A stretch of 64,000 nt of DNA from NCBI GenBank assembly GCA_037574385.1, contig GCA_037574385.1_4529.1; one strand, given 5' to 3'. Each line of letters opens with the position of its first letter. Within the stretch, counting starts at the first letter, position 1. Positions 1 through 64,000 of this stretch are shown piece after piece. This stretch comes from a phage. The notes under the pieces were generated by a model. The model saw only the letters and a list, made by a program, of their open reading frames with translations. It had not been told where the DNA came from and searched no databases. Both the position numbers and the translations under genes were made by a program.

Positions 1-33
1 GCTCATGCAATATATTGAATTTGCACGATCTTG

Positions 34-67
34 TAGGCCGGATAAGGCGTTCACGCCGCATCCGGCA
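34..67. repeat. REP-like palindromic unit (enterobacterial intergenic repeat)
   Basis: GC-rich imperfect palindrome gccggataaggcgttcacgccgcatccggc in host-like intergenic DNA. Confidence 0.5.
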
Positions 68-124
68 TGAATAAAGCGCACTTTGTCGACAAGTTAAATG
101 CCGGGTTTAATCCCGACATTATTT

Positions 125-1006
125 TTATCCAGCCACAAAACTCTCTTCAACACACTGAATAAAAGTGTGCATCGCCGGGCTAACCGCTTTTCCAGCATGG
201 TGTGCGCACATGGCCGTAATGGTCTGCGACTGTTCGCCAAAAGGCAATTCAATTAATTCTCCGCTCTCAAGCTCTTTTTCCACCGCAAAGCGGGGCAAGT
301 AACTGACACCGATATTCGCCGCGACACAACGTTTGATACTTTCAATGCTTAACAGCTCAATGGTGTTTTCCACCGTGATCCGCCGCTGACGCAGCGTGCT
401 CTCAAATATCTGCCGGAAGACACATTGCGGTTCGTTGATAATAAAGCTACAGGCGTTATGTCTTCCCGGCTCAGTAAAATCGACATCTGCAATTTGCGGT
501 GAAGCCACCAGCACCAGCGATTGTTCACCCAACTCTCGTCGGTTCAGGGCATCATCATTCCCTACGCGATAAAAGACGCCGACATCGGCCTCATCATTCA
601 GTAGCGCATCACGGATCACGTAACAGTTCAGCGACTGCAACGATAAACGCACTTTTGGTGCGCGTTGCCGAAAACGCTGCAACACCTGCGGCATTCGGTA
701 AGAGAGCAACGTTTCGCCCGAAACAACGCGTAGTTCCCCGTCCGGATCTGACTCCTTTTTGGCAGCCTCACGAAGCGTATCCATCACTCGGGTAAGTTCA
801 TAAATGTGCGGCAGCAACTTTTTTCCTTCGCGGGTAAGGCACATCCGTCGGCCAATTTTCTCAAATAACTGGACTGAAAACTCCTGCTCAAGCTGCTGAA
901 TATGAAAAGTCACCGTCGATTGTGTACAGCACAATTTTTGCGAAGCTCGCAAAAAGGAACCCTCTTCCACCACGGTTTTAAGCGTAATAAAACGGCGCAG
1001 ATCCAT
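125..1006 (-). CDS. yfiE: LysR-family transcriptional regulator (start taken at MDLRRFITL, internal to the ORF-track ORF)
   Basis: N-terminal HTH (LRRFITLKTVVEEGSFLRASQKLCCTQSTV) plus LysR substrate-binding-like C-terminus; divergent from eamB as in E. coli; ~50% GC. Confidence 0.75.
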   Translation of the reverse strand: MDLRRFITLKTVVEEGSFLRASQKLCCTQSTVTFHIQQLEQEFSVQLFEKIGRRMCLTREGKKLLPHIYELTRVMDTLREAAKKESDPDGELRVVSGETLLSYRMPQVLQRFRQRAPKVRLSLQSLNCYVIRDALLNDEADVGVFYRVGNDDALNRRELGEQSLVLVASPQIADVDFTEPGRHNACSFIINEPQCVFRQIFESTLRQRRITVENTIELLSIESIKRCVAANIGVSYLPRFAVEKELESGELIELPFGEQSQTITAMCAHHAGKAVSPAMHTFIQCVEESFVAG

Positions 1007-1108
1007 AACCCCAAACCTATCGAAAATATCGAATCTAGAATATAAAAACATTCATTTTTTTAAATGTTCCGTGTCGGGTACTGTCTACCAAAACAGAGGA
1101 GATAACAA

Positions 1109-1696
1109 GTGACACCGACCCTTTTAAGTGCTTTTTGGACTTACACCCTGATTACCGCTATGACGCCAGGACCGAACAATATTCTCGCCCTTAGCTCTGC
1201 TACGTCGCATGGATTTCGTCAAAGTACCCGCGTGCTGGCAGGGATGAGTCTGGGATTTTTGATTGTGATGTTACTGTGTGCGGGCATTTCATTTTCACTG
1301 GCAGTGATTGACCCGGCAGCGGTACACCTTTTGAGTTGGGCGGGGGCGGCATATATTGTCTGGCTGGCGTGGAAAATCGCCACCAGCCCAACAAAGGAAG
1401 ACGGACTTCAGGCAAAACCAATCAGCTTTTGGGCCAGCTTTGCTTTGCAGTTTGTGAACGTCAAAATCATTTTGTACGGTGTTACGGCACTGTCGACGTT
1501 TGTTCTGCCGCAAACACAGGCGCTAAGCTGGGTAGTTGGCGTCAGCGTTTTGCTGGCGATGATTGGGACGTTTGGCAATGTGTGCTGGGCGCTGGCGGGG
1601 CATCTGTTTCAGCGATTGTTTCGCCAGTATGGTCGCCAGTTAAATATCGTGCTTGCCCTGTTGCTGGTCTATTGCGCGGTACGCATTTTCTATTAA
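1109..1696 (+). CDS. eamB: LysE/RhtB-family cysteine/O-acetylserine exporter EamB (YfiK), GTG start
   Basis: 195 aa multi-TM protein; sequence recognised as E. coli EamB; RBS GAGGAGA upstream. Confidence 0.85.
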   Translation: MTPTLLSAFWTYTLITAMTPGPNNILALSSATSHGFRQSTRVLAGMSLGFLIVMLLCAGISFSLAVIDPAAVHLLSWAGAAYIVWLAWKIATSPTKEDGLQAKPISFWASFALQFVNVKIILYGVTALSTFVLPQTQALSWVVGVSVLLAMIGTFGNVCWALAGHLFQRLFRQYGRQLNIVLALLLVYCAVRIFY

Positions 1697-1704
1697 CGAA
1701 AAAA

Positions 1705-1730
1705 AGCGGAAGAGGTCGCCCTCTTCCGCT
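1705..1730. terminator. Bidirectional rho-independent terminator between convergent eamB and grcA
   Basis: Perfect hairpin agcggaagagg-tcgc-cctcttccgct flanked by A-run and T-rich sequence. Confidence 0.6.
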
Positions 1731-1751
1731 TAGTAACTTGCTACTTAAGCC

Positions 1752-2114
1752 TTACAGGCTTTCAGTAAAGGTACGAGCGATAACGTCGCGCTGCTGTTCC
1801 GGAGTCAGAGAGTTAAAGCGAACTGCATAACCGGATACACGGATGGTCAGCTGCGGATATTTTTCCGGATGCTTAACTGCATCTTCCAGAGTTTCGCGAC
1901 GCAGAACGTTAACGTTCAGGTGTTGACCACCTTCAATTTTAACTTTAGGTTGATGTTCAATTTCAATTTCACGGGCATTCAAACCGTAGAAAATTTCTGG
2001 GTCTACAATAGCGTCTTCTTTAAAAGCCTTAGAGACAATAATCCGGGCTTGAGTACCGTCTTCAAAATAAATAGTGCCTTTATGTGCACCTTCAAGAATT
2101 TGATATGCTTTCAT
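1752..2114 (-). CDS. grcA: Autonomous glycyl-radical cofactor GrcA/YfiD family; chimeric: C-terminal half host-type, N-terminal half phage-type (T4 Y06I-like)
   Basis: C-terminus [59 protein letters not shown] matches E. coli GrcA with glycyl-radical motif RVSGY; N-terminal 58 aa diverged and encoded by AT-rich DNA. Confidence 0.8.
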
Positions 2115-2120
2115 ATAACC

Positions 2121-2429
2121 TCAATTAGAAAATAAATTTATCCAAGTTTTTTCTTTAATCAAAAATGGGTCGGAATTAAACGCCATTAAACTTTGAGTGA
2201 TTAATCCCTTAAATGGTCCATCAATAAATTCCATTTTGAAATGTGGAATACTAGTCATCAGTCGTGCATTAGGAGCAGTACAAAGAACCTGCTGCCCTGC
2301 GAACGGTCCTTTAGTCAAACGATATCGTTTAGGTTTAAAATGGTAAATCTCGTAATTTTCTACAAGGGCCCTTTTATTGCATACTGGGCTGTTATAACAA
2401 TACTCAAAAACTTCAATAGTGGTCATCAT
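2121..2429 (-). CDS. Hypothetical phage protein (102 aa; start at MMTTIEV, ATGA overlap with upstream stop)
   Basis: ORF in early-gene orientation; start overlaps stop of 2426..2965 (translational coupling). Confidence 0.45.
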   Translation of the reverse strand: MMTTIEVFEYCYNSPVCNKRALVENYEIYHFKPKRYRLTKGPFAGQQVLCTAPNARLMTSIPHFKMEFIDGPFKGLITQSLMAFNSDPFLIKEKTWINLFSN

Positions 2430-2965
2430 TGCATTCCAATCACAAAAAATTGAGGACGAGCAATACCGCCGTTGCAATATTTGCTTTTACAGCAGTGTTG
2501 GACTGTTTTAATATGGACATTGTAAATCTTATCCATATCAGGAGCTTTAATAGGCTCGTCAATTATATACAGAATACGAGAAAGCGTTAATCCACGGAAT
2601 TTAGAACCTTCATTGCCAATAAAACTACGAACAGAATCAGTAAATAAACGGAATCGAATATCGTCGCTAGAATAACGAGAAAATTCTTTTTTAATGTTGC
2701 CAACAGAAATTTTAGCATAAGCTGAAGTATTAGAAAGAACAATAACTGTTCCACCATCATACAGCCAATTAACAGCAAAATTAGTTACTGCAGTTGATTT
2801 ACCTGATTGTCTGCCGCCGTCTAAACGAAGTGTACAGTACTGCTTGAGTACATCTTCAAATGGTGGGACATAACCGTTCTTACAAATTTCTTCTACTCTA
2901 GCATCAGAATGGTGTGTAAAAGCATTCATCAGGGATAGATAAGGTCCAGTTAAAAACGTTCTCAT
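2426..2965 (-). CDS. P-loop NTPase of unknown function
   Basis: Walker A GGRQSGKST and Walker B-like ILYIIDEP. Confidence 0.55.
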   Translation of the reverse strand: MRTFLTGPYLSLMNAFTHHSDARVEEICKNGYVPPFEDVLKQYCTLRLDGGRQSGKSTAVTNFAVNWLYDGGTVIVLSNTSAYAKISVGNIKKEFSRYSSDDIRFRLFTDSVRSFIGNEGSKFRGLTLSRILYIIDEPIKAPDMDKIYNVHIKTVQHCCKSKYCNGGIARPQFFVIGMQ

Positions 2966-3138
2966 TTAGTTTCTCTTAAGGTTGGGGCCATTCCATGGCA
3001 CATGTTAGGTCCTTCGACTCACTATGTAAACCCATTACCGCACTTGGGCTCGACCTTATTACAGGTTGGAAAAGGTACATCACTCAGAGGACTCGACGTT
3101 CATGAGGAGAGGTTGCGTTTCCCTTTATTAGGCAAGAA

Positions 3139-3468
3139 TTATACTCTAGGCTTTTGAGCTTGTTTGGTATTGGATTCCCACGCTGCTTTGGTAATTTTGT
3201 TAGCGGCATAGCCAAAGGCATTAGATAGAACACCTTTAGAGTTGAATACATCCAATCCAATAAGTACACCGGCTGCGTTAAATTTAGGAGCAAAGTACGC
3301 ATTAGTTTTAGAAAGAGCTTTTTTCAATTCAGGGTCTTGAACCAAGCCATCAAAAACGCCTTTACTATTTACTTTATATGTTACTTTGGGATTTTTACCT
3401 TCTTCGATAGCAGCTTTCTGTTCCGCAGATAATGTAACTTCAGTGATAAACTCTTGATATGTTTTCAT
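3139..3468 (-). CDS. Capsid-targeted internal protein candidate (CTS-bearing), 109 aa
   Basis: N-terminus MKTYQEFITE matches the T4 internal-protein capsid-targeting sequence (MKTYQEFIAE). Confidence 0.6.
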   Translation of the reverse strand: MKTYQEFITEVTLSAEQKAAIEEGKNPKVTYKVNSKGVFDGLVQDPELKKALSKTNAYFAPKFNAAGVLIGLDVFNSKGVLSNAFGYAANKITKAAWESNTKQAQKPRV

Positions 3469-3509
3469 ATGTTTCCTTTAAATGTAAATAGGCCTAAGTA
3501 TAGGCCTTA

Positions 3510-4088
3510 TTAATTACCACGGGCTGCATTAGCAACGGCGTAAGCGTACTGAACATTAGCGTCTTTAAACGTACCTTTAGAGGTATCTATTTCTGCCTTA
3601 AAGCCGCCTTTAGCCATAACATCGGCAAATTCTTTACGGAAAGCCATTGCGTCAAGACCTTTCCATGATGATTTATGCTTGGCAAATTCAAGACCAGCGT
3701 AGTTGACAGCTTTAGCCAATTTATTATCAATGACCCATTTACCTGCTTTAGGCACAAACTTCGGGCCTTTTTGTTTAGAGAACAGTTTTAAATTCCAGCG
3801 ACGAAGGTCACTGTCGGCTTTAACAAAAGCTGCGTCTAAGTTACTAGCAACAACATCTTCAATATGAGCAAATTTAAGACCATCAACTTCAATATTTAGA
3901 TCGTTACGCCAGCGAAGTCCTTCCCAAGCGAAGGCTTTAAAGTCGGAAGCCTTTGTAGCTAAGTACCGTTCAATAGGAGCAGTTTTAGGGTCAAAGCCGT
4001 TTCCGCCACGATAATTCCACTCGTCCTTATTAATGCCTTGGACTTTTCCTGCAAAGGCCTCGGCGATAAATTCTTTATATGTTTTCAT
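3510..4088 (-). CDS. Capsid-targeted internal protein candidate, 192 aa (size of T4 IPIII); start at internal MKTYKEFIAEA
   Basis: CTS MKTYKEFIAE preceded by RBS AAGGAAAC; ORF-track ORF extends 14 codons upstream. Confidence 0.6.
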   Translation of the reverse strand: MKTYKEFIAEAFAGKVQGINKDEWNYRGGNGFDPKTAPIERYLATKASDFKAFAWEGLRWRNDLNIEVDGLKFAHIEDVVASNLDAAFVKADSDLRRWNLKLFSKQKGPKFVPKAGKWVIDNKLAKAVNYAGLEFAKHKSSWKGLDAMAFRKEFADVMAKGGFKAEIDTSKGTFKDANVQYAYAVANAARGN

Positions 4089-4153
4089 TTTTGTTTCCTT
4101 GTTTGTTTTGATAGAGTAATTATACCCCATATTAATACTTAAGCGTAAACAAT

Positions 4154-4414
4154 TTAAGCTTTACCGCCAGAAATAATTCCGAAGTTGTTAAAATCGTATC
4201 CAATATCGTCAGCATCTACTTTAGGGCTTGCTACAACATAAGCAATTTCACGACGTTTTGCATAGGTGTTGATTTCTTTACCATCGCCACCTAAGAAAGA
4301 ATACCCATTACGTTTTAATGAGCCAAAGTCTTCGGCATCACCAACGAAAGCTTTAACTTTAAATTTGGGGTCTTTGGCATCTGCTTCAGTGATAAATTCT
4401 TGATACATTTTCAT
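4154..4414 (-). CDS. Capsid-targeted internal protein candidate, 86 aa; start at internal MKMYQEFITEA
   Basis: CTS-like N-terminus MKMYQEFITE with RBS AAGGAAAAA; immediately downstream of denV. Confidence 0.6.
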   Translation of the reverse strand: MKMYQEFITEADAKDPKFKVKAFVGDAEDFGSLKRNGYSFLGGDGKEINTYAKRREIAYVVASPKVDADDIGYDFNNFGIISGGKA

Positions 4415-4421
4415 TTTTTCC

Positions 4422-4835
4422 TTAGTAAATTGATTTACCATAGTATTTGTACCAAGTCGGACGTTGAGCAATTTTTTCATCTAAGCGTGCTTGACTTATC
4501 GCAATGGACGCTTCGGACGGGACATAATTATTACGAAATTCGGCAGGGATGTCGGAAATATCCTGGACTGTCGTGTCCTTTATTTTGAAACCACGTTTCA
4601 AACATTCAGCGATTAGCTCGATTTGACGTAAACGTAAAAATTCGAGTTTGTCATAAAAGAATGTTACGTGACCTGTGCCTAAGATAAATGTTGGAGAGAT
4701 TTTAAAATCTTTTACACGTTTACCGTTTTGGACATGTTTACGGACTGCACCAAATACGCGTGGTAATTCACGATACTCAGCCATAAGATGTTGGTCGGTC
4801 AGTTCAGAAACAAGTGTTAAATTGATACGAGTCAT
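4422..4835 (-). CDS. denV: Endonuclease V (pyrimidine-dimer DNA glycosylase/AP lyase), start at MTRINLTLV
   Basis: Near-identical over full length to T4 DenV as recalled ([12 protein letters not shown]...[10 protein letters not shown]); RBS GGAGGAAATT. Confidence 0.9.
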
Positions 4836-4863
4836 AATTTCCTCCAAGTAGTTGATAGATGTA

Positions 4864-4893
4864 TAGTATCAAAACCCTTGGAGGAAGTAAACA
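4864..4893 (-). promoter_or_regulatory. T4-type early promoter (-35 GTTTAC, N18, extended -10 TGnTACTAT) upstream of denV
   Basis: Minus-strand GTTTAC...TGATACTAT in the 58-bp gap upstream of denV. Confidence 0.5.
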
Positions 4894-5175
4894 CTATTTT
4901 TCTGAAGCGCCTGAAATATATTTTTCAAGACGTTGTTTCATCAGCGAGCCGTTCTTAGCGATTTCTTCCGGTTTATCGCACATACGCAACAAGGCTTCAA
5001 GCTTAACGATATCGCTGGTACGTTCAAATTTGCGAGTATCTATCTTACTAGCAAGTTCAGAAATACGTGCTAATAGACTTTCAGCTTCAACCAAAGCTGC
5101 ACCTAGCTTAGTTGCAAATGTGTCAGTAGCTTCGTTAAGAATAGATTCTGATAAAAATTCACTATATGTTTTCAT
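4894..5175 (-). CDS. Capsid-targeted internal protein candidate, 93 aa; start at [10 protein letters not shown]
   Basis: CTS-like N-terminus; its ATG overlaps the TGA stop of gene e (ATGA coupling); sits at the T4 ipII/ipIII position. Confidence 0.6.
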
Positions 5176-5660
5176 ATATACGCTTTCCAAGTTCCTGTTT
5201 TAAATGTTGAGATTACGCGTTTCGCACGATTAGGTGTCTGACGATACCATTTAGATTGGGCTAGATTTACTGCCGCTTCATCCCAACGTTTCTGTTGAAG
5301 CATACGAAGAGAATTAGTAAAACCAGCAACGCCTGCTACACCCATTTGGAAGACCATATTGACTAATGCACATCGACGAACCGCGTCTAAAGAATCATAC
5401 ACTGGTTTAAGTTTAGCATTACCCAAGATTCCACGAACGGCTTTATCAACATCTTCATTAAATAGCTTTTCAGCCTCATCAAGGGTAATTGTACCGTTGC
5501 ATTTACGACCGATCATTCTATCAAGTTCAGCTTTAGCTACGGCTAAAGACGGGTTCTTTGTTACCAAATGGCCTATGCCAATAGTCCAAAAGCCTTCGGT
5601 GTCTTTGTATAAAGACAGTCTAAGACCTTCGTCATTACGAAGCATTTCAAATATATTCAT
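5172..5660 (-). CDS. e: Phage lysozyme (endolysin, T4 gene e), start at MNIFEMLR
   Basis: Collinear high identity with T4 lysozyme as recalled ([27 protein letters not shown]...[31 protein letters not shown]). Confidence 0.95.
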
Positions 5661-5694
5661 AATACCTCCCACGTTTATAGGAGGTATTTATTAC

Positions 5695-6153
5695 TTATAG
5701 GATGGTAGTGAGCACCTTATATAATGATTTGCCCATCACATATTCCCATTGAGAAGGTTTAATTAAAGCGAATGCATCAAATTCAGGAATCTGTCGTCCG
5801 TCCGGGAATGTATGATAGGAATTACAAACACTGTTTCTGAATTGCTCGTGCTCTACAGGGATGGTATATTGGAATAGATGAATATTCTTATTGTCTGAGT
5901 AATGATGTTCACCTAGGTCTTTCAGGAAGGCAGGGTCATATTGTGTAAACCCAGTTTCTTCTTCGCATTCACGAATAGCGGCTTCAATAGGAGATTCGCC
6001 AGGTTCGACGCGGCCTTTAGGAATATCCCACCGATGAGCTAAAGAACCTTTAGGACGAGAACCAGTTACACGGCCCATGAATAATTCTTTATCTTCGGTA
6101 AGGAAAATAATACCGGCTGATAGTTCTTTCACTTTATTTTTCTTACTCATCAT
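5695..6153 (-). CDS. nudE: Nudix hydrolase (T4 NudE/e.1-like)
   Basis: Nudix box GRVEPGESPIEAAIRECEEETG; directly downstream of e as in T4. Confidence 0.85.
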   Translation of the reverse strand: MMSKKNKVKELSAGIIFLTEDKELFMGRVTGSRPKGSLAHRWDIPKGRVEPGESPIEAAIRECEEETGFTQYDPAFLKDLGEHHYSDNKNIHLFQYTIPVEHEQFRNSVCNSYHTFPDGRQIPEFDAFALIKPSQWEYVMGKSLYKVLTTIL

Positions 6154-6379
6154 CTCGGTCCCATGATTTGGCCATTAATTCGGACATAAATTCTTCAATG
6201 CGTGTTTCTTTAGATGGACTTTCACTATTAGAGACCGCAAGTTTGTAATCTGCAATAGGACGGAACAAATCAAGGTCCATATTAAGATCGTCTTTGATTT
6301 TTTCTTCTGACACATCTTTATCATATGTGTACAGATAACTATCACACGATTCTGATTTAATGTAAATTGCTATACTCAT
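6143..6379 (-). CDS. Hypothetical small acidic protein (start at second ATG, SD AGGAA)
   Basis: ORF with RBS; ATG overlaps upstream stop. Confidence 0.4.
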   Translation of the reverse strand: MSIAIYIKSESCDSYLYTYDKDVSEEKIKDDLNMDLDLFRPIADYKLAVSNSESPSKETRIEEFMSELMAKSWDRDDE

Positions 6380-6867
6380 CTCAAATTCCTGCATTCGGTA
6401 ATAAAACGTTCAACTTCATTATTCTTGGCCTTTATCTTGTCTTTACGTTCCTGTAAACTACTTTTAACAAGATTAATAATGATGCCTATAGTACCTCCAC
6501 CAATAATACCACCAATAATACTTACGATAGTAGATGCTAATAATATAGCGATAATATCTGGTATGGCAAAGGCACTTACTTTAGTACTAAAAAACCATAC
6601 CGACGGTACAAATATAATCCATCCTGTTATCCATTGGCACTTATTGAAAAACTTTTCAAGCTCAGCTTGAGTTGTTCGTATTACTTCATCGATAGGTTGA
6701 TATCCATTAATGTATCTGTTCACGATAATACCTGCTGGTTGGTCGATTTTAAATTCTTGACAAATACGTTTCACTAAGTAGGATGGACATCCTGTCCAAT
6801 CTACTGAATAGTACGAAATACCTTCATTACCGTCGTCTATATTAGACCAATATGTTTTGTTAATCAT
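6376..6867 (-). CDS. Hypothetical membrane protein (163 aa)
   Basis: Long hydrophobic, Gly/Ile-rich segment WITGWIIFVPSVWFF...IVSIIGGIIGGGTIGIIINLV. Confidence 0.5.
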   Translation of the reverse strand: MINKTYWSNIDDGNEGISYYSVDWTGCPSYLVKRICQEFKIDQPAGIIVNRYINGYQPIDEVIRTTQAELEKFFNKCQWITGWIIFVPSVWFFSTKVSAFAIPDIIAILLASTIVSIIGGIIGGGTIGIIINLVKSSLQERKDKIKAKNNEVERFITECRNLR

Positions 6868-7553
6868 TACCAGCCTTCCATAGGGAATTCCAGATAAACT
6901 TGAGCATTGACACGAATTTCATTGGTAATCTTTTTAACTCGGTCTGTATTACGAGATACACGTCCGAACCAACGCCATCCATTACTAATTGCACGAGAAC
7001 CAGTGTGCCATGTTTGCCAATCAAACTGAAGAAGAGTACGGTCTGGAGCTTCCCATTTCTCTAGTTCACCTTTTTCAATTTTTTCGAGGACTTCTTTGTG
7101 CCACTGGCGATAGATAAGTTCGCCATCAGGAATCTGACTGAACTCTGCAGTTCCTGTTGCAAAATGAGTAGGACACACGTCAGCGTTAACAAGGCCAAGA
7201 ATATGTTCAGACAAATAGCGAGGATTGTCATAATCAGGTTGTCCTGCAGTAATAAAATGTTGACCAACCGGAATATCCGGACGTGGTACATCGTCATGGT
7301 GATAACCTGGGATAGCAGGGTACCAACCAGGCATCAGCATGTGGACTCGTGAATCAAATACTACATCCGAGCCTTTCCAATCGTCAGGGAGATTTTGGAT
7401 AAAGCTACGAGTAATTGGACCGCCGTTATCCCAAGCAAAACTCAAATCACAGTTAAAGAACATTTGTTCATTTTTGATTTGGTCATTTTGTACGTTATGA
7501 GCAAAACCACCTACTGCACGAGCTTGACTATTAAACACTTTAGAACTATTCAT
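6867..7553 (-). CDS. Hypothetical protein (228 aa), no recognisable motif
   Basis: Long ORF in hyperplastic region; His/Asp-rich patches (HHDD, PTHFATG). Confidence 0.5.
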   Translation of the reverse strand: MNSSKVFNSQARAVGGFAHNVQNDQIKNEQMFFNCDLSFAWDNGGPITRSFIQNLPDDWKGSDVVFDSRVHMLMPGWYPAIPGYHHDDVPRPDIPVGQHFITAGQPDYDNPRYLSEHILGLVNADVCPTHFATGTAEFSQIPDGELIYRQWHKEVLEKIEKGELEKWEAPDRTLLQFDWQTWHTGSRAISNGWRWFGRVSRNTDRVKKITNEIRVNAQVYLEFPMEGW

Positions 7554-7554
7554 A

Positions 7555-7860
7555 TTATTTTCCTCGGCATTCTTTAATGAAATTTTCTAGATTGGTAGAT
7601 TCAATAGCTTTTTTACGAGCTTCTGCATGTTCTTCTTCAGACAATTTACATTTATAATTAACCCAGACGTTATGGTCAAAACTAGTCGTGGCATATAATA
7701 ACAAAGCCCCGACGAATAATAAAAATGGTGATAAGAATACAAAACCAGGAACACCATCCATATTGTAAGCCTTTTGTAATACTGCAACAGAAAGAGCTGC
7801 ATAAAAAGGCGATGCAAATATTGTAAAAAGACCAATTCGGTTGGTTTCGCCTAATTTCAT
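7555..7860 (-). CDS. Hypothetical small membrane protein (101 aa)
   Basis: Two predicted TM helices; RBS GAGGAGAAT; follows an early promoter. Confidence 0.5.
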   Translation of the reverse strand: MKLGETNRIGLFTIFASPFYAALSVAVLQKAYNMDGVPGFVFLSPFLLFVGALLLYATTSFDHNVWVNYKCKLSEEEHAEARKKAIESTNLENFIKECRGK

Positions 7861-7888
7861 AATATTCTCCTCATGTTTTAATAGGACT

Positions 7889-7918
7889 ACTATAACATAG
7901 TCCTATAATTGTGTAAAC
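7889..7918 (-). promoter_or_regulatory. T4-type early promoter embedded in a 9-bp inverted repeat (PeSL-like cassette)
   Basis: Minus strand GTTTAC-N18-TGTTATAGT; -10 lies within palindrome ATAGGACTA..TAGTCCTAT; near-identical copies at ~9184 and ~15870. Confidence 0.55.
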
Positions 7919-7930
7919 GGTTTTGTGAAA

Positions 7931-8887
7931 TTATTTGAAAGGTTTTACCATATGGAAATTTTGTTTGAAACGTTTGACGTAATCATCATGTCCTAAGCTT
8001 TGGTACATACTTACAACTTTGCTGTAGTTTTCCCAAGCATACTCACGGAACCAACCAGAGGTGATGCTTGTACAGACTTTTTCCAATGCCATCATAAAAC
8101 TGGCTTCAGGGTTAATTTTAAAGTCATTAGGAATCTGAGAACGTTCTAATGCTAGTACACATGATTCTTCGTATACACCGGCCAATTTGACCATTTCTGG
8201 TAATGATTCGAACTTCTCGCGTGAGGTCATGACTTCAGAACCATCTTTCATGTAAAATGTATAAGCCGGACGGTCTGTTAGTGCAATGGCTTCGTGAATA
8301 GTATCATGGTCATACGTATAGATGTCATCTTTAAAGAATGCGCTTTTAGAAGTGTCAAGAACTGGGTGAGCATAGTTCAAGGTTTCTTTCTGGCGTTTCA
8401 GCATAATTTCAGTAAGTTCATCGTTCAGTGTAACACCTTTACCACGAAGATACTGAATATGGTTCATAGTCTTTAAAAAGAATGGATTATTTTTCTTGAA
8501 ACGATGAGACATCTTAATTGCAAGACACATCTCAGGAGTTGCCCAGTAAAACCCGTTCAAACGGTCTTTAGTCAAATTTTTCTTGGCGTATTTTAAAAGG
8601 TCATAAGAAGACGTGAAATCTTCAGGAGTGAGTTCACCGACTAATTCACGGACATTAGTGATTGCCGGAACAATATACGCTTCAAAATGAGTTTCGCGTC
8701 CATTATGGAAGCATTTGAAAACTTGGACATCAGGGTTATCTTGGTGGACATATACACCCATCATTTGATTTTTGAATGTATTCCAAGAACCTTGGTCCGC
8801 AATAAAGTCCCAATCGCTATTTTTGATAGCGCTAGAATCAATAAGGCCATGATAGTGAAGTGCACGAGAACCAATAACTAACATCAT
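7931..8887 (-). CDS. Hypothetical protein (318 aa)
   Basis: Long ORF, no motif recognised. Confidence 0.5.
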   Translation of the reverse strand: MMLVIGSRALHYHGLIDSSAIKNSDWDFIADQGSWNTFKNQMMGVYVHQDNPDVQVFKCFHNGRETHFEAYIVPAITNVRELVGELTPEDFTSSYDLLKYAKKNLTKDRLNGFYWATPEMCLAIKMSHRFKKNNPFFLKTMNHIQYLRGKGVTLNDELTEIMLKRQKETLNYAHPVLDTSKSAFFKDDIYTYDHDTIHEAIALTDRPAYTFYMKDGSEVMTSREKFESLPEMVKLAGVYEESCVLALERSQIPNDFKINPEASFMMALEKVCTSITSGWFREYAWENYSKVVSMYQSLGHDDYVKRFKQNFHMVKPFK

Positions 8888-8915
8888 AATATTTTCCTCT
8901 GATTAATTCATTAAC

Positions 8916-9167
8916 TTAAATTTCACGACATGCGATATCATATTCATCCCAGAGGTCATCATGTGAAGCCTCTACCAATGGAACGATTGTACCGTTTATG
9001 TCTTCATTATAAGGACAAATTGTACAGTGCGCATCTTCGAATCGGATGCCTTTGTGTTCAGATTTTTTATAACGTATATCGAATATCTTTGCAAACTTTT
9101 CACGACTAATAGTTTTAGCAACTACTTCGGTTCCGATACTTTCGTAATAAATCATTGTGGACTCCAT
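8916..9167 (-). CDS. Hypothetical small protein (83 aa)
   Basis: ORF directly downstream of an early promoter. Confidence 0.45.
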   Translation of the reverse strand: MESTMIYYESIGTEVVAKTISREKFAKIFDIRYKKSEHKGIRFEDAHCTICPYNEDINGTIVPLVEASHDDLWDEYDIACREI

Positions 9168-9183
9168 TTAATTTGATAGGACT

Positions 9184-9213
9184 ACTATAACATAGCCCTA
9201 TCTTGTTGTAAAC
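9184..9213 (-). promoter_or_regulatory. T4-type early promoter within palindromic cassette
   Basis: GTTTAC-N18-TATAGT on minus strand; palindrome gataggactactataacatagccctatc. Confidence 0.55.
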
Positions 9214-9217
9214 TGTT

Positions 9218-9415
9218 TTAGCAAGAATAACTAGATGATACCCAGCCTTGAACAGTAATACTATTATTGGATAATGAGATCGCGTCCTGGAGATTCAGAC
9301 CTGCGTTATCTTCAATCCACAATGTAACTTCTTCGCGTTCTTCTGTTGCAATTTGGAACAGGTTTTCCAGAGCAGCTACTGCCGTACGTACAGCACAATC
9401 TAATTCACGAGACAT
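9218..9415 (-). CDS. Small protein, member 1 of a tandem paralog triplet (65 aa)
   Basis: C-terminus ...TVQGWVSSSYSC shared with the next two ORFs. Confidence 0.5.
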   Translation of the reverse strand: MSRELDCAVRTAVAALENLFQIATEEREEVTLWIEDNAGLNLQDAISLSNNSITVQGWVSSSYSC

Positions 9416-9424
9416 ATGATTTCC

Positions 9425-9697
9425 TTAACAAGTGTGAGAAGATGCAACCCAACCACCATCTTCAAGGCTCAGGTTGTAGTCGTATTGGTAAACGTCAGCC
9501 CATTCAGCCTGGCCGTTTTTTGTACAACGTTCAAGATCGGCTTTAAGATGTCCTGGTGAATGATAGGTTCCACCCATGCCATAAGCTGGATACAAGTCGA
9601 ATGTTGTGTTTTGTTTATTAGCAATTTCTTTGGCAGCCTCAATAGCTGCATAGATTTTTGCTACGGCTTCAGCCAGTTCGGTTTGTTCTTTAGACAT
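9425..9697 (-). CDS. Small protein, member 2 of tandem paralog triplet (90 aa)
   Basis: C-terminus ...DGGWVASSHTC; N-terminus MSKEQTELAEA. Confidence 0.5.
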   Translation of the reverse strand: MSKEQTELAEAVAKIYAAIEAAKEIANKQNTTFDLYPAYGMGGTYHSPGHLKADLERCTKNGQAEWADVYQYDYNLSLEDGGWVASSHTC

Positions 9698-9706
9698 AAT
9701 GATTCC

Positions 9707-10012
9707 TTAGCACAACGCAGAAGACGAAACCCAAGCACCTTCAGTAATAACGTAACCATTACCTTCACGCTTAACGTCGCCACCATTATTTTCAATTTCA
9801 TCTTTCATCCACTGGGATACGATTTCACCCTTAGGATAATAAGTACGACCGCTACCATAATCACCTACAGAAAATGATACGGCGTATTGGTCTGCGATCT
9901 TTGTTGCTTCTTCTTCGATACGTTCAGCTTGATTCAGAAGTTTATAAATTGCATCTGAAGCGGATTTGGCATCATTAAACTCTGGTACTTTAATTTCAAT
10001 AATCTTACTCAT
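9707..10012 (-). CDS. Small protein, member 3 of tandem paralog triplet (101 aa)
   Basis: C-terminus ...EGAWVSSSALC; N-terminus MSKIIEIKVPE. Confidence 0.5.
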   Translation of the reverse strand: MSKIIEIKVPEFNDAKSASDAIYKLLNQAERIEEEATKIADQYAVSFSVGDYGSGRTYYPKGEIVSQWMKDEIENNGGDVKREGNGYVITEGAWVSSSALC

Positions 10013-10071
10013 TTTCTACATTCCTTAATAAAGTTTTCGATTGTTTCATTTTCACGTCTAGCTAGGAGTTC

Positions 10072-10101
10072 ATTATAACTAATCATTTGAGAAGCGTAAA
10101 C
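10072..10101 (-). promoter_or_regulatory. T4-type early promoter (GTTTAC-N18-TATAAT) upstream of the paralog triplet
   Basis: Consensus -35 GTTTAC and perfect -10 TATAAT on minus strand in the 10013-10110 gap. Confidence 0.55.
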
Positions 10102-10110
10102 AGCATAAAT

Positions 10111-10503
10111 TCAGTTCAGGCTTTTGCATCTTATTTCCTTAACGAATTCCATAGCTTCTTCATATTCATACTTTTTAACAGCTTCATCATACTGAGCTTG
10201 GGCTTTTGCGCACTGAACTTTCCATTCTCTTAATCGGGCTCTGTGATGACGGCCTTGGTGCCAATATCCTACCCAATTAATAGGCATTAATAAAAACGGT
10301 ACAATAAGTGGTGCGACGAACATTAATGAAAACGCTGCATCAGACGATATAACTTTATTGGAATCTAAAATAGCTCCTATAATCATAAAGATTAAAAATG
10401 CTAAAGCTAAAATAGGACCAAATAGTACTTCATTTGGGATTAATTTACGCTTGTATTCATACGCCCAGGGCTTACTTGGCATGTATAGGGTTGGCTTTGA
10501 CAT
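10111..10503 (-). CDS. Hypothetical membrane protein (start uncertain; ORF-track ORF extends to 10533)
   Basis: Two hydrophobic helices (ILALAFLIFMIIGAIL, FSLMFVAPLIVPFLLMPI). Confidence 0.45.
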   Translation of the reverse strand: MSKPTLYMPSKPWAYEYKRKLIPNEVLFGPILALAFLIFMIIGAILDSNKVISSDAAFSLMFVAPLIVPFLLMPINWVGYWHQGRHHRARLREWKVQCAKAQAQYDEAVKKYEYEEAMEFVKEIRCKSLN

Positions 10504-11095
10504 ATTCTCTACATTCCATAATAAATTGCTCAAGGATTAAATTGTTAGTGAAATTAGGACTAACAACCATGGTTTCATAAAGAGCATCAATAGCACTTAA
10601 AGCATCAACTCTTTTAAGCAAAGGCTTGCCTTCATACATAGTTTCAGAATCGACGATTAACGTAAAGTAATATTTTTTGTTATCGACTAGAACTTCAGTA
10701 TCGATATAAAACATGTTAGACCTTAAGAGCTTATCTCTAAAACCATAATAATCTTCAGAGCGTTCGCTGATATATTCCCATTCGGTGTTTAAACAACAAA
10801 CAGACCACGTAGGAGCAACGAAATCAGTGAATCTAATATCATGGTCTGCAACTAGTTTAGCAATAGCTCCGATATCATGAATCATAATACCTGGGGCTAA
10901 TAAAGATTTTCTGCTATGGCTAGCCGTTTTCTCAGTTGTCTCATAAGAAGACGACCAGTACCATTTACGTCCAGTTGCAACATATCGTAATGAATCAACT
11001 AAAGACGTAGGTGGATTTACCTTATCTCGGAACTCTTCGAACATTGAGTCAATATCATTATTTTGGTTTCGCATGTTAACTCCTTTATTATCCAA
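10472..11095 (-). CDS. Hypothetical protein (207 aa)
   Basis: ORF with RBS AAGGAG; preceded by terminator hairpin. Confidence 0.5.
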   Translation of the reverse strand: MDNKGVNMRNQNNDIDSMFEEFRDKVNPPTSLVDSLRYVATGRKWYWSSSYETTEKTASHSRKSLLAPGIMIHDIGAIAKLVADHDIRFTDFVAPTWSVCCLNTEWEYISERSEDYYGFRDKLLRSNMFYIDTEVLVDNKKYYFTLIVDSETMYEGKPLLKRVDALSAIDALYETMVVSPNFTNNLILEQFIMECREYVKANPIHAK

Positions 11096-11097
11096 AA

Positions 11098-11115
11098 GGA
11101 GGACCGGAGTCCTCC
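11098..11115 (-). terminator. Intrinsic terminator-like hairpin (GGAGGAC-UCCG-GUCCUCC + U-run)
   Basis: Perfect 7-bp stem followed by UUUU on the minus-strand transcript, just after stop of 11124..11732. Confidence 0.5.
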
Positions 11116-11123
11116 GTATTATT

Positions 11124-11732
11124 TTATTTCAAAGAGTTAATATATTCTTGTACATCAGCAGAAGTGGTTTCAACACCGGCTGGAGCGCCATTGAATGTTT
11201 CAACGCGAGTCAGAGTGTCTTCGATATCAACCTTAGTCAGTGCAGCAATTTCAATTACATCATCAGCCGTAGAGATACCAAGAGCATTGGCTGCTCGAGT
11301 TTCGCGGATGTATTCAAGTTTGATTGCCAGGTTCTGACGAGCATCGTCAAGTTCAACCACCTTACGAGCAATTTCAATTCGCATAGCGGCATACCCGTCA
11401 GCTTTTGTATTAAGTTGTTCGGCGGTTCGACGATACAGAAGTCCAAGCTTAGCATGCATGGTAACATCTTGTCCTTCAGCCAGGAGCTTACGAATTTCAC
11501 GTTCCTTAGAAGCGGCTTGCTTGTTCTTTTCATTAACAAGTTCGCGAATACGTTTTTCTTCATTAATAGATTTAATAGAAGCCGTTTTTAGTTCTTTGAT
11601 TTGGGTAATCAACTTATCTGCGGCTGCGTTATACTGTTCTTCGACAGTCAGATTTTTAGCCATAGCAGTACCCAGTTTAGTGCGAATGAATTCAACAAGT
11701 TTCTTCAGTGTGTTCATATTATTACCTTTCAA
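11124..11732 (-). CDS. Coiled-coil protein, possibly PspA/IM30-like (202 aa)
   Basis: Highly charged heptad-rich sequence ([43 protein letters not shown]); fold assignment is a guess. Confidence 0.45.
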
Positions 11733-11787
11733 TTGGTGGTTTATTATCCAACGAGAGCATTATACTCTGCTCTCAAGAGTTTGTAAA

Positions 11788-12015
11788 TTATTTTTTAATC
11801 AAATTGACATAAAACTTGGCGTCTTCTGGGTGCATGCCTTCGCAATATTCTTCAACCATGAACTTCTTAACAGCTTCATAAGGACCACTCAGATTAAGCT
11901 CAGTTGTCCAGAACTTGGAATCTTGGACTGAATCGATACGAACTTCAGGGTGTCGGTTGCGAATAACTTCTTCGGTGTATTCATAATCAACGACATCAAT
12001 ACTAACTTTAGCCAT
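11788..12015 (-). CDS. Hypothetical small protein (75 aa)
   Basis: ORF with RBS GAGGAGAAA preceded by the promoter/5'UTR module also found at ~48620. Confidence 0.45.
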   Translation of the reverse strand: MAKVSIDVVDYEYTEEVIRNRHPEVRIDSVQDSKFWTTELNLSGPYEAVKKFMVEEYCEGMHPEDAKFYVNLIKK

Positions 12016-12044
12016 TTTGTTTCTCCTCTGTAGTTGATAAGTCT

Positions 12045-12074
12045 ATAGTATCACCATCCTTGGTGTTTGTACAT
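12045..12074 (-). promoter_or_regulatory. Early-promoter-like element (TGATACTAT extended -10; divergent -35)
   Basis: About 30 bp identical to the cassette upstream of 48344..48613 (gtagttgataagtctatagtatcac). Confidence 0.4.
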
Positions 12075-12082
12075 CATTATTT

Positions 12083-12388
12083 TTAATTTTTCCAACTTAA
12101 CAACTTGTAGTGTCCTTCATTCGTACGAGGTTTATCCCAAGAAATACTAATATATGATTCACTGTCAATAGAAGTCGCCGGGTTTTTCTCTACCGTAAGA
12201 CCTTCACTTTCCAGCCATTCAATAGTGTTTGCGCATAAATCTGAAGAACACCTCATCGGAAACTGGCAAGATTTTTCACCTTTAGCTGCAGCATTATACA
12301 TCTTTTCTAAAATACGCTTTTGCACGTTTTTAAAAATAGTTTCAGCAGATTCTTCAGATTTTTTATTCAGTTCAGTGTAAAGACTCAT
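12083..12388 (-). CDS. Hypothetical small protein (101 aa; start at MSLYTEL with SD GAGGAG)
   Basis: ORF; ORF-track ORF extends 9 codons upstream. Confidence 0.45.
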   Translation of the reverse strand: MSLYTELNKKSEESAETIFKNVQKRILEKMYNAAAKGEKSCQFPMRCSSDLCANTIEWLESEGLTVEKNPATSIDSESYISISWDKPRTNEGHYKLLSWKN

Positions 12389-12445
12389 AATATTCTCCTC
12401 ATTAATAGGGCTCATAATATCTCAATCATAAGCCCATGTACGCAT

Positions 12446-12721
12446 TTATTTCATATTATCGAAATATTCTTCAGCGATTTCGACATTATCATGGTAAACT
12501 TTAGAAGACAGTTTAACATAACCTTCTGCTGCGAACATATTAATCACAACCTTTACAGTATACCATTGTCCGTCTTCATTACCCATTACTGCGTAAGTTT
12601 CAAACATCGGATGGTCAGGTCCAATAACTTTAATATCATTCACCGTACGTCCGAAATCTTCTGGAATGCATTTCATAAAGAAGTTGAACAGTTCACCGTA
12701 ATTATCCATTTCATTCTCCAA
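12446..12721 (-). CDS. Hypothetical small protein (91 aa)
   Basis: ORF downstream of an early promoter. Confidence 0.45.
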   Translation of the reverse strand: MENEMDNYGELFNFFMKCIPEDFGRTVNDIKVIGPDHPMFETYAVMGNEDGQWYTVKVVINMFAAEGYVKLSSKVYHDNVEIAEEYFDNMK

Positions 12722-12751
12722 GGTTTTTCTGTATCGGTAGTTGATAGTTGT

Positions 12752-12781
12752 ATAGTACCACGGAAGAACAGGGATGTAAAC
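12752..12781 (-). promoter_or_regulatory. T4-type early promoter (GTTTAC-N18-TACTAT)
   Basis: Minus-strand motif; same cassette family as ~4864 and ~48644. Confidence 0.5.
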
Positions 12782-12883
12782 AGTTTTGTGAAAAAAATTT
12801 TTAAAAAGTTTTGGGGAATTCTAGGACAGGGAGAGGAAAGGCCTAGATACCAAAAAGCCCTATCTAAATGATAGGGCTTAAAA

Positions 12884-13447
12884 TTATTTACCTAGTTTAG
12901 TTATTATAGCTTCGGCAGCAGCTTTTAGCTTAGATGCAGTGTTAATACGATTTTTAATTTCGGTATACGCATCGCCAAGAACATCAAGGCTATCAGAATA
13001 AACACTTACACTATTGCGTTCGCTATTTGAAATAGAACCTTTAGTTTTACGATCAAAATCAGTGTACACGTCTTGAAGATCACGGGCTGCCTTCTTTGCA
13101 TCATCCAATGCGTCAAGAGCTTTATTCAAAGCATTGACATATTTTTTAGTGTCAAACATATTCTTAGAAATTTTAACAGGTGCACGTTCAGGAGTAGCTA
13201 AGGCGGATTTAGGAACCTGTGTGCCAGCTGCCAGTTTCTTAGAAATTTTGAAAAACGCTTTATTGAAACTATTTTCTTGACTCATCGTAAAAGAACTAGT
13301 ATCGATGTTATACATTTCAATAGCTTTAGCTTTCCACTTAAGAAAATCGCCACGGTCTTTTGGATCCAAGTTGAAGAATACTTTAGTAAGATCTGCTTCA
13401 GATGGTAATTTTGCTGCTTCGGTTAAAAATTCGGCATAGGTTTTCAT
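12884..13447 (-). CDS. Capsid-targeted internal protein candidate (187 aa) beside the tRNA cluster
   Basis: N-terminus MKTYAEFLTEA (CTS-like); Lys/Ala-rich. Confidence 0.55.
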   Translation of the reverse strand: MKTYAEFLTEAAKLPSEADLTKVFFNLDPKDRGDFLKWKAKAIEMYNIDTSSFTMSQENSFNKAFFKISKKLAAGTQVPKSALATPERAPVKISKNMFDTKKYVNALNKALDALDDAKKAARDLQDVYTDFDRKTKGSISNSERNSVSVYSDSLDVLGDAYTEIKNRINTASKLKAAAEAIITKLGK

Positions 13448-13531
13448 TTAAAATCCTTGAAATAATTTATCGGTTTGTTATTAATTATTTATTACTTTGG
13501 TATTATCAGTAACAGCATTCTCTGAGTGATT

Positions 13532-13564
13532 CAAACTAAAAAGCCCCAACCTTTCGGAAGGGGC
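13532..13564 (-). terminator. Rho-independent terminator closing the tRNA/stable-RNA cluster
   Basis: Minus-strand hairpin GCCCC..CC-GAAA-GG..GGGGC followed by UUUUUAGUUU. Confidence 0.6.
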
Positions 13565-13617
13565 TAAGCCTTGCGGCAACCTTGTCGGGGTTCCACCTGC
13601 TAAGGCAAGTGTTTGTA

Positions 13618-13708
13618 CGAAACGCCGGGATTCGAACCCGGTTATTAAGCAGTTGACGCTACTCAATATTTTTAAAAGGCCATATCTCGACCATATCCGA
13701 ACGTTCCG
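13618..13708 (-). ncRNA. tRNA-like or small stable RNA (canonical T-arm; no clean cloverleaf found)
   Basis: Minus-strand CCGGG-UUCGAAU-CCCGG T-arm and a pairable 7-bp acceptor-like stem 91 nt apart; D and anticodon arms not resolved. Confidence 0.25.
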
Positions 13709-13876
13709 TCAAAAACGCTACTCGGCTTACGGCAAAGATATTTCCTCGAATCGATAATTCTGTGCGCCGTTTCTGCTGTGATGTAAGGGGATATTAACAA
13801 ATCGTAAAGATTTATTAAGACCAGTCCTTACTCAGGGAACATCAGTCCGACGACTTGCCGGTAGCGACCCGGCTTC

Positions 13877-14221
13877 TTATTTTGACATATCATCAATTTG
13901 TTCTCTACGTCTACGCCATAGATTAATTACTTCATCAACACATTCAGCGTTTGATATATGACGGCAATAATATAATGATTCGCGTTTCTGGAACCGATGT
14001 TGCAATGGGATTTCGTTTAAAAGGTCTTTACGGTCAAAGTATTCAAAACTAGTTAACCCGGAACGATTTTTAATGAACTTCCAATGACCGAATTCATTTT
14101 GAACATAGATGTAATCGGCATGTTGATAAAGTGAATTAATCAATCGGTCTGAAATAACTGTATCATGTTCGTTAAAATAAAACGTTAAATCATGAACTAC
14201 TAAATAGACATTACCTTTCAT
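13877..14221 (-). CDS. Hypothetical protein embedded in the tRNA cluster (start at MKGNVYLVV; ORF-track start would overlap tRNA-Arg)
   Basis: ORF between tRNA-Arg and the stable-RNA region; no nuclease motif recognised. Confidence 0.4.
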   Translation of the reverse strand: MKGNVYLVVHDLTFYFNEHDTVISDRLINSLYQHADYIYVQNEFGHWKFIKNRSGLTSFEYFDRKDLLNEIPLQHRFQKRESLYYCRHISNAECVDEVINLWRRRREQIDDMSK

Positions 14222-14239
14222 ATTTTCCTCACTTATAAT

Positions 14240-14316
<77 letters not shown>

Positions 14317-14322
14317 AATATA

Positions 14323-14396
14323 TGACCCAGACCAGATTCGAACTGGTAACCTTTCCCTTATGAGGGGACTGCTGCTAACCGTTGAGCTACAGGGCC
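14323..14396 (-). tRNA. tRNA with anticodon CAU (Ile2-type or Met), CCA not encoded
   Basis: Acceptor GGCCCUG/CUGGGUC (one U-U mismatch), anticodon loop CUCAUAA, T-arm ACCAG-UUCGAAU-CUGGU; lies 6 nt upstream of tRNA-Arg. Confidence 0.55.
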
Positions 14397-14475
14397 TAAA
14401 TAACTTTCTATTATGAAAGGCACTTTAGAGCACCTTTGGTAATAGAGGGTATGAATTAATAATATCACATAATTC

Positions 14476-14991
14476 TTAAAGCAAATCAATCATTTTAACA
14501 GTCGGCAAAACGATTTCTTCTTCAATATAAGCAAATTCAACACATTCGACTACACGCAAGAAATCATAATCATAATATTCAGAAGCATGGCCAAGAATAT
14601 CAATGAGACCTTCTGATACTAAATATCCATTCTCACGGAACAGGTCAAATACACGTGATTCATCTTCTTCAGATTTATTACCGAGGTCGACTTCAATATC
14701 AAAGACCTTTTTAATGAATTCTGGATAAAGCTGGTCTGAGAACAATCCTTCAACCAAGTATTCATAGATTAAAAGCGAGCAATCACTGAATGGTGTATTA
14801 CCACAGTAACGTTCAGCTTTAGTGCTAGAATGACGACTCTTAAATTTCTTCAAAAGATATTTAAACTGTTGGAGCTCATGCTCTTCCACTTCAAACAATG
14901 TTTTGGTTTTATAGTTGTCACCATCATTTTCATAGGTAGTGACATCAATTACATAACCCTTAGGAATTGTACTGCCTAAACAAATATTCAT
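14476..14991 (-). CDS. Hypothetical acidic protein (171 aa)
   Basis: ORF; Glu/Asp-rich. Confidence 0.45.
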   Translation of the reverse strand: MNICLGSTIPKGYVIDVTTYENDGDNYKTKTLFEVEEHELQQFKYLLKKFKSRHSSTKAERYCGNTPFSDCSLLIYEYLVEGLFSDQLYPEFIKKVFDIEVDLGNKSEEDESRVFDLFRENGYLVSEGLIDILGHASEYYDYDFLRVVECVEFAYIEEEIVLPTVKMIDLL

Positions 14992-14995
14992 TTAC

Positions 14996-15286
14996 TCACC
15001 GCACCATATTAATGTAATTATATTCAATACAACGTAATTTCAAAGGATTCTTGAAAATATTGTATTCAAGAGGGCCTTTTTCTGTTTCAATAAAGAAATC
15101 AAAGTTAACTGTGTTAAATTTACCGTCTTCACAGAGTAATTTAACTTGCGAAGATGAACGGTCGATATAAACCTTTTCAACCTCAAAGTTAGTCAGAATA
15201 CCATAGTCATTAACTAGTGCTTTAGCTGCACGTTGATCGCTTTCGTATCCATTCTCAATAGATGACACTTTAGCATAAAGAATCAT
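14996..15286 (-). CDS. Hypothetical protein (96 aa)
   Basis: ORF; ATGA overlap with upstream gene. Confidence 0.45.
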   Translation of the reverse strand: MILYAKVSSIENGYESDQRAAKALVNDYGILTNFEVEKVYIDRSSSQVKLLCEDGKFNTVNFDFFIETEKGPLEYNIFKNPLKLRCIEYNYINMVR

Positions 15287-15645
15287 GAATGTTCCACCAC
15301 TTCAAAGGTATGAGCATCAACAATATGATACCAGTCAAAATTTTCTTCTGCGTTTTTATAAATTTCGCGAAGAGCCTCAACAGTTTTTCCTGTAGCAACA
15401 AGGTCGTCAATACCACCAAGAGGATAACAGTCATAACCAGCAAACAGAAGGAAATTAATAGTTTCTGTAGGTTCTGGATGCAGAACTCCATTATCGTCTA
15501 CCACTTCAAAGAAAGTGTAAGAAGGAGTATAAGTTTTAATCCAGGCCCATGCTTGTGCTGCTGAATCAAATGGCCTGCGTATCAAACGACAATCATGGTC
15601 TTTAGAAGGATTTGCTTCAAAATCCGCATATACGTGATATTTCAT
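15283..15645 (-). CDS. Hypothetical protein (120 aa; start at MKYHVY, SD AAGGTGAG)
   Basis: ORF with RBS. Confidence 0.45.
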   Translation of the reverse strand: MKYHVYADFEANPSKDHDCRLIRRPFDSAAQAWAWIKTYTPSYTFFEVVDDNGVLHPEPTETINFLLFAGYDCYPLGGIDDLVATGKTVEALREIYKNAEENFDWYHIVDAHTFEVVEHS

Positions 15646-15646
15646 T

Positions 15647-15853
15647 TTACTCACCTTTTGCAATTTTATCCATAACGATAGCGATTAAGCCGATTAGAAA
15701 TGCTACTACCAATGAGATAGAATTTTCGGTTGTTGTCAGTAGTCCACAAATGAATCCTACAAACATCGAAAAACTAAAAGCCATTGAAGCAATTACTACA
15801 GCAACATTACGAATCAGTTCAGCGCGTTTCATTTTATTTCTCCATTTACTCAT
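15647..15853 (-). CDS. Hypothetical small membrane protein (68 aa)
   Basis: Two hydrophobic helices; follows an early promoter. Confidence 0.45.
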   Translation of the reverse strand: MSKWRNKMKRAELIRNVAVVIASMAFSFSMFVGFICGLLTTTENSISLVVAFLIGLIAIVMDKIAKGE

Positions 15854-15869
15854 TTCGTTTTGATAGGAC

Positions 15870-15899
15870 TACTATAACATAGTCCTATCAGCATGTAAA
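15870..15899 (-). promoter_or_regulatory. T4-type early promoter within palindromic cassette
   Basis: GTTTAC-N18-TATAGT; palindrome gataggactactataacatagtcctatc, identical to the copy at ~7881. Confidence 0.55.
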
Positions 15900-15903
15900 C
15901 TAC

Positions 15904-16191
15904 TTACAGAAGAGTTTTTGCAATAATTTTAAGCTGAGCTACAGAAATATGCTTAGCTTTAAACAGTGCAGTCTCTTCAGCCGGAGAGATAACAATAGTA
16001 GCGCCGTCTTTCTTAGCAGACCATCCATCCCCTAAGTAAACAGTACCTTTTACTTCTTCGCCATCAACCAGACTAATCATTGGTTTACCCTCACGTCCTT
16101 TATTTGCTTTAATAACTTCAGAAGTAAGGGTTGCTTCGGTCAGAGTAGAAACGTTAGCAACAGGTGATATAAATTCTTTATAGGTTTTCAT
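15904..16191 (-). CDS. ipI: Internal protein I (IPI-like; in T4 an inhibitor of GmrSD type IV restriction)
   Basis: 95 aa, CTS MKTYKEFIS; central region matches recalled T4 IPI (SEVIKANKG.EGKPMISLVDGEE.KGTVYLGDGWSAKKDGATIVISPAEETALF); beside 57B as in T4. Confidence 0.75.
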   Translation of the reverse strand: MKTYKEFISPVANVSTLTEATLTSEVIKANKGREGKPMISLVDGEEVKGTVYLGDGWSAKKDGATIVISPAEETALFKAKHISVAQLKIIAKTLL

Positions 16192-16225
16192 TTTATTTCC
16201 TTGAGGTTGTTTATTTGATAGGATG

Positions 16226-16255
16226 ATAGTATCACACCATCATCCTTATGTAAAC
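16226..16255 (-). promoter_or_regulatory. T4-type early promoter upstream of ipI
   Basis: GTTTAC-N18-TACTAT; variant palindrome ggatgat..atcatcc. Confidence 0.5.
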
Positions 16256-16268
16256 TGTTTTGTGAAAA

Positions 16269-16954
<686 letters not shown>

Positions 16955-16958
16955 TTTA

Positions 16959-17693
16959 TTACCTTAAGATTTTTTCAATTTTAGAATAAAGCTCTTCTAA
17001 CGAGCCGTCGTTTGTAATAACTAAGTCGCCTTCTTCAATAGGCAACCCAGCTTCTGTAATATGTTTATCAGTGGATTCCGTACCAGAGCGAACCACATGA
17101 ATAACTGTAGCACCCATCGCTCTAGCAGTTTCCATTTCATGGACTTGACGTGTATCGGTTACAACATAGTAATCGAAATCACTTCCAATATAATCCATAT
17201 AGTTTAATGCAAAAAGCTTAACCCAATACATACGGTCAAATAAATTAACGACAACATCCGTACCGAGGGCTTGCATAAGACGGCGGATCGACCATGTGTC
17301 GTTGATATTATTTATAGCTTCACGCAGGGCTTCGTATGGTTTAATATCTAGATATGAATATCCACCTTCTAATGATGATAATATGTTAACACCATTAATT
17401 GGTAGGTATTGTCGTTGTAAATAAATTAGCGTTTCTTCCATTAATTCAATAACATCCAATTTATTGAGATTTAATGGTGTTTCACGGTCGTATCCAATGC
17501 CTTCAAAGTATTCATATTTCAACTCGGTGAATACATCAGGGTTTTCGGCATGTTTACGCTCCCAAGCTATTGCTAGAGCGTCTTTAATTGGATATGCTAA
17601 TTGATATTTTATGGATTTAAAGTTTGAATTGATGTAATCAGCAGTAGTGTCTTTACCACTACGTTTGATGCCGCTTAAAAAGATTAGCTCCAT
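16959..17693 (-). CDS. 1: gp1 deoxynucleoside monophosphate kinase
   Basis: P-loop SGIKRSGKDTTAD; long matches to recalled T4 gp1 (DRMYWVKLFAL, ARAMGATVIHVVR, ITEAGLPI..GDLVITNDGSLEEL). Confidence 0.9.
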   Translation of the reverse strand: MELIFLSGIKRSGKDTTADYINSNFKSIKYQLAYPIKDALAIAWERKHAENPDVFTELKYEYFEGIGYDRETPLNLNKLDVIELMEETLIYLQRQYLPINGVNILSSLEGGYSYLDIKPYEALREAINNINDTWSIRRLMQALGTDVVVNLFDRMYWVKLFALNYMDYIGSDFDYYVVTDTRQVHEMETARAMGATVIHVVRSGTESTDKHITEAGLPIEEGDLVITNDGSLEELYSKIEKILR

Positions 17694-17747
17694 AGGTTTT
17701 TCCTCATATAATTTATGAACGATTATAACATATGGAGCTAGAAGCGA

Positions 17748-18338
17748 TTAGCGCAAGGAAGGGTGTCTAGAAATGGATTTAGATTCGGCAGCCTGACGCG
17801 GTTGTTGAGATACAATGACTTCACCGTCTTTTTCTATCGTCATATACGCGTAATGAATAGTTGCTACGCAAGTAACGGCAGGGTCAGAGTCTTCAGTGTA
17901 ACTAAATTCAATTTCGCTCAAATCGGAAATCCATGGTTTATAGAAATTTGCCGTCAAAACTACTTCAGTCTTATTGTTGTTTAAAATGTGCAAAGTAACA
18001 AACTCAGGACCATCGGCATGGGCTGTATTATGACCTGTTATATAGTTATTAGTGCTGAGCATCCATTTATACATGTTCATCCAGGACGTCATGTCTTCAT
18101 CAACTATAAATCGTACAACAAAAGGGTCATATTCAAATGTAGTGCCTGCACGCATTGCACGTCCTAACCCCATTGTGCCTGTCACAGTTTCAACAACAGG
18201 AATTCTCACACCAGGTAATGGAGCCGTTTGGGCATTGAGCACAAAACCTGAAGTTCGTGTACTATCCGGGATATCCACAACAAAGTTTGTTATATTTGTT
18301 TGGTTAAAAATCTGTCTCGCTGGACGAGTCATAAGCAC
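17748..18338 (-). CDS. 3: gp3 tail completion/tube terminator protein (by synteny)
   Basis: Position between genes 1 and 2 as in T4; start may be internal to the ORF. Confidence 0.6.
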   Translation of the reverse strand: MLMTRPARQIFNQTNITNFVVDIPDSTRTSGFVLNAQTAPLPGVRIPVVETVTGTMGLGRAMRAGTTFEYDPFVVRFIVDEDMTSWMNMYKWMLSTNNYITGHNTAHADGPEFVTLHILNNNKTEVVLTANFYKPWISDLSEIEFSYTEDSDPAVTCVATIHYAYMTIEKDGEVIVSQQPRQAAESKSISRHPSLR

Positions 18339-18434
18339 CTCAAAAACGCTTTAATAAAAATGCAGTATAATGGTTTTAGGTCTCTTCCATTAATCCGGTT
18401 CAACAGAATATCAGAAGAACGGAAGAGAATAGAA

Positions 18435-19256
18435 TTAAGATTTCCAAACAGTATTCGCAGAGAAACGTTTTCCTTTTGACATAAACTGCTGAGTAGGTAA
18501 CATGATTATGTTAGCCCAGTCTTTAGGAGCGATTTCTGTTATTGTTCCTCTAATGTGTCCTGGTAGGTATGCTTTAATCATTTTGTCAGCACCTTGAAAT
18601 CCTTTCACCTTGCTCCAGTCTATCTTCAACTTTGTGTTATTAGTAATAGTAGTTGTGCTAGCATATTGCTTCAGCAATTCTTCAAGAAACTGTTGACGTG
18701 CTTTAGGCGGGATATAGTGCAAGTTTAGACCATACATCAAATTATGTTTACCTAATCCTAAATAAATAATCAAAGGATATCGGTCCCAATATGGCAGAGT
18801 ATCTTTATGTTTAGCATCATACACGTAAGTATAAATTTTGCCTGGTGTAGGTTTGACTACTTTATGGCCTTTTACACTTTTCTTAATTGTTTCAACGAAC
18901 CACTTGGATGATTTGTTGTTTACTGCTGCACCTTCATTTCTAATCTTTTCTCGTATTGAACTGCGAAACGAGTTTATCATCAGAAGCTGGCGTTCTTGCT
19001 TATTGAGTTTATTTTTAGGCTTAGATTCAAGCGTTTCAATTTTCTGTGCAGTCTTAATAGATGATGCATATCTAGACATTGCAGATGTAAATGACGAGTA
19101 TTTTATTCCTTTTGATTCTGCAAATGCTTTTGCAGTGATTCCTTTCTCTTTAGCTTTCTTGTATTCTAATCCTATCTCAATCCATTTTCTTTCATTCATA
19201 GACTGAGCAATCTTAGGGGCTTGTACGCCTTCAGATATAATTTGGAATATGCTCAT
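18435..19256 (-). CDS. 2: gp2 DNA end-protector protein
   Basis: 273 aa basic protein (T4 gp2 ~274 aa); synteny 1-3-2-4. Confidence 0.7.
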
Positions 19257-19258
19257 AA

Positions 19259-19708
19259 TTACCCCTTGTATCCGAGTTTCCTAAGTCCGTCTTCGGTTAG
19301 AACTCGAAATTTTATATTTCTCTTTTCAGCAACAGCTGAGGCAGCTTTCCATTTGTCACAGTTCACAGACCAGGTATATATTTCATTCATATAACGTTTC
19401 TTTGCCGCGGTCGTAAGATTTGCAGGCTTAATAGGTGGTTGAGTTTCTTTCTTTGGTTTTATTTCTACAAAGAACTCTTGACCTGATGCATCTTTCATCC
19501 ATATGTCCATATAGTATCGACGTTTCTTACCTTCTGCGTTACAGAAATATGGAATTACTGCTGTTTCACTACCCCATGCAATAATTTCTGGATTTTTATC
19601 CAACCATTCAAAAAAGAATTTTTCCCAGTTTGAACGATACGTTATTTTGGTATGGTCTCCACGGTATTTTTTTAAATTTTTTGGGACCCATTTACCAGAG
19701 TAGGCCAT
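19259..19708 (-). CDS. 4: gp4 head completion protein (start at MAYSGKW)
   Basis: 149 aa from internal ATG (T4 gp4 150 aa); divergent from gene 53 as in T4. Confidence 0.7.
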
Positions 19709-19719
19709 GTTGTCCTCCT

Positions 19720-19727
19720 TATAAATA
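19720..19727 (+). promoter_or_regulatory. T4 late promoter TATAAATA for gene 53
   Basis: Exact TATAAATA about 43 bp upstream of the gene 53 TTG start. Confidence 0.55.
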
Positions 19728-19734
19728 GTATTAT

Positions 19735-19742
19735 TATTTATA
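19735..19742 (-). promoter_or_regulatory. T4 late promoter TATAAATA for gene 4
   Basis: Exact TATAAATA on minus strand about 27 bp upstream of the gene 4 ATG. Confidence 0.5.
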
Positions 19743-19769
19743 CCAATTTTATATTGGAAGGAGACTATC

Positions 19770-20345
19770 TTGTTATTTACATTCTTCGACCCAATAGGAT
19801 ATAGTGCTAAAACCATTAATAAGAACGCACCTACTATTCCTATGACAGACATATTTCGTAATTATAAAGAGTACTTTAAACGTGTTGCGACCAACTATAG
19901 ATTACAAACTTATTATATTAAAGGTTCTCCGCGCCCAGAAGAACTAGCAAATATAATTTATGGTAATCCACAATTATACTGGGTGCTTTTGATGTGTAAT
20001 GATAACTATGATCCGTATTATGGATGGATTACATCTCAGGAAGCTGCGTATCAGGCATCTATTCAGAAGTATGCAAATGCAGGTGGGGACCAAATTCTTT
20101 ATCATATTAACGAAAAACGCGAGAAATTTTATAACTTAGTTTCATATCCAGATGAGCCATTAGTATGGTATGATAAAGGCGATAAAGCTCGTAAGTATCC
20201 ACAATATAAAGGACCTTTAGCTGCAGTAGATACTTATGAAGCTGCTGTACTAGATAATGAAAAACTTCGTAAAATAAAAATTGTTGCAAAAGAAGATATA
20301 AACTCGTTTATTACTGATTTGATTCGTGAGATGGAGATTGCATAA
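19770..20345 (+). CDS. 53: gp53 baseplate wedge protein (TTG start)
   Basis: 191 aa (T4 196); RBS GGAAGGAGA; precedes gene 5. Confidence 0.75.
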   Translation: MLFTFFDPIGYSAKTINKNAPTIPMTDIFRNYKEYFKRVATNYRLQTYYIKGSPRPEELANIIYGNPQLYWVLLMCNDNYDPYYGWITSQEAAYQASIQKYANAGGDQILYHINEKREKFYNLVSYPDEPLVWYDKGDKARKYPQYKGPLAAVDTYEAAVLDNEKLRKIKIVAKEDINSFITDLIREMEIA

Positions 20346-22078
20346 TGGAAATGATTAGCAGTAGCCTTAATTGGTTCGTGGGTGTTGTCGAGGACAGAAT
20401 GGACCCATTGAAACAAGGGCGTGTTCGAGTACGAGTCGTAGGACTTCATCCTGCGCAGAGAGCACAAGGTGACGTACAAGGTATTCCTACCGAAAAACTT
20501 CCATGGATGACTGTTATTCAACCTATTACATCTGCATCAATGTCGGGTATTGGTGGTTCTGTTACAGGCCCTGTTGAAGGAACTCGAGTATATGGTCATT
20601 TCTTAGACAAATGGAAAACAAACGGTATTGTACTAGGTACATATGGTGGAATTGTACGCGAAAAGCCTAATAGACTCGAAGGTTTTTCCGACCCTACAGG
20701 TCAATATCCGCGACGTTTAGGTAATGATACGAACGTATTAAACCAAGGTGGTGAAGCCGGTTATTATTCGAACTCTAACGTAATTCAAGATAACAACTTA
20801 GATTACGGTATAAACCCAGATGATACAGATTTAGCAAATATTCCAGAAGATGATGACCCTAATTTTACAATAACAGAAATGTTACGTCGTGATGAAGGTC
20901 TTCGTGATAAAGTGTATTGGGACCATCTAGGGTATCCTACAGTAGGTATTGGACACCTTATCGTAATGGAAAAGACCCGAGACATGACTCGAATTAATAA
21001 ATTGTTATCAGATCAAGTAGGGCGTGAAGTAACAGGAAATCCCGGGACTATTACATTAGAAGAAGCAACAGCTCTATTTGAGAAGGACCTTGCTAAGATG
21101 CAGAAAGACATTCGTTCTAATTCTAAAGTAGGACCTGTTTATGCCAAAATGAATAGGTCTCGCCAAATGGCATTAGAAAACATGTGCTTCCAAATGGGCG
21201 TTGGCGGTGTAGCAAAATTCAATACTATGCTTAAAGCAATGGCCACAGGCGATTGGAAAACCGCATACAAATCCGGGCGCGATTCGTTATGGTTCCAACA
21301 GACTAAAGGGCGCGCTTCACGTGTAACAACAATTATTTTAACTGGTAACATGGAATCATACGGTGTTCCTGTTAAAACACCACCTTCACCAGGAGTCGGT
21401 GCCGATTTAGTTACTAGAAATACCGATCCAGAAGACCCGGCTGGTCCTCCTGTTCCATTAGATTCGCGTATCCTTTTTAAAGAACCTGAATCAAGTTATC
21501 GTGGTGAATACCCGTATGTTCATGCTATGGAAACAGAAAGCGGTCATATCCAAGAGTTTGACGACACTCCAGGTAACGAACGTTATCGCTTAGTTCATCC
21601 AACAGGGTCATATGAGGAAGTTTCTCCATCCGGGCGGCGTACTCGTAAAACTGTAGAAGACCTTTTTGACATCACTAATGGCGATGGGAACTTCTTGATT
21701 TCCGGTGATAAACTTGTTAACGTTGGTGCTAACGAAATATATTATAACATGGCGGACCGCCTCCATCAAATAGATGGCAATGACACAATCTTTATTCGTG
21801 GTAACCAAACTAAAACTGTTGAAGGTGATGGAACTCTTTACGTTAAGGGTAATATCAAAATAGTCGTTGACGGGAATGCAGATATTCTTGTTAAAGGTGA
21901 TGCTAAAACTCAGGTCGAAGGGAATCATGACTATACTGTCAATGGTAATGTTAAATGGACTGTTAATGGTAATGTTGATATGGCTGTTGCCGGTAATTGG
22001 TCGGAGACAATGACTACAATGAGCTCAATAGCTTCAGGACAATATACTGTTGACGGGTCTCGTATTGATATTGGGTAA
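20345..22078 (+). CDS. 5: gp5 baseplate central spike with lysozyme domain
   Basis: N-terminus MEMISSSLNWFVGVVED matches T4 gp5; internal lysozyme domain (EMLRRDEGLRDKVYWDHLGYPTVGIGHL); C-terminal VxGxxxxx beta-helix repeats. Confidence 0.95.
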   Translation: MEMISSSLNWFVGVVEDRMDPLKQGRVRVRVVGLHPAQRAQGDVQGIPTEKLPWMTVIQPITSASMSGIGGSVTGPVEGTRVYGHFLDKWKTNGIVLGTYGGIVREKPNRLEGFSDPTGQYPRRLGNDTNVLNQGGEAGYYSNSNVIQDNNLDYGINPDDTDLANIPEDDDPNFTITEMLRRDEGLRDKVYWDHLGYPTVGIGHLIVMEKTRDMTRINKLLSDQVGREVTGNPGTITLEEATALFEKDLAKMQKDIRSNSKVGPVYAKMNRSRQMALENMCFQMGVGGVAKFNTMLKAMATGDWKTAYKSGRDSLWFQQTKGRASRVTTIILTGNMESYGVPVKTPPSPGVGADLVTRNTDPEDPAGPPVPLDSRILFKEPESSYRGEYPYVHAMETESGHIQEFDDTPGNERYRLVHPTGSYEEVSPSGRRTRKTVEDLFDITNGDGNFLISGDKLVNVGANEIYYNMADRLHQIDGNDTIFIRGNQTKTVEGDGTLYVKGNIKIVVDGNADILVKGDAKTQVEGNHDYTVNGNVKWTVNGNVDMAVAGNWSETMTTMSSIASGQYTVDGSRIDIG

Positions 22079-22081
22079 TAT

Positions 22082-22597
22082 ATGGCACAAATACTTCCTT
22101 TAAATACCGACTTAGGAGAAGACATGGAAGGGGCGTCTATTGACGTCCTTTTTACTCCGCAGTTAGAAACTACCGAAACTTTGGTGTCAATAAATATAAT
22201 AGATTATGAACCAACACAAGGCATTACAGTTGACGGTAATCACTTATATGGAACATACGAAAGCGTATTTAGCTTTTCTTCAGATGCATTGAAATATCGA
22301 TTAAACGATGATTTTAAAACTGCATCTTCATGGGAAGATTTACCACAAGACCAAAGCACTCAACTATATTTGTGGAGAGCTCCTCAGAACCTCCGTAAAG
22401 TATTTAGTTATACGGTTGAAATGATTTATAACTACCAAGAAGAAGGTTCATCAGGCGGCTCAAGAAGTGACTCTAGTATAGAACCTCCGCCAGCTCCGGT
22501 GCAAAAAACTCTTACTAAGGTTTATACAAAAACTATAGTAGGAAATTGGAGCAAATGGGCTCAACAATTACGAAACTATGTTTATGCGAGGCCATAA
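22082..22597 (+). CDS. 5.1: gp5.1-like protein
   Basis: 171-aa ORF between genes 5 and 5.4. Confidence 0.6.
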
Positions 22598-22599
22598 AA

Positions 22600-22893
22600 A
22601 TGTCTGGATTAAGTTACGACCAGTGCGTTACAACAGGTCATGAAGCATGGCCTCCTACAGTAATTAATGCTTCTCAATCTAAAGTATTCACCGGCGGTAT
22701 TCCTGTTCTTGTAGCAGGAGATCAAATAACACCTCATACAGAAATTAAAAAACCGTACGAGACTCATGGTGGTGTTACTGAACCTCGTACATCTAAAGTA
22801 TATGTCACCGGTAAAAAGGCCGTTCAAATGGCTGACCCAATTTCATGCGGGGACACTGTTTCTCAGGCCTCGTCAAAAGTCTTTATAAAATAG
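22600..22893 (+). CDS. 5.4: gp5.4 PAAR-repeat spike tip (start at MSGLSYDQ)
   Basis: 97 aa from internal ATG, as T4 gp5.4; conserved Cys/His. Confidence 0.7.
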
Positions 22894-22901
22894 GAATTAA
22901 A

Positions 22902-24872
22902 ATGGCAAACACTCCTGTAAATTATCAGTTAGTCAGAACGGCGAATGCTATTCCCGAAATTTTTATCGGGGGCACATTTGCCGAAATTAAAACAAATATA
23001 ATCGAATGGCTCAATGGACAGAACGAATTTCTTGATTATGATTTTGAAGGTTCGCGTTTAAACGTATTGTGTGACCTTTTAGCATATAATACTCTTTATA
23101 TCCAACAGTTCAGTAATAGTGCAGTGTATGAAAGCTTTATGCGTACTGCTAACTTGCGCAGTTCCGTTGTACAAGCGGCTCAGGATAATGGATATCTGCC
23201 TGCATCTAAATCGGCAGCACAAACAGAAATTATGCTCACATGTACGGATGCATTAAATAGAAACTATATCACTATTCCACGTGGTACTCGTTTCCTGGCG
23301 TATGCTAAAGGTACTTCTGTAAATCCATATAACTTTGTTTCCACTGAAGACGTCATTGTAGTTAAAGACAAAAATAATCAATATTTCCCACGTCTTAGGT
23401 TAGCTCAGGGACGTATTGTTCGTACTGAATTAACATTTGATAAATTAAAACCTATCATTATTCGTGATAAGAACATTGACCGTAATTTGGTTAAATTGTA
23501 TGTTGACGGAGCAGAATGGATTAACTGGACTCGCAAATCGATGGTTCATGCTGGTTCTACTTCAACCATTTATTATATGCGAGAAACTGTTGACGGGAAC
23601 ACTGAATTTTATTTTGGTGAAGGTGAAATCTCTATTAACACGTCAGAAGGTGCTTTAACATCTAACTACATTGGCGGCCTTAAACCTGTCCAGGGTTCTA
23701 AAATAGTAATTGAATATATTTCTACTAATGGTGCTGAAGCAAATGGTGCAGTAGGATTCTCTTATGCTGATACATTAGCTAATATCACAGTTATTGGAAT
23801 TAATGAAAACCCGAGTAATAACCCTGACTTCGTTGGTGCGGATGGCGGTGGCGACCCTGAAGATATTGAACGTATCCGTGAATTAGGTACAATTAAACGT
23901 GAAACTCAACAACGATGTGTGACAGCGACCGATTACGACACATTCGTCTCTGAACGATTTGGTTCTATTATTCAAGCGGTTCAGACATTTACGGATTCAT
24001 CTAAGCCTGGGTACGCATTTATTGCTGCTAAACCTAAGTCTGGGTTATATTTGACTTCCGTCCAACGAGACGATATTAAAAATTATCTTAATGAGTATAA
24101 CTTAGGGACGATAACTCCTGTTGTTATTTCTCCTGATTATTTGTTTATTAAAATGAATATTCGCGTTACGTATGCATTGAACAAATTACAGGAATCTGAA
24201 CAATGGTTAGAAGGCCAAATTATTAATAAAATCGACCGGTATTATATTGAAGACGTGGAAATTTTTAACTCGTCGTTCGCAAAATCTAAAATGCTAACGT
24301 ATGTCGATGACGCAGATATTTCTATCATTGGTTCGTCTGCGACTATTCAAATGGTTCGCGAGGTACAGAACTTCTACAAAACACCTGAAACAGGTATTAA
24401 ATACAATAACCAGATTAAAGATAGAACATTAGAATCTAACGTGTTTTCATTTGATAGTTTACGCGTTGACCCTGAAACGGAAACTACTATTAAATATGAT
24501 GTTCGCATTGTAGGTTCAGATAGAAATGACCGTGGCATTGGACAAGTTATCATTGGCCCGTTTGCAGATGGCGACGTTATGGAAAATGCTTATATTCAAC
24601 CATATACTGGTGACGATTTTAATAAACTTCATGTTACGGACGGAAGAAACAAATATTACTCTATAGGTGAAGTAAATTATCCGGCTGATTCAATTTATTG
24701 GAATATAGCTAAAATTGATTTAACATCTGATAGGTTTGAAGTTCAAACTATTGAACTCTATTCAGACCCAGCTGATGATGTTATCTTTACTAAAGACGGG
24801 TCATTAATTGTATTTGAAAATGACTTACGTCCACAATATTTAACCATAGATTTGGAGCCTATTTCACAATGA
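22902..24872 (+). CDS. 6: gp6 baseplate wedge protein (start at MANTPVNYQ)
   Basis: 656 aa (T4 660); synteny. Confidence 0.85.
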   Translation: MANTPVNYQLVRTANAIPEIFIGGTFAEIKTNIIEWLNGQNEFLDYDFEGSRLNVLCDLLAYNTLYIQQFSNSAVYESFMRTANLRSSVVQAAQDNGYLPASKSAAQTEIMLTCTDALNRNYITIPRGTRFLAYAKGTSVNPYNFVSTEDVIVVKDKNNQYFPRLRLAQGRIVRTELTFDKLKPIIIRDKNIDRNLVKLYVDGAEWINWTRKSMVHAGSTSTIYYMRETVDGNTEFYFGEGEISINTSEGALTSNYIGGLKPVQGSKIVIEYISTNGAEANGAVGFSYADTLANITVIGINENPSNNPDFVGADGGGDPEDIERIRELGTIKRETQQRCVTATDYDTFVSERFGSIIQAVQTFTDSSKPGYAFIAAKPKSGLYLTSVQRDDIKNYLNEYNLGTITPVVISPDYLFIKMNIRVTYALNKLQESEQWLEGQIINKIDRYYIEDVEIFNSSFAKSKMLTYVDDADISIIGSSATIQMVREVQNFYKTPETGIKYNNQIKDRTLESNVFSFDSLRVDPETETTIKYDVRIVGSDRNDRGIGQVIIGPFADGDVMENAYIQPYTGDDFNKLHVTDGRNKYYSIGEVNYPADSIYWNIAKIDLTSDRFEVQTIELYSDPADDVIFTKDGSLIVFENDLRPQYLTIDLEPISQ

Positions 24873-27800
24873 CAGTAAAAGCGCCAGCAGTCACGAGTCT
24901 CAGATTATCTAAATTGTCCGCAAACCAAGTTCAAATTCGCTGGGATGAGGTTGGCGCTAATTTCTACTATTTTGTGGAAATAGCTGAGACCAAAACAGCT
25001 AACGGGGAAGCAATTCCCCGTAATAGCTATAGATGGACTAATTTAGGATATACAGCTGATAACAATTTCTTTGAGTCTGGTTTAAATTCATTAACAACAT
25101 ATATGATGCGTGTGGCTACAGCAGCAGAGGGATTTGAGCAGTCTGATTGGAGATACACCGAAGAGTTTGAAACATTTGAAATAAACGCTTACACATTCCA
25201 ACATATGATTGAAATGCAATTAGCTAACGAGTTTATTTCTGAAAAATTTACAAAAAATAATACAAACTACGTTGATTTTAATAATGACACGATCATGGCA
25301 GCACTGATGAGCGAGTCGTTCCAATTTAGTCCTGCATACACCGATGTGTCATCGATTAGAAATTTTATAATTGGTGAAAATCAGTATCATGAAATCCAGG
25401 GGCATATTCAGGATGTATGTAAAGATATAAATCGAGTATATCTAATGGAATCTGAAGGAATTCTTTACCTTTTTGAAAGATTCCAACCTATTGTAAAAGT
25501 GTCTAATGATAAAGGCCAAACATGGAAAGCGGTTAAATTGCTTAATGACCGTGTAGGATATCCACTTTCACGAACCGTATATTACCAATCAGAATATACG
25601 ACGTATTTGCTCGGCTATGATAAGATTTTTTACGGGCGTAAATCATCCGATATTCGTTGGTCTGCTGATGATGTTCGTTTCAGTTCACAAGACGTAACAT
25701 TTGCTAAAATCGGGGACCAATTAAATTTAGGTTTTGATGTAGAGATTTTCGGTACATACGCGTCATTACCAGGAAACGTATCACGTATTGCAGAAGCTAT
25801 TACTTGTAATGATGACTATGTTTATATTGCGGCCAGAGATAAAGTTCGCTTCGTTAAAACCAGTAACGCTCCTATTGATTCAGATCCATTATCTCCGACC
25901 TATTCCGAACGGTTGTTTGAACCTGAGACGTTTACAATAACAGGCAACCCTAAAGCAGTTTGTTATAAAATGGATTCTGTTGGTGGGAGAATATTCGCTC
26001 TTATTATTGGTGAAGTCGAAAACGTTAATGACGACCCAAGAACAAAGCCTATTTTAGATTCCGTTGATAAAGGTGTATACGTTTTAGACCATGATGCTGG
26101 AACATTTAAAAGGATATTTGGTAATACCGAAGAAGAACGCCGTCGTATAGAACCAGCTTTCACCAATATGTCTACTGATGGTGTTGAGCTTTATATCTCT
26201 TCTAGTAATTTTAAATTTTTAGAATCTGATATTGTTGACGACCCAGAAACGCAATCTAAGTATGGACTTTTAGGAGCAGTTAAGTATGAATATCCTAGAG
26301 AATGGCTCGCAGATAAACATTACCATATGATGATTTTCGCATCAAACGAAGAAAGTAATTGGGAAACTTTTTCACCAACTCCTATGCAGTATTATGCAGA
26401 ACCTTTCTTTAGTTATTCTAGAAAATCAGGCACACGTTCTTGGATTAATAACTCTGATAGAGCGGTAGTGATTTATTCTGATTTGCTTTATACAAAGGTA
26501 GTGGAAAGCCACCCTAGCACTTCACCTGATCGTAAAGTTCACGAATACTGGAATGATGGCGATTGTAAGATTGTTATGCCGAATATAGAATTCACTGGAT
26601 TTAAAAAATACGCATCTGGTATGTTGTTTTATAAATCATCAGGTGAAATAATTTCATATTACGATTTTAGTTATCGTGTTAGAGATAACGTTTCTATAAT
26701 TTGGAAGCCAACTAACGTATTTTTGACCGCCTCATTACAAAACCAAGAAAAAGAAACTTCTTGGGTTCCTGTTGAAGAGACAGGTCTAGCTGACCCGGAT
26801 TTACGCCCATTACTCACTACAATGATGCCAGAGTCTTATCTGTTGGATAATACAAACTTTGAAGCGTTTTGTGAAGCGTATATTCAATATCTTTCTGATG
26901 GATACGGGACTCATTATAATAACTTATTGAATTTGATTAAAAATAAATACCCACGAGAAGAACACGCATGGGAATATCTTTGGTCTGAAATTTATAAACG
27001 GAACATTTATTTGAATGCCGAGAAACGTGATTTAGTTTCTAGGTTCTTTGAGTCTAGAAGTTATGATTTTTATTCTACTAAAGGAACTGAAGCGTCGTAT
27101 AAGTTTTTGTTTAAAGTTCTTTATAACGAAGACGTTGAAGTGGAAATCGAGTCATCTGCTGGAACAGAGTATGATATCATAATTCAATCTGATTCCATAA
27201 GTGAAGATTTGGTTGGACAAACTATATACACCGCTACAGGTAGATGTAATGTTACATATTTGGAAAGAAGCTATTCTAAAGGTAAATTACAATGGACTGT
27301 GACTATTCATAACCTTTTAGGTAGGCTTTTAGTCGGTCAAGAAGTAAAAGCCGAAAGACTAGCAGATTTTGAAGGTGAAATAGTTCGCGGTATTAAAGGT
27401 AAAGAACTTGCCCAAAACACTATCGATTATTTTAATCGTGGTAGAGCTTATTACGTCATGAAAATAAAGTCAAATCTTCCATCCTCTCGTTGGAAATCTG
27501 ACGTACTACGTTTTGTACATCCGGTAGGATTTGGATTTATTGCAATAACCTTATTAACAATGTTTATTAATACAGGATTAACGCTTAAACATGTTGAAAC
27601 TATTATTAATAAATATAAAAATTATAAGTGGGATTCCGGACTGCCTACGGAATATGCAGACCGCGTCGCTCGTTTAGACCCTCAAGGTAATGTAGAATTC
27701 AATCCTGTTACAGGTGAAGTAATTTATGATGCTGGTCCTTATGCCGGTATCGAATACCCTTTACCTGCAAATTATAATGAAGAAAATGATAACTCTATTT

Positions 27801-27967
27801 TCCAAGGACAATTACCGTCCGAACGACGCAAGCCAATGAGCCCATTATTTGATGCATCAGGTACAACGTTCTCTAGATTTAGAGAGCTTGTTAATGAAAG
27901 ATTGTTAGATAACGTGGGAAATCCTAGAGACCCGATTAATCCACCACAGGTTAAATTAGATGAATGA
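24869..27967 (+). CDS. 7: gp7 baseplate wedge protein
   Basis: 1032 aa, same size as T4 gp7; ATGA overlap with gene 6. Confidence 0.85.
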   Translation: MTVKAPAVTSLRLSKLSANQVQIRWDEVGANFYYFVEIAETKTANGEAIPRNSYRWTNLGYTADNNFFESGLNSLTTYMMRVATAAEGFEQSDWRYTEEFETFEINAYTFQHMIEMQLANEFISEKFTKNNTNYVDFNNDTIMAALMSESFQFSPAYTDVSSIRNFIIGENQYHEIQGHIQDVCKDINRVYLMESEGILYLFERFQPIVKVSNDKGQTWKAVKLLNDRVGYPLSRTVYYQSEYTTYLLGYDKIFYGRKSSDIRWSADDVRFSSQDVTFAKIGDQLNLGFDVEIFGTYASLPGNVSRIAEAITCNDDYVYIAARDKVRFVKTSNAPIDSDPLSPTYSERLFEPETFTITGNPKAVCYKMDSVGGRIFALIIGEVENVNDDPRTKPILDSVDKGVYVLDHDAGTFKRIFGNTEEERRRIEPAFTNMSTDGVELYISSSNFKFLESDIVDDPETQSKYGLLGAVKYEYPREWLADKHYHMMIFASNEESNWETFSPTPMQYYAEPFFSYSRKSGTRSWINNSDRAVVIYSDLLYTKVVESHPSTSPDRKVHEYWNDGDCKIVMPNIEFTGFKKYASGMLFYKSSGEIISYYDFSYRVRDNVSIIWKPTNVFLTASLQNQEKETSWVPVEETGLADPDLRPLLTTMMPESYLLDNTNFEAFCEAYIQYLSDGYGTHYNNLLNLIKNKYPREEHAWEYLWSEIYKRNIYLNAEKRDLVSRFFESRSYDFYSTKGTEASYKFLFKVLYNEDVEVEIESSAGTEYDIIIQSDSISEDLVGQTIYTATGRCNVTYLERSYSKGKLQWTVTIHNLLGRLLVGQEVKAERLADFEGEIVRGIKGKELAQNTIDYFNRGRAYYVMKIKSNLPSSRWKSDVLRFVHPVGFGFIAITLLTMFINTGLTLKHVETIINKYKNYKWDSGLPTEYADRVARLDPQGNVEFNPVTGEVIYDAGPYAGIEYPLPANYNEENDNSIFQGQLPSERRKPMSPLFDASGTTFSRFRELVNERLLDNVGNPRDPINPPQVKLDE

Positions 27968-28964
27968 TTCAAGTGTTGTCTATCGTTCGATAGTTACTTC
28001 AAAATTTAGAACTGAAAAAATGTTGAATTTCTACAATTCAATAGGTGATGGTGATAATAAAAACACCATCTTTATAACGTTTGGTCGGTCTGAACCATGG
28101 GCTGCTAATGAAAATGAGGTGGGCTTCGCCCCACCGTATCCAACAGACTCGGTTTTAGGTGTAACAGATATGTGGACTAACATGATGGGTTTAGTTAAAG
28201 TTATCCCATCTATGTTAGACTCGGTTATTCCTAGACGTGACTGGGGAGATATTCGTTATCCAGACCCTTATACATTCAAAATAAATGATATAGTCGTATG
28301 TAATACAGCCCCATATAATGCCACTGAAGTCGGGGCCGGATGGTTAGTATATCGTTGCGTAGATGTTCCTGATGTTGGGATGTGTTCTATTGAGTCTCTC
28401 GACAACAAAGAAGAATGTCTTAAATTAGGCGGTAAATGGACTCCATCTGTTAGGTCTTTAACCCCTCCTGAAGGCCGTGGAGATGCTGAAGGTATTATCG
28501 AAGTTGGCGATGGATATATATGGGAGTATCTTTATGAGATTCCACCCGATGTGTCTATAAACCGATGTACTAATGAATATATAGTCGTTCCATGGCCGGA
28601 AGAAGTTAAAGAAGACCCTGCTCGTTGGGGATATGAAAACAATCTAACCTGGCAACAAGATGATTTTGGCCTTGTGTATAGAGTTAAAGCAAACATAATT
28701 CGTTTTAAAGCCTATTTAGACTCAGTTTATTTCCCTAATGCAGCACTGCCTGGTAATAAAGGATTTAGACAAATTTCTATTATCACAAACCCGTTGGAAG
28801 CTAAACTCCGTCCTAATGACCCTAATATAAAAGCTGAAAAGGATTATTATGACCCCAGAGATTTACAACGTCATTCGGGTGAAATGATTTATATGGAAAA
28901 CCGTCCACCTATTATTATGGCAATGGACCAAACCGAAGAAATCAATATTTTGTTTATGTTCTAA
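27960..28964 (+). CDS. 8: gp8 baseplate wedge protein
   Basis: 334 aa as T4 gp8. Confidence 0.85.
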   Translation: MNDSSVVYRSIVTSKFRTEKMLNFYNSIGDGDNKNTIFITFGRSEPWAANENEVGFAPPYPTDSVLGVTDMWTNMMGLVKVIPSMLDSVIPRRDWGDIRYPDPYTFKINDIVVCNTAPYNATEVGAGWLVYRCVDVPDVGMCSIESLDNKEECLKLGGKWTPSVRSLTPPEGRGDAEGIIEVGDGYIWEYLYEIPPDVSINRCTNEYIVVPWPEEVKEDPARWGYENNLTWQQDDFGLVYRVKANIIRFKAYLDSVYFPNAALPGNKGFRQISIITNPLEAKLRPNDPNIKAEKDYYDPRDLQRHSGEMIYMENRPPIIMAMDQTEEINILFMF

Positions 28965-28968
28965 TTTA

Positions 28969-28986
28969 GGGAGACTTCGGTCTCCC
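28969..28986 (+). terminator. Stable hairpin GGGAGAC-UUCG-GUCUCCC after gene 8
   Basis: Perfect 7-bp stem with UUCG tetraloop, followed by UUUCG. Confidence 0.5.
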
Positions 28987-28993
28987 TTTCGTG

Positions 28994-29001
28994 TATAAAT
29001 A
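28994..29001 (+). promoter_or_regulatory. T4 late promoter TATAAATA for gene 9
   Basis: Exact TATAAATA 26 bp upstream of gene 9 start. Confidence 0.55.
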
Positions 29002-29026
29002 GTATAAACTATTAAGGATTAGCCAT

Positions 29027-29890
29027 ATGTATATTCAAACTCCAAAACAATTGATTGACGTTGGCGAAATTGGTAACGCTTCTACAGGCGATATCCTTTT
29101 TGACGGCGGTGTTAAAATAAACAATGATATAAATGCTATTTACAATGCGTTTGGCGACCAACGAAAAATGGCAACTGCTAATGGGACAGGACCAAATGGA
29201 CAAATAATCCATGCCACTGGATACTACCAAAAAGGAGGTCCTACTGATTATTTCACCCCTGTTCCAGTAGGAAGTAGACACGACATAGATGCTTCTACCG
29301 GTGGTGTTATTGTTACTGTTGCTAGAGGTGAACTCGGTGATTCCGTGGAATTTATAAATTCAAACGGTTCAATTTCGGTAAACAACCCATTAAGTATCCA
29401 AGCATTAGATTCTATTAAAGGTGTTGCAGGTAATTTAGTTATAACTACACCTTATACTAAAGTTACTCTTCGTTGTATTTCTTCTGGTACAGGCGGCTCA
29501 ATATGGGATTATTCTACAGAAAGTATGTTTAGTCATACCGAAATTCCTGTAGACGGGACATGGAATATTATTTCAGACTATGTCAATATTCCTCTATTTT
29601 ATAAAACTGAATATAATGCTGCTAAACTTTTGGTTACATGCCAATCTGCCAACGGCAGAAAAATTAAATCATGCGAAATAAATATTCTAATAGATACAAT
29701 TAATTCAAGAGTTATTTCAACCGAATACGCAGTGATGCGCGTTGGTAATGATAACGAAGAAGATGAAATTGCGAATATTAGTTTTTCGATAATTAACAAT
29801 TTTGCCACTATGACAGTTTCTTCACATATAAATGGTCTTCGAGTGGCAGCTAAAGTTATTTCAACTCAGAAAATTAGGGTCGCTCAATAA
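29027..29890 (+). CDS. 9: gp9 baseplate wedge / long-tail-fiber socket
   Basis: 287 aa (T4 288); synteny. Confidence 0.85.
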   Translation: MYIQTPKQLIDVGEIGNASTGDILFDGGVKINNDINAIYNAFGDQRKMATANGTGPNGQIIHATGYYQKGGPTDYFTPVPVGSRHDIDASTGGVIVTVARGELGDSVEFINSNGSISVNNPLSIQALDSIKGVAGNLVITTPYTKVTLRCISSGTGGSIWDYSTESMFSHTEIPVDGTWNIISDYVNIPLFYKTEYNAAKLLVTCQSANGRKIKSCEINILIDTINSRVISTEYAVMRVGNDNEEDEIANISFSIINNFATMTVSSHINGLRVAAKVISTQKIRVAQ

Positions 29891-31704
29891 TGAAACAAAA
29901 TATTAAAATTGGGAACGTCGTTGATGACGGACAAGGCGATTACCTTCGTCGTGGTGGTGCAAAAATTAATGAAAACTTTGATGAGTTGTATTATGAATTA
30001 GGCGATGGCGAAGTTCCATATTCCGCTGGTGCCTGGAAAACATACCATTCTTCAGATGGACTTAATTTAGCTGCTGAATGGGGTAAATCATACGCAATTG
30101 ATACTTCAACAGGGCGTGTTTCTATAAATTTACCTAAAGGAACAGTGGAAGATTATAATAAAGTAATTAGAGCCCGTGATGTATTCGCCACATGGAATAT
30201 TAATCCTGTAACATTAATTGCTGCCAGTGGTGATACTATTAAAGGTTCTTCTAGCCCAGTAGAAATCAATGTGCAGTTTTCAGACTTAGAATTAGTTTAC
30301 TGTTCTCCTGGGCGCTGGGAATACGTTAAAAATAAACAAATAGACAAAATTACTAGTTCTGATATTAGTAGTGTAGCTCGTAAAGAATTTTTAGTCGAAG
30401 TTCAAGGTCAAACTGATTTTCTTGATGTATTTGGGTCTGTTTCTTATAATGTGAATAATATCCGTGTAAAACATCGTGGTAACGAATTATACTACGGTGA
30501 TGTGTTCAGTGACAATAGTGACTTTGGTTCTCCAGGAGCTAATCCTGGTGAAATCGTTGCATTAGATGGTAAAAACATCCGTTTAAGACAACCATGTAAT
30601 ATCGGCGACACCGTGCAAATTGAAACCTTTTTGGATGGTATTACACAATTACGCAGTTCTTATTCTCGCCGCCAAATACGTATTTTAGATTCGAAATTAA
30701 CAACCCGTCCTTCCTTAGAAGGAAGTGTATATGTTGCTGATTTGTCAACTTTGAAATCTATTCCTTTTTCCGCATTTGGAGTTAATCCTTCAGAACCGGT
30801 CAATACCAATTCTTTAGAAGTTCGTTTTAACGGTATTCTTCAAGAATTAGCTGGTACTGTTGGTTTACCTATGTTCAGATGTGAAGGAGCTGACGCAGAA
30901 ACTTCTACTGAGTGTTCAGCTTTAGGTGGGACTTGGGTTACATCTAACACAGATTATTCTATTGAATATGATGATAACGATGCAACTATCGCACGTGCTT
31001 TAGTCTTTGACCGTAAGTTTGAAGACCAAGACATTATTGATATTACATGGTTTAATAACGATTTAGGCACTTTATTAAGTATCGATGACATTTTAGATAC
31101 AACTGATGAAAGGTATGTCGCACAAGGTGCAACCGTAAATGTGACAGGCGATGTGGCTTTGACCGATTTCAATAATATCGGATGGCCTAATGTAGAACCT
31201 GTTCCGACATATAGCAGGGAATTCTCATCTATTGCAAATATTTTTAACACCATTTACCCTGTCGGTACTATTTACGAAAATGCAGTGAACCCTAATAACC
31301 CAGCCACGTATTTAGGATTTGGCTCTTGGAAATTATGGGGACAAGGAAAAGTATTAGTTGGATGGAACGACGATATTAGCGATCCTAATTTTGCATTAAA
31401 TAATAACGACCTTGATTCTAGCGGGAATCCTACACATACCGCCGGTGGAACAGTCGGAACAACGTCTAACACACTAACTAATTCTGATTTACCTCCTACT
31501 CAAACTGACGAGAAAGTTCTTATTTCCGATGAGAACGGTACAATTATTATTGGTGGTTGTCAATACGACCCTGATGCAGAAGGTCCTATATACACCAAAT
31601 ACCGTGAAGGCCACGCCACAACGAATAGTACACACGTACCGCCTCAAGCTGTAAATAATATTCAACCGTCAATTACCGTATACCGTTGGGTAAGGATTGC
31701 ATAA
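29890..31704 (+). CDS. 10: gp10 baseplate wedge / short-tail-fiber attachment
   Basis: 604 aa (T4 602); synteny. Confidence 0.85.
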
Positions 31705-32363
31705 TGACCATACTTAGTACTAAAGCGGGAGTAATATCCCGCGAAGCAGATTTTTTAGGATTTAGAAAAAATCCTACTCAAATTGATATTTTAAACAACC
31801 AAGGCGTAGGTTCTGTAACTATTTCTCAATTGGCAAAAGGATTCTACGATGATAACGTAGAATCTGCAATAAACGATGTTCATAATATTGCTAGAGCAGA
31901 TGTAGGAACAGTTACAATTAACACCTCAGGTGTATCTCCTGAAGGAACTTCACAGGTAGATTATTGGTCCTTTAGTGGAAGTGTAACTGACCCTAGTTTG
32001 CCCGATGGAAGCCCTGTTATTGTAAAAGTTTATGGACTTCCTGTTAATGCTACTGTAGGTATGACCGCCGACGAATTTGTTGTACAATTACGTACTACTC
32101 TCCGGAATGCGATTTCCGACCAATTGGCTATTGCAGAGTATAAAGATGACCCTACTGTTGGGACTAAATTACAAATAACATATTTAGATAACCAAAGACA
32201 CGTACTCCCAACGTATTCCTCTTATGGTATCACGGTTTCTCAAGAAATAGTGTCTCAGGCTAAGTCCGGGTACGGCACTTGGAATTTACTAGGTGCGCAA
32301 ACCATTACTCTTGACAACCATATTTCACCTACAACCTTTTATTATTTTGTGAGAACCGCATGA
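31704..32363 (+). CDS. 11: gp11 baseplate wedge protein (start at MTILSTK, TAATG overlap)
   Basis: 219 aa as T4 gp11. Confidence 0.8.
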
Positions 32364-33910
32364 GTAACAATACATATCAACACGTTTCGAACGAATCTGT
32401 ATATGTTGAATTTGACCCGGTAGGGTCAAATTTTGATAGTTCAATAACCAATGTCCAGGCAGCCTTAGCCTCAATTAGCGCATATGGTGTTAAAGGTGTT
32501 CCAGACGCAAGCGAAGCAGAAAAAGGTGTAATTCAATTAGCGACAGAACAAGAAGTTCTTGATGGATTTAATAGTACTAAAGCCGTTACACCCGCCACAT
32601 TAAATGCAAGACTTCAGTATCCGAACGCGTCAGAAACACAATACGGTGTAACTAAATACGCAACACAAGAGGAAGCCATTGCCGGCACTTTAGACACTGT
32701 TTCTATTACTCCGCTTAAATTAAACCAAACTATTGATAACACGTTCTCTACTCGTTATTCCACCGAAACAACTAATGGTGTTATTAAAATTGCAACTCAA
32801 ACCGCTGCACTTGCCGGGTCTGATGATACCACAGCAATGACACCGCTTAAAACTCAGCAATTAGCAATAAAATTAATTTCTCAAATAGCTCCTAATAACG
32901 ACCCGGCTTCGGAAGCTATTACTGGCGTTGTGCGTTTAGCTACAGTGGCCCAAACACGTCAAGGAACTCTTCGCGAAGGATATGCAATTTCCCCATATAC
33001 CTTTATGAATTCTGTTGCAACACAAGAATATAAAGGTGTTATACGTCTAGGAACACAAACGGAAATTAATAGTAATTTAGGAGATGTTGCTGTAACAGGT
33101 GAAACGCTAAATGGTAGAGGAGCTACCGGTTCTATGCGCGGAGTCGTAAAATTAACGACGCAGGCCGGTGTTGCACCAGAAGGCGATAGCTCTGGAGCAT
33201 TAGCATGGAACGCAGATGTAATTAATACACGCGGTGGGCAAACTATTAATGGTTCTTTAAATTTAGACCATCTCACAGCAAACGGAATTTGGTCACGTGG
33301 CGGAATGTGGAAAAACGGTGACCAGCCGGTTGCAACAGAGCGATATGCATCTGAACGTGTTCCTGTTGGAACAATTCAAATGTTCGCAGGTGATAGCGCT
33401 CCTCCAGGTTGGGTTTTATGTCATGGTGGGACCGTTTCTGGGAACCAATTTCCGGACTATCGAAATGTGGTTGGAACGAGATTTGGCGGTGATTGGAATA
33501 ATCCTGGAATTCCAGACATGCGCGGTCTTTTTGTTAGAGGAGCTGGTACAGGCAGCCATATTTTAAATAATCGCGGCCAAGACGGCTATGGAAAGGATAG
33601 ATTAGGTGTAGGATGTGACGGTATGCATGTTGGTGGTGTCCAAGCACAGCAAATGTCATATCATAAACACGCTGGTGGATGGGGTGAATATCAACGTCAT
33701 GAGGCACCGTTCGGAGCATCCGTATATCAAGGTTATTTGGGTACTAGAAAATACTCTGATTGGGATAACGCATCGTATTTCACAAATGACGGCTTCGAAT
33801 TAGGCGGTCACCGCGACGCAACAGGCACTCTTAACCGTGAAGGACTTATCGGATATGAGACTCGTCCATGGAATATATCTTTAAATTATATTATTAAAGT
33901 CCATTACTAA
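32360..33910 (+). CDS. 12: gp12 short tail fiber
   Basis: 516 aa (T4 527); synteny. Confidence 0.85.
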
Positions 33911-33919
33911 GGGTAAAAA

Positions 33920-35362
33920 ATGATCGAATTAAAAAGTCTACCATACGTTGATGGCCCTCCTGATGAGGGTCAAAAACGTTTAAACTGGATTAAAAATTCA
34001 GAAGAAATAACTGGCGCTGATACGTTATACGGTTCTGAAGGAGTAATGAACCGTCCAATAACAGAAGTTCAACGAAATGTAGAAACAATTAACGATAACG
34101 TTAAGACTATCGCAGAATCTTTAGATACCGCTAATGCTGATATTGTCACAATTAAAAGTATCTTAGATGTTTCTGGTGATGTAGATGCTTTAGCACAAAT
34201 TGGACATAACACTGATGATATTGAAGTATTAAAACACACTGTAAATTCACACAGTGTTGATATTTTAAACACTGAAGAAAAACTAGATGATACTATTGCT
34301 AATATCGGAGTAGTTAATCCAGAAACAGATTCAGTGTATCGTACGGTGCGTAACGACCTTCTTTGGATTAAAACCGAATTAGGGCAATATACTGGGCAAG
34401 ATATTAATGGTGTCCCAACCGAAGGTAATGAAAGCACCGGCATGAAACGACGTATTATTACTAACAGCTCAGTGTTGGTTGACCAAGGCGTTCGTTTAAC
34501 TGAGTTAGAAAATAAATTTGCCGATTCTGATGTTGGGGCTCTGACAACCGAAGTTGAAAACCTCCGTCAAGAAATAGGTCCTAGACCATCGTTAACAGTA
34601 CCGGTTTACACTCGTTTATCCGGTATTGATTCATCCATTTCTATCCAAACTAGAGATATTGCGGCATTAAAAGATTTTGTTGGATATCCTAATTCAACCG
34701 CTATTAAAACTCAAGTCGAGGCCAATCGTCTTTCTATATCAACAATAAATTCAGACATTAACTCGCCTGGCGGTATTAAACCACGTTTGACAACGTTAGA
34801 AACTACTATAGGCTCCCCAGATTTACCAACTACTCTTCAGGGTAGGATCAAATTAAATACCGATTCCATTTCAGGTATTAACACAGTTTTAGGTGTTGAT
34901 TCTTCTAGTGGTTTACGTTTTAATGTAGCATGGCTTAATCAGGTGGTTGGCGTTGATTCAAATGGTGGACAACCCGAACCGGCTGGTTCACTTTTATATA
35001 GGACTCGTATTCTTGAAACTGGTGTTACTGACCTAGACAATAACATTCAAAACGTTCAAACCGAATTGGGAACTAATTCGTCAGGTATTAAAGGACAAGT
35101 AACTAGTTTAAATAAACTTATAAGCGGCACTAACCCAAATGGTCAAACCATAGAAGAACGTGGTATATTGCCAACAGTTAAAAACCATGACACAACAATT
35201 ATGGCTTTAACTACGCGTGTTACCACTTTAGAAACCGACCTTGCTGCAGCAGAAGCAGAAATTCAGGCCCTTAAAGAGGCTGGATATATTGAAGATGCTC
35301 CTTCAGACGGTAAATTCTATGTTCGCAAAGATGGTGCATGGGTTGAACTTCCTACAGCTTAA
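33920..35362 (+). CDS. wac: Fibritin (whisker antigen control)
   Basis: 480 aa coiled-coil protein with C-terminal foldon-like GYIEDAPSDGKFYVRKDGAWVEL. Confidence 0.9.
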   Translation: MIELKSLPYVDGPPDEGQKRLNWIKNSEEITGADTLYGSEGVMNRPITEVQRNVETINDNVKTIAESLDTANADIVTIKSILDVSGDVDALAQIGHNTDDIEVLKHTVNSHSVDILNTEEKLDDTIANIGVVNPETDSVYRTVRNDLLWIKTELGQYTGQDINGVPTEGNESTGMKRRIITNSSVLVDQGVRLTELENKFADSDVGALTTEVENLRQEIGPRPSLTVPVYTRLSGIDSSISIQTRDIAALKDFVGYPNSTAIKTQVEANRLSISTINSDINSPGGIKPRLTTLETTIGSPDLPTTLQGRIKLNTDSISGINTVLGVDSSSGLRFNVAWLNQVVGVDSNGGQPEPAGSLLYRTRILETGVTDLDNNIQNVQTELGTNSSGIKGQVTSLNKLISGTNPNGQTIEERGILPTVKNHDTTIMALTTRVTTLETDLAAAEAEIQALKEAGYIEDAPSDGKFYVRKDGAWVELPTA

Positions 35363-35369
35363 TGAAAAG

Positions 35370-35383
35370 GGCCTTCGGGCCCT
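35370..35383 (+). terminator. Hairpin GGGCC-UUCG-GGCCC after wac
   Basis: 5-bp GC stem with UUCG tetraloop. Confidence 0.45.
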
Positions 35384-35394
35384 AAAGGATTTAT

Positions 35395-36321
35395 ATGTCA
35401 GGTTATAATGCACAAAACCCTAAAGAATTAAAGGATGTAATATTACGTCGTTTAGGCGCTCCTATTGTAAATGTCGAATTAACTACAGACCAAATTTATG
35501 ATTGTATTTCACGAGCGTTAGAACTTTATGGCGAATACCATTTTGACGGGTTGAATAAAGGTTTCCATGTATTTTTTGTTGATGACGAAGAAAAATACCG
35601 TCACGGCGTATTTGATATGCGTGGTTCTAATGTATTTGCTGTAACAAGAATTATAAGAACAAACGTTGGCTCTATTACTTCAATGGATGGTAACGCAACT
35701 TATCCATGGTTCACTGATTTCCTTTTAGGAATGGCAGGCGTTTCTGGTGGTATGGGTAGTAATTGTGGTAAATTCTACGGTCCGAACGCTTTTGGTGCCG
35801 ACCTCGGGTATTATTCTCAATTAGTATCTTATATGGGTATGCTTCAAGATATGATTGCTCCTCTTCCAGATTTTTGGTTTAACTCTGCAAACGAGCAATT
35901 AAAAGTAATGGGTAACTTTAGACAGAAAGATGTTATTATCGTTGAATCGTATGTTCGCTCTTATATTGAGACACATAAGATGGTAGGAAATACAGTAGGT
36001 TATGGTCAGGTCGGTCCTCGTGATTCATGGTCTATTTCTGAACGTTATGATAATCCAGACCATAATTTAGTCGGACGTCGAGTTGGTGAAGATCCTGCAA
36101 CTAAACAAGGCGCATATAACAACCGCTGGGTTAAAGATTATGCAACTGCATTAGCTAAAGAGCTTAATGGACAAATTCTTGCTAAACATCAAGGTATGAT
36201 GTTACCTGGTGGTGTCACTGTTGATGGTGTTCGATTAATTGAAGAAGCCCGTTTAGAGAAAGAAGCTTTACGAGAAGAGTTATATTTACTGGACCCTCCT
36301 GCAGGTATTTTGGTAGGTTAA
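35395..36321 (+). CDS. 13: gp13 neck protein
   Basis: 308 aa (T4 309); synteny. Confidence 0.85.
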
Positions 36322-36322
36322 T

Positions 36323-37087
36323 ATGGCGACTTATGATAAAAATCTTTTCGCCAAACTAGAAAATCGCGGCGGGTATTCTCAGACAAATGAGACCGAAATC
36401 CTCAATCCATTTGTCAATTTTAATAACTATGAGAATAGTCAGACATTAGCTGATGTTCTAGTGGCAGAAAGCATACAAATGCGCGGTATTGAATGTTTTT
36501 ATGTTCCACGTGAATATGTTGCAGTGGATCTTATCTTTGGTGAGGACCTTAAAAATAAATTTACTAAAGCATGGAAATTTGCTGCGTATCTGAACTCTTT
36601 TGAAGGTTATGAAGGAGCGAAATCGTTCTTCAGCAACTTCGGAATGCAAGTTCAAGATGAAGTTACATTATCTATTAACCCAGGTCTTTTCAAACACCAG
36701 GTTAACAATCAGGAGCCTAAGGAAGGTGATTTAATATACTTCCCAATGGATAACAGTTTGTTTGAGATTAACTGGGTTGAACCATATGACCCATTCTATC
36801 AAGTAGGTAAAAATGCAATTCGTAAAATTACTGCAGGCAAGTTTATTTACTCTGGCGAAGAAATCAATCCGGTGCTTCAGAAAAATGAAGGTATCAATAT
36901 ACCTGAATTTAGTGACTTGGAACTTAACCCTGTTAGAAATCTTGACGGTATCCATGACATTAATATCGATGAATATTCTGAAGTTGAGCAAATCAATTCA
37001 GAGGCAAGTGAATACGTTGAGCCGTATGTAGTAGTTAACAACCGTGGTAGACAAAATTCACCATTTGACGATGGGTTTATGAATTAA
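36323..37087 (+). CDS. 14: gp14 neck protein
   Basis: 254 aa (T4 256); synteny. Confidence 0.85.
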
Positions 37088-37136
37088 TAAATAGATAAGA
37101 TAAAGCAAACACCGGTCGAAAGGCCGGTTAGGAGAA

Positions 37137-37961
37137 ATGATGTTTGGTTATTTTTACAACTCGTCGTTCAGGCGATATATCACAATGATGGGCGATTTGT
37201 TTTCAAATATCCAAGTTAACCGTCAATTGTCTACAGGCAATAAATTAATTAGAGTTCCTATTACGTATGCATCTAAAGAGCACTTTATGATGAAACTTAA
37301 TAAATGGACCTCTATAAACTCACAAGAAGATGTGGCTAAAGTCGAAACTATTCTACCACGTATAAATCTCCAAATGGTAGATTTCGTTTATAACCCGACT
37401 TTTAAAACGAATATATTGAATAACTCTCTTTTGAGTAAATCGACTAAGGATATTGTAGACCAATACAACCCATCACCAATTAAAATGATTTTTGAACTGA
37501 GCATCTTTACTCGTTATGAAGATGATATGTTTCAAATCGTTGAGCAAATTATTCCGTATTTTCAGCCGCATTTTAATACGACTATGATTGAGCAGTATGG
37601 ACAGGATATTCCATTTGAAAGGGATATTAAAGTCGTATGGATGTCAGCAGCAATGGATGAACAAATAGATGGTGATAATTTATCCCGTCGACGTTTAGAG
37701 TGGTCATTAACATTTGAAGTAAATGGATGGATGTATCCTCCGGTAGGCGCAGCCGAAGGCCTTATTAAAACGACTTATCTTGATTTTCATGCTAATGAAC
37801 GAGACCTTCAAACAGCCGCCAGTGTTTTTGAATCAGTTGATACAGAAATTAAACCGAGAGACGTTGAAGCACAAGATTGGAATGGTGAAGTTGAACAAAC
37901 TTATACTCATGATATTCCAATCCCGACTCCACCAACCCCTCCTGGTCCTAGAAAACAATAA
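37137..37961 (+). CDS. 15: gp15 tail sheath stabilizer / tail completion
   Basis: 274 aa (T4 272); synteny. Confidence 0.85.
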   Translation: MMFGYFYNSSFRRYITMMGDLFSNIQVNRQLSTGNKLIRVPITYASKEHFMMKLNKWTSINSQEDVAKVETILPRINLQMVDFVYNPTFKTNILNNSLLSKSTKDIVDQYNPSPIKMIFELSIFTRYEDDMFQIVEQIIPYFQPHFNTTMIEQYGQDIPFERDIKVVWMSAAMDEQIDGDNLSRRRLEWSLTFEVNGWMYPPVGAAEGLIKTTYLDFHANERDLQTAASVFESVDTEIKPRDVEAQDWNGEVEQTYTHDIPIPTPPTPPGPRKQ

Positions 37962-40287
<2,326 letters not shown>

Positions 40288-40314
40288 AAATAAAGCAAAT
40301 TAAGAGGAATTAAA

Positions 40315-42297
40315 ATGGCACTTCTCTCTCCGGGCGTTGAGCTCAAAGAAACTACCGTACAGAGTACTGTAGTTAATAACTCCACTGGTACTGCTGCCCT
40401 GGCTGGAAAATTCCAATGGGGACCTGCATTCCAGATTAAACAAATCACCGATGAAGTTGCGTTGGTTGATATGTTTGGTACTCCTAACACAGACACCGCA
40501 GATTATTTCATGTCTGCTATGAACTTCCTTCAATATGGTAATGACCTTCGTGTTGTACGCGCTGTTGATCGTGATACTGCTAAGAACTCATCTCCTGTGG
40601 CAGGAAACATTAATTTTACTATTTCTTCGGCTGGCACCAACTACAGAGTCGGTGATAAAGTTGTAGTTAAATATTCTACAGATGTTATCGAACCAGACGG
40701 TGAAGTTACTTCGGTTGATTCTGACGGTAAAATTTTGAATATCTTTATTCCTTCAGGTAAAATTATCGCTAAAGCGAAAGAAATCGGCGAATATCCTGAA
40801 TTAGGTTCAAACTGGACTGCCGAAATGTCTGGGTCTTCTTCTGGTCTATCTGCAGTAATTACTATTGATTCCGTTGTAATGGATTCTGGTATTCTGTTGA
40901 CTGAAGTTGAAACTTCAGAAGAAGCTATTACTTCTCTAACTTTCCAAGAATCTATTAAAAAATATGGTGTCCCGGGTGTAGTTGCTCTTTATCCAGGTGA
41001 ACTTGGAGACCAGCTCGAAATTGAAATCGTATCTAAAGCAGACTATGACAAAGGTGCTTCAGCCCAGTTAAAAATTTATCCTGATGGTGGCACTCGTTAT
41101 TCTACTGCTAAAGCAATCTTTGGGTACGGTCCACAGACCGATGACCAATATGCAATTATCGTTCGTCGCAACGACGCGGTAGTCCAGAGCGTAGTTCTTT
41201 CTACTAAACGTGGTGAACGAGATATTTATGGTAGCAATATCTTCATTGACGATTTCTTTGCTAAAGGCGCAAGCAATTATATTTTCGCTACGGCACAAGG
41301 TTGGCCAAAAGGTTTCTCTGGCGTAATCAAACTGAATGGTGGCTTATCATCTAATGAAACGGTTGAAGCCGGTGATTTAATGGAAGCTTGGGATTTGTTT
41401 GCTGACCGCGAATCTGTTAATGCGCAGTTGTTTATTGCCGGTTCTTGTGCAGGCGAATCTTTAGAAGTTGCTTCCACTGTTCAGAAACATGTTGTAGCAA
41501 TTGGTGATTCTCGCCAAGATTGTTTGGTTCTTTGCTCACCGCCACGTGCAACTATAGTCGGTATTCCTGTTAATCGTGCAGTTGATAATCTGGTTGATTG
41601 GCGTACTGCGTCAGGAACTTACACCGATAATAACTTTAATGTAAGTTCTACTTATGCTGCTATTGACGGTAACTATAAATATCAATATGACAAATATAAT
41701 GACGTGAATCGTTGGGTTCCATTAGCTGCTGATATCGCTGGTCTTTGTGCTCGCACAGACAATATTTCTCAGCCTTGGATGTCTCCTGCCGGTTATAACC
41801 GTGGACAAATTCTTAACGTTATTAAGCTTGCAATTGAAACTCGCCAAGCGCAGCGTGATCGTTTATATCAGGAAGCTATTAACCCTGTTACTGGTACTGG
41901 TGGTGATGGGTATGTTCTGTACGGTGATAAAACTGCCACTTCTGTTCCTTCGCCATTTGACCGTATTAACGTTCGTCGTTTGTTCAATATGGTTAAAACG
42001 AACATTGGTTCAGCATCTAAATATCGCCTGTTTGAATTGAACAACGCATTTACCCGTTCTTCTTTCCGTACAGAGACTTCTCAATATCTACAGGGTATTA
42101 AAGCTCTCGGTGGTGTATATAACTTTAAAGTTGTTTGTGATACTACCAATAACACCCCGGCAGTTATCGACCGTAATGAATTTGTAGCTACTTTCTACTT
42201 ACAACCTGCCCGCTCGATAAATTATATTACGTTGAACTTTGTAGCAACAGCAACTGGTGCTGATTTCGACGAACTAATTGGTGCTGTAGGTGGCTAA
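40315..42297 (+). CDS. 18: gp18 contractile tail sheath protein
   Basis: 660 aa (T4 659); synteny. Confidence 0.95.
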   Translation: MALLSPGVELKETTVQSTVVNNSTGTAALAGKFQWGPAFQIKQITDEVALVDMFGTPNTDTADYFMSAMNFLQYGNDLRVVRAVDRDTAKNSSPVAGNINFTISSAGTNYRVGDKVVVKYSTDVIEPDGEVTSVDSDGKILNIFIPSGKIIAKAKEIGEYPELGSNWTAEMSGSSSGLSAVITIDSVVMDSGILLTEVETSEEAITSLTFQESIKKYGVPGVVALYPGELGDQLEIEIVSKADYDKGASAQLKIYPDGGTRYSTAKAIFGYGPQTDDQYAIIVRRNDAVVQSVVLSTKRGERDIYGSNIFIDDFFAKGASNYIFATAQGWPKGFSGVIKLNGGLSSNETVEAGDLMEAWDLFADRESVNAQLFIAGSCAGESLEVASTVQKHVVAIGDSRQDCLVLCSPPRATIVGIPVNRAVDNLVDWRTASGTYTDNNFNVSSTYAAIDGNYKYQYDKYNDVNRWVPLAADIAGLCARTDNISQPWMSPAGYNRGQILNVIKLAIETRQAQRDRLYQEAINPVTGTGGDGYVLYGDKTATSVPSPFDRINVRRLFNMVKTNIGSASKYRLFELNNAFTRSSFRTETSQYLQGIKALGGVYNFKVVCDTTNNTPAVIDRNEFVATFYLQPARSINYITLNFVATATGADFDELIGAVGG

Positions 42298-42310
42298 TAA
42301 GACGCCTGAT

Positions 42311-42337
42311 GGGCTATTTAGGTAGCCCATATAAATA
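42311..42337 (+). promoter_or_regulatory. Hairpin (GGGCUA..UAGCCC) followed by late promoter TATAAATA for gene 19
   Basis: Stem-loop directly after gene 18 stop, then exact TATAAATA. Confidence 0.5.
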
Positions 42338-42409
42338 TACTATATCGTTTAAAAATTAATTCTATGGGCATCCGGTTAATCCTAAGCCCATATTACTACA
42401 GAGGCTAAT

Positions 42410-42901
42410 ATGTTTGTAGATGACGTAACTCGTGCCTTCGAATCTGGTGATTTCGCTCGCCCTAACCTGTTCGAAGTAGAAATCTCTTATCTTGGGCAAA
42501 ACTTTAGCTTCCAGTGTCGTGCTACGGCTCTTCCTGCTGCGATCGTTGAAAAGGTTCCTGTTTCTTATATGAACCGTAAAATTAACGTGGCCGGTGACCG
42601 TACATTTGACGATTGGACTATTACAGTAATGAATGACGATGCTCATAGTATTCGTCAGAAATTTGTTGATTGGCAAGGTATTGCAGCAGGACAAGGTAAT
42701 GAAATTACCGGTGGTAAACCTGCTGAATATAAAAAGACTGCTATCGTTCGTCAATTTGCTCGTGATGCTAAAACGGTCACTAAAGAAGTTGAAATTGTTG
42801 GCTTGTGGCCTACTAACGTTGGCGAAGTATCTCTTGACTGGGACAGCAATAACGAGATTGAAACGTTCGAAGTAACTCTTGCTCTTGATTGGTGGGAATA
42901 A
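42410..42901 (+). CDS. 19: gp19 tail tube protein
   Basis: 163 aa as T4 gp19. Confidence 0.95.
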   Translation: MFVDDVTRAFESGDFARPNLFEVEISYLGQNFSFQCRATALPAAIVEKVPVSYMNRKINVAGDRTFDDWTITVMNDDAHSIRQKFVDWQGIAAGQGNEITGGKPAEYKKTAIVRQFARDAKTVTKEVEIVGLWPTNVGEVSLDWDSNNEIETFEVTLALDWWE

Positions 42902-42949
42902 TCTGGTTGGGGAGAAATCCCCAGCTTCCCGTGATGACGGAGAAGTCCA

Positions 42950-42957
42950 TATAAATA
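42950..42957 (+). promoter_or_regulatory. T4 late promoter TATAAATA for gene 20
   Basis: Exact TATAAATA 28 bp upstream of gene 20 start, after a GNRA hairpin (~42907..42923). Confidence 0.55.
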
Positions 42958-42985
42958 TAACTATAATTCCCATTCGGAGAATACA

Positions 42986-44557
42986 ATGAAATTTAATATC
43001 TTAAGTTTGTTTGCTCCATGGGCAAAAATGGACGAACGTGATTACAAAGACCAAGAAAAAGAAAATTTAGAATCGATTACCACACCAAAATTAGATGATG
43101 GTGCTAAAGAATACGAAGTATCTGAAAATGAAGCACAGCAAACATATAATGCTATGTTTCAGAGAATGTTTGGTAGCCAAGAACCAGGGCTCAAATCAAC
43201 CCGTGAATTAATCGATACATACCGAAATTTGATGACGAACTATGAAGTAGACAATGCAGTCTCTGAAATAGTTTCCGATGCTATCGTATACGAAGATGAT
43301 ACAGAAGTCGTTTCTATAAATTTAGACAACACAAAATTTAGTCCAAATATCAAATCAATGATGTTGGATGAATTTAACGAAGTGTTAAATCATTTATCTT
43401 TCCAACGTAAAGGTTCAGACCATTTTAGACGTTGGTATGTGGATTCTCGAATTTTCTTCCATAAAATTATTGACCCTAAACGCCCTAAAGAAGGTATTAA
43501 AGAGCTTCGTCGTTTAGACCCACGTCAAGTTCAATATGTCCGTGAAGTTATTACAACCACTGAAGCCGGTGTTAAAATAGTCAAGGGTTATAAAGAATAT
43601 TTCATTTATGACACATCACACGAATCTTATGCTTGTGACGGTCGCATATATGAAGCTGGCACAAAAATAAAAATCCCTAAAGCCGCGATTGTTTATGCCC
43701 ATTCTGGTTTAGTTGATTGTTGTGGTAAAAATATCATTGGTTATTTGCATCGGGCTATTAAGCCGGCGAACCAATTAAAACTTCTTGAAGATGCTGTCGT
43801 AATTTATCGTATTACTCGTGCTCCCGATCGTCGTGTATGGTACGTTGATACAGGTAATATGCCTTCAAGAAAAGCAGCAGAACATATGCAACATGTTATG
43901 AATACGATGAAAAACCGTATTGCATATGATGCTACTACAGGCAAGATTAAAAACCAGCAGCATATTATGTCGATGACCGAAGATTATTGGTTACAACGAC
44001 GTGATGGTAAAGCAGTAACAGAAGTTGATACATTACCGGGGGCAGATAATACTGGAAATATGGAAGATGTACGTTGGTTCCGTAATGCGCTTTATATGGC
44101 TTTACGTATTCCAATTACCCGTATTCCAAGCGACCAAGGCGGTATACAGTTTGATGCCGGTACTTCTATTACACGAGATGAATTGACATTTGGTAAATTT
44201 ATTCGTGAGCTGCAACATAAATTTGAAGAGATATTCCTAGATCCGCTTAAAACTAATTTAATTCTTAAAGGAATTATTACAGAAGATGAGTGGAATGATG
44301 AAATAAATAATATTAAGATAAAATTTCATCGGGATAGTTATTTCTCGGAATTAAAGGATGCTGAGATTCTGGAGCGTCGCATTAATATGCTTCAGATGGC
44401 CGAACCATTTATTGGTAAATATATTTCCCACAGAACAGCTATGAAAGATATTCTTCAGATGTCTGACGAGGAAATTGAACAAGAGGCTAAGCAAATTGAA
44501 GAAGAGTCGAAAGAGGCTCGTTTCCAAGACCCCGACCAAGAACAAGAGGATTTTTAA
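42986..44557 (+). CDS. 20: gp20 portal vertex protein
   Basis: 523 aa (T4 524); synteny. Confidence 0.95.
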
Positions 44558-44793
44558 TGGACGATTTAATTCAAGCTATTAAATCAAACGACCTCGTTGC
44601 TACTCGAAAGTTTTTTGAAAGTGCAATGGCAGAAAAAACGGTTCGTTTGATTGAAGCACGCAAAGCAGAAATCGCTTCTCAATTTTTGATTGAAGGCGAA
44701 GAACCTGAAGAAGAAAAGAAAGCTAAAGCTTCGGAAGACGACGCTGATGAAGGCGATGACGACGAAGACGAAGATGATGAGGACGATGAATAA
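44557..44793 (+). CDS. 67: gp67 prohead core protein
   Basis: 78 aa with acidic D/E-rich C-terminus. Confidence 0.8.
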
Positions 44794-45218
44794 TGTATCT
44801 TATCCCTGAATCTTATGAATTAGTACTCGAAAATGTCGAAGCACTTATTCCTGAAGCACAGGGCCGAATCGATGCATTGTCTTCTGCTCTCGATATTGAC
44901 GATATAAATACTATTATCGAGAACATGCTTGAAACTGAAACGGATTTAGCTGTTGCAATGGCTTCCATTATTAATGAAGAACAGTTAAATGAGTTTATCG
45001 TTAAACATGTTTCTTCTCGTGGTGAAGTCACCCGCACTAAAGACCGTAAAACTCGTGAACGTAACGCGTTCCAAACAACTGGTCTTTCTAAAGCAAAACG
45101 TAGACAAATCGCTCGTAAGGTCGTTAAAGCTAAAAAAGCTAACCCTTCAGGCCAAGTTAAAGGCTTGCGTAAGCGTAAAAAAGCTCTTAAACGTCGTAAA
45201 GCATTAGGATTAAGCTAA
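44793..45218 (+). CDS. 68: gp68 prohead core protein
   Basis: 141 aa as T4 gp68; basic C-terminus. Confidence 0.8.
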
Positions 45219-45859
45219 TGAATAAACCCGAGTTACTTATTGAAACTTGGGGTCAACTCGGTGAGATTATTGATGGCGTTCCAATGTTGGAATCTCATGA
45301 TGGAAAAGATTCTGGCTTAAAACCAGGGCTTTATATAGAAGGTATTTTTCTTCAGGCAGAGGTTGTTAACCGAAATAAACGTTTATATCCTAAACGCGTT
45401 TTGGAAAAAGCAGTAAGTGACTATATTAAAGAACAAGTCGCAACTAAACAGGCCCTTGGAGAATTAAACCATCCACCTCGCGCAAATGTTGACCCTATGC
45501 AAGCCGCTATCATTATTGAAGATATGTGGTGGAAAGGAAACGATGTATATGGACGCGCTAGAATTATTGAAGGCGACCATGGTCCCGGCGATAAATTAGC
45601 TGCTAATATACGAGCTGGTTGGATTCCAGGTGTTTCCTCTCGTGGTCTTGGTTCTTTAACCGACACCAATAAAGGGTACCGTATCGTGAACGAAGGATTT
45701 AAATTAACCGTCGGCGTAGATGCCGTATGGGGACCTTCTGCTCCAGATGCTTGGGTTACTCCTAAACAAATATCAGAATCAGAAAATTCGGTGGAAATCA
45801 CCAAAAACAGTGCTGATGAAGCATTTAAAGCTCTCGCAGAGAGTTTAAAAGCATTATAA
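45218..45859 (+). CDS. 21: gp21 prohead core protease
   Basis: 213 aa (T4 212); synteny 68-21-22-23. Confidence 0.9.
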   Translation: MNKPELLIETWGQLGEIIDGVPMLESHDGKDSGLKPGLYIEGIFLQAEVVNRNKRLYPKRVLEKAVSDYIKEQVATKQALGELNHPPRANVDPMQAAIIIEDMWWKGNDVYGRARIIEGDHGPGDKLAANIRAGWIPGVSSRGLGSLTDTNKGYRIVNEGFKLTVGVDAVWGPSAPDAWVTPKQISESENSVEITKNSADEAFKALAESLKAL

Positions 45860-45862
45860 ATA
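45855..45862 (+). promoter_or_regulatory. T4 late promoter TATAAATA for gene 22
   Basis: Exact TATAAATA 30 bp upstream of gene 22 start. Confidence 0.55.
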
Positions 45863-45892
45863 ATAATGTAATCTAAACCACAGGACACTAAA

Positions 45893-46705
45893 ATGATCAA
45901 AGAACAACTTTTGAAAGAAGCTCAGAATATCGAGACTTCAGTTGCTCTTAATAGTGTTTTCGAATCAGTAGAACTGTCTCCGGACGTTAAAGCTAATTTC
46001 AGCACTGTATTCGAAGCCACCGTTAAGCAGGAAGCAGTCAAACTTGCTGAATCTCATATCAAAGCCATCGCCGAAAAAGCCGAAGAAGAAGTTGAAAAGG
46101 CTAAAGAAGATGCTGAAGAGAAAGCTGATAAAAAATTGGCTGAACAAGCTTCTAAATTCCTGGACCATCTTGCAAAAGAATGGCTCGCAGAAAACCAAAT
46201 CGCAGTTGATAAAGGCATTAAAGCTGATTTGTTCGAATCCATGCTTGGTGGTCTGAAAGAACTGTTTGTTGAACATAACGTTGTTGTTCCAGAAGAATCT
46301 GTAGATGTTGTAGCAGAAATGGAAGAAGAGCTGGCCGAACATAAAGAAGAAACCGCTCGTTTGTTCGAAGAAGTTACCAAACGTGATGCATATATCAATT
46401 ACGTTCAGCGTGAAACCGCTATTAATGAAAGCGTGAAAGACCTGACTGAATCTCAGAAAGAAAAAGTTATTGGCCTGGTTGAAGGTATGGATTATTCTGA
46501 CGCATTTGGTACTAAGTTAACTGCTATTGTAGAAATGGTTAAAGGTTCTACTAAAGAAGAAGCCGCTATTACCGAAAGTATAAATACAGTTGACAATGAC
46601 GCTGCCGGTCTTAATTTTGTTGCCGAAGCAGTTGACACTACCACAACTCAGGTAGAACAGAATTCTAATGTAAGTTTATATGCGAAAGTCGCATCTCGTT
46701 TCTAA
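45893..46705 (+). CDS. 22: gp22 prohead core scaffold protein
   Basis: 270 aa acidic coiled-coil protein (T4 269). Confidence 0.9.
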   Translation: MIKEQLLKEAQNIETSVALNSVFESVELSPDVKANFSTVFEATVKQEAVKLAESHIKAIAEKAEEEVEKAKEDAEEKADKKLAEQASKFLDHLAKEWLAENQIAVDKGIKADLFESMLGGLKELFVEHNVVVPEESVDVVAEMEEELAEHKEETARLFEEVTKRDAYINYVQRETAINESVKDLTESQKEKVIGLVEGMDYSDAFGTKLTAIVEMVKGSTKEEAAITESINTVDNDAAGLNFVAEAVDTTTTQVEQNSNVSLYAKVASRF

Positions 46706-46722
46706 TTTAAAGGTTAACACAA

Positions 46723-48291
46723 ATGACTACTATCAAAACTAAAGCTCAGCTCGTAGACAAATGGAAAGAACTGCTGGAAGGTGAAGGCCTGCCGGAAATC
46801 GCTAATAGCAAGCAGGCTATTATCGCTAAAATCTTCGAAAACCAGGAAAAAGATTTCGAAGTATCCCCTGAATATAAAGACGAGAAAATCGCTCAGGCAT
46901 TTGGTTCTTTCTTGACCGAAGCTGAAATTGGTGGTGACCACGGTTATAATGCTCAGAACATCGCAGCAGGTCAAACCTCTGGTGCAGTAACCCAGATTGG
47001 GCCAGCAGTTATGGGTATGGTTCGTCGTGCTATTCCTAATCTGATCGCTTTTGATATTTGTGGTGTTCAGCCTATGAACAGCCCTACCGGTCAGGTATTT
47101 GCTCTTCGTGCAGTATATGGTAAAGACCCTATCGCTGCTGGCGCTAAAGAAGCTTTCCATCCGATGTATGCTCCGGATGCAATGTTCTCTGGTCAGGGCG
47201 CTGCTAAGAAATTCCCGGCGTTGGCTGCTAGCACACAAACCGTTGTAGGTGATATCTATACTCACTTCTTCCAGGAAACTGGTACTGTATATCTGCAAGC
47301 TTCCGCTGTAGTAACAATCGATGCTAGTGCTAACGATGCAACTAAATTAGATGCTGAAATTAAGAAACAAATGGAAGCGGGTGTACTGGTAGAAATCGCT
47401 GAAGGTATGGCTACTTCTATTGCTGAACTTCAGGAAGGTTTCAACGGTTCTACTGATAACCCATGGAATGAAATGGGCTTCCGTATCGATAAACAAGTTA
47501 TCGAAGCTAAATCTCGCCAGCTGAAAGCTGCTTACTCTATCGAATTAGCACAAGACCTCCGTGCAGTACACGGTATGGATGCTGATGCTGAACTGAGCGG
47601 TATCCTGGCTACAGAAATTATGCTAGAAATCAACCGTGAAGTTGTTGACTGGATTAACTACTCTGCTCAGGTTGGTAAATCTGGTATGACCCTGACTCCG
47701 GGTTCTAAAGCTGGTGTATTTGACTTCCAGGACCCGATTGATATCCGTGGTGCTCGTTGGGCCGGTGAAAGCTTTAAATCTCTGTTGTTCCAGATTGATA
47801 AAGAAGCAGTTGAAATCGCTCGTCAAACCGGTCGTGGTGAAGGTAACTTCATTATCGCTTCCCGTAACGTAGTTAACGTACTGGCTTCAGTTGATACTGG
47901 TATTTCTTACGCTGCACAGGGTCTGGCTTCTGGTTTTAATACTGACACTACTAAGTCTGTATTTGCCGGTGTACTTGGTGGTAAATACCGCGTATACATC
48001 GACCAGTATGCTAAACAGGATTACTTCACCGTTGGTTATAAAGGCGCTAACGAAATGGATGCAGGTATTTACTATGCTCCTTACGTTGCACTTACCCCGC
48101 TGCGTGGTTCCGATCCTAAGAACTTCCAGCCGGTAATGGGCTTTAAAACTCGTTACGGTATCGGTGTTAACCCGTTTGCTGAAAGTTCCCTGCAGGCTCC
48201 AGGTGCTCGCATCCAGTCCGGTATGCCGTCTATCCTGAACAGCCTTGGTAAGAACGCTTACTTCCGCCGTGTATATGTAAAAGGCATCTAA
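46723..48291 (+). CDS. 23: gp23 major capsid protein
   Basis: 522 aa (T4 521); synteny. Confidence 0.95.
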   Translation: MTTIKTKAQLVDKWKELLEGEGLPEIANSKQAIIAKIFENQEKDFEVSPEYKDEKIAQAFGSFLTEAEIGGDHGYNAQNIAAGQTSGAVTQIGPAVMGMVRRAIPNLIAFDICGVQPMNSPTGQVFALRAVYGKDPIAAGAKEAFHPMYAPDAMFSGQGAAKKFPALAASTQTVVGDIYTHFFQETGTVYLQASAVVTIDASANDATKLDAEIKKQMEAGVLVEIAEGMATSIAELQEGFNGSTDNPWNEMGFRIDKQVIEAKSRQLKAAYSIELAQDLRAVHGMDADAELSGILATEIMLEINREVVDWINYSAQVGKSGMTLTPGSKAGVFDFQDPIDIRGARWAGESFKSLLFQIDKEAVEIARQTGRGEGNFIIASRNVVNVLASVDTGISYAAQGLASGFNTDTTKSVFAGVLGGKYRVYIDQYAKQDYFTVGYKGANEMDAGIYYAPYVALTPLRGSDPKNFQPVMGFKTRYGIGVNPFAESSLQAPGARIQSGMPSILNSLGKNAYFRRVYVKGI

Positions 48292-48315
48292 TCTTAATTG
48301 ATTAAATCTTATTTT

Positions 48316-48333
48316 GGGAGACTTCGGTCTCCC
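48316..48333 (+). terminator. Rho-independent terminator after gene 23
   Basis: GGGAGAC-UUCG-GUCUCCC followed by AUUUUUGGUUUU. Confidence 0.6.
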
Positions 48334-48343
48334 ATTTTTGGTT

Positions 48344-48613
48344 TTATTTCTGGGCAATTTCGATGTAAGTTTTCAAAATATTTTGCCAATTAGGCATACC
48401 TTCTTGGACATATGCTGGAGAACCGTCTTTGTTTTTGAATGATGCAAGTTTATCAGTGGCCCAATAGCCTTTAGCTCGAGCTTCAGAATCAACTTTCATC
48501 CATACTTTGTTGAAGGCATTACCATTAACTTTTGCACCATATTTTTCTACTAACTTAACCGCTTCAGCTTCCAGAACTTTTAAAGTATCTCGTAAGAAAC
48601 GTGCTTTAGTCAT
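48344..48613 (-). CDS. Hypothetical small protein (89 aa) at the T4 segD position between genes 23 and 24
   Basis: Minus-strand ORF with RBS GAGGAG and its own early promoter; not homing-endonuclease-like. Confidence 0.5.
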   Translation of the reverse strand: MTKARFLRDTLKVLEAEAVKLVEKYGAKVNGNAFNKVWMKVDSEARAKGYWATDKLASFKNKDGSPAYVQEGMPNWQNILKTYIEIAQK

Positions 48614-48643
48614 TTTGTTTACTCCTCTGTAGTTGATAAGTCT

Positions 48644-48673
48644 ATAGTATCACATACCAAATACGTTGTAAAC
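48644..48673 (-). promoter_or_regulatory. T4-type early promoter (GTTTAC-N18-TGATACTAT) for the 89-aa gene
   Basis: Same ~30-bp promoter/5'UTR module as at ~12030. Confidence 0.5.
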
Positions 48674-48679
48674 AATCTT

Positions 48680-48687
48680 TATAAATA
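48680..48687 (+). promoter_or_regulatory. T4 late promoter TATAAATA for gene 24
   Basis: Exact TATAAATA 26 bp upstream of gene 24 start. Confidence 0.55.
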
Positions 48688-48713
48688 ATCTATATCACAT
48701 AAGGAAAAATGCA

Positions 48714-49994
48714 ATGAGTAAAATCCAAAAATTATTGCGTGAATCTACAACGTCTACTAGCAACTCAATTGGTCGCCCAAATCTTGTTGCTTTGACTCGC
48801 GCTACGACTAAATTAATATATTCTGACATTGTGGCAACACAAAGAACTAATCAACCTGTTGCTGCTTTTTATGGTATTAAATATCTTAACCCAGACAACG
48901 AATTAACGTTTAAAACTGGTGCTACTTATGCCGGCGAAGTTGGATATGTAGACCGAGAAAAAATTACTGAACTCACAGAAGAATCAAAAGTCACACTAAA
49001 TAAAGGCGATTTTTTCAAATATAATAATATCGTCTATAAAGTGTTAGAAGATACACCATTTGCAGATATTCAAGAAAGTGATCTAGAATTAGCTCTTCAG
49101 ATTGCAGTCGTTCATTTAAAGGTACGGTTATTTTCAGATGCAGCGGTGACAAGCAAATTTGAAAGCTCTGGTAGCGAAATTTCTGATGCAAGATTCCAAA
49201 TTAATAAATGGCAAACTTCGGTCAAATCTCGTAAACTTAAAACCGGTCTCACGGTTGAATTAGCGCAAGATTTGGAAGCGAATGGATTTGATGCCCCTAA
49301 CTTCTTAGAAGATTTGCTTGCTACTGAAATGGCTGATGAAATTAATAAAGATATTCTTCAGTCTTTAATTACTGTATCGAAACGTTATAAAGTTACTGGA
49401 ATTACTGACACCGGATTTATTGACTTGAGCTATGCATCCGCTCCAGAAGCAGGTCGTTCGTTATATCGAATGGTGTGTGAAATGGTATCACACATTCAAA
49501 AAGAGTCAACTTATACTGCGACGTTTTGTGTAGCTTCAGCTCGTGCAGCTGCTATTCTTGCTGCTTCAGGTTGGTTAAAACATAAACCAGAAGATGATAA
49601 GTATCTTTCACAAAATGCTTACGGGTTCTTAGCTAATGGTTTACCGCTTTATTGCGATACTAACAGCCCATTAGATTATGTGATCGTTGGCGTAGTAGAA
49701 AATATCGGTGAAAAAGAAATTGTTGGATCAATTTTCTATGCCCCGTATACAGAAGGTCTCGACTTAGATGACCCGGAACATGTTGGTGCATTTAAAGTTG
49801 TAGTTGATCCAGAAAGCTTGCAACCGTCTATTGGTTTATTGGTTAGATACGCTTTATCTGCGAATCCTTACACAGTAGCAAAAGATGAAAAAGAAGCGAG
49901 AATAATTGATGGCGGGGACATGGATAAAATGGCGGGACGTTCGGACTTGTCTGTTTTACTTGGTGTTAAATTGCCTAAAATTATTATAGATTAA
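48714..49994 (+). CDS. 24: gp24 capsid vertex protein
   Basis: 426 aa (T4 427); synteny. Confidence 0.9.
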   Translation: MSKIQKLLRESTTSTSNSIGRPNLVALTRATTKLIYSDIVATQRTNQPVAAFYGIKYLNPDNELTFKTGATYAGEVGYVDREKITELTEESKVTLNKGDFFKYNNIVYKVLEDTPFADIQESDLELALQIAVVHLKVRLFSDAAVTSKFESSGSEISDARFQINKWQTSVKSRKLKTGLTVELAQDLEANGFDAPNFLEDLLATEMADEINKDILQSLITVSKRYKVTGITDTGFIDLSYASAPEAGRSLYRMVCEMVSHIQKESTYTATFCVASARAAAILAASGWLKHKPEDDKYLSQNAYGFLANGLPLYCDTNSPLDYVIVGVVENIGEKEIVGSIFYAPYTEGLDLDDPEHVGAFKVVVDPESLQPSIGLLVRYALSANPYTVAKDEKEARIIDGGDMDKMAGRSDLSVLLGVKLPKIIID

Positions 49995-50000
49995 TAAAAA

Positions 50001-50022
50001 GGGACCGTAAGGTCCCTTTTTT
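50001..50022. terminator. Bidirectional terminator between convergent gene 24 and rnlB
   Basis: AAAAA-GGGACC-GUAA-GGUCCC-UUUUUU. Confidence 0.65.
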
Positions 50023-50024
50023 CG

Positions 50025-51032
50025 TTATGATACTAATTCAATCCATGCAGGACGCAGAACATCTTGCACCATTCGGACTAATTCTTTCTTAACAAGATTC
50101 GGATTATCAGATGATGTTAATACAATACCTTCACGAGAAGTTTCTTCCAGAATATCTTGAACAGTCAATCCCATCACTTTGCCAAAATCTTTTGACGTTA
50201 CAGTCCCAATCTTAGAAATAACATTATTAACAGGATTTAATGTAACATAACAAGCTAGAACATCAAGCAAGTTTTTGTCAATTTCAGTTAATGGAACCCG
50301 GGTTTTAATAGGCTTATCAGACTTTTTCTTTTCACTGAATTTAGAGTTCTTGCACTTAATCGCTACACGAGTACCGTTTGGCAGCCATTTAGGGAAACAA
50401 GGCTTCAGAACATAACCTTCTGCCGTATTATCGCCAATAACATTAGCATCAAATACGCAATTATTTGCTTCGACAAGGTCTTCTGATGCAGTAGCGTTAT
50501 AAGCGGCTAAGACGGAATCAAGGTCGTTTGGAATCATGATAAGAGCATCAAATGTTCCACGTCCAAGCATTGGTGCCATTTTAAAACCAAACGTATTACA
50601 TAAATCTTGCATTTCGTAATCACTCATGTAATAAGTATCACCGCTTTCCGTGTTTATGATGATATCGAATACATAGAAATCTTTTTCACCGTAGTCAACA
50701 CCTTTCTGAATTCCACCACCAGCGAATTCACCAAAGACTTGATATGTCACCGGCACTGAAGTTGAAATACTGCCCATGACTTCTTGAACGCCTTTAATAG
50801 CTTTATCATACTTTTTGAGTACTATTTCATAGCCATAAAAATCTTCTGCTGGAAGAATAGGGCCTGTGCGCTTGGCGCATGTGACGTTGTCACGTTCAAT
50901 TATTAACGAGAAGTTAGTCCCATGGATTTTCTCACGTGCTACCCAAACACCAGTAGTCAAACCGTTAGTGTAGAGTTTTTCAATAAACTTAGAGTTGTAG
51001 TGGTTTTCAAGACTGCTGTATTTCTTAAACAT
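50025..51032 (-). CDS. rnlB: RNA ligase 2 (Rnl2)
   Basis: 335 aa (T4 334); nucleotidyltransferase motif I KIHGTN; position after gene 24. Confidence 0.85.
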
Positions 51033-51151
51033 AAATCACCATTATAAATAATAATATCAAAATAATTAGCAGAGACTCTATCTCCGACCCGATGTTTAAT
51101 TTGAATGGATAGAACCTAGATTCATTATACCATCAAAAAATGTAAAGCATA

Positions 51152-51403
51152 TTAGAACTTGATTTCTATCCAATGTCCATCACGTTGGTCGTGATTAATT
51201 TTGTACTGAAAGCCATTATCACGTAACCACTGCCCGACTTGCTCTGTGATAGTTAAATCATTCTTTGATGGATAGTACGTGAATTGTGTCTGGCCTTTGT
51301 CAGCGGCTTTCTCTGCCATCACAGAGAAGTTAGTAATAAAATCACTCAACAAATTGGCTTTAGCGGCCAGAGCCCTTTCTCTTAATTCCTGTGCAAAACT
51401 CAT
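51152..51403 (-). CDS. Hypothetical protein at the T4 24.2 position
   Basis: 83-aa ORF; synteny. Confidence 0.5.
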   Translation of the reverse strand: MSFAQELRERALAAKANLLSDFITNFSVMAEKAADKGQTQFTYYPSKNDLTITEQVGQWLRDNGFQYKINHDQRDGHWIEIKF

Positions 51404-51600
51404 TTCTTCACCTTTTTGTTAATCAAACGTTTACGGTATACAACTTTTTCTTTTGCTTTAAACTTTGACCGAGCTGTCTCGGCTTTAGTCCATAGTAATC
51501 CAACTTCTTTAGGTTGTAAACCGATTTTTTGAGCAATTTCTACGAATGAAAATCCTGCCTCATGTAATGTATAAACTTCAACTTCAGCTCTCATAATCAA
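51400..51600 (-). CDS. Small HTH-like protein at the T4 24.3 position
   Basis: 66 aa; helix-turn-helix-like FSFVEIAQKIGLQPKEV, basic C-terminus. Confidence 0.5.
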   Translation of the reverse strand: MIMRAEVEVYTLHEAGFSFVEIAQKIGLQPKEVGLLWTKAETARSKFKAKEKVVYRKRLINKKVKK

Positions 51601-51674
51601 TCCAGTGTTATTTGGTTTGTGCCATTATATACATCAATCTCAAGTTGTGTTTTATATGCTTTAAAACGAAGAAA

Positions 51675-51688
51675 GGGGCCGAAGCCCC
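51675..51688 (-). terminator. Hairpin GGGGC-UUCG-GCCCC immediately after hoc stop
   Basis: 5-bp GC stem with UUCG tetraloop on minus strand. Confidence 0.45.
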
Positions 51689-51694
51689 TTACGA

Positions 51695-53110
51695 TTATGG
51701 ATATGTATAAATGATACCAGTTTCTAGCGCAGTTTTATGGATGATGTATCCATTACGTGATTCTTGAACATCAACTTCTGGATAGTCTTTCATCATCTTC
51801 TGAAGAGTGTAACGATGCAGGTAGTATTTACTATCTGGATCGTCAATTTTCCAATCTTTACCTTCTTCAGTCATTTTTTGGATTTCATCCATAACCCACC
51901 AACCACACCAGATGTAAGCTGAAGTACGGTGTGGAAGAGGATGAACATAAGGTAGTTCACCTTCTGGTTCAATTGGAGTCCGTTCAGCAATAACAACTTC
52001 AGCGGTTGAACTAATTGTCTTTGAAGTATAGTTATCTTTAGTTAATACTGCTTCAACTTTAATTGTATGAGTACCAGCTGAGGAGGTATCAATACTGTAA
52101 GTATTAGTAGAATTACTTTCTGCTACGTTGTCTTTCTTCCAAGAATACACAATATTAGTATCACCTGGAGCACCAGTAACAGATGCTGTTAAAGTTGCAG
52201 TTCCACCAACAGTAGTATTAACTGATGGCGGAGATAAAGAAATGGTGGCACTATTAAATGTCGCATTATTAGTTACTACTGTTGCTTCTGCTGAAATTTC
52301 TTTTGTAACATAATTTGTTGCAGAAACAGATACGGTGCATTTAAGAGTTTTACTTCCTACCTCGGTTGGAGTGAATTTATACGTAGCAGAAGTTGCATCC
52401 GGAATATTACTGTCATCCATTGACCACTGGAATGATGTAGTAGCACCTGAAGGTGCACCAGAGACATTTGCAGTTAAAGTAATAGGAACACCAAAGACTG
52501 TAGTCGGAGACTCAGGCGTAATTTTTAGTGTTGAAGAATTAGCCTTTTTATTTACAGTCAAAGAAACCGCTGATGATTCTACTGTTTTATCAACGTAATC
52601 AGTTGCAGTCACTGTGACGGAGCAAGTTATAGACTTAGTTCCTTCAGATGTTGGTGTATATTCAAAGGTTGATTGCTTTTGACCATCAACAGCGACCCCG
52701 TCAACTTTCCATGTATAAGCAATAGCAGCACCACTAGGTTGATTGCTTACATTAGCAGTGAATGTTGTTGCTGTTCCAATTTCTACTGCAGCCGGAGAAG
52801 CCGGAGTAACAGCGACGGTAGAATTATTTTCTTTCTTATTAACAGTGATAGTTGTTGATGCTTCAGCTATTTCCGGATCTCCTGCGGAAAGTGTATTAGT
52901 TGCAACCACTTTAATTTTTTTTGTTCCTGCCGGAGAAGCAAGAGTATAATCCATTGTAGCAGCCGTAGACTCCTGTGCTATATCATCTACAGTCCAGACG
53001 TATGTAATAGTACCATCTGGAGTTTCACCTGCAGGTGTAGCAGTGAATGTTTGTGAACCTCCAATAACCCCTGTAGGAGTTAAAGGAGATAATGTGACAG
53101 TGAATGTCAT
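51695..53110 (-). CDS. hoc: Hoc (highly immunogenic outer capsid protein) with four tandem Ig-like repeats
   Basis: 471 aa; four ~95-aa Thr/Ser-rich repeats (e.g. TANVSNQPSGAAIAYTWKVDG..., TANVSGAPSGATTSFQWSMDD...) plus C-terminal capsid-binding domain. Confidence 0.8.
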   Translation of the reverse strand: MTFTVTLSPLTPTGVIGGSQTFTATPAGETPDGTITYVWTVDDIAQESTAATMDYTLASPAGTKKIKVVATNTLSAGDPEIAEASTTITVNKKENNSTVAVTPASPAAVEIGTATTFTANVSNQPSGAAIAYTWKVDGVAVDGQKQSTFEYTPTSEGTKSITCSVTVTATDYVDKTVESSAVSLTVNKKANSSTLKITPESPTTVFGVPITLTANVSGAPSGATTSFQWSMDDSNIPDATSATYKFTPTEVGSKTLKCTVSVSATNYVTKEISAEATVVTNNATFNSATISLSPPSVNTTVGGTATLTASVTGAPGDTNIVYSWKKDNVAESNSTNTYSIDTSSAGTHTIKVEAVLTKDNYTSKTISSTAEVVIAERTPIEPEGELPYVHPLPHRTSAYIWCGWWVMDEIQKMTEEGKDWKIDDPDSKYYLHRYTLQKMMKDYPEVDVQESRNGYIIHKTALETGIIYTYP

Positions 53111-53119
53111 AAGTTATCC

Positions 53120-53788
53120 TTATTTTAATGTTACGAAAGAAGAATTACGAGTTTCACGAATTAGAACTGATCCATCGCGATTAATATAATAAATTAAGCT
53201 AAATAATGTTTGGTGAGCAGAAGCGTGCACAAAACTGGTTGGGCGAGATTTCCAATCAGGTGTTTCGGCTATCCATTGATAAATCCACCAAGGAACAGTA
53301 ACATATCCTAGGCCTTTGCCTAATTTAATGAGTGTAGGACTAAAATTTTCAGGCAGAACAAATTTTACTTCTTTATTTACCTCTGTCTCAGGCTCCTTTT
53401 CAGATTCAACAACCTGAGTAATTGCTTCTTCGAATTTATCATGGTCGAATTCTTTTTCTTGTTCGACAACTTCTAATACTTCAACTTGTTCTGTTGGAGA
53501 ATCAAACAACAGAATAGCTTCTTCTTTAACTTCTTCGTTGGTGAAATTAACACCGTCCACATCATCTGCGGCAGTAATTAAATCGGTTATAGATAATCCA
53601 TCAGTTTCAGGTAACGGTTCATCAGCCAGTGCGTTAAGAGCTTCTTCGATATCAATAACAATATTATCGAATGATTTTGTTTTCTTAACACTAATGCCAA
53701 ATTGTTTCGCATATTCGAACAGTTTAGCTTTGGCTTCCTTTTTATCAGAAAGAGCACGCAACTCTTCAATATAGTCTTTATCGATCAT
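53120..53788 (-). CDS. inh: Inh (inhibitor of prohead protease gp21), by synteny
   Basis: 222 aa acidic protein between hoc and uvsW (T4 Inh 226 aa). Confidence 0.65.
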   Translation of the reverse strand: MIDKDYIEELRALSDKKEAKAKLFEYAKQFGISVKKTKSFDNIVIDIEEALNALADEPLPETDGLSITDLITAADDVDGVNFTNEEVKEEAILLFDSPTEQVEVLEVVEQEKEFDHDKFEEAITQVVESEKEPETEVNKEVKFVLPENFSPTLIKLGKGLGYVTVPWWIYQWIAETPDWKSRPTSFVHASAHQTLFSLIYYINRDGSVLIRETRNSSFVTLK

Positions 53789-53801
53789 GGTATTTCCTCA
53801 T

Positions 53802-53809
53802 TATAAATA
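53802..53809 (+). promoter_or_regulatory. T4 late promoter TATAAATA for uvsW
   Basis: Exact TATAAATA 30 bp upstream of uvsW start. Confidence 0.55.
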
Positions 53810-53838
53810 TAACTATATTTATTACATGGTAATTTGAC

Positions 53839-55353
53839 ATGACTGACATTAAAGTACATTTTTATGATTTTAGTCACGTTCGCATTGAATGCGACGAAAG
53901 TACGTTTTACGAACTTCGTGACTTTTTTAGCTTTGAAGCTGACGGGTATAAATTTAACCCAAAATATCGCTATGGGCAATGGGATGGTAGAATTCGACTT
54001 TTAGATTACAATCGTTTGTTACCATATGGACTTGTAGGACAAATAAAAAAGTTCTGTAACAATATGAGTTATTCTGTATGGATTGACCCTAAAATCTTTG
54101 AGACCGAAGACCTTACCAGGGAAGATTTTGACGCATGGCTTTCTAAACAAGAAATTTATTCAGGCAATACCAAAATCGAACCGCATTGGTATCAAAAAGA
54201 TGCAGTATATGAAGGTCTAGTTAATCGTCGTCGAATTTTAAACCTTCCGACATCAGCAGGTAAATCACTAATCCAAGCACTTTTAGCTCGGTATTATCTA
54301 GAGAACTATGAAGGTAAAATTCTCATTATCGTCCCTACAACAGCATTGACAACCCAGATGGCTAATGATTTTGTTGATTATCGCTTGTTTAGTCATTCGA
54401 TGATTAAGAAAATTGGCGGTGGTGCTGATAAAGCGGACAAATCTAAAAACGACGCCCCAATTATTGTTGGCACATGGCAAACAGTAGTTAAGCAGCCTAA
54501 AGAATGGTTCTCTCAGTTCGGTATGATGATGAACGATGAATGCCACTTAGCAACAGGCAAAAGTATTTCTTCAATCATCTCAGGATTAAATAATTGCATG
54601 TTTAAATTCGGTTTATCCGGCTCATTAAGAGACGGAAAAGCCAATGTAATGCAGTACGTAGGTATGTTCGGCGAAATCTTCCGTCCTGTTAGCACGTCTA
54701 AATTAATGGAAGACGGACAGGTAACTGAGCTTAAGATTAATAGTATTTTCCTTCGTTATCCAGACGAATTCGCCACTAAATTAAAAGGTAAAACATACCA
54801 AGAAGAAGTTAAAATTATTACCGGACTAAAACGTCGTACAAAGTGGATTGCTCAACTTTCAGTCAAATTGGCTAAGAAAGACGAGAACGCCTTTGTAATG
54901 TTTAAACACGTTACACACGGTAAAGAAATATTTGAAGCTATTAAAGAGCTTGGATACGAAAAAGTTTATTACGTATCAGGTGAAGTTGATACTGAAACAC
55001 GTAACGCGCTTAAAGTCATGGCAGAAAATGGTAAAGGCATTATTATTGTCGCATCATATGGAGTGTTCTCTACCGGTATTTCAGTCAAGAATCTTCATCA
55101 TGTTATTTTTGCCCATGGTGTTAAATCAAAAATTATCGTACTTCAAACCGTAGGTCGCGTGCTTCGTAAGCATGGTTCTAAAGCTGTTGCTACAGTTTGG
55201 GATCTCATCGATGACGCAGGTGTAAAACCTAAATCATTAAATACTAAAAAGAAGTATACTCATCTTAATTACTTGTTAAAACACGGTATTGATCGTATCC
55301 AACGTTACGCTGATGAGAAATTTAACTATGTAATGAAAACAATTAATTTATAA
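53839..55353 (+). CDS. uvsW: UvsW SF2 DNA/RNA helicase
   Basis: 504 aa; Walker A PTSAGKS, DECH box (MNDECHLA). Confidence 0.9.
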   Translation: MTDIKVHFYDFSHVRIECDESTFYELRDFFSFEADGYKFNPKYRYGQWDGRIRLLDYNRLLPYGLVGQIKKFCNNMSYSVWIDPKIFETEDLTREDFDAWLSKQEIYSGNTKIEPHWYQKDAVYEGLVNRRRILNLPTSAGKSLIQALLARYYLENYEGKILIIVPTTALTTQMANDFVDYRLFSHSMIKKIGGGADKADKSKNDAPIIVGTWQTVVKQPKEWFSQFGMMMNDECHLATGKSISSIISGLNNCMFKFGLSGSLRDGKANVMQYVGMFGEIFRPVSTSKLMEDGQVTELKINSIFLRYPDEFATKLKGKTYQEEVKIITGLKRRTKWIAQLSVKLAKKDENAFVMFKHVTHGKEIFEAIKELGYEKVYYVSGEVDTETRNALKVMAENGKGIIIVASYGVFSTGISVKNLHHVIFAHGVKSKIIVLQTVGRVLRKHGSKAVATVWDLIDDAGVKPKSLNTKKKYTHLNYLLKHGIDRIQRYADEKFNYVMKTINL

Positions 55354-55378
55354 GGGCTTCGGCCCTTAGGAGATAAAA

Positions 55379-55609
55379 ATGGTACTTGAATTTAAACAAT
55401 TTTTATACGAAGCATCTATTGACGAATTCATGGGTAAAATTGCTAGTTGTCATACCCTAGAAGGGCTTGAAGAATTGGAAGCTTATTATAAGAAACGTAT
55501 AAAAGAAACGGAATTAAAAGATACAGATGATATTTCTGTCAGGGATGCCTTAGCAGGTAAGCGTGCCGAACTTGAAGGCGACGATGAGGATGCGGAAGAA
55601 GATTTCTAA
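55379..55609 (+). CDS. uvsW.1: UvsW.1 small acidic protein
   Basis: 76 aa as T4 UvsW.1; separated from uvsW by a UUCG hairpin. Confidence 0.75.
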   Translation: MVLEFKQFLYEASIDEFMGKIASCHTLEGLEELEAYYKKRIKETELKDTDDISVRDALAGKRAELEGDDEDAEEDF

Positions 55610-55617
55610 TTAAAAAA

Positions 55618-55640
55618 GGCCCGACCTTTTTGGAAGGGCC
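55618..55640. terminator. Bidirectional terminator hairpin between uvsW.1 and the downstream minus-strand gene
   Basis: GC stem flanked by A-run and T-run. Confidence 0.5.
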
Positions 55641-55665
55641 AAAACCATAGGCAAAAAAGGTAACA

Positions 55666-55833
55666 CTATAGTAAAAGTTGGGTTTCGTTCAATTGCTCTT
55701 CTGAACTTTCTGAAACCGGTAATTGTTGGACATAATTATAACAAGGACCAGGATGTGCCGGACCTTTGTCTGTTTCAACAACCAATGCAGAATCGATTGG
55801 AGTTTTACAGACAACACAAATCTTATCTGACAT
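55666..55833 (-). CDS. Small Cys-containing protein (55 aa) at the T4 uvsY.-2 position; not in the ORF track
   Basis: Manual translation MSDKICVVCKTPIDSALVVETDKGPAHPGPCYNYVQQLPVSESSEEQLNETQLLL with SD GAGGAGG; CxxC ... C. Confidence 0.5.
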   Translation of the reverse strand: MSDKICVVCKTPIDSALVVETDKGPAHPGPCYNYVQQLPVSESSEEQLNETQLLL

Positions 55834-55861
55834 GATTGCCTCCTCTGAATTATATATCTAT

Positions 55862-56086
55862 TTATACCACTCGCATGCACATATCGATACCCATATCTTT
55901 TGTATAAAAATACTCGTCGATGTACCCAGCAAACTTCCCTTTAATATAAAGGACGTCTTCGCCACAAGGATGGTCCGCCAGAATACGAATATCCTGGCGA
56001 CGTAGACGATACTTTTCCATTAAGAATTTAATTTCAGTTTCAAATTCTTCATCATTATTAAAGGCATCTTCAATTGAATAACGCAT
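55862..56086 (-). CDS. Protein at the T4 uvsY.-1 position
   Basis: 74 aa (T4 uvsY.-1 ~76 aa); directly upstream of uvsY. Confidence 0.6.
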   Translation of the reverse strand: MRYSIEDAFNNDEEFETEIKFLMEKYRLRRQDIRILADHPCGEDVLYIKGKFAGYIDEYFYTKDMGIDMCMRVV

Positions 56087-56499
56087 TATTGCCCCGCTTC
56101 AAATTCTCGCATATCTTGAATATGTTTAAGTGCAAAACTACGAGACTTAACTGCGTCAAGTGCACCACTACAGAACTCAAGTAAAATTCCCCAGTATTGT
56201 AAAGTAGTCTCTATTTTAAGCACATCTTTATCTGCAGCCAGGACAGTTTTCATTTCAGATTTCTCGTATCGGTCCATACTGAATTCATCACCATCACCTC
56301 GTCCCGAGTAGTAGTCTAATCTTGCTTTTAGAGCAGTTTTCTTCTGAGTCTCTATACGCAACATTTCTTTACGAATAAATGAGTGCTTACGTAGCCATTT
56401 GCTGTATAACTTAACATTATTCGCCGTCTCATATTGCAACTTTGTCGTATCAATAGCTAAGTCTGCGTCTAACTCTTCCTGTAAATCTTCCAGCTTCAT
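56086..56499 (-). CDS. uvsY: UvsY recombination mediator (start at MKLEDLQEEL)
   Basis: 137 aa from internal ATG; long matches to recalled T4 UvsY (LQYE.ANNV.LYSKWL.KHS.I.KEMLRIE.QKK.ALKARLDYYSGRGDGDEFSMDRYEKSEMKTVL.ADKDVLK). Confidence 0.9.
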   Translation of the reverse strand: MKLEDLQEELDADLAIDTTKLQYETANNVKLYSKWLRKHSFIRKEMLRIETQKKTALKARLDYYSGRGDGDEFSMDRYEKSEMKTVLAADKDVLKIETTLQYWGILLEFCSGALDAVKSRSFALKHIQDMREFEAGQ

Positions 56500-56579
56500 A
56501 ATGTTCTCTCTTTTAACTAATAATCTCCCGGCTGTATCGGAAGGACCTAAAACCATTATACATAGGTTGCCTTGAAGCA

Positions 56580-56978
56580 TTACACTCTATTGCTTGACGC
56601 TAACTGAAGTTTAATTTGTTCAATATCGTCAGGGTTGTCTACGACCGAAAATCTAATCTCTACTATAACCGTATAGTCATCATATACTGGCGTTACACTT
56701 ACAGAAAGTTTGTCGATGCGTGGCTCATAGTTACGAACAGCTGCTTGGATATTACGCTCAATCGTATCGGCTGTAAGTGGTGTCATGTTCTCGAAAAGTT
56801 CATCAACCAAATCGCATCCAAATTCAGGGTCGAATGGGCGTGAGCCTTTTCTGGTTGTCACTATGCCAAGAAGACTATTTTTAATAGAACGAAGTCCTAC
56901 AGAACGAGCAACGTCCTTGTTCCAATCCATACGCATTTCTGGGTCGATATCTGAATAAAGTTTATTGATATTAGACAT
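56580..56978 (-). CDS. 25: gp25 baseplate wedge protein
   Basis: 132 aa as T4 gp25. Confidence 0.9.
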   Translation of the reverse strand: MSNINKLYSDIDPEMRMDWNKDVARSVGLRSIKNSLLGIVTTRKGSRPFDPEFGCDLVDELFENMTPLTADTIERNIQAAVRNYEPRIDKLSVSVTPVYDDYTVIVEIRFSVVDNPDDIEQIKLQLASSNRV

Positions 56979-57604
56979 TATAATAACTCAAAGAATTCTT
57001 TGAGGCCTCGTATTGTGTGAACGTGTGACGCCCCACATTTGGGACATTTAATAGGGGTTGCTAGATAAATTGATGGCGATACCAAAAGATTTTTAATATT
57101 GATCATGTCATCTTCTGTTATAAGGCCGTAAAGGTCATTTATTTCTGCTTCAGTTAAATCTTCAACAGGGATGGACTCTCCATTGACAAAAACAGCCTCA
57201 ATACATGAAGCAATCATTAATGCGATATTTTTATCATCAAATAATTTAGGTTGACGGAACTTAATTTTAATACCACTGAACGAATACCAGGGATCGGCCT
57301 GTTCATCTAATTGAGTGTGCAATAAATTCATATAGACTTGAAATGAATGCCCACAGGAACAATTCCAGGTGTGTTCTTGATTCACTTCACCTAATGAATG
57401 TGCCCACAGATTTACCAACAATAACTCGGCTTCTTGTTTAGACAAGTTTTTAGCATTAGAGCAATTAGTGATAATATTGTTCACTGCTGATTCAATAGTA
57501 CCGGTAGCACGAGCACCTATGAGCCCTAAATATTCTTTTAAAGTAAAGGCTCTACAATTCACTTCTTTATCGCCTAAACGTACGGTAAACGTATATTTGT
57601 ACAT
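56978..57604 (-). CDS. 26: gp26 baseplate hub protein
   Basis: 208 aa as T4 gp26. Confidence 0.85.
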   Translation of the reverse strand: MYKYTFTVRLGDKEVNCRAFTLKEYLGLIGARATGTIESAVNNIITNCSNAKNLSKQEAELLLVNLWAHSLGEVNQEHTWNCSCGHSFQVYMNLLHTQLDEQADPWYSFSGIKIKFRQPKLFDDKNIALMIASCIEAVFVNGESIPVEDLTEAEINDLYGLITEDDMINIKNLLVSPSIYLATPIKCPKCGASHVHTIRGLKEFFELL

Positions 57605-57622
57605 GTTAACTCCTTTATTGTG

Positions 57623-57634
57623 TATTTATAAATA
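57623..57634. promoter_or_regulatory. Overlapping divergent late promoters (palindromic TATTTATAAATA) for genes 26 and 51
   Basis: TATAAATA readable on both strands in the 47-bp gap between divergent genes 26 and 51. Confidence 0.55.
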
Positions 57635-57651
57635 ATAGAAAAGGAGTAATT

Positions 57652-58404
57652 ATGGCTAATATAATTCGTTGTAAATTACCGGATGGTGTTCATCGTTTTA
57701 AGCCGTTCACTGTGGCGGATTATAGAGACTTTTTACTAGTTAGAAATGATATCGAACATCGTTCGCCGCAAGAACAAAAAGAAATAATTGCTGATCTGAT
57801 TGATGATTATTTTGGCGAGTACCCTAAAACATGGCAACCATTTATATTCCTGCAAGTTTTTGCAGGCTCTATAGGCAAAACAAAAGTTCCCGTTATTTTC
57901 ACTTGTCCTAAATGCTCTAAAGAAAAAACTGCACCATTTGAAATATATCAAAAAGAACTAGTCGAACCTGAACTTGATGTTGCTGGTATAAAAATACGTT
58001 TTTCTTTCCCTGAAAAGTTTTATGACAACAAAGCATTAATGATAAGTGAAAACATAAAAGAAATATATTATAACGATGAATGGTACCCATGGAATGATTT
58101 GACTGAAGAGAACCAAATCCAAGTAATAGAAGCAATAGACATTGACTCGCTCGAGAAGGTTATTGCTTCTATGAATCCTATTAATTTGACCCTTAGATTA
58201 GGTTGTTGTGAACGTCATGTTAAAACATACACTGATATCTTAGAGGTTTTTAAATTGTTAGTTAACCCTGATGAGATTTTTACATTCTATCAGATAAACC
58301 ATTCACTTGTAAAGAGTCAATACACATTGGATTCTATTATGCAAATGATTCCTGTTGAACGTGGTATTGCTTTAACATTAGTAGAAAAGGACCATAAAAA
58401 ATGA
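57652..58404 (+). CDS. 51: gp51 baseplate hub assembly catalyst
   Basis: 250 aa (T4 249). Confidence 0.85.
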
Positions 58405-59573
58405 CAGTATTCCAACGTCCAGGATATCCTAACTTAAGCGTTAAATTATACCAAGATTATTCGGCTTGGCAAGAAAATAGATATGTTGAACTCGCAGCAA
58501 CAATAACAACTTTAACCATGCGAGATTCACTATATGGAAGAAATGAAGGGATTCTTCAATTTTATGACACTAAAAACATCCACACTAAAATGGATGGTAG
58601 ACAGATAGTTCAAATCTCTGTTTCAAATTCAAACACACCTCTTCAAGTTAGAACTCGAATTTACGGATGTAGACATTATTCTGTGTCTGTGGACTCAAAA
58701 GGTGACAATATTATTGCAATTGAGCTTGGAACAATACATTCTATAGAGAACCTTAAATTTGGGCGTCCATTCTTCCCAGACGCAGGAGAATCTATACGTG
58801 AAATGTTAGGTGTCATATATAAAGACCGTACGTTAATTACTCCGCCAATAAACACTATTAATGCTTATGTTCCTGATATTCCTTGGACAAGCACATTTGA
58901 TGATTATTTGGCATATGTCAGAGAATTAGGACTTGCTACAGCGAGTGATAAGTTCGTATTCGTATGGCAAGATATTTTAGGCGTAAACATGATTGACTAC
59001 GATACTCTTATTGGCCAGGAAGGCATTAAGATGGTTGTAGGCGAGCCAAATACTGTAGGTCAGTATATTCAAGAGCTTGAGTATCCATTAGTATGGGATT
59101 TTACCTGGATGACTAAAGCTAACCAATTTACAAGAGACCCTATTAAAAACGCCACAATATTCGCCCATTCATTTTTAGATACATCTATTCCGGTTATTGT
59201 TACAGGTGATGGTGATAATGCTATTCTTGTGTCAAGATCCGGCGGATATTCCGAAATGACCTATCGTAATGGATTTGAAGAAGCAAGTCGTCTTCAGACA
59301 ATGGCTCAATATGACGGATATGCTAAATGCACTACTACAGGTAATTTTAACATAACGCCTGCTACTAAAATTATATTTGTTGACCAAAAGAATCAATTCA
59401 AATCCGAATTTTACGTCGATGAAGTTATTCATGAGTTATCAAATAACAACTCACAAACTCATCTGTACATGTTTACCAACTCAATGGTGTTAGAACCTGT
59501 TAACCCAGTTAAGGTTAAAAATGAACTTAAATCTGATTCTACCTCTAAAGAAAATAATTCTACCACAGTCTAA
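58401..59573 (+). CDS. 27: gp27 baseplate hub protein
   Basis: 390 aa (T4 391). Confidence 0.9.
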
Positions 59574-60054
59574 TAAAAAGGTAATGATTCCCAAATTAGG
59601 GCTCAAACATTATAATCTTTTAAAGGACGTTAAAGGTCCTGATGAAAACATGAAAATCTTAGCTGATTCTATTTGTAAAAATATGAGTCCCGCAGATTTT
59701 GATTTTGCATGTCTACACATATTGGAATTTAATAACAAACTTAAGTCTGAAGTTGAAAAAGACGGATTCACTTATAAACTAGATGACGTTTATGTATGTC
59801 AACGAACGGAATTCCAATTCCAAGGTAATACTTTTTATTTTAGACCCCCAGGCAAATTTGAACAATTCGCTACAATCAGTGAAATGCTATCAAATTGCTT
59901 AATAAAAGTTAATGACGAAGAGAAAGAAATTTCTTTCCTTGAGATGCCTGCTTTTGTAATCAAATGGGCAGAAGACCTTTCGACAACTATTGCTATTCCA
60001 GGCCCTAATGGCCCTATTAAGGGTATAGCAGAAATTATTGGATTGCTTGAATGA
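59521..60054 (+). CDS. 28: gp28 baseplate hub distal subunit
   Basis: 177 aa as T4 gp28; overlaps gene 27 end. Confidence 0.8.
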
Positions 60055-61823
60055 AACCTGAAGAAATGAAATCCATGCGTAGAAATAAGGTCATTGCCGA
60101 TAATAAACCACAAAAAGTAGCTGCAACAGCAGCTACCGATTCATTAGAAGCATTGAATAACATTTCATCAAAACTAGACGATGTCCAAGCCGCGTCTGAA
60201 CTCACATCACAAAGTGTAGAAGATAAAGGCAATGGAATTATTGAATCAATTGGAGACTTAAAGAATTCGACAGATAATACTGCTGAAGGCACAGAGCTTA
60301 TCGCAGAAGTTATTGAAAAACAAACTGAAGTCACTAAAAGTATAAACGAAGTTTCTAGTGCAATAAGCTCTAAGTTAGACCGATTAGCTACATTATTAGA
60401 GCAAAAATTACAAACATCTACCGCTATTCAAAATACAGGAGGCACCTCTCTTGAAGTAATTGAGAACGCGATACCTGTTAAAGTGGTTGAGAACGAAACT
60501 TCTGATGAGTTGTTTAAAGCATTACCTACACCTGAAAAGATTGATAATAAGCCAGACGAAGATTTCTTCCCAGCACCGGTTCAAGAAAGCGCTAATTCTA
60601 CTTCCGATTCTAAAGGCGGGATTAGCTTTAAATTGAGCGATAAAATTGCAATGCTCACCAAAACAGTTCAAACCGGGTTTAATAAATCAATATCAATTTC
60701 AGACAGAATTGCTGGAATGCTTTTCAAATACACTATAACGGCTGCTATTGAAGCAGCAAAAATGGCCGCACTTATTCTTGGTATTGTTATCGGTATTGAT
60801 TTATTGATAGTCCATTTCAAATATTGGACAGACAAGTTCACTTCTGCCTGGGATTTATTTGATGAAAACTTTACTAAATTCTCTGATGAAGCTAAAGAGT
60901 GGGGTAAATTCTTAAGTGATATATTCACTTCTATTGACTCGATAAAACAATTGTGGGAAGCTGGAGACTGGGGTGGTTTAACCGTTGCTATTGTCAAAGG
61001 TGTAGGAACAGCATTAATGAACTTAGGTGAACTAATTCAATTAGGAATGGCTAAACTCTCTGCGTCTATATTGCGTGCTATAGGTTTTGGTGATACTGCG
61101 GACGAAATAGAAGGACGTGCTTTAGAAGGATTCCAAGAAACTACTGGGAACAAATTAAAGAAAGAAGACCAAGAGAAAGTCGCTAAATACCAAATGAAGC
61201 GTGACGATGGGGAATTAGGAACCGTTTCTAAAGGTCTTGATATGTTACAACGCGGCAAAACATTCGTTACTAACTGGGTTCGTGGTAATGACAATAAAGA
61301 AGAGTTTAGTACAAGCGATGAGCGTGCTGCGGAATCAGCAAAATTAAAAGAGCTACCTGAAGAGGAGCGTAAAGAGGCATATATAAAAGCTAATGAAACT
61401 CGGGCAGCCTTAGTTAGATTTGAGGATTATATCGATAAAATCGATATGACTAATCCGGAAAATGCTAAAAACGTTGAGAAGTCTTATGCTGATTTAAGTA
61501 AACTTATTAAAGACCCTGAACTTAATAAAACTCCTGTCGTTAAAAAGGAATTAGATGCTAGATTTGAAAAGCTAAATAATAAAATGGCTGAAGCCAAAAA
61601 AGCTCAGACAACAGTTAAGCCTGAATCTTCAACTAAATCTCCAGAAGCAAAACAAGTTCAGTCAATAGAGAAAGGACGTGCTTCTGAATCTAAACAACAG
61701 CAACCGGTAGCGACGATTAGTAACACAAACAATGTCGTCAAAAAGAATACCGTAGTCCAGAATATGACCCCTGTAACAAGTACAACGGCTCCTGGAATTT
61801 TCCATGCCACCGGTGTTAATTAA
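60051..61823 (+). CDS. 29: gp29 tail length tape-measure / baseplate hub protein
   Basis: 590 aa as T4 gp29. Confidence 0.9.
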   Translation: MKPEEMKSMRRNKVIADNKPQKVAATAATDSLEALNNISSKLDDVQAASELTSQSVEDKGNGIIESIGDLKNSTDNTAEGTELIAEVIEKQTEVTKSINEVSSAISSKLDRLATLLEQKLQTSTAIQNTGGTSLEVIENAIPVKVVENETSDELFKALPTPEKIDNKPDEDFFPAPVQESANSTSDSKGGISFKLSDKIAMLTKTVQTGFNKSISISDRIAGMLFKYTITAAIEAAKMAALILGIVIGIDLLIVHFKYWTDKFTSAWDLFDENFTKFSDEAKEWGKFLSDIFTSIDSIKQLWEAGDWGGLTVAIVKGVGTALMNLGELIQLGMAKLSASILRAIGFGDTADEIEGRALEGFQETTGNKLKKEDQEKVAKYQMKRDDGELGTVSKGLDMLQRGKTFVTNWVRGNDNKEEFSTSDERAAESAKLKELPEEERKEAYIKANETRAALVRFEDYIDKIDMTNPENAKNVEKSYADLSKLIKDPELNKTPVVKKELDARFEKLNNKMAEAKKAQTTVKPESSTKSPEAKQVQSIEKGRASESKQQQPVATISNTNNVVKKNTVVQNMTPVTSTTAPGIFHATGVN

Positions 61824-61831
61824 GGATTATT

Positions 61832-62941
61832 ATGATTAGTGTAAAAGAAATAGTAGTAGATGCAAAGGATTTAAATAAAGCAATCCCAGTCTCAGAAAGT
61901 GCTGGGCAAAGCACTAAAACCGAAACAACTACTAAAACTTATGTTGCTCAATTTCCTACAGGAAGAGCAGCCGGAAATGACTCCACAGGAGACTTCCAGG
62001 TAACAGACCTTTATAAGAATGGATTATTATTTACCGCGTACAATATGTCTGCACGCGATTCAGGATCCCTCAGGAATTTACGTCCGGCATACGCCGGGAC
62101 TTCATCTAATGGTATCATATCAGATTTAACTGATAATGTGAAAGATGCGGTGACTAAATTCTCAAACGGATTGCTTCCTGCTGGAGCTAATAAATCTACT
62201 ATAAATAAAACTCCTGTTGCTAATATACTTTTGCCACGTTCCAAATCTGACGTTGATACAACTTCACATCGTTTTAATGATATCGGTGATAGCCTTATTA
62301 CTAAAGGTGGAGGTACTGCTACGGGCGTTTTAAGTAACATTGCTTCTACTGCAGTTTTTGGTGCATTAGATTCTATTACTCAAGGTCTTATGGCTGATAA
62401 TAACGAACAGATTTATACGACTTCTCGTAGTATGTACGGCGGTGCTGAGAACCGTACTAAAGTCTTTACATGGGATTTAACTCCACGTTCAACTGAAGAC
62501 CTTATGGCTATTATAAACATTTACCAATATTTTAACTATTTCTCATATGGCGAGACTGGTAAATCACAATACGCCCAAGAGATTAAAAGTTATTTAGACG
62601 AATGGTACCGTTCAACGTTTATTGAGCCTATGACACCAGACGATGCTGTAAAAAATAAGACATTGTTTGAAAAGATTACTGCGTCATTAACAAACGTATT
62701 AGTTGTAAGCAACCCTACAATTTGGATGGTTAAAAACTTTGGACACACGTCTAAATTTGACGGGTTAACTGATGTATTTGGCCCATGTCAAATTCAAAGC
62801 GTACGTTTTGATAAAACTCCAAATGGACAATTTAATGGTCTCGCTGTTGCTCCTAACTTACCATCAACATTTACGTTAGAGATAACAATGCGAGAAATTA
62901 TTACATTAAACCGTTCTTCACTTTATGCGGGGACTTTCTAA
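61832..62941 (+). CDS. 48: gp48 baseplate tail-tube junction protein
   Basis: 369 aa (T4 364). Confidence 0.9.
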   Translation: MISVKEIVVDAKDLNKAIPVSESAGQSTKTETTTKTYVAQFPTGRAAGNDSTGDFQVTDLYKNGLLFTAYNMSARDSGSLRNLRPAYAGTSSNGIISDLTDNVKDAVTKFSNGLLPAGANKSTINKTPVANILLPRSKSDVDTTSHRFNDIGDSLITKGGGTATGVLSNIASTAVFGALDSITQGLMADNNEQIYTTSRSMYGGAENRTKVFTWDLTPRSTEDLMAIINIYQYFNYFSYGETGKSQYAQEIKSYLDEWYRSTFIEPMTPDDAVKNKTLFEKITASLTNVLVVSNPTIWMVKNFGHTSKFDGLTDVFGPCQIQSVRFDKTPNGQFNGLAVAPNLPSTFTLEITMREIITLNRSSLYAGTF

Positions 62942-63903
62942 TGTACTCTTTAGAAGAATTTAATAACCAAGCTATAAATGCAGATTTTCAACGAAACAAT
63001 ATGTTTAGTTGTGTATTTGCTACTACACCATCGACCAAATCGTCTTCACTAATTTCGTCAATTGGTAGTTTTGCTTATAATAACTTAGGGTTGGATTCTG
63101 ATTGGCTAGGATTGACTCAAGGTGATATCAATCAGGGCGTAACAACCCTGATTACAGCAGGAACACAGAAATTAATTCGAAAATCAGGTGTAAGTAAATA
63201 TCTGATTGGAGCAATGAGTCAACGTACGGTACAAAGCTTGTTAGGTGAGTTCACAGTAGGAGCTTATCTGATAGACTTCTTCAATATGGCATATAATAAT
63301 ACAGGTTTAATGATTTATTCTGTAAAAATGCCTGAGAACCGATTATCTTATGAAACAGATTTCAACTATAACTCACCGAACATCCGAATTACCGGTCGTG
63401 AAATGGACCCGTTAGTAATAAGCTTTAGAATGGATTCTGAAGCATCTAACTTTAGAGCAATGCAAGACTGGGTAAACTCGGTCCAAGACCCTGTAACAGG
63501 TCTTCGTGCTTTACCACAAGACGTCGAAGCAGATATTCAGGTTAATTTACATGCACGAAACGGTTTACCACATACCGCTGTCATGTTCACCGGATGTATT
63601 CCTGTTAGTGTCTCTTCTCCTGAGTTAACGTATGATGGTGATAATCAGATAACAGTTTTTGATGTAACATTTGCTTATCGCGTTATGCAATCAGGTGCTG
63701 TAAATAGACAGGCTGCTTTAGAATGGCTGGAATCAGGACTTATTAGTAGTGTTTCAGGAATGTTCGGAAATAATCAAAATGATTCTGGGCTAGGAAGTGC
63801 AGTATCAAGACTTTCTAGATTAGGTGGGACTGCTGGAGGTGTGTCTAATATAAACACATTGACAGGCGTGGTGAATTCTGCATCAAGAGTTTTAGGTCTA
63901 TAA
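62941..63903 (+). CDS. 54: gp54 baseplate tail-tube initiator
   Basis: 320 aa as T4 gp54. Confidence 0.9.
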   Translation: MYSLEEFNNQAINADFQRNNMFSCVFATTPSTKSSSLISSIGSFAYNNLGLDSDWLGLTQGDINQGVTTLITAGTQKLIRKSGVSKYLIGAMSQRTVQSLLGEFTVGAYLIDFFNMAYNNTGLMIYSVKMPENRLSYETDFNYNSPNIRITGREMDPLVISFRMDSEASNFRAMQDWVNSVQDPVTGLRALPQDVEADIQVNLHARNGLPHTAVMFTGCIPVSVSSPELTYDGDNQITVFDVTFAYRVMQSGAVNRQAALEWLESGLISSVSGMFGNNQNDSGLGSAVSRLSRLGGTAGGVSNINTLTGVVNSASRVLGL

Positions 63904-63913
63904 GAAAAAAAAA

Positions 63914-63930
63914 GGGAGACAACGTCTCCC
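63914..63930 (+). terminator. Hairpin GGGAGAC-AAC-GUCUCCC after gene 54
   Basis: 7-bp stem preceded by A9 and followed by UUUAGGGG. Confidence 0.5.
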
Positions 63931-64000
63931 TTTAGGGGTTTATTTACGGAATGAAAGGAATGCTGGTGCTCGGAATGGAGTATCATCTTTAGAGTATTTA

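Follow-up and report, generated by a model that had tools for sequence, protein, structure and literature searches.

An RB69-type hoc gene predicted to encode four Ig-like domains in front of a T4-like C-terminal domain

Hoc (highly immunogenic outer capsid protein) of T4-like phages (Straboviridae) is present at 155 copies per prolate head, is bound as a monomer at the centres of the gp23 hexamers, and is dispensable for infectivity. T4 Hoc consists of 376 aa and contains three Ig-like domains. We analysed a stretch of phage DNA of 64,000 nt (GenBank assembly GCA_037574385.1, contig GCA_037574385.1_4529.1; hereafter the window), in which the initial annotation had assigned positions 51695..53110 of the minus strand to a Hoc homologue of 471 aa with four Thr/Ser-rich Ig-like repeats of about 95 aa in front of a capsid-binding C-terminus, one repeat more than in T4. 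The locus raises the questions of whether the protein contains four such domains and where the additional domain came from. The results described below indicate, with a probability of about 95%, that 51695..53110 is the hoc gene of an RB69-like Mosigvirus and that its product is composed of four Ig-like domains and a C-terminal domain.

The locus is a single unbroken ORF of 1416 nt, which starts with ATG and encodes 471 aa followed by a stop codon. The protein was matched by PHROG 1149 (“Hoc-like head decoration”) with an E-value of 4e-138 and by the T4 Hoc chain 5vf3_Z of a cryo-EM entry with an E-value of 3.5e-142; in the latter alignment, residues 1–191 of the window protein correspond to residues 1–191 of T4 Hoc, and residues 289–471 correspond to residues 194–376 (288 bits for this second segment). 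These matches confirm the assignment as a 471-aa Hoc homologue. The window Hoc is acidic (pI 4.76, net charge about −17), as is T4 Hoc (pI about 4.7), and acidity with a pI of about 4–5 has been reported for T4, RB49, and most Hoc homologues (PMC10385173).

Over the 24 kb around hoc, the window shared 97.8% identity with Escherichia phage RB69 (genus Mosigvirus) and 98.4% with Shigella phage ESh27. The window gene shared 98.2% nucleotide identity with RB69 hoc (NC_004928, 112612-114027), which is also 1416 nt long, and we refer to it as the RB69-type allele. RB69 Hoc (NP_861884.1, RB69p194) likewise consists of 471 aa and has the same genomic position and the same architecture of four Ig-like domains and a C-terminal domain. 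The two proteins differ by six substitutions (T2A, P237L, A375T, R377Q, I422T, and D423E; window residue first), and P237L is the sole one of them inside the additional domain. Full-length hoc genes with 95–99% identity were found in 29 phage records, 31 records covered at least 80% of the gene, and the cluster representative for the window Hoc stood for 54 member sequences. The four-Ig Hoc of the RB69 type is already known: GenBank has contained RB69 Hoc, at 471 aa, since 2003.

The gene is located where hoc is found in related phages, between inh and 24.3/24.2/rnlB in the head-gene region. On the minus strand, inh (53120-53788) is the upstream neighbour of hoc, and 24.3 (51400-51600), 24.2 (51152-51403), and rnlB (50025-51032) are found downstream; uvsW (53839-55353) lies beyond inh on the plus strand. 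The order rnlB-24.2-24.3-hoc-inh on the minus strand with uvsW on the plus strand matches that of RB69, and it matches that of T4 except for segE, a homing endonuclease gene that is present between inh and uvsW in T4 and absent from the corresponding interval (53789-53838) of the window. The spacing between inh and hoc is 9 nt. A Shine-Dalgarno-like AAGGA, read from the sequence, is found at 53117..53121 (minus strand), 6 nt upstream of the hoc ATG, and overlaps the inh stop codon. A GC-rich hairpin resembling an intrinsic terminator (AAGGGGC-TTCG-GCCCCTT, with the core GGGGC-TTCG-GCCCC) and followed by a T-run is found 4 nt past the hoc stop codon at 51663..51690 (minus strand; its coordinates are also given as 51690..51673), and the annotation of phage PhAPEC2 includes a terminator at the equivalent position. 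An exact late-promoter motif, TATAAATA, precedes uvsW closely at 53802-53809 on the plus strand, whereas the minus strand immediately upstream of inh and hoc contained no exact copy of it. The program-called ORF of 24.3 starts at TTG and encodes 66 aa, whereas RB69 and PhAPEC2 are annotated with 195 nt and 64 aa at this gene; translation of 24.3 probably begins at the ATG that lies two codons past the TTG. Antisense ORFs of 61–87 aa on the plus strand within hoc had no PHROG match and were taken as chance ORFs.

To define the domains, the protein was cut at the recurring linkers that end in TVNKK, and this gave four N-terminal segments comprising residues 1–93, 94–189, 190–284, and 285–378. 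Global alignment with T4 Hoc (NP_049793.1; hoc gene of 1131 nt; PDB 5VF3, 8T1X, and 8T9R) revealed a single clean insertion of 95 aa, which corresponds to residues 190–284 of the window protein and follows the linker SLTVNKK. The fourth Ig-like domain is thus inserted between the second and third domains (D2 and D3) of T4 Hoc, and the difference in length between the two proteins is one domain unit of 95 aa. The six pairwise comparisons among the four segments gave identities of 35–41% with z-scores of 9 to 23 against shuffled sequences, and no Ig-like segment resembled the C-terminal domain in the same comparison. The segments are rich in Thr and Ser, which together account for 31.5% of residues 1–378, compared with 9.7% of the C-terminal domain and 11–13% of the neighbouring proteins.

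A profile HMM was made from the three Ig-like domains of T4 Hoc only, so that the search was not circular. The profile gave four full-length matches in the window Hoc, at residues 1–93, 94–188, 190–283, and 285–377. Domain 1 (aa 1–93; 52832..53110, minus strand) was matched with an i-E-value of 4.5e-27 and is 62% identical to T4 D1. Domain 2 (aa 94–189; 52544..52831, minus strand), which is of the PKD type and ends in SLTVNKK, was matched with an i-E-value of 1.7e-26 and is 57% identical to T4 D2. The extra domain (aa 190–284; 52259..52543, minus strand), which is absent from T4, was matched with an i-E-value of 1.4e-19. Domain 4 (aa 285–378; 51977..52258, minus strand), the counterpart of T4 D3, was matched with an i-E-value of 8.3e-21 and is 46% identical to it.

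The structure predicted by AlphaFold2 from an input alignment of 36 homologues consisted, over residues 1–377 (pLDDT of 86–96), of four consecutive all-β modules, each with about seven strands. The pLDDT values were 87–95 for domain 1 (seven strands), 90–96 for domain 2, 90–95 for the extra domain (seven strands), and 86–93 for domain 4. Among solved structures, Foldseek matched the model best to chains built from Ig-like or cadherin domains, among them several four-domain fragments (Dscam1 Ig1-4, ICAM-5 D1-D4, and Sidekick-2 Ig1-4) and RB49 Hoc (PDB 3SHS; E-value of 7.7e-11). The best viral matches were other Hoc proteins, and those in BFVD included Hoc-like proteins with 1010 and 1092 aa. 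The whole-chain TM-scores were low (0.17–0.36), as would be expected of a flexible, bead-like chain, and the E-values, the topology of the single domains, and the type of target were used instead. The profile, AlphaFold2, and Foldseek results agree in indicating that the N-terminal part of the window Hoc is a string of Ig-like β-sandwich domains, and the T4 alignment, pairwise z-scores, T4-only profile, and predicted structure, as four independent lines, confirm the count of four repeats, one more than in T4, that had been made in the initial annotation.

In regards to the C-terminal domain (aa 379–471, 93 aa; 51698..51976, minus strand), 89 of 91 residues (98%) were identical to T4 Hoc residues about 282–376, and PHROG 21694 matched the domain with an E-value of 3.8e-41. 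The segment YIWCGWWVMDE, which contains the residues equivalent to T4 Trp306 and Trp310, is identical in the window Hoc and T4 Hoc, and W306 and W310 of T4 have been placed at the interface with gp23 (PMC10385173). The AlphaFold2 model of this domain was unreliable (pLDDT <50), probably because of the invariant alignment in this part. The capsid binding proposed for the C-terminus is consequently predicted from the 98% identity to the solved T4 domain and from the conserved aromatic motif, and not from the AlphaFold2 model.

We compared the window Hoc with other Hoc proteins to place its domain number. The 120 best-ranking cluster representatives of Hoc homologues comprised 80 with lengths of 372–379 aa, 31 with 468–472 aa, and nine with 567–570 aa. 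A profile of the Hoc Ig unit identified exactly three, four, and five domains in the 376-, 471/472-, and 567–570-aa classes, respectively, and the added domains were always of the D2 type. The length varies even within Mosigvirus, in which PhAPEC2 Hoc has 376 aa and pEB20 Hoc has 472 aa. RB49 Hoc belongs to the same family (phmmer E-value of 6e-5) and exhibits a similar beads-on-a-string Ig architecture, with three N-terminal Ig domains in its crystal structure and about 15% identity to the window Hoc in the structural alignment. Hoc homologues have been described as a conserved C-terminal domain combined with a variable string of one to ten Ig-like domains, a long example being the homologue of Serratia phage Muldoon with 1174 aa and 10 Ig-like domains (PMC10385173); such long homologues have many more domains than the window Hoc and belong to other genera. 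An additional Ig-like domain has also been reported for a Hoc-like protein of a Klebsiella phage, together with a wide variation in domain number (PMC13435897, 2026). The variable number of Ig-like domains in Hoc is therefore already published (Fokine 2023), and it is also annotated in sequence records: the annotation of RB30 hoc (AY101183, AAM52483.1) traces an “additional immunoglobulin-like domain” back to an intragenic repeat.

RB30 Hoc, a member of the 472-aa class, resembles the window Hoc in that four Ig-like domains precede the C-terminal domain and in that an extra D2-type domain follows D2. In RB30, the extra domain results from a young tandem duplication, visible as a 288-nt tandem repeat with 76% nucleotide identity, and the D2 copies carried by the 472- and 568-aa classes are about 80% identical to each other in amino acid sequence. 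A recent intragenic tandem duplication of D2 of this kind could also be proposed for the window allele, as its extra domain is of the D2 type, directly follows domain 2, and retains the conserved Cys of domain 2. Domain 2 was in fact the best internal match of the extra domain (z = 23), but the identity was just 41% at the amino acid level and 58% at the nucleotide level, compared with 76% in RB30, and the extra domain was no closer to domain 2 than other domain pairs were to each other at the DNA level. No tandem repeat was detected in the window hoc DNA with TRF, and the repeat search revealed only weak matches of at most 43 nt, the longest in-register match being 43 nt at 72%. The extra domain shared about 40–45% identity with each of the other D2-type domains sampled, and the identity between the whole Ig region of the window Hoc and the 472-aa class was only about 58%. 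A tblastn search of 50,697 phage records with the extra domain identified matches of at least 90% identity in 31 records only, all of which were RB69-type hoc, and nothing was found in these records between this level and about 46% identity. A recent duplication of the RB30 type is thus quite improbable for the window allele. As the identity to domain 2 is 41% (amino acid) and 58% (nucleotide) and no DNA repeat accompanies it, the extra domain is, as judged from its sequence, an old and diverged D2-type paralogue rather than the product of a recent slip, and it would have arisen by an ancient duplication or from a foreign D2-type module imported by recombination.

The reading that the protein contains three Ig-like repeats and a long Thr/Ser-rich linker was examined in the light of the Pfam results, which count in its favour. 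Overlapping matches above the gathering thresholds were obtained with the whole protein for Ig_3 (PF13927; 33.4 vs 30), I-set (PF07679; 32.6 vs 23.7), PKD (PF00801; 31.5 vs 23.5), and Ig_2 (30.3 vs 27). When the domains were scanned singly, domain 2 alone exceeded the threshold (PKD, 26.5 vs 23.5 bits), the extra domain and domain 4 remained below it, and domain 1 had no match. The Ig_3 and I-set matches to domain 4 (aa 290–360) were above gathering in the whole-protein scan and below it in the single scan, and the extra domain scanned alone gave sub-threshold Big_7 and PKD matches with E-values of 7e-4 to 7e-3. At its curated thresholds, the domain check by Pfam that had been proposed points to fewer than four domains and would not by itself have decided the count. 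Against a linker, however, residues 190–284 match the T4-only profile end to end (positions 4–92 of 93), align with domain 2 at the identity and z-score given above, and are confidently predicted to form a seven-strand β-sandwich. The pairwise, profile, and AlphaFold2 results refute the reading as three repeats and a linker, to which we assign hardly any probability. Inflation of the length by an assembly artefact, an annotation fusion, or a frameshift, which might be suspected because some records split or truncate the gene (OLB35 as two CDS; a20, NRG-P0074, and CCU7 as partial or double features), is of negligible probability, as the unbroken 1416-nt ORF recurs in the 29 records, which come from different laboratories and include the RB69 reference, the cluster holds 54 sequences, and the protein exceeds T4 Hoc by exactly one domain unit.

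We also compared the window allele with those of close relatives. In the comparison with the Mosigvirus PhAPEC2, the Ig-coding part stood out as a sharply bounded divergent block: nucleotide identity was 55–64% between position 53110, where hoc starts, and about position 51975, whereas the flanks of the Ig-coding part (inh on one side; the Hoc C-terminal domain, 24.3, and 24.2 on the other) were 96–99% identical, with a recovery to 96–98% from the capsid-binding domain on. Two metagenomic alleles with the same Mosigvirus synteny are mosaic and have RB69-type domains in common with the window at 94–100% nucleotide identity. The P0002 allele (L007:3001-4704; 567 aa, five Ig-like domains) contains a foreign D1 and an extra D2-type domain and is then 94–99% identical to the window from the linker between D1 and D2 on. 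In the P0009 allele (L008:3001-4131; 376 aa, three Ig-like domains), D1 and D2 are 96–100% identical to the window, the extra domain is missing, the last Ig-like domain is of the T4 type, and identity to the window returns at the C-terminal domain. The Ig-coding part of hoc is mosaic, and in both alleles the breakpoints lie at the linkers between domains (TITVNKK and SLTVNKK), a pattern suggestive of shuffling at the level of domains.

The last approximately 200 nt of inh (53100-53300) and the region encoding the Hoc C-terminal domain (51700-51960) were 88–95% identical at the nucleotide level between T4 and the window, whereas the genes around them were 50–80% identical, which makes these two regions locally the best conserved. 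They bracket the variable Ig-coding part, and they could serve as anchors for recombination. A tentative interpretation, to which we give somewhat less than even weight, is that the Ig-coding part of hoc is an exchangeable, domain-modular cassette that is shuffled by recombination at the linkers, and that the extra domain represents a separate lineage, possibly with a ligand specificity of its own. The mosaicism might then reflect selection for different ligands on surfaces or in mucus, and the linkers may be preferred sites of crossover or simply the only junctions from which a folded protein results.

By homology to T4 Hoc, the window Hoc would be a monomeric fibre of four tandem PKD/I-set-like β-sandwiches of 93–96 aa followed by an α/β domain of 93 aa. 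Each gp23 hexamer would hold a single Hoc molecule at its centre, anchored through the C-terminal domain, and the Ig string would project outward as a fibre about 40 Å longer than the 180 Å fibre of T4. By analogy, the window Hoc is expected to be dispensable for infection and growth, its negative charge may keep the virions dispersed, and it may adhere weakly and reversibly to glycans, mucus, or bacterial surfaces. The mucus-adherence model forms part of the basis for the adhesion proposed here. The effect of the number of surface Ig domains on adherence to mucus or surfaces that had been suggested in the initial annotation is plausible in view of the work on T4 Hoc, the function and architecture of which have been published (PMC10385173, PMC7602432). 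The literature that could be searched yielded no functional data on RB69-type Hoc.

The same protein is recorded in the databases under various names, including “PKD domain protein”, “capsid and scaffold protein”, “capsid whiskers protein”, “capsid protein”, and “hypothetical protein”, and a Shigella sonnei assembly lists a 472-aa relative as “endonuclease”. The split or truncated hoc genes of the OLB35, a20, NRG-P0074, and CCU7 records are a further irregularity of this kind. The practical value of the finding is the correct annotation of Hoc records. Otherwise it is of little consequence: Hoc decorates the head and can be dispensed with, and T4-like phages have already been documented to vary in the number of Ig domains. 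In phage display and vaccines, an RB69-type Hoc would place an N-terminal cargo one domain, or roughly 40 Å by our estimate, farther from the capsid. The mosaicism among near-identical phages could provide a small natural experiment on how the number and type of Ig-like domains relate to adherence to mucus or cell surfaces.
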